A stretch of 16,108 bases of DNA, from IMG/VR virus record IMGVR_UViG_3300010279_000462; one strand, 5' to 3'. A program made the translations under genes and the position numbers. The notes beneath the pieces were generated by a model, which was not told the DNA's origin, did not search any database, and worked only from the letters and a program-made list of their open reading frames with translations. Positions within the stretch are counted from its first letter, which is position 1, and each line of letters starts with the position of its first letter. Positions 1-16,108 of this stretch are shown piece by piece. The DNA is from a virus (taxonomy: Duplodnaviria; Heunggongvirae; Uroviricota; Caudoviricetes).

Positions 1-459
1 TTGAGAGAACTGCTGAGTCAGATCCGCTACGCCACATCTGCAAACCTTTCTATCCCGGAAATCATTGCCCTTTCTGTTCTTGCCATCGTTGCATGGCACA
101 ACCGCAAAGATAAGCAATGGCTCCCAGTTGCGTACTGTGTCTTCCTGATCCTCTATATCACGCTACTGCGCCGTGCACCGGGGTATAACGAGAGCATCCG
201 ACTCCGCTTGAAGCTGTGGCCTAATGCGGGTGTATGGGCAGGTAATTTGCTGAATCTGATCCTCTATATACCGTATGGAGCAACAAGCTGGCGGTGGAAG
301 CAGGAAGGCAAGAAGATAGTTGCTGTTGGATTTGCCTTGTCCGTGTTCTGCGAAGTACTCCAGTATTTGACTGGTCGTGGAATGGCAGATGTAAACGATG
401 TGTTGTTTAACACATTGGGGGCGGCTGTGGGAGTATGGCTGGCCAGAAGGATGGCTTAA
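1..459 (+). CDS. VanZ-like family membrane protein; true start may lie at or upstream of the window edge
   Basis: Hydrophobic helices plus VanZ-type motifs GNLLNLILYIPYG and LSVFCEVLQYLTGRGMADVNDVLFNTLGAAVG. Confidence 0.85.
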   Translation: MRELLSQIRYATSANLSIPEIIALSVLAIVAWHNRKDKQWLPVAYCVFLILYITLLRRAPGYNESIRLRLKLWPNAGVWAGNLLNLILYIPYGATSWRWKQEGKKIVAVGFALSVFCEVLQYLTGRGMADVNDVLFNTLGAAVGVWLARRMA

Positions 460-839
460 TTGTCACTATCACTGTCCTCCTCGTCATCTTCATCATCCTC
501 ATCCTCTGTGCCATTCCATCCGATGAATTCTTCCTCAGCATCATCAAACCTTGACCATTCGAGATGCTGTCCACAATGATTGCAGTAAAGCTGGTACTCA
601 TATTCCATTGAAATATTGCACCGTGGACATACAGCGTACATGTTTCGGTCTCTGTGGATGCGAACCTTAGTCACAGGCTTTGGCGTGCGGAATGTGTAAG
701 AGAGCAGTAGATTGATGATAAAGCGATGATGTGGGCGAATAGGACAATCCAGTTCAATCTCGTCATCAATCCAATCATCCTCACCAAAAAGGTCGATGTC
801 GGAGCTGTCGGTAGCCGACTTATTGGGGTCTGTGTTCAT
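456..839 (-). CDS. Hypothetical zinc-ribbon protein with acidic termini (127 aa)
   Basis: CPRC-x11-CNHC motif (CPRCNISMEYEYQLYCNHCGQHLEW); RBS GAGGTG upstream of the ATG; 4-nt convergent overlap with the VanZ-like gene. Confidence 0.7.
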   Translation of the reverse strand: MNTDPNKSATDSSDIDLFGEDDWIDDEIELDCPIRPHHRFIINLLLSYTFRTPKPVTKVRIHRDRNMYAVCPRCNISMEYEYQLYCNHCGQHLEWSRFDDAEEEFIGWNGTEDEDDEDDEEDSDSDN

Positions 840-919
840 ATCAAATCACCTCTATGAGTAAGCATAAAGGCAAAAGTGGAACACCGCGATGTATATTTGT
901 CCGATATTTGAGGATGAGC

Positions 920-946
920 TTGAAAACGATGATCTGAAAGTATAAT
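920..946 (+). promoter_or_regulatory. Putative sigma-A promoter for the HEPN-like gene and tRNA-like RNA
   Basis: TTGAAA (920-925) and perfect TATAAT (941-946); the 15-nt spacer is short. Confidence 0.5.
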
Positions 947-951
947 ATTGG

Positions 952-1021
952 GCTGTGAGGAGTGACACCTCACAGCTTTGCCGCTCGAAACTTTGCACAC
1001 CTCTACGTGGTGAGCGGCAGG
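952..1021 (+). promoter_or_regulatory. Two-hairpin 5' leader
   Basis: Perfect 9-bp stem GCTGTGAGG (952-960) / CCTCACAGC (968-976); second stem TGCCGCTC (979-986) / GAGCGGCA (1012-1019), extendable by two G-U pairs. Confidence 0.5.
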
Positions 1022-1084
1022 CAACACAAGAGATTGTGGCTAAGAATGCAGAGAACTTTCATTATAAGAGATGCTGGTGTGAAT

Positions 1085-1861
1085 ATGAATATATTGAAAG
1101 AATTTTCAAACGAACTTGGATATATCAACATCGGCAATCAGTATATTGAATTGTCTGTTCGTTATTATAAACGAGAACATGGAACTGAATCATTAGAACC
1201 AATGGCAAGAGCTATTGGTTTGTCAATCTCGACGTTGCCAGAGGATTATTATGCGCGGGTTGCAAAGGGGTACATTGTAGGTATACAGTCTTGCTTTGAA
1301 AAATACCTGATTGCATTTAAGGAGTTGTGTGGTAACCCTACTGAAAATATTGAACCGTATAATCCCAAAACACAGAAAACTAATAGACTAGAGTGGACAT
1401 TAAAAGCGTGTTACGGTAATCACCTTCCTGACGATGTTAGGGAGTACTATTATATATGTAATTATTATAGGCTTGCAAGAAACCACAGTGTACATAGAGG
1501 TGAACAATCTGCTGAGTATAAGAGTGCGTGGAGTTTAGTGGAGGAAATTGACAAATCTCTTTTGAAATCGGGGATGTGTGACCGTCTCGAAGCACCCAAT
1601 CCAATAGAAAAATTGACATTCGACGATCAGGTGCTGTTTTCAAGAGTTGCGAGATTGCTGGCAGAGAGAATCTACAAAGACAGTAGGTACAACTGGAATA
1701 GAATCTTGACGGTAAACCGTGAGATGCTTGTAGGTGTAGCAGGTACTGTTAGAGATGATACAAGAAAACGAGATATTAAGATTATCAATTTTTTGGCGCA
1801 AACATATCCGGCAAAAGGACAGCATGAGTTGGTTGATTGTTTGCACTCATTTGTGTTATAA
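1085..1861 (+). CDS. HEPN-superfamily-like protein, putative RNase (258 aa from ATG 1085)
   Basis: N-terminal SCFEKYL helix with conserved-type Glu (1298-1300) and R-x4-H motif RNHSVH (1478-1495) in the context YRLARNHSVH. Visibly AT-richer than the downstream genes. GGTG SD-like sequence at 1076-1079. The ORF-track extension to 962 runs through the hairpin leader. Confidence 0.65.
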   Translation: MNILKEFSNELGYINIGNQYIELSVRYYKREHGTESLEPMARAIGLSISTLPEDYYARVAKGYIVGIQSCFEKYLIAFKELCGNPTENIEPYNPKTQKTNRLEWTLKACYGNHLPDDVREYYYICNYYRLARNHSVHRGEQSAEYKSAWSLVEEIDKSLLKSGMCDRLEAPNPIEKLTFDDQVLFSRVARLLAERIYKDSRYNWNRILTVNREMLVGVAGTVRDDTRKRDIKIINFLAQTYPAKGQHELVDCLHSFVL

Positions 1862-1868
1862 TCCATTT

Positions 1869-1978
1869 GGGTTCTAGCTCAATGGTAGAGCATCCCCCTT
1901 CATAAGCACATAGCATAAATAGTGGATGTGTGTTTATGAAGGGGAAGGTTGGAGGTTCGATTCCTCTGGTACCCACCA
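1869..1978 (+). ncRNA. tRNA-like RNA with an elongated anticodon arm (atypical tRNA, tRNA mimic or pseudo-tRNA)
   Basis: Acceptor GGGTTC(T) / GGTACCC, then A and CCA (1976-1978). D arm GCTC-AATGGTA-GAGC (1877-1891). Anticodon stem TCCCC (1893-1897) / GGGGA (1941-1945). Variable loop AGGTT. T arm GGAGG-TTCGATT-CCTCT (1951-1967). The 43 nt between the anticodon-stem strands (7 expected) fold as a further 14-bp helix, 1899-1912 / 1927-1940. Confidence 0.8.
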
Positions 1979-2034
1979 TTTGAAAATATCAAGGCTGAGG
2001 CTCTATAACATAGAACATTCGGAGGTATTATCCT

Positions 2035-2376
2035 ATGCCCAGAACTAAAGGAAGCAAGAATCATGCCAAGACCGACTTCGATGCACAGCTGGCAAAGCTG
2101 CAGAAGGACAAGGCTCTCTTGGAGGAGGGCGTTGCTAAGACAGTCGCCCAGATCGAGGAGCTGAAAACCGATATCAAGTCTATGCGTGAGTCCTTGAAGC
2201 CGCAGAAAGCTGAGATCAAGAAGGTCGAAAAGGAAATCGCCAAGCTGGAAGCAAAGAAATCGGCTGCTGAGGCAAAGGCTGCTGAAGCCGCAAAGAAGGC
2301 AGAAGCGGAAGAGATGTTGAAGAAGCTGCTGGCCAGTGGCATGAGCGCAGATGAAATCCTCGCCAAATTGAAGTAA
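2035..2376 (+). CDS. Lys/Ala/Glu-rich coiled-coil hypothetical protein (113 aa)
   Basis: RBS GGAGGT at 2021-2026; heptad-like helical sequence; basic N-terminus MPRTKGSKN; followed by a terminator. Confidence 0.8.
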   Translation: MPRTKGSKNHAKTDFDAQLAKLQKDKALLEEGVAKTVAQIEELKTDIKSMRESLKPQKAEIKKVEKEIAKLEAKKSAAEAKAAEAAKKAEAEEMLKKLLASGMSADEILAKLK

Positions 2377-2382
2377 GCATAT

Positions 2383-2427
2383 TAGCCGTGTGGACACTGA
2401 ACTCCAGAAGTTCACACGGCTATTTTT
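2383..2427 (+). terminator. Rho-independent terminator
   Basis: TAGCCGTGTG (2383-2392) / CACACGGCTA (2413-2422), then TTTTT. Confidence 0.7.
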
Positions 2428-2437
2428 AGAGGCCATT

Positions 2438-2457
2438 ATATAGTTTGTGACGGAAAT
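2438..2457 (+). repeat. Direct repeat copy 1, ATATAGTTTGTGACGGAAAT
   Basis: 19/20 identical to 3246-3265. Confidence 0.8.
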
Positions 2458-2474
2458 AGAAGGAGGAATATCCT

Positions 2475-3236
2475 GTGGCTAAGACACACCGCCATGGCCG
2501 CAAGCCAGCCAAGCCAGAATACAGCGCGGAGAAGAATCTGACGAACCAGATGGGCGCTGCCGTTGCCCTCTTCAAGAACGACATGACCTTGCAAGCCATA
2601 GCCGAAGAACTCTCCTTGAACCCCATCAAGGTGCGTAAGCTCCTCATCACAGCCGGTGTCTACCAGTCGGACACTGCCGATGCTGTGCGGCAGACGTTCC
2701 AGTCCTTACGAACAACGCAGGACTATAAGACTGCCGTGTCCTCCACTATGGCCGCCCTGCACCTGTCCCGCCCCTCTGTGACCTCGTACCTCCCATATGA
2801 AAAGGGCGTGTACTTCCCGGAGGATGCGGACGCTGCCAATATCAGCACCGGCGCAGAGAGGCAGCGGCATTACCGGGCTGTCTCCGCTTTGAAGAAGAAC
2901 CCCTGCGAGGAAACACTCTGGAACTGCATCGTTGCCTTCCGGGGGTACCAGTTCAAAACGCTGTCCGGCTTGCCTTTTGCTTACCAGATGAAGAAGGGCA
3001 GGGAAGATGTGTTCACAAAAGAGCTGTGGATCGACAGGCGGGAAAGCAGCAAGAGTCTTGCGTGGAGTTCTATCTTGCTGGCGTACAAGAACATCGGAAC
3101 AATCGGTGCAGTCGTGGACAGACCCAAGGCATTGGGCGACATTCGGGGCGTGTCCTATATCTACGGGATGTTCTACCGCTTCGGCCTGATTGATGTGCCG
3201 GACAAGGTCAAGGAGAAGATGAAGAAGGGAAAGTAA
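2475..3236 (+). CDS. Hypothetical protein with HTH-like segments (253 aa)
   Basis: GTG start with RBS AGGAGG (2461-2466); HTH-like LQAIAEELSLNPIKVRKLLITAG and TMAALHLSRPSVTSYL; C-terminal domain not assigned. Confidence 0.75.
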   Translation: MAKTHRHGRKPAKPEYSAEKNLTNQMGAAVALFKNDMTLQAIAEELSLNPIKVRKLLITAGVYQSDTADAVRQTFQSLRTTQDYKTAVSSTMAALHLSRPSVTSYLPYEKGVYFPEDADAANISTGAERQRHYRAVSALKKNPCEETLWNCIVAFRGYQFKTLSGLPFAYQMKKGREDVFTKELWIDRRESSKSLAWSSILLAYKNIGTIGAVVDRPKALGDIRGVSYIYGMFYRFGLIDVPDKVKEKMKKGK

Positions 3237-3245
3237 CAGTTATTC

Positions 3246-3265
3246 ATATAGTTTGTGACGAAAAT
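3246..3265 (+). repeat. Direct repeat copy 2, ATATAGTTTGTGACGAAAAT
   Basis: 19/20 identical to 2438-2457; begins 9 nt after the stop of the 253-aa gene. Confidence 0.8.
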
Positions 3266-3291
3266 CCGATACGTGATTTAAGTATACAGTG

Positions 3292-3318
3292 TTGCTTCGA
3301 TAGGAAATATGGTATAAT
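3292..3318 (+). promoter_or_regulatory. Putative extended -10 promoter
   Basis: TG-G-TATAAT at 3310-3318; TTGCTT at 3292-3297 (15-nt spacer). Confidence 0.5.
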
Positions 3319-3364
3319 GGGTGCGGCGGTTTTCCGTACTACATGAAAAGGGCAGGTGAATGTG

Positions 3365-3781
3365 ATGTATCACATCATTTGTCAGAATGCACGCTCTTCC
3401 GTTGCCGTAGACCATATTGTCGAAGCAATCAGTCTATTGGAATTGAAAAGAGAAAAGAACAGAATCAACAAACGAATCCAGTCATTGCTACAGATTTCCG
3501 ATGACTTGGAACCTAATTCTGTAGAGTACCAACGTGTATACGAAAGAATTCTTGAACTGTGGAAACAGCGCGAACTTATAAGACGGGTTAGAAAAGTTAA
3601 ATGCGCAAGAATTCATGCGTTATTACACACTCTTTGGGTCAACAGAGTAAAGAATGCCAGCCGCGCATCAGCAGGCTTATCTCTTGACCTAATGAGTGAA
3701 TCGCAGCCCATTCCGCCCATGTTTGAGGCTACTGTGTGTAGTTTTGGACATGGGAGGAACTCCTATGCCCTCTCATGCTGA
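3365..3781 (+). CDS. Hypothetical protein; start uncertain (GTG 3356, GTG 3362 or ATG 3365)
   Basis: Open frame downstream of a promoter, with AGGTG SD-like sequence; helical N-terminal half; overlaps the next gene's start; no family recognised. Confidence 0.5.
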   Translation: MYHIICQNARSSVAVDHIVEAISLLELKREKNRINKRIQSLLQISDDLEPNSVEYQRVYERILELWKQRELIRRVRKVKCARIHALLHTLWVNRVKNASRASAGLSLDLMSESQPIPPMFEATVCSFGHGRNSYALSC

Positions 3782-4223
3782 GCTTACAAAAAACTACTAT
3801 CATATCATCGATCCAGAAGGAACTTTATCCGAATTTGAGAGAGTGCGAAAAGAAAATGAGATACTGGATTCAATGCCAGCCAGTTTTCCAGATGCTTTAT
3901 GCTATGTTATGAAAATTGCAAAGGCTACAAAGGAATCTTTAGCATATGAGTCTGGCGTTTCTGAGTCTACAATCGGACGTTATCGGACGGGGAAGACAAG
4001 CCATTATTCTCAAGGAAAAATTGTTGCGCTTTGCGTTGGTATGCATCTTCCACCGTGGCTGTCGTATAAACTTGTGGAGAAAGCAGGTTTCCAATTGGCA
4101 GATACAAGAGAGCAGCGTATATACATGTGGATTCTTAACTGTATGTTTATGGAAACCATGGATACAGTTGAGGAGCAATTGAGATTGAGTGGCGGCGGCT
4201 CCCTTCTTCAAAAAGCGGGATAA
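3765..4223 (+). CDS. XRE-family HTH transcriptional regulator (152 aa)
   Basis: RBS GGAGG (3753-3757) before ATG 3765; HTH FPDALCYVMK..TKESLAYESGVSESTIGRYRTG; resembles the C-terminal domain of the 9123-11096 protein. Confidence 0.8.
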   Translation: MPSHAELTKNYYHIIDPEGTLSEFERVRKENEILDSMPASFPDALCYVMKIAKATKESLAYESGVSESTIGRYRTGKTSHYSQGKIVALCVGMHLPPWLSYKLVEKAGFQLADTREQRIYMWILNCMFMETMDTVEEQLRLSGGGSLLQKAG

Positions 4224-4264
4224 GTCAAGTCCATAAAACAGCACCTTTCACCAGTTATAAAATG

Positions 4265-4312
4265 AGCCGTGTGTTGCATCCTAAATTGAGGAGTTGAACA
4301 CACGACTTTTTT
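4265..4312. terminator. Probable bidirectional terminator between convergent genes
   Basis: AGCCGTGTGTT (4265-4275) / AACACACGACT (4297-4307) with one mismatch; T run to 4312; A run at 4259-4262 gives a U tract for the minus strand. Confidence 0.55.
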
Positions 4313-4314
4313 GA

Positions 4315-4485
4315 TTATTCCCAATCTTCGTTCCTCGCCCGGAGCAGGTCTTGGATTTCTTTCTCGGTAGCAAGGCGGACAGCGGGATGTTCATTGTATT
4401 CGATCTTGCCGCAGTCCGGGCAGCGGTCGGGAAGCGACTCTGCCTCGAAACAGTAGTGGCAGACATCGCAGAAATAGTAGGTCAC
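4315..4485 (-). CDS. Small rubredoxin-like zinc-ribbon protein (56 aa), absent from the ORF track
   Basis: Manual translation MTYYFCDVCHYCFEAESLPDRCPDCGKIEYNEHPAVRLATEKEIQDLLRARNEDWE; CxxC-x12-CPxCG; GTG start with AAGGAAG SD-like sequence. Confidence 0.7.
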   Translation of the reverse strand: MTYYFCDVCHYCFEAESLPDRCPDCGKIEYNEHPAVRLATEKEIQDLLRARNEDWE

Positions 4486-4563
4486 GGAATAAGCACTTCC
4501 TTATCAACAGATGGCTATAAATTGGCCGAGTATTGCTGTGTGGCTAAACTATGTTGAGATGGT

Positions 4564-5091
4564 TTATATATCATCCGGGTATTTCTCAATGCCGAGGTAA
4601 TCCTCAATGCTGGTGATCCCTTCGCCGGTGATCTCGCAGATGTCATCGAAGGGGATGACAGTCGCCAGCTCTTTCTCGATACCCACAGTCTTCTGCGTAC
4701 TATCTGGCATGATTTTCAGCTCACAGAAAACTGTGTCGAGCGTAACAACCGTGCCGGACACATCTTCGTACCGTCCTGATGTCTCATTGACATGGAGAAA
4801 ATAACGGACAGTTATCTTCATGCCCTTTTTGACTTGCAGGAGCTTGTCGGAGAGGGTGTTCTTTTCCTCATCTGACAGCTCGATCTTCTTCACCAGCAGC
4901 TTTGTCGCACCCTCGTTGGAGATTTCATCATCGAAACCGCGCAGTGCAGCGAAGGGGCTGAAGATTTTTGCCCGGTTGGTTATCGGCATCCGTGGATGCT
5001 TCCGAGGAGGTTCTGGTCGGGAGGCGTGGAGAATGTCAGAATACTTCTGTGCGACGATTCTGCCTTCTTTGGTATTCTTGCAGTCTGCCAT
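4564..5091 (-). CDS. YolD-like family protein, Y-family polymerase accessory (175 aa)
   Basis: Motif HPRMPITNRAKIFSPFAALRGFDDEI; directly downstream of the Y-family polymerase; strong RBS GAAGGAGG before ATG 5091. Confidence 0.8.
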   Translation of the reverse strand: MADCKNTKEGRIVAQKYSDILHASRPEPPRKHPRMPITNRAKIFSPFAALRGFDDEISNEGATKLLVKKIELSDEEKNTLSDKLLQVKKGMKITVRYFLHVNETSGRYEDVSGTVVTLDTVFCELKIMPDSTQKTVGIEKELATVIPFDDICEITGEGITSIEDYLGIEKYPDDI

Positions 5092-5120
5092 GAAATCCTC
5101 CTTCCTCACACTGTGATTTA

Positions 5121-6593
5121 TCATTTGGCTTTGTGACCGCCAATCTGACCGTTGCGTTCCCGCATGGTCGCGCCGTCAAGATAGTTCGTGCCTTTCAGAA
5201 CAGCGTTCTTACCGAACTTCTTCTTGATGCCAAGCATGGTTTCTTGAAGGGCTTTCTCCCGTTCCAGCTTGGCAGTGTCGGTGAACAAGTCAACTTGCAG
5301 GATGCCCTGATCCTTGACCACACGATTGGCGGCTATTGTTATTCTCCGCACAGTTAGCTTCTTGTCAGCGATGCGGTCGAATAGTTCCATCGTAGCCGCC
5401 ATGAGCTGACTGCTGAGATTACTGGGGTTGTCGAGCCTTGCACTGCCGTGTGCGCCTTTCGGGACCGTGCGGCCGTAGTGATCAATGTGGACGGGACCGT
5501 GGTAGATGCCCTTATCGCAGTTCTCCCGGTCATACCCGATGTCCAGCGTCAGGCTGTCCGTGACCAGCCCTTTGTCGGTGAGCTGGTAGACCAAGCTGTC
5601 GGTCATCTCTTGCACGATGATCCGAGCCTTGTCATAAGGGTAAGGACAGGCGAGAACCTGACCTTCGGACAGGCTGTTGGTCTCCGGCTTGTAGGTGTTG
5701 ATCTCCTTCATACCGCAGGGTTCCAGCCCCCAAGCATGGTCGATGAGGATTTCTGCGTCCACGCCAAATTCAGAATAAAGCATTTCCTGGTATTGCAGAC
5801 TGGCCCGTGCCAGTTCGCCCATCGTGTGGATACCAAGCCTTTCCAGACGGCGCACGGTACCGGGGCCGGTCTGCCAGAAGTCGGTCATCGGCTTGTGGTC
5901 CCAGAGCTGGTATCGGAAGGATTCTTCATCCAGCTCGGCAATGCGCACACCGTCTTTGTCTGGAGCAGCGTGTTTGGCGGTGATGTCCATGGCGAGCTTG
6001 GCGAGGTAAAGGTTGGTGCCGATCCCGGCGGTGGCGGTGATGCCGGTGGTGTACAGCACCTCCCGAATCATTGTCATGGCAAGGTCGTGCGCGGACATCT
6101 TGTAATGGGAGAGGTAGGCGGTCGCGTCGATGAACACCTCGTCGATGGAATACACCACGATATCCTCTGGGGCAATGTACTTGAGGTAGATGCCGTAGAT
6201 CTGGCGTGACACCTTCTCGTAGTACGCCATCCGGGGCGGTGCAACGAGATAAGACACCTCAAGAGAGGAATCGGCGGCCAGAGCAGTTGCATCGTAGGAC
6301 GGAGCGGATAGACACGCTTTGCTGTCCTTGTACACGGCTGTCCTATTGCGGATTGCATCCCGCAGTCGGCCAGCATTGACTTCCTTGACCTTCTGCACGA
6401 CCTCGAAAAGCCTTGCGCGTCCGGGAATGCCGTAGGCTTTCAGTGAGGGGGAGACTGCGAGGCAGATGGTTTTCTCTGTACGAGAAGCGTCTGCTACGAC
6501 CAGATTGGTGGTCAGCGGATCGAGGTGACGAGCTGCGCACTCTGCGGAAGCGTAATAGGATTTCAAGTCAATGGCTAGGTAGGTGCGCGGCAT
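5121..6593 (-). CDS. Y-family (UmuC/DinB/UvrX-like) DNA polymerase (490 aa)
   Basis: Motifs AIDLKSYYASAE, YSIDEVFID, TAGIGTNLYLAKLA and GIHTMGELA, plus C-terminal IKKKFGKNAVLKG; RBS GGAGGAGG before ATG 6593. Confidence 0.92.
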   Translation of the reverse strand: MPRTYLAIDLKSYYASAECAARHLDPLTTNLVVADASRTEKTICLAVSPSLKAYGIPGRARLFEVVQKVKEVNAGRLRDAIRNRTAVYKDSKACLSAPSYDATALAADSSLEVSYLVAPPRMAYYEKVSRQIYGIYLKYIAPEDIVVYSIDEVFIDATAYLSHYKMSAHDLAMTMIREVLYTTGITATAGIGTNLYLAKLAMDITAKHAAPDKDGVRIAELDEESFRYQLWDHKPMTDFWQTGPGTVRRLERLGIHTMGELARASLQYQEMLYSEFGVDAEILIDHAWGLEPCGMKEINTYKPETNSLSEGQVLACPYPYDKARIIVQEMTDSLVYQLTDKGLVTDSLTLDIGYDRENCDKGIYHGPVHIDHYGRTVPKGAHGSARLDNPSNLSSQLMAATMELFDRIADKKLTVRRITIAANRVVKDQGILQVDLFTDTAKLEREKALQETMLGIKKKFGKNAVLKGTNYLDGATMRERNGQIGGHKAK

Positions 6594-6642
6594 CGTTCTT
6601 TCCTCCTCCTGCACTGTGTGCTTTTATTGCCCTGTGTAATAT

Positions 6643-7578
6643 TTATTGCTCCCAGTCGTAAGTGGTGATAAGCTGATCCATAATATCACGCAGTTCATTG
6701 ATCCATTTTCCGAGCTCGTGCAGATAGGTCTCATCAATCTCCCAAAACCGCTCTTTCTGCACCTGATCCTTGAGTAGCCTATACAGCTCCCACATGGCAG
6801 GCTGGAACTCTTCTGGTTCAAGATCAGAAATGCCTGTTGGGTCAATGGGCTCATCCTTTACCAAGATCTCCCTATTCTCAACAGCTTTAACAAATACAAC
6901 AATAACATCCCGCATGAAGAGATTTGCAAAATAATGAGCGAGAGCGTATTCGTCCACAGTGCCGTCAAAAGGGGAAAAGGCAGCCGCAAGCATATTGTCG
7001 AGATAGTCCATAATGGGTTCATATATAGCTGGACTCCAGTCGATGTGGGCGGGCTTATCGGTATAGTGCGCCGCATCGTATTTGCTGGAAACAAATTTTG
7101 AAATCGCCTCGGCGATGAACTCTTGCCAGAACCAGTAGCCTTCCTGCTTGAGCTGGACGGCAGTGGTATCAATGCCGCGAAGTCTGTCTGCAAGGGTGAT
7201 GTTATCGAGAAGGTCTGGGTCGTTGTAGCGATGCAGATTATTCTCTTCTGAGCTGATGGCGTACCAGTGACCAAGTTCATGCCAGAGAAACCAGCAGAAG
7301 GTTTGCTCATTGTTATCAGTTATCAGATTTTGACGAATCAGAATCGCACTGCCTTTTTCGCCATGGATATACTCCATGATGGAATCCTCGGCAGGAAACT
7401 CCTTATAAGGGCAGGATACATCAGAGAGGGCTTGCTCTCTGACTTTATGGAAGTTGCGGCCGTTGGCGATATACAGTCGCGGAAGTGGAGCATCAATCGG
7501 AGGCATAATGTCCTTGAAAATATCGCATACGGCAGGAACTAGGCATTGGATTTCCAAGGCTGTGAATCTTTTTGACAT
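6643..7578 (-). CDS. Hypothetical HExxH (zincin-like) metallopeptidase-domain protein (311 aa)
   Basis: LWHELGHWY motif with downstream EFIAEA; RBS AAGGA; co-oriented within the operon. Confidence 0.65.
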   Translation of the reverse strand: MSKRFTALEIQCLVPAVCDIFKDIMPPIDAPLPRLYIANGRNFHKVREQALSDVSCPYKEFPAEDSIMEYIHGEKGSAILIRQNLITDNNEQTFCWFLWHELGHWYAISSEENNLHRYNDPDLLDNITLADRLRGIDTTAVQLKQEGYWFWQEFIAEAISKFVSSKYDAAHYTDKPAHIDWSPAIYEPIMDYLDNMLAAAFSPFDGTVDEYALAHYFANLFMRDVIVVFVKAVENREILVKDEPIDPTGISDLEPEEFQPAMWELYRLLKDQVQKERFWEIDETYLHELGKWINELRDIMDQLITTYDWEQ

Positions 7579-7594
7579 AGGTGAATCCTTTCAG

Positions 7595-7885
7595 TTACTG
7601 CCCAGCTCTCTCCACATACCATCTGCCCAACCGTCCGGTAAAGCGAGGGTCGATGTGTTCAAAGAACAGGTGTTTCTCGTGACCTTGTATAAGAACCGTG
7701 AAGCAGTCGCCGTTTGCACAGTTGTCCGCTGTGCCGGCAGGTCGAAAGTCACGGACGGTGTCGATGGGGAAAGTCCTGCCATCGGCCCATGTGATGGAGG
7801 TGGGAAGCATATAGCCGGTAGCATCGAACTCTGAGGCGACCTTCACATAGATGCGCTCAGGTTTTGTTCGTTTTGGAATTGCCAT
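7595..7885 (-). CDS. Small conserved hypothetical protein of Y-family polymerase cassettes (96 aa)
   Basis: RBS GGAGGTG before ATG 7885; sequence pattern YVKVASEFDATG..PTSITWADGRTFPID..GRWYVER recalled from Clostridial DinB-linked proteins. Confidence 0.7.
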   Translation of the reverse strand: MAIPKRTKPERIYVKVASEFDATGYMLPTSITWADGRTFPIDTVRDFRPAGTADNCANGDCFTVLIQGHEKHLFFEHIDPRFTGRLGRWYVERAGQ

Positions 7886-7902
7886 GTGGGTCACCTCCCG
7901 GA

Positions 7903-8433
7903 TTAGTGCTTGCTCCGCAGGAAGCGGTTGTCAATGTCAACAGGCAACTGGAGATGCTCGCCTCGGCGAATCAGGCTGTACATCTTGAAGGCGAAGAAAG
8001 GGGCCGGGATGCGCAGCTGCTTGGCAACGCTAAAGAAATCGGTGTTGCCGGAATGAATCAGGTCAAGAACTTCTTCGTCATCCAGAAGCAGGTCGGCGGC
8101 GAAGAAATTTGCTTCACGCTCCAGTCTCCCGGTGGCTTGATAAATGTCAAAATCCTGCATGGCCTGACAGCGGAGGTGATGGGAATGCTCAAAAATATGC
8201 CCCAGCTCGTGACCGGCAATGACGCGCTGTTCCTCATAGGGCAAGTGAGGGTTGACGGCTATGTAACGCACACGGTTCATAATCGTGGCGAAGCCGCGCA
8301 GACCATCCGCATCCAGACTGGTTGCCGGCCACAGTTTTGTATTGGGCAGCGCATCGATCAGCTCAAACGGGTCGCGTGTGCCGTATTGCTGAATCAATCG
8401 CTGTGTATCATCAAAGGTTTGAAGTTGTGTCAT
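7903..8433 (-). CDS. ImmA/IrrE-family metallo-endopeptidase (176 aa)
   Basis: QRVIAGHELGH and EREANFFAADLL motifs; adjacent to an XRE gene. Confidence 0.9.
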   Translation of the reverse strand: MTQLQTFDDTQRLIQQYGTRDPFELIDALPNTKLWPATSLDADGLRGFATIMNRVRYIAVNPHLPYEEQRVIAGHELGHIFEHSHHLRCQAMQDFDIYQATGRLEREANFFAADLLLDDEEVLDLIHSGNTDFFSVAKQLRIPAPFFAFKMYSLIRRGEHLQLPVDIDNRFLRSKH

Positions 8434-8459
8434 TCTTTCACCAACTTTCTGGAAGAGGG

Positions 8460-8888
8460 TCAGGTGTCGTTGCCTTGTCCGTTCTTCCGATACTTCTTCG
8501 GTGTGAACTTCTCCCGTGCCACTTTCTTGGAATCCATAAAGATTCGCTGCATTTCGATGGCAAACGCCGCCTGATCTTCCTCGGACAGAGAGCCGCCAGC
8601 AAACAGTTCTCTCGTCTGGCTGAGGATTTCGTTGGCCTGTGCCTGACCGCGCCGCCCGTAAAGTGCGCCGACCTCAGTCATGAACTCCTCGTTTTCGGTC
8701 ATCAGATAATTGACATCCGTATCGAGCAGTCCGGCCAGTTTTGCGTACATATCACGGGTGCGGGGATAAGTGGTGCCGGCTTCGTAACCTCCAATGGTAC
8801 GACGGGTCACGCCCATTTGCTTTGCTAGTTCCTCCTGAGACCATCCCTTCTGTGTACGGAGGTCTTTTAGCTTTTCCCCGAAGTTCAT
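8460..8888 (-). CDS. XRE-family (ImmR-like) repressor (142 aa)
   Basis: MNFGEKLKDLRTQKGWSQEELAKQMGVTRRTIGGYEAG; RBS GAAAGGAG before ATG 8888. Confidence 0.9.
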   Translation of the reverse strand: MNFGEKLKDLRTQKGWSQEELAKQMGVTRRTIGGYEAGTTYPRTRDMYAKLAGLLDTDVNYLMTENEEFMTEVGALYGRRGQAQANEILSQTRELFAGGSLSEEDQAAFAIEMQRIFMDSKKVAREKFTPKKYRKNGQGNDT

Positions 8889-8942
8889 TGCATTAGCTCC
8901 TTTCCTAAGATGCTGTTTTCCCATACTGGCTCGTGTACCTTA

Positions 8943-8971
8943 TTGACAGGAGCAATCAGTGTCGCTATAAT
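8943..8971 (+). promoter_or_regulatory. Perfect-consensus sigma-A promoter, rightward
   Basis: TTGACA (8943-8948), 17 nt, TATAAT (8966-8971). Confidence 0.85.
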
Positions 8972-8999
8972 TGGAAATGGGAAAACTGATTTCGCATTT

Positions 9000-9028
9000 A
9001 TTATAGCAATGAGAAATTTGCCTGTCAA
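9000..9028 (-). promoter_or_regulatory. Perfect-consensus sigma-A promoter, leftward
   Basis: On the minus strand: TTGACA (9028-9023), 17 nt, TATAAT (9005-9000). Confidence 0.85.
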
Positions 9029-9122
9029 GTGATAAAATGCCGAATTGGGAAATTTATTTTCTCGATTTCACACAAATGAGAAAACAGCCGTTGTGCTGAA
9101 TAAAATACAAGGAGGCGAGGGT

Positions 9123-11096
9123 ATGGACTGCTTTTCGCGGGATATGGGACCAGTCGTGCGCATGGCGCGGCCAGAGAATCCCAATGAGATAGATGAATTT
9201 ATCAATCCGTTTTGCACGGAGCTGGATGAGATCGGCTCGTTCCAGAGCTACTGCATCGGGCATTTTGAGCAGGAATGGCTGGATGGATTAGGGCAGAAGA
9301 TTGCAGAAGGTCGTGTGCCGCTTACAGAACTGCCAAGAGAAGTGAACCCTGCGGAACTCCGTCACATGGATACCGCGTACATCCAGAGGATGGAGTTTTC
9401 CCGGCTCGACCGGGAGCATTTCTATGCAGATGCAATTGTGCCGGTGGAGATAACGGTTTCGAGCTGTCGAAACGGTACATCTAGTCTGTGGAAGAAGAAA
9501 CAGTGGTATCGCCTTAGAAATCTGTTTGAAGTACAGCCGAATGGATACTCTGTGTCAGAGTGCAGCGTTTCCATCTACCATAAGGAAGAAGCCAATCCGG
9601 GTTTGCCGCTGTCTGAGTACCTGATTCCTGTTCTGGATGAAGCTGGTCTGGAGGAAGAAGCTGACCAGCTGCTGATGCTGTACTACCCGGAGGCGCTGCT
9701 GTCTGAGCCGGTGGATGGCGGTTTGCTTGCGGAACGTATGGGGCTTGAAGTTCGGACTCTCCCTCTGGCAGAGGATAAAATCATGGGCAAGTCCATCTTC
9801 TGTGAGGGAACTCTGGAAGTTCAAACGCAGCACGGAATTGAAAATGTTTCTGTTCATCCGGGAATGATCATTGTCAACAATAATTGCCAGTCCAACAGAA
9901 AACGGTACAATGATGTCCTTATCCATGAGTGCTGCCACCAGTATGAGCATGACCTTTTTGTGTGGGCGCAGACACTTTACAATGAGGATATCGTTGGCAT
10001 TGACTGCCCAATTATTCGTGGACGGTATCCGTCTCAGGGAAAATCCCCAGTCTTTTGGGCGGAGCGTCAGGCGCGGCTCATGACCTACCGGGTCAAGATG
10101 AACAAGAATGTGACAAAGGCGAGAATAGAAGAATTTCTCGAACGTTATCTGAACCAGCATCCAGACTGCTCAAGGGGTGAACAGATAGAAGCGACCGTCA
10201 ATAATCTTGCGTATTTCTTTGGAGTGTCCAAACAGTGCGCCAGAAACCGCATGGTTGAGCTGGGATTTGCAGAAGCAAGGGGTGTGCAGAACTATGTGGA
10301 TGGGAAGTATATCCCACCGTTCAGCTTTGCAAAAGGTGTATTGGAAGGCAAGCAAACCTTCCTTATCGGAGCTAAAGATGCACTGAAACTGTATGCAAGG
10401 GATGAAAAATTCCGGGAGCTGATTGAAAAAGGCTTATACATTTATATTGAGGGTCGCTTCTGTATCAATAGCCCAGAGTATGTGGTGCCAGGAAAGGATG
10501 GAAAGCCACGCCTTACCGAGTATGCGCGGCAGCATACAGAGGTTTGCTGCTTGCGGTTTGACCGGGAAAGCAAAGCGCAGGAAGTAACATATCATTGGGG
10601 TGAGCTGCACCTTGAAACCAAAGGCTCTTACCTTGTAGTAGCAGAGAACAAGAGGGTTTACGCTCCGCAAAATGCAGCTGAACCGGGGCTGTGTGACCCA
10701 TCGGCATTTGCGGCAGAACTGAAATGGTCAGTGGAAATCCGAAAAATGCTTGCCGGGCTGGACTTTGGGGAAGCCTTAAAAACACTGATGGCAGCCCGGG
10801 ATATGTCGGTAGAGAGGATGGAAAGCGAGTCGGGAATCTCTGTTTCCACGCTGAAACGCCTGCGCGCTGGGCAAGAAGCCACAGTGGAGCAGATCGTTGC
10901 AATTGCAGTGGCTTTGCAGCTCCCGCCTACGGTCAGTGGAGATTTGCTGGCAATGTGCGGTATCCGTCTGGATTACAACAGTATGAAGAACACAGCCTAC
11001 CAGCTTATTCTGGCATCGCAATACACGAGCAGCATTGAGCAGGTGAATGCTTTCCTTGAAACCTGCGGCTGCAAAGCACTCAAGACAGCTTGCTGA
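9123..11096 (+). CDS. Multi-domain ImmA/IrrE-like peptidase with C-terminal XRE HTH (657 aa)
   Basis: RBS AAGGAGG before ATG 9123; LIHECCH (HExxH) with downstream AERQA; C-terminal FGEALKTLM..SVERMESESGISVSTLKRLRAG HTH. Confidence 0.8.
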   Translation: MDCFSRDMGPVVRMARPENPNEIDEFINPFCTELDEIGSFQSYCIGHFEQEWLDGLGQKIAEGRVPLTELPREVNPAELRHMDTAYIQRMEFSRLDREHFYADAIVPVEITVSSCRNGTSSLWKKKQWYRLRNLFEVQPNGYSVSECSVSIYHKEEANPGLPLSEYLIPVLDEAGLEEEADQLLMLYYPEALLSEPVDGGLLAERMGLEVRTLPLAEDKIMGKSIFCEGTLEVQTQHGIENVSVHPGMIIVNNNCQSNRKRYNDVLIHECCHQYEHDLFVWAQTLYNEDIVGIDCPIIRGRYPSQGKSPVFWAERQARLMTYRVKMNKNVTKARIEEFLERYLNQHPDCSRGEQIEATVNNLAYFFGVSKQCARNRMVELGFAEARGVQNYVDGKYIPPFSFAKGVLEGKQTFLIGAKDALKLYARDEKFRELIEKGLYIYIEGRFCINSPEYVVPGKDGKPRLTEYARQHTEVCCLRFDRESKAQEVTYHWGELHLETKGSYLVVAENKRVYAPQNAAEPGLCDPSAFAAELKWSVEIRKMLAGLDFGEALKTLMAARDMSVERMESESGISVSTLKRLRAGQEATVEQIVAIAVALQLPPTVSGDLLAMCGIRLDYNSMKNTAYQLILASQYTSSIEQVNAFLETCGCKALKTAC

Positions 11097-11115
11097 CAAA
11101 CGAATATTACACTTT

Positions 11116-11157
11116 AGAGGCGATTGGACCACAAAATGGTCTAGTCGCCTCTTTTTT
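11116..11157 (+). terminator. Rho-independent terminator
   Basis: 16-bp stem AGAGGCGATTGGACCA / TGGTCTAGTCGCCTCT (two G-U pairs), CAAAA loop, T run. Confidence 0.85.
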
Positions 11158-11177
11158 GAAAAAATTTTAGAGGCTAG

Positions 11178-11315
11178 AGCTCATTTGGTGAGCCGCAAAC
11201 AGTCGATTGATGGCGTGTTTCAGGGGGCAAAATTCAGAGGTTGGAAAGTTGACAGCCTAAAAATGACGTAAAATCAGTGTTTTTTAAGCGCAAAACAACA
11301 GCTCAGTTGGTGAGC
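11178..11315. repeat. Two palindromic operator-like sites, AGCTCA(T/G)TTGGTGAGC
   Basis: Copies at 11178-11193 and 11300-11315, 15/16 identical, core GCTCA-N5-TGAGC; extra half-site TGAGCTG at 11324-11330. Confidence 0.7.
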
Positions 11316-11403
11316 TGGCTTGTTGAGCTGCTCTCGATTATCATGTAGTCAGTTCAAGGGACGCCCCCACAGATGGCAGTCCGGAGAACAAAAATAATAT
11401 CGT

Positions 11404-11616
11404 AAGCCCGATTCTAGAGAAGGCGAAGGATACCATAACGGAGTTTTACCTGCTGGCAGAAATCATCTGCTGGCGGCAGAACAGCCGGTCTATGGGTGTG
11501 CCTCCCATCTCTGGAATCGGGCTTTTTGCGTTTTGCAGACGGCTTCAGCTCAGATTGTGGTCCCATCCTGCCGCTCCCGTCATCGGTATCCTTCTCCCTC
11601 CCAGAGTCCGGGAGAA
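11404..11616 (+). promoter_or_regulatory. Structured 5' leader (attenuator-like) of the sigma-70-like gene
   Basis: 17-bp helix 11404-11420 / 11508-11524 followed by Ts; 10-bp helix 11425-11434 / 11585-11594; RBS-overlapping hairpin 11592-11598 / 11610-11616. Confidence 0.55.
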
Positions 11617-11627
11617 AGGACAAAACA

Positions 11628-12374
11628 ATGACGAACATGATGACTGGGGCAGTTGCAATCTACGGTGGTTACGGTGCTATGGAGACCCGCCAGCCGTTAC
11701 CACAGGCAGTGGAGAATACGGTGCAGGCGGTTGAGGAACTGGGCGTCAACGCACACATCTCTCTGCGTGAGCTGAAGAACCGCGTGGATAAGGTGCTGGA
11801 GAAGAAGATCCCCGGCTACAAGCAGCTCATGGCAATGAATCCCGAAGTCGTGGCAAGGACGATGGTGAACGGTGCAACACTGACCGCCTACACGAATGGC
11901 TATGCTACCTATGAAGAAGATGACGCACATACGGTTCTGGTCGTGGATCGCTGCGGTGACTACCGCTATGACTTCAACGATGGCACCTACGAGGTCGTTC
12001 CGGCTGAGGTGTTTGAGGATGCAGAATGGTCTGTGCGTCTGGTCATGGAAGGTGAGCGGCGTCTGGAAAGCAACCGCAATAAGATCAGCCGTGATTATGA
12101 GGACTTTGCCTTATCATGTGACGGCTCCGACTGGGCTGATGCAACCATGGTGGACTTTATGGAAGCGGAGAATGCCGAGATGCTGGCTGATGAGGAGCTG
12201 CGTAAGCTCTACGCCGCTATGAGTAAACTGACGGAACGCCAGCAGGAAATCCTCCAGCTCTATTTTTACAAAGGGATGTCGTTGCAGGAAATCGGCGATG
12301 AGCTTGGGGTGACGAAAGTTGCTGTTCACTATGCGATGCAGGTGGCTTTGAAAAAATTGAAGAAAAATTTTTGA
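11628..12374 (+). CDS. Sigma-70 region-4 family (ECF-like) factor (248 aa)
   Basis: C-terminal LYAAMSKLTERQQEILQLYFYKGMSLQEIGDELGVTKVAV; RBS GAAAGGA before ATG 11628. Confidence 0.85.
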   Translation: MTNMMTGAVAIYGGYGAMETRQPLPQAVENTVQAVEELGVNAHISLRELKNRVDKVLEKKIPGYKQLMAMNPEVVARTMVNGATLTAYTNGYATYEEDDAHTVLVVDRCGDYRYDFNDGTYEVVPAEVFEDAEWSVRLVMEGERRLESNRNKISRDYEDFALSCDGSDWADATMVDFMEAENAEMLADEELRKLYAAMSKLTERQQEILQLYFYKGMSLQEIGDELGVTKVAVHYAMQVALKKLKKNF

Positions 12375-12457
12375 AAAAACCTTAACTTTGGCTCAAAAAT
12401 CGTGCGCTTTATGAGAGGACTTCCTCTCACGAATACATTCCAAGGAGGACAAGCCCC

Positions 12458-12973
12458 ATGAATGACATCAAGAATCCTCAGAAGACCGCAATAGGCACTT
12501 CCGCCCCGGTGAGACCCCCAGGCGGTGATTCTGCTCCGAGAAAGGTCTATGTCTGCTCTCCGTTTCGCCCCACAGCAGTGAATGAGGCAGATCGGGCGGC
12601 AGAGCAGCAGTCCAACATCGAGCGAGCCCTCAAAGCCTGCCGAATTCTCTCCATGCTTGGCATCCAGCCCTTGGCACCGCATCTGTATTTCACACGCTTC
12701 CTCAAGGACGATGTGGCAGCAGAGCGGAATGCCGGAATCGAGTTTGCGCTATCGTGGCTGGAACAGGCAGACGAGCTTTGGGTGTTCGGTGACCGCATAT
12801 CGGAGGGTATGGCGAAGGAAATCGCCAAAGCCGAGGAGCTGGGCAAGCCGGTGCATACCTTGCCGGAACCCAGCAGGGTGGCCGAACTGCTCATCCAGAG
12901 CATCGCACAGAAATACAGCCTGACCGCAGATGGTCAGAAGAACAAGCAGCAGAACGCTGCAGAAAGTGAGTAA
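12458..12973 (+). CDS. DUF4406-like / nucleoside 2-deoxyribosyltransferase-like protein (171 aa)
   Basis: KVYVCSPF, PLAPHLYF, ADELWVFGDRISEGMAKEI motifs; RBS AAGGAGG. Confidence 0.75.
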   Translation: MNDIKNPQKTAIGTSAPVRPPGGDSAPRKVYVCSPFRPTAVNEADRAAEQQSNIERALKACRILSMLGIQPLAPHLYFTRFLKDDVAAERNAGIEFALSWLEQADELWVFGDRISEGMAKEIAKAEELGKPVHTLPEPSRVAELLIQSIAQKYSLTADGQKNKQQNAAESE

Positions 12974-12977
12974 CCCC

Positions 12978-13277
12978 ATGATGAACGATAAGAATGTCAA
13001 CGCCAAGGCTCCTGAGCTTCACCGCATCATCCCCGTGGTGCTGAAGGTGGAGAACCTCCACATCCATCTGGATGAGCGCAGCACCAGCAACACCTACTTC
13101 CATGGTTCGGATGAGCCGGATAAGGAAGATGTCAAAATCGACATCGAGGCCATGATCGACACCATCTGCACCAAGACCGGTTTGTGCAAGGCATCCGTCA
13201 TGATGATGCTGGACGCTCAGACCGACTATCTGGATTCCGTCTATGGCGAGGATGACGAGGTGGACGAGGATGAATGA
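12978..13277 (+). CDS. Small acidic hypothetical protein (99 aa)
   Basis: ATG 12978 follows the previous stop; codon usage like neighbouring genes; stop overlaps the next gene's start. Confidence 0.7.
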   Translation: MMNDKNVNAKAPELHRIIPVVLKVENLHIHLDERSTSNTYFHGSDEPDKEDVKIDIEAMIDTICTKTGLCKASVMMMLDAQTDYLDSVYGEDDEVDEDE

Positions 13278-13872
13278 GCTGCTGACTGGTCCCAAGAAAA
13301 TCGTGGATGGCCTGACGGAGATGTTCCGTGGCCTGACCCAGATGTGCGAGGGTATGGCAGAAGAAATCGAGCTTCTGGAGTTCACTGTCGAAGCTCCCGA
13401 TGAGGAGAAGAAGCCCCTGCCCGAAAAGGTTCTGCCGGTAAACACGGCTCCCAAGGCAGCCGAAATCCAGCATCCCCGCAAGAAGCCGGTCAAGCGCAGC
13501 CGCAAGCCGGAAGTTGTGGAGGCTCCTGCGGTGGAGGATACGCCCCCGGCGGATGCCGAGGAATCACTTGCCGCAGAAGATACGGCCCCTGCAGAGGAAA
13601 CCACCGAGGACACGGTGGATGCCGACTTCCCGGATTCTTCGGCAGACGCTCTGCCGTGGGATGAGGATACCGGCCAGAAGGCAGAAGCCGAGAAGCCCGC
13701 TGTGACCATTTCTAAGGATGAGATCACGGCGGTCATCGTGGCGAAAATCAAGCAGAAGCGCAGCAACAACGAGAAAATCGGTCAGCTGCTGAAGACCTAC
13801 GGCGTAGGTCAGCTTTCTGAACTGCCTTCTGACAAGTACGAGGCATTCCTCGCCGACATCTCCCAGCTGTAA
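13270..13872 (+). CDS. Phage-type hypothetical protein with a low-complexity acidic/Pro linker and conserved helical C-terminus (200 aa)
   Basis: Coupled start overlapping the previous stop; C-terminus EKIGQLLKTYGVGQLSELPSDKYEAFLAD resembles proteins typically found upstream of DUF2800 genes. Confidence 0.75.
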   Translation: MNELLTGPKKIVDGLTEMFRGLTQMCEGMAEEIELLEFTVEAPDEEKKPLPEKVLPVNTAPKAAEIQHPRKKPVKRSRKPEVVEAPAVEDTPPADAEESLAAEDTAPAEETTEDTVDADFPDSSADALPWDEDTGQKAEAEKPAVTISKDEITAVIVAKIKQKRSNNEKIGQLLKTYGVGQLSELPSDKYEAFLADISQL

Positions 13873-13884
13873 CGGAGGTGTCCA

Positions 13885-15108
13885 ATGCCAGAGGTACACG
13901 CGATCCTCTCTGCTTCCAGCTCGAAGCGGTGGCTGAACTGTACGCCATCAGCAAGGCTGGAACAGAACTTCCCCAACGAATCCTCGGTGTATGCCGAGGA
14001 AGGAACAGCCGCCCATGCGCTGGGCGAGTATAAACTGCGCAAGTATCTGCACGAGCGGGTCAGAAGGCCGACATCCGAGTTCGACAATGAGGAGATGGAA
14101 GCCAACACCGATATCTATGCCGAGTTCATCATTACCACTGTGGAGAAGATCAAGGAAACCTGTCCGCATCCGCTGGTCATGGTGGAGGAACGGCTGGATT
14201 ACAGCTATCTGGTCCCGCAGGGCTTCGGCACAGGCGACTGCGTGGTCATTGCAGACGGCACTCTTTACGTCATGGACTACAAGAACGGCAAAGGTGTGTT
14301 CGTCAGCTGTGACCATAACCCACAGATGATGCTGTACGCCTTGGGCGCATACCACGCCTATGGCTACCTGTACAGCATTACGAAGGTGTCTATGACCATC
14401 ATCCAGCCGAGGTTGGAGAACATCTCCACCTTCGAGTGCAGCGTGGATGAGCTATTGGACTGGGCTGAGAACTATGTCCGCCCCAGAGCCAAGCTCGCCT
14501 TTGAAGGCAAGGGTGAGCAGGTTCCCGGTGACTGGTGCCGATTCTGTCGCGCCAGGACATGTTGTAAGGCCTGCGCCGCAGAAGCAATGGATCTGGTCAA
14601 GACGGAGTTCCTTGATCTGGATTCTGGGGTGCTGACGGATGAAACCGAGGAGACAGATGCGACCGCATCCTACGACCCGGACACCACAGCACCGACCTTC
14701 AAGTCTCCATCGCTGCTGACCAAAACAGAGATCGAGCAGATGCTTCCCACGCTGAACCGCATCGAATCTTGGATTGAAGCCATCTTCGCCTATGTCAGCT
14801 CCGAGGCCATCAACCACGGAGTCTGCTGGGACGGCTATAAGGTGGTGGAGGGCAGAAGTAAGCGGCAGTTCCTTGACCCGAAGGCGGTGGCAAGTGCGGC
14901 AACACAGGCCGGCTATACCGATATCTACAAGACCGAGATGATCTCTCTGACTGAGTTTGAAAAGCTCATGGGCAAGAAGAAGTTCCAGGAGATTTTGGGT
15001 GAGTATGTGGTAAAACCGCCAGGCAAGCTGGCGCTTGTCCCGGACTCCGACCCCAGACCGGCAGTTGACCTTGACACTGCCGAAGACGAATTCACACCCC
15101 TTGAATAA
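13885..15108 (+). CDS. DUF2800-family PD-(D/E)XK (Cas4-like) nuclease (407 aa)
   Basis: HAILSASSSKRWLNC, GFGTGDC..MDYKNGKG and WCRFC motifs; RBS GGAGGTG. Confidence 0.88.
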   Translation: MPEVHAILSASSSKRWLNCTPSARLEQNFPNESSVYAEEGTAAHALGEYKLRKYLHERVRRPTSEFDNEEMEANTDIYAEFIITTVEKIKETCPHPLVMVEERLDYSYLVPQGFGTGDCVVIADGTLYVMDYKNGKGVFVSCDHNPQMMLYALGAYHAYGYLYSITKVSMTIIQPRLENISTFECSVDELLDWAENYVRPRAKLAFEGKGEQVPGDWCRFCRARTCCKACAAEAMDLVKTEFLDLDSGVLTDETEETDATASYDPDTTAPTFKSPSLLTKTEIEQMLPTLNRIESWIEAIFAYVSSEAINHGVCWDGYKVVEGRSKRQFLDPKAVASAATQAGYTDIYKTEMISLTEFEKLMGKKKFQEILGEYVVKPPGKLALVPDSDPRPAVDLDTAEDEFTPLE

Positions 15109-15126
15109 ATGGAGGTAAACACAGTT

Positions 15127-15720
15127 ATGGCAAATACCAAGAAAATTTCCAGCGCGACCAAGGTGGTCATCCCTTGCCGCATTTCCTTCGCCAACATTTT
15201 TGAACCCAAGAGCATCAACGGCAGTGAAGCAAAGTATTCCGTTTCCTGCCTGATCCCCAAGGCGGACAAGAAGACTCTGCTGGCGATCCACAAGGCTATC
15301 GAAGCCGCCAAGGAGGACGGCAAGACCCGCCGTTGGGGCGGTAAGCTGCCTCCCAACCTCAAGCTGCCCCTGCGTGATGGCGACATCGACCGCCCGGACG
15401 ATGAGAACTACACCGACTGCTTCTTCCTGAACGCAACCAGCAAGGATGCCCCGCAGGTGGTTGACCGCCATGTGCAGCCTGTGACCGACCCCATGATGGT
15501 CTACTCCGGCTGCTACTGTAATGTCAGCGTCAACTTCTACGCCTTCAACGCCAACGGCAACCGTGGTGTTGCGGCGGGCCTGGGCAATGTCCAGTTCGTC
15601 AAGGATGGCGACCGTCTGTCCGGCAAGTCTTCTGCGGACGCAGATTTCGATGCGCTGGAGGACGATAACGAAGTCCTCGGCGGCGACTCCGGCGAGGAGC
15701 TGCCCGATTACCTGCGCTGA
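15127..15720 (+). CDS. DUF2815-family (T7 gp2.5-like) single-stranded DNA-binding protein (197 aa)
   Basis: ISFANIFEP, KYSVSCLIPK, LKLPLRDGD, YSGCY, NRGVAAGLGNVQ motifs and acidic tail; RBS GGAGG before ATG 15127. Confidence 0.9.
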   Translation: MANTKKISSATKVVIPCRISFANIFEPKSINGSEAKYSVSCLIPKADKKTLLAIHKAIEAAKEDGKTRRWGGKLPPNLKLPLRDGDIDRPDDENYTDCFFLNATSKDAPQVVDRHVQPVTDPMMVYSGCYCNVSVNFYAFNANGNRGVAAGLGNVQFVKDGDRLSGKSSADADFDALEDDNEVLGGDSGEELPDYLR

Positions 15721-15732
15721 GTACACAGATGG

Positions 15733-15760
15733 GGGAGGGGCCTACGGGCCTCTCCTTTTT
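15733..15760 (+). terminator. Rho-independent terminator or attenuator within the replication operon
   Basis: GGAGGGGCC-TACG-GGCCTCTCC stem with a cUACGg loop, then TTTTT. Confidence 0.7.
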
Positions 15761-15784
15761 ACATGGCGAATCGAGGTGAATGAC

Positions 15785-16108
15785 TTGAAAGAAATACTGA
15801 TCGATATTGAGACCTATAGCGAGGTGGACATCGGGAAATGTGGGCTGTACCGCTATGCGACAGACCCCAGCACCGAGATCCTGCTGATTGCATGGGCAAC
15901 GGACGATGGCAACGGTTTTGGCGAGACACAGTGCGCCGACCTTGCCACAGGCGACCCGTTTCCGCAGGAGCTTCTGGATGCCTTCAAGGACAGCAATGTA
16001 AAGCTGATCGCCCACAATGCTTCCTTTGAGCGGGTCAACTTCTCCTGCTATTTGAACCGGAACCATCCGGGACAGTACCTCGAACCGGGGACGTTCCTGA
16101 CACCGAAC
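15785..16108 (+). CDS. Phage-type family A DNA polymerase, N-terminal 3'-5' exonuclease domain (truncated by the window end; absent from the ORF track)
   Basis: TTG start after GAGGTG; manual translation MKEILIDIETYSEVDIGKCGLYRYATDPSTEILLIAW..KLIAHNASFER contains ExoI (DIET) and ExoII (HNASFE) motifs; frame open to the edge. Confidence 0.88.
   Translation, partial: MKEILIDIETYSEVDIGKCGLYRYATDPSTEILLIAWATDDGNGFGETQCADLATGDPFPQELLDAFKDSNVKLIAHNASFERVNFSCYLNRNHPGQYLEPGTFLTPN

What the first reader, a model, noticed from the sequence alone, without database searches (positions are those of the whole stretch)
1085..1978. HEPN-like RNase gene coupled to a tRNA-mimic RNA: candidate RNA-antitoxin or anti-phage system
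Seen: a 258-aa gene with a HEPN-type R-x4-H motif (RNHSVH) stops at 1861, and a tRNA-fold RNA starts 7 nt later on the same strand with no terminator between them, so they should share one transcript. Both lie in an AT-rich segment, and no protein antitoxin gene (e.g. MNT) is adjacent. Established: several HEPN proteins are tRNA-cleaving nucleases (PrrC, RloC, HepT), and AbiF-type HEPN toxins are held in check by a linked ncRNA. Inference: the tRNA-like RNA, whose anticodon loop is replaced by duplex, could be a non-cleavable substrate mimic that neutralises the RNase until infection or stress. It could instead be a dedicated substrate or sensor. I know of no described system with exactly this layout.
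Basis: partly seen in the sequence, partly recalled or inferred. Interest (0 to 1): 0.9.

Follow-up and report, generated by a model that had tools for sequence, protein, structure and literature searches.

The report
HEPN-like gene fused to tRNA-shaped RNA
A gene for a probable RNA-cutting (HEPN-fold) protein is joined end-to-end to a tRNA-shaped RNA that cannot decode, a pairing kept across at least three bacterial phyla and absent from the catalogues and papers I searched, so it is probably a new RNA-controlled toxin or anti-phage module, but no function has been tested.

Summary
ORF 1085-1861 gives a confident all-helical model. Its best structural matches are almost all HEPN domains, and R132, N133 and H137 are invariant down to about 20% identity.

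The RNA at 1869-1978 has tRNA acceptor, D and T arms, but an 18-bp helix replaces the anticodon loop. A model built from it finds one copy directly after the gene in nearly every relative with enough flank, including unannotated copies on Acaryochloris and Bernardetia plasmids. On 57 RNAs, 95.5% of cells pair and 28 of 33 pairs covary.

New points:
- In 32 of 57 loci the gene's stop codon lies inside the tRNA-like RNA.
- In this window's clade a strong promoter-like site in the last codons points at the RNA's first base.
- Homology to a relative in another genomic context runs from 980 to 1987.

The RNA-antitoxin mechanism is plausible but untested (about 0.4). A cis-acting processing role is the main rival. 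I found no description in print; the nearest is AbiF/RCd22. Earlier reports of this scan describe what appears to be the same kind of module on other DNA.

The parts
952..976 (+). 12-bp hairpin just upstream of the ribozyme cleavage site. L010 has a hairpin with the same outer bases and a different inner stem. It may be a leader or insulator hairpin; its role is unknown.
   Evidence: Inverted repeat I4; compared by eye with L010 3890-3902.
980..1053 (+). HDV-like self-cleaving ribozyme (Rfam RF02682, F. prausnitzii type). The predicted cut is immediately 5' of G980 and would leave a 5'-OH on the downstream mRNA.
   Evidence: cmscan gives 79.6 bits against a gathering score of 44, E 1.1e-13, full length. 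The same family lies upstream of the homologous ORF in L001-L004, L010-L012 and L014. It is absent from the distant relatives.
1085..1861 (+). 258-aa HEPN-fold protein, a putative RNase. The start MNIL is shared by relatives. The ATG at 1046 lies inside the ribozyme and is probably not used.
   Evidence: Translation. AF2 model pLDDT 87.9. The top VIA-align hits are HEPN domains, Z 6-8. AFDB cluster hits include RiboL-PSP-HEPN and Apea-like HEPN. There is no Pfam, PADLOC, PHROG or NCBIfam hit. 426 representative clusters match at E<=1e-3.
1478..1495 (+). Codons for R132-N-H-S-V-H137, the HEPN R-N-x3-H motif.
   Evidence: R132, N133 and H137 are invariant in A1 (24 sequences) and in A4 (24 sequences at 19-38% identity).
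1619..1645 (+). Codons for F179-DDQVLFS-R187, a second conserved motif (consensus FDDF(I/V)LFSR in distant relatives). Its role is unknown.
   Evidence: Invariant in A1. D181 is invariant and F179 and D180 nearly so in A4. F179 is named in the predicted dimer interface.
1833..1862 (+). Sigma-70-type promoter-like site inside the ORF's last codons: TTGATT, an 18-nt spacer ending in TGt, then TATAAT. The stop codon lies within the -10 hexamer. It would start transcription at about G1869.
   Evidence: Consensus scan, 10 of 12 plus TG. TTGAnn-18-TGnTATAAT is kept in L001, L012 and L014 although the last codon changes between Leu, Ile and Val. Sites this good and this well placed occur in 7 of 57 loci, against 2 of 1140 control positions.
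1869..1978 (+). tRNA-shaped non-decoding RNA with a 7-bp acceptor stem (one defect), D arm, T arm with a TTCGATT loop, discriminator A and an encoded CCA (1976-1978). The anticodon arm is replaced by a long helix.
   Evidence: Rfam tRNA model, 44 bits. My own model R1, 99.5 bits. Covariation counted on 57 members. ARAGORN is negative.
1894..1946 (+). Extended arm of about 18 bp with a 16-nt variable loop. The proximal part (5' CCCC-U-Y-C-A, 3' U-G-A-A-G-G-G-G) is almost invariant across the family. The distal part covaries freely.
   Evidence: I1: 1895-1910 / 1929-1944.
1979..1987 (+). Last bases shared with the L010 cassette. Beyond 1987 the contexts differ, and here prophage-like genes begin at 2035.
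   Evidence: blastn: window 980-1987 matches L010 3903-4898 at 80.8% identity, with unrelated flanks.

Best explanation
This is a two-part RNA-protein module. It consists of a HEPN-fold protein that is probably a metal-independent RNase acting as a dimer, and a dedicated tRNA-shaped RNA encoded at the very end of its gene.

The RNA keeps the tRNA elbow, acceptor stem and (here) the CCA end. It should therefore be matured and stabilised like a tRNA. Its anticodon loop is replaced by a helix whose base-proximal 8-12 bp are sequence-conserved.

I think the most likely working is that of a type III-like toxin-antitoxin or abortive-infection pair. The RNA is made from an embedded promoter and/or cut from the mRNA by RNase P. 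It binds the protein through the conserved helix and holds the nuclease inactive. Infection or stress then lowers the RNA or displaces it, and the nuclease cuts cellular RNA, possibly tRNA.

In this window's clade an HDV-like ribozyme additionally trims the 5' end of the message.

Shown here: the parts, their strict linkage, the fold, the conserved motif, the RNA structure, and the mobile, sporadic distribution. Inferred: nuclease activity, toxicity, RNA-protein binding and the trigger.
For: 1. HEPN fold. The AF2 model has pLDDT 87.9. Most of the top 16 VIA-align hits are HEPN domains: HepT-type toxins 5yep_B (Z 8.1) and 7ae2_A, a Cas13 HEPN domain, Csm6 and HepS. LsoA and the AbiA HEPN domain follow at ranks 25-26. 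AFDB clusters named RiboL-PSP-HEPN and Apea-like HEPN match at probability 1.0. The atlas gives the same lead.

2. Conserved motif. R132, N133 and H137 are invariant in close and distant relatives.

3. Predicted homodimer. ipSAE is 0.65, best of 3 controls 0.00. That mark was reached by 20 of 30 solved homo-pairs and 1 of 23 single chains. The runs share at least 65% of contacts and partner pLDDT is at least 84.

4. Strict linkage. The RNA lies within -16 to +20 nt of the stop codon in 56 of 57 loci. It was found in 45 of 53 distant metagenome loci, plus 3 cut by contig ends, and in the Clostridia loci. Each of 5 genomes has one gene and one high-scoring RNA. It is also present, unannotated, on Acaryochloris pREB4 and a Bernardetia plasmid.

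5. RNA structure. 95.5% of cells pair and 28 of 33 pairs change on both sides. 0 of 500 shuffles reach this, and slid controls pair at 36-51%.

6. The arm is conserved at sequence level while the proteins fall to 20% identity. A bare RNase P signal would not need this.

7. No gene downstream of the RNA is conserved across the family, and the upstream genes sampled differ from locus to locus.

8. Accessory context. Neighbours include GmrSD, a HerA-like ATPase, a STAND-like ATPase, ImmA/HTH genes, integrases and conjugative-element genes. The gene was found in 0 of 400 other genomes sampled from the same order.

9. An embedded promoter could supply excess RNA.

10. Precedent. AbiF(Cd), a HEPN toxin, is neutralised by direct binding of its ncRNA RCd22 (PMC12373285). 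RiboL-PSP-HEPN is described as distantly related to AbiF/AbiD (PMC3710099).
Against: - No experiment shows toxicity, nuclease activity or binding.
- The structural Z scores (6-8) lie in the range that helical bundles can reach by chance (note). No sequence profile of any HEPN family matches.
- The predicted dimer interface (residues 12-69 and 179) does not name the R-N-x3-H residues. A composite active site is therefore not shown.
- A tRNA-like RNA is expected to be stable, whereas classical antitoxins are labile.
- The RNA follows the toxin gene, rather than preceding it as in ToxIN or AbiF.
- With the stop codon inside the RNA in 32 loci, a purely cis-acting role is just as natural.
- One relative, on Methylobacterium pMRAD03, has no such RNA.
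- No member was found in IMG/VR or GenBank phages. PADLOC models do not match.
Confidence: 0.4

Rival explanations
1. The tRNA-like RNA is a cis-acting punctuation element rather than a trans-acting antitoxin. RNase P cuts at its 5' end. That leaves the mRNA with a 3' tail of only 4-13 nt, or in most of the family with no stop codon at all. The amount of full-length protein is then set by the race between translation and processing. Non-stop messages would go to tmRNA tagging. The ribozyme does the matching job at the 5' end.
For: - The stop codon lies inside the RNA (at U8-A9-G10, or at TAA/TAG in the D arm) in 32 of 57 loci, and 4-16 nt upstream in 24.
- The acceptor stem, T arm, discriminator and frequent CCA, which are RNase P determinants, are conserved.
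- In the window's clade the ribozyme sits 22-31 nt before the start codon (354 nt in L001).
- As a weak hint only: RNA-library contigs cover 988-1428 and 1545-1857, and none covers the RNA.
Against: - A processing signal does not need an 18-bp arm with an invariant sequence. An ordinary tRNA or a minihelix would do.
- In this clade the stop codon is outside the RNA, and a promoter-like site could make the RNA separately.
- Contigs cannot show RNA ends.
- This reading is not exclusive of the antitoxin one.
Confidence: 0.25
2. The RNA is a working part of the effector rather than its inhibitor. It could be a sensor or decoy that reports on the cell's tRNA pool or on phage tRNA-directed enzymes. 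It could also be a cofactor or substrate that the HEPN protein processes into an active ribonucleoprotein.
For: - The linkage and conservation are the same as for the main reading.
- The RNA keeps every feature recognised by tRNA-handling enzymes, namely the elbow, T loop, acceptor stem and CCA, while hiding the anticodon.
- HEPN proteins that act on or with specific RNAs are known: Cas13, Las1, and HepS among the structural matches.
Against: No evidence favours activation over inhibition. No conserved single-stranded target site is evident, because the terminal loop varies in length and sequence.
Confidence: 0.15
3. The ribozyme and the tRNA-like RNA mark the two ends of an RNA copy of the cassette, which moves through an RNA intermediate. 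The 5' end would be defined by self-cleavage and the 3' end by a tRNA-like tag, as in some eukaryotic retroelements and the Mauriceville plasmid.
For: Homology between the window and L010 starts at ribozyme position 1 (980) and ends 9 nt after the CCA (1987), with unrelated flanks. The cassette is AT-rich against its surroundings.
Against: - The gene is single-copy per genome.
- There is no reverse transcriptase in the cassette, and none is consistently nearby.
- There are no flanking direct repeats.
- The ribozyme is absent from most of the family.
- The boundaries may simply be the limits of the functional unit. Integrases next to the RNA suggest DNA-level exchange at a tRNA-like attachment site.
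Confidence: 0.05
4. It is a real decoding tRNA, for example an opal suppressor with anticodon UCA, that carries a short intron, or a decayed tRNA or attachment-site remnant that happens to lie there.
For: The Rfam tRNA model matches. The triplet UCA sits where an anticodon would be in the window. Real tRNA genes and integrases occur near some members.
Against: - The bases at the 'anticodon' place are paired, vary between members (UCA, CCA, UGA and others), and covary with the opposite strand.
- ARAGORN finds no tRNA.
- The insert is far too short for the group I self-splicing introns I know from bacterial tRNA genes (my own knowledge).
- A remnant would not be kept, with compensatory changes, next to one gene family across phyla.
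Confidence: 0.02

Closest known systems
AbiF(Cd)/RCd22 of Clostridioides difficile phi027 prophage (Abi_2/AbiD/F HEPN toxin with abiF-motif ncRNA; PMC12373285)
   Same: Both have a single HEPN-family protein and a structured non-coding RNA encoded in cis on the same strand, with no protein antitoxin. Both sit in a prophage or mobile context in Clostridia. In AbiF the RNA neutralises the toxin by direct binding. The window protein's nearest named structural relatives (RiboL-PSP-HEPN) are described as distant kin of AbiF/AbiD (PMC3710099).
   Different: - No Abi_2 Pfam match and no abiF RNA motif in the Rfam scan.
- The RNA here is tRNA-shaped and lies at the 3' end of the gene, often containing its stop codon. 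RCd22 lies upstream and is not tRNA-like.
- Neutralisation is untested here.
Type III toxin-antitoxin systems (ToxIN, AbiQ/antiQ, CptIN, TenpIN)
   Same: Both pair a protein endoribonuclease with an RNA partner encoded beside it. Both are accessory, mobile and linked to phage defence.
   Different: - Those toxins have the ToxN/AbiQ fold, not HEPN.
- Their antitoxin is an upstream array of tandem repeats, processed by the toxin and separated from it by a terminator.
- Here there are no tandem repeats, and a single downstream RNA with a tRNA fold.
HEPN anticodon nucleases and HEPN toxins (PrrC, RloC, HepS, HepT-MntA)
   Same: A HEPN fold with an R-x4-6-H motif. HepT-type toxins and HepS are among the best structural matches. 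tRNA is a known target of the anticodon nucleases (my own knowledge).
   Different: - No ABC-ATPase domain, unlike PrrC and RloC.
- No adjacent MNT nucleotidyltransferase, unlike HepT.
- None of those systems has a dedicated tRNA-shaped RNA gene.
tRNA punctuation and tRNA-like 3' elements (mitochondrial mRNA-tRNA junctions, MALAT1 mascRNA, bacterial mRNA-tRNA co-transcripts such as secG-leuU; recalled from my own knowledge)
   Same: A tRNA-shaped structure directly after a coding region, which RNase P would cut. That cut defines the mRNA's 3' end and releases a small stable RNA.
   Different: Here the tRNA-like RNA is non-decoding, has a conserved extra helix, is tied to one protein family, and in most members contains the stop codon.
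HDV-like ribozyme of Faecalibacterium prausnitzii (drz-Fpra-1, Rfam RF02682; reviewed in PMC6765202)
   Same: The element at 980-1053 is a full-length member of this family. glmM-like genes lie next to the module in L001, L005 and L014.
   Different: The published ribozyme is discussed as a possible regulator of glmM. Here, and in L001-L004, L010-L012 and L014, it heads the HEPN cassette instead. L001 has one copy before glmM and a second before the cassette.

Membership tests
HEPN superfamily | Four-helix up-and-down bundle core | tested here: met
   AF2 model pLDDT 87.9. Most of the top 16 VIA-align hits are HEPN domains, Z 6.1-8.1, rmsd 3.4-4.7 over 109-140 residues. AFDB clusters named RiboL-PSP-HEPN and Apea-like HEPN match with TM 0.48-0.51. 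Caveat: Z values in this range can arise for helical bundles by chance.
HEPN superfamily | Conserved R-x4-6-H motif, often R-N-x3-H | tested here: met
   R132, N133 and H137 are invariant in A1 and A4.
HEPN superfamily | Dimer that brings two motifs together; RNase activity | tested here: inconclusive
   A homodimer is predicted: ipSAE 0.65, best of 3 controls 0.00; mark reached by 20 of 30 solved homo-pairs and 1 of 23 single chains; runs share at least 65% of contacts; pLDDT at least 84. The named interface (residues 12-69 and 179) does not include 132-137. Activity cannot be tested with these tools.
Abi_2 / AbiD/F with abiF-motif RNA | Abi_2 domain (Pfam) in the protein | tested here: not met
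   No Pfam family at E<=0.01 for P0001. Abi_2 was not among the families matched by any of the 24 members at E<=5.
Abi_2 / AbiD/F with abiF-motif RNA | abiF RNA motif upstream of the gene | tested here: not met
   The Rfam 15 scan of the whole window at E<=1 gives only the HDV-like ribozyme, tRNA and a chance miRNA hit.
Type III toxin-antitoxin (ToxIN-like) | Tandem-repeat RNA antitoxin upstream of the toxin gene, with a terminator between | tested here: not met
   No tandem repeats in 700-2500. The RNA is single and downstream. No terminator-like site lies between them.
Type III toxin-antitoxin (ToxIN-like) | RNA binds and inhibits the endoribonuclease toxin | not testable with these tools
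   Needs expression, pull-down and EMSA. The complex tool takes no RNA.
Canonical tRNA | Acceptor, D and T arms with elbow-forming GG and TTCGA loops | tested here: met
   Rfam tRNA model 44 bits. Helices 1, 2 and 4 pair at 99-100% with covariation.
Canonical tRNA | 5-bp anticodon stem with a 7-nt loop and a conserved anticodon | tested here: not met
   An 18-bp helix with a variable loop replaces it. ARAGORN is negative in the window and in relatives.
HDV-like ribozymes (RF02682) | Nested double-pseudoknot consensus, scored by the covariance model | tested here: met
   79.6 bits against a gathering score of 44, model positions 1-74 of 74. Self-cleavage itself is not testable here.
HepT-MntA (HEPN-MNT) toxin-antitoxin | Adjacent minimal nucleotidyltransferase antitoxin | tested here: not met
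   The neighbours are a zinc-ribbon ORF on the minus strand and a coiled-coil ORF. No NTase family was found.
PrrC / RloC anticodon nucleases | N-terminal ABC-type ATPase domain fused to the nuclease domain | tested here: not met
   The protein has 258 aa with no ATPase family match.

The most novel reading that the evidence does not exclude
The gene and the RNA are mutually exclusive products of one transcript, and together they form a built-in dead-man switch. In healthy cells RNase P frees the stable tRNA-shaped RNA. In most of the family that cut also strips the message of its stop codon, so the few proteins made are ssrA-tagged and destroyed, or are captured by the RNA. When infection disturbs tRNA processing, trans-translation or the tRNA pool, for example through phage tRNA nucleases or host shut-off, intact messages are translated and free HEPN nuclease accumulates. 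The module would then guard the integrity of the cell's tRNA-handling machinery. That would be a sensing principle I have not seen described for bacterial immunity.
Probability: 0.12. Interest if true: 0.88.

Novelty: new variant of a known kind. Interest (0 to 1): 0.78.

Why it matters
If the RNA controls the nuclease, this is a new class of RNA-antitoxin or defence module. Its RNA is built on a tRNA scaffold and it spans at least Bacillota, Cyanobacteriota and Bacteroidota. Both partners are unnamed in current annotation: the gene is called a hypothetical protein and the RNA is not annotated at all.

It would also add a widespread, strongly covarying RNA family to the catalogue. It gives a rare bacterial case of a coding region that ends inside a tRNA-like gene. 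And it gives the long-known F. prausnitzii HDV-like ribozyme a second, testable context besides glmM.

The module is about 1 kb, has only two parts, and exists on plasmids of cultured strains. Ordinary bench tests should be able to settle the mechanism.

Tried and rejected
- **Sequence profiles.** Pfam, PADLOC, PHROGs and NCBIfam gave nothing for the protein. A PDB sequence-profile search gave only a chance sigma-factor hit. Foldseek against the PDB gave nothing below E 0.8.
- **Own genome.** No whole genome is held for this window.
- **Phage collections.** No relative in IMG/VR with three different alignments or in GenBank phages. P0001 itself has no match in PLSDB.
- **Anticodon mimicry.** I considered that UUCAUAA mimics a Met anticodon loop paired to an AUG, and that L028's UUGAAAA mimics Phe. 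I dropped this because distant members carry other sequences at that place.
- **Third component.** I looked for a conserved third gene downstream. Only local synteny was found.
- **Second RNA copy.** A second R1 hit in G004 is a plain hairpin without a tRNA body.
- **Cassette borders.** No flanking direct repeats and no tandem repeats.
- **Sequencing runs.** Only assembled contigs were available. They show that relatives of the ORF occur in an RNA library, and that no contig spans the RNA. They cannot show RNA ends, strand or level. The joints at 1026/2035 and 1052/2341 rest on single contigs from other organisms and were not interpreted further.
- **Literature.** Searches for a tRNA-like antitoxin or HEPN-linked tRNA mimic found nothing relevant.
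Full report
**What is in the window**

ORF 1085-1861 (+) encodes 258 aa, with RNHSVH at residues 132-137. Seven bases after its TAA, at G1869, a tRNA-like RNA begins.

Rfam's tRNA model scores it at 44 bits, with 39 nt inserted where the anticodon loop should be. ARAGORN calls no tRNA. The stretch folds far better than shuffles do, z = -5.6. The segment 1001-2000 is AT-rich, GC 0.38-0.41 against 0.50-0.58 around it.

- A full-length HDV-like ribozyme of the F. prausnitzii type lies at 980-1053 (79.6 bits, gathering score 44). It ends 31 nt before the start codon.
- A strong sigma-70-like site lies at 1833-1862: TTGATT, an 18-nt spacer ending in TGt, then TATAAT. The stop codon sits inside the -10 hexamer. 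The site is placed to start transcription at about G1869.

To the right of 2035 lie prophage-like genes. They include a coiled-coil ORF, an HTH ORF, a UmuC-like gene, an ImmA/HTH repressor pair, DUF2800 and an Enc34-type SSB.

**The protein**

No Pfam, PADLOC, PHROG or NCBIfam model matches.

An AlphaFold2 model built on 24 relatives is confident (pLDDT 87.9, pTM 0.85) and all-helical. Foldseek against the PDB found nothing. An exhaustive VIA-align search put HEPN domains in most of the top 16 places. These include the HepT-type toxins 5yep_B (Z 8.1) and 7ae2_A, 2hsb, a Cas13 HEPN domain, sacsin, Csm6 and HepS, with LsoA and the AbiA HEPN domain lower down. AFDB clusters named RiboL-PSP-HEPN and Apea-like HEPN match at TM about 0.5. 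The protein atlas gives the same lead.

The Z values alone are not decisive for a helical bundle. The consistency of the hits, together with an invariant motif, makes the HEPN assignment reasonable.

R132, N133 and H137 are invariant among close relatives. They are also invariant among 24 representatives at 19-38% identity, as are G12, Y128 and D181.

The family has 426 representative clusters at E<=1e-3 in 1.84 billion proteins. None that I saw carries a name. RiboL-PSP-HEPN is described as distantly related to AbiF/AbiD (PMC3710099).

A homodimer is predicted: ipSAE 0.65, best of 3 controls 0.00. That mark was reached by 20 of 30 solved homo-pairs and 1 of 23 single chains. The runs share at least 65% of contacts and pLDDT is at least 84. 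The named interface is the conserved N-terminal helices, not the motif.

**The RNA and its linkage to the gene**

Rfam's tRNA model found a 100-110-nt tRNA hit just after the homologous ORF in nearly every locus fetched. These came from contigs encoding database relatives and from 15 Clostridia MAGs among GTDB species representatives.

I built covariance model R1 from 19 of these RNAs. R1 found the RNA directly after the gene in 45 of 53 distant relatives from peat, soil, sediment, marine and wastewater metagenomes. Three more hits were cut by contig ends and one was weak. The remaining four loci stop at or near the gene's end.

On 57 RNAs, plus one spurious reverse-strand row, the counts are as follows.
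- 95.5% of cells form standard pairs. Shuffled controls give 74.8% and slid controls 36-51%.
- 28 of 33 pairs change on both sides.
- 0 of 500 shuffles reach any of the measures.
- All four helices covary.

The acceptor, D and T arms behave like those of a tRNA. The fourth helix is an 18-bp arm. Its base-proximal part (5' CCCC-U-Y-C-A, 3' U-G-A-A-G-G-G-G) is nearly invariant. It includes a C.A mismatch in 33 of 58 rows. Its distal part and loop vary freely.

Each of five genomes holds one gene and one high-scoring RNA. All the other R1 hits I could judge are ordinary tRNAs, apart from one plain hairpin and reverse-strand echoes of the true hits.

No gene downstream of the RNA is conserved across the family.

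Relatives with the RNA also sit, unannotated, on plasmid pREB4 of Acaryochloris marina and on a Bernardetia plasmid. In both the gene is annotated as a hypothetical protein. A more distant relative on Methylobacterium pMRAD03 has a C-terminal extension and no such RNA.

**The junction**

I took the longest open frame running into each RNA. Its stop codon lies 4-16 nt upstream of the RNA in 24 loci, including the window and all the Clostridia MAG loci. In 32 loci the stop lies inside the RNA, and one locus is an outlier. The stops inside the RNA fall as follows.

| First base of the stop (offset from the RNA's first base) | Codon | Loci |
|---|---|---|
| +6 | TAA | 1 |
| +7 | TAG (U8-A9-G10) | 7 |
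| +12 | TAA or TAG, D arm | 18 |
| +18 | TAG or TAA, D arm | 5 |
| +20 | TAG | 1 |

Two consequences follow. A ribosome finishing the gene must unfold the RNA. And an RNase P cut at the RNA's 5' end would leave the message with almost no 3' tail or with no stop codon. This is the strongest new structural fact, and it supports a cis-acting rival to the antitoxin idea.

**Features of this window's clade**

The ribozyme precedes the gene in the window, L001-L004, L010-L012 and L014. It does not precede it in L005 or L013, nor in the 20 distant loci scanned.

TTGAnn-18-TGnTATAAT is kept in the window, L001, L012 and L014, although the last codon changes between Leu, Ile and Val. This points to selection on the nucleotides. 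L010 carries a weaker version.

Promoter-like sites this good and this well placed occur in 7 of 57 loci, against 2 of 1140 control positions. They fall in this clade and one other.

Homology between the window and L010 (80.8% identity) runs from 980 to 1987, that is, from ribozyme position 1 to 9 nt past the CCA. The flanks are unrelated. The roughly 1-kb cassette therefore moves as a unit.

Tyrosine integrases lie shortly after the RNA in L027 and L028, and prophage-like genes follow it here. The RNA may thus serve as an attachment site, as tRNA genes do. No copy of its 3' half occurs elsewhere in the window.

**Context and distribution**

Neighbours include GmrSD, a HerA-like ATPase, an AAA_35/TPR ATPase, ImmA/HTH genes, a conjugative-element protein, AAA_15/21 ATPases, a reverse transcriptase and polysaccharide or glmM-like genes.

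The gene was found in none of 400 other genomes sampled from the order of one carrier. No member turned up in viral collections. This is the pattern of an accessory, horizontally moved module.

**Expression**

Only assembled contigs were available. In one metatranscriptome library, contigs about 97% identical to the window cover 988-1428 and 1545-1857, and none covers the RNA. This cannot show RNA ends and is at most a weak hint.

The ribozyme stretch has a summed depth 5 to 40 times that of its flanks, with many contigs that run on into unlike sequence. So the ribozyme is a multi-context element in these communities.

**Interpretation**

The parts and their linkage are shown. The function is inferred.

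I rate an RNA-controlled HEPN nuclease, a type III-like toxin-antitoxin or abortive-infection module, as most likely, at about 0.4. Three things support it: the precedent of AbiF(Cd)/RCd22 (PMC12373285), the sequence-conserved arm that a bare processing signal would not need, and the accessory context.

A cis-acting punctuation role (0.25) and an RNA that acts as sensor, decoy or cofactor (0.15) are live rivals. They are not mutually exclusive with the main reading. A retro-mobile cassette (0.05) and a decoding tRNA with an intron (0.02) are unlikely.

**Novelty**

I found no paper describing a tRNA-shaped partner of a HEPN protein. Rfam 15 has no dedicated family for the RNA.

Earlier reports of this scan describe what appears to be the same kind of module on other DNA (e1-4216687, e1-1952145, e1-1952144, e1-1777730, e1-1626903). 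They also describe a variant with the RNA in front of the gene (e1-4647659, e1-344362). These are unchecked AI notes. My own tests agree with what they saw.

One later check named in those notes priced the antitoxin claim at 20 in 100, which is lower than my figure. New from this window are the ribozyme-headed cassette, the embedded promoter, the cassette boundaries and the count of stop-codon positions.

Noticed in passing
window 944-1065; L001 1966-2034 and 3569-3646: The HDV-like ribozyme is a multi-context element. L001 has one copy before a glmM-like gene and another before the HEPN cassette. In metagenome contigs the ribozyme stretch has 5-40 times the summed depth of its flanks, and many contigs diverge right after it. 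It may serve as a general 5' insulator for accessory genes in Faecalibacterium-like genomes, not only for glmM.
   Followed up: partly
L027 4553-5764 (-), L028 3945-5162 (-), L006 from 8635 (-); window 2035 onward: Tyrosine integrases or prophage-like genes lie shortly downstream of the tRNA-like RNA. This suggests that integrative elements use it as an attachment site, as they use real tRNA genes. No repeat of its 3' half lies within the window.
   Followed up: partly
window 2035-2376 (+); L012 1017-1343: A 113-aa coiled-coil protein starting MPRTKGSKN follows the RNA in the window and in L012 (53% identity). L001 has the same start 56 nt after its RNA. The gene is absent after the L010 cassette. 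No family matches.
   Followed up: partly
L015 3534-4784, L017 2234-3484, L020 3893-5158, L021 3909-5159: A roughly 416-aa ORF with no Pfam hit (the two tested against NCBIfam also have none) starts 20-37 nt after the RNA in one Acutalibacteraceae-type clade. Whether it is a clade-specific third component or a passenger is not known.
   Followed up: partly
alignment A7, columns 45/110: Most distant members keep a C.A mismatch in the conserved arm. Their 5' strand therefore reads CCUCC, like the anti-Shine-Dalgarno core, and it would pair better with a GGAGG ribosome-binding site than with its own partner GAAGG. This may be a switch or may be a coincidence.
   Followed up: no
L086 (Methylobacterium radiotolerans pMRAD03) 2453-3400: A 28%-identical relative has a C-terminal extension of about 40 residues in place of the tRNA-like RNA. 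The pairing is therefore not universal in the wider family.
   Followed up: partly
L010 about 4700-4775 (and L011): The ORF of the closest cassette relative is frameshifted by one T in a T-run near its 3' end, within the stretch that matches the promoter-like site. The ribozyme and the RNA are intact. This may be a decaying gene or an assembly error.
   Followed up: no
window 5121-6614 (-), 7903-8924 (-), 9045-11096 (+), 13885-15720 (+): Prophage-like genes: a UmuC/ImpB-type polymerase, an ImmA-HTH repressor pair, a 683-aa phrog_4031 protein with a C-terminal HTH, a DUF2800 nuclease and an Enc34-type SSB. Earlier notes of the scan call the rest of this record a temperate gut phage.
   Followed up: no
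window 1565-1580 and 1917-1932; 993-1008 and 1492-1507: A 16-nt stretch of the ORF resembles the loop and 3' strand of the RNA's arm (88% identity). A 16-nt stretch of the ribozyme is 81% complementary to the codons just after the HEPN motif. Both are probably chance.
   Followed up: no
L053 3354-3523 (-): A group II intron domain (RF02001, 118.9 bits) lies about 1.9 kb downstream of one distant module.
   Followed up: no
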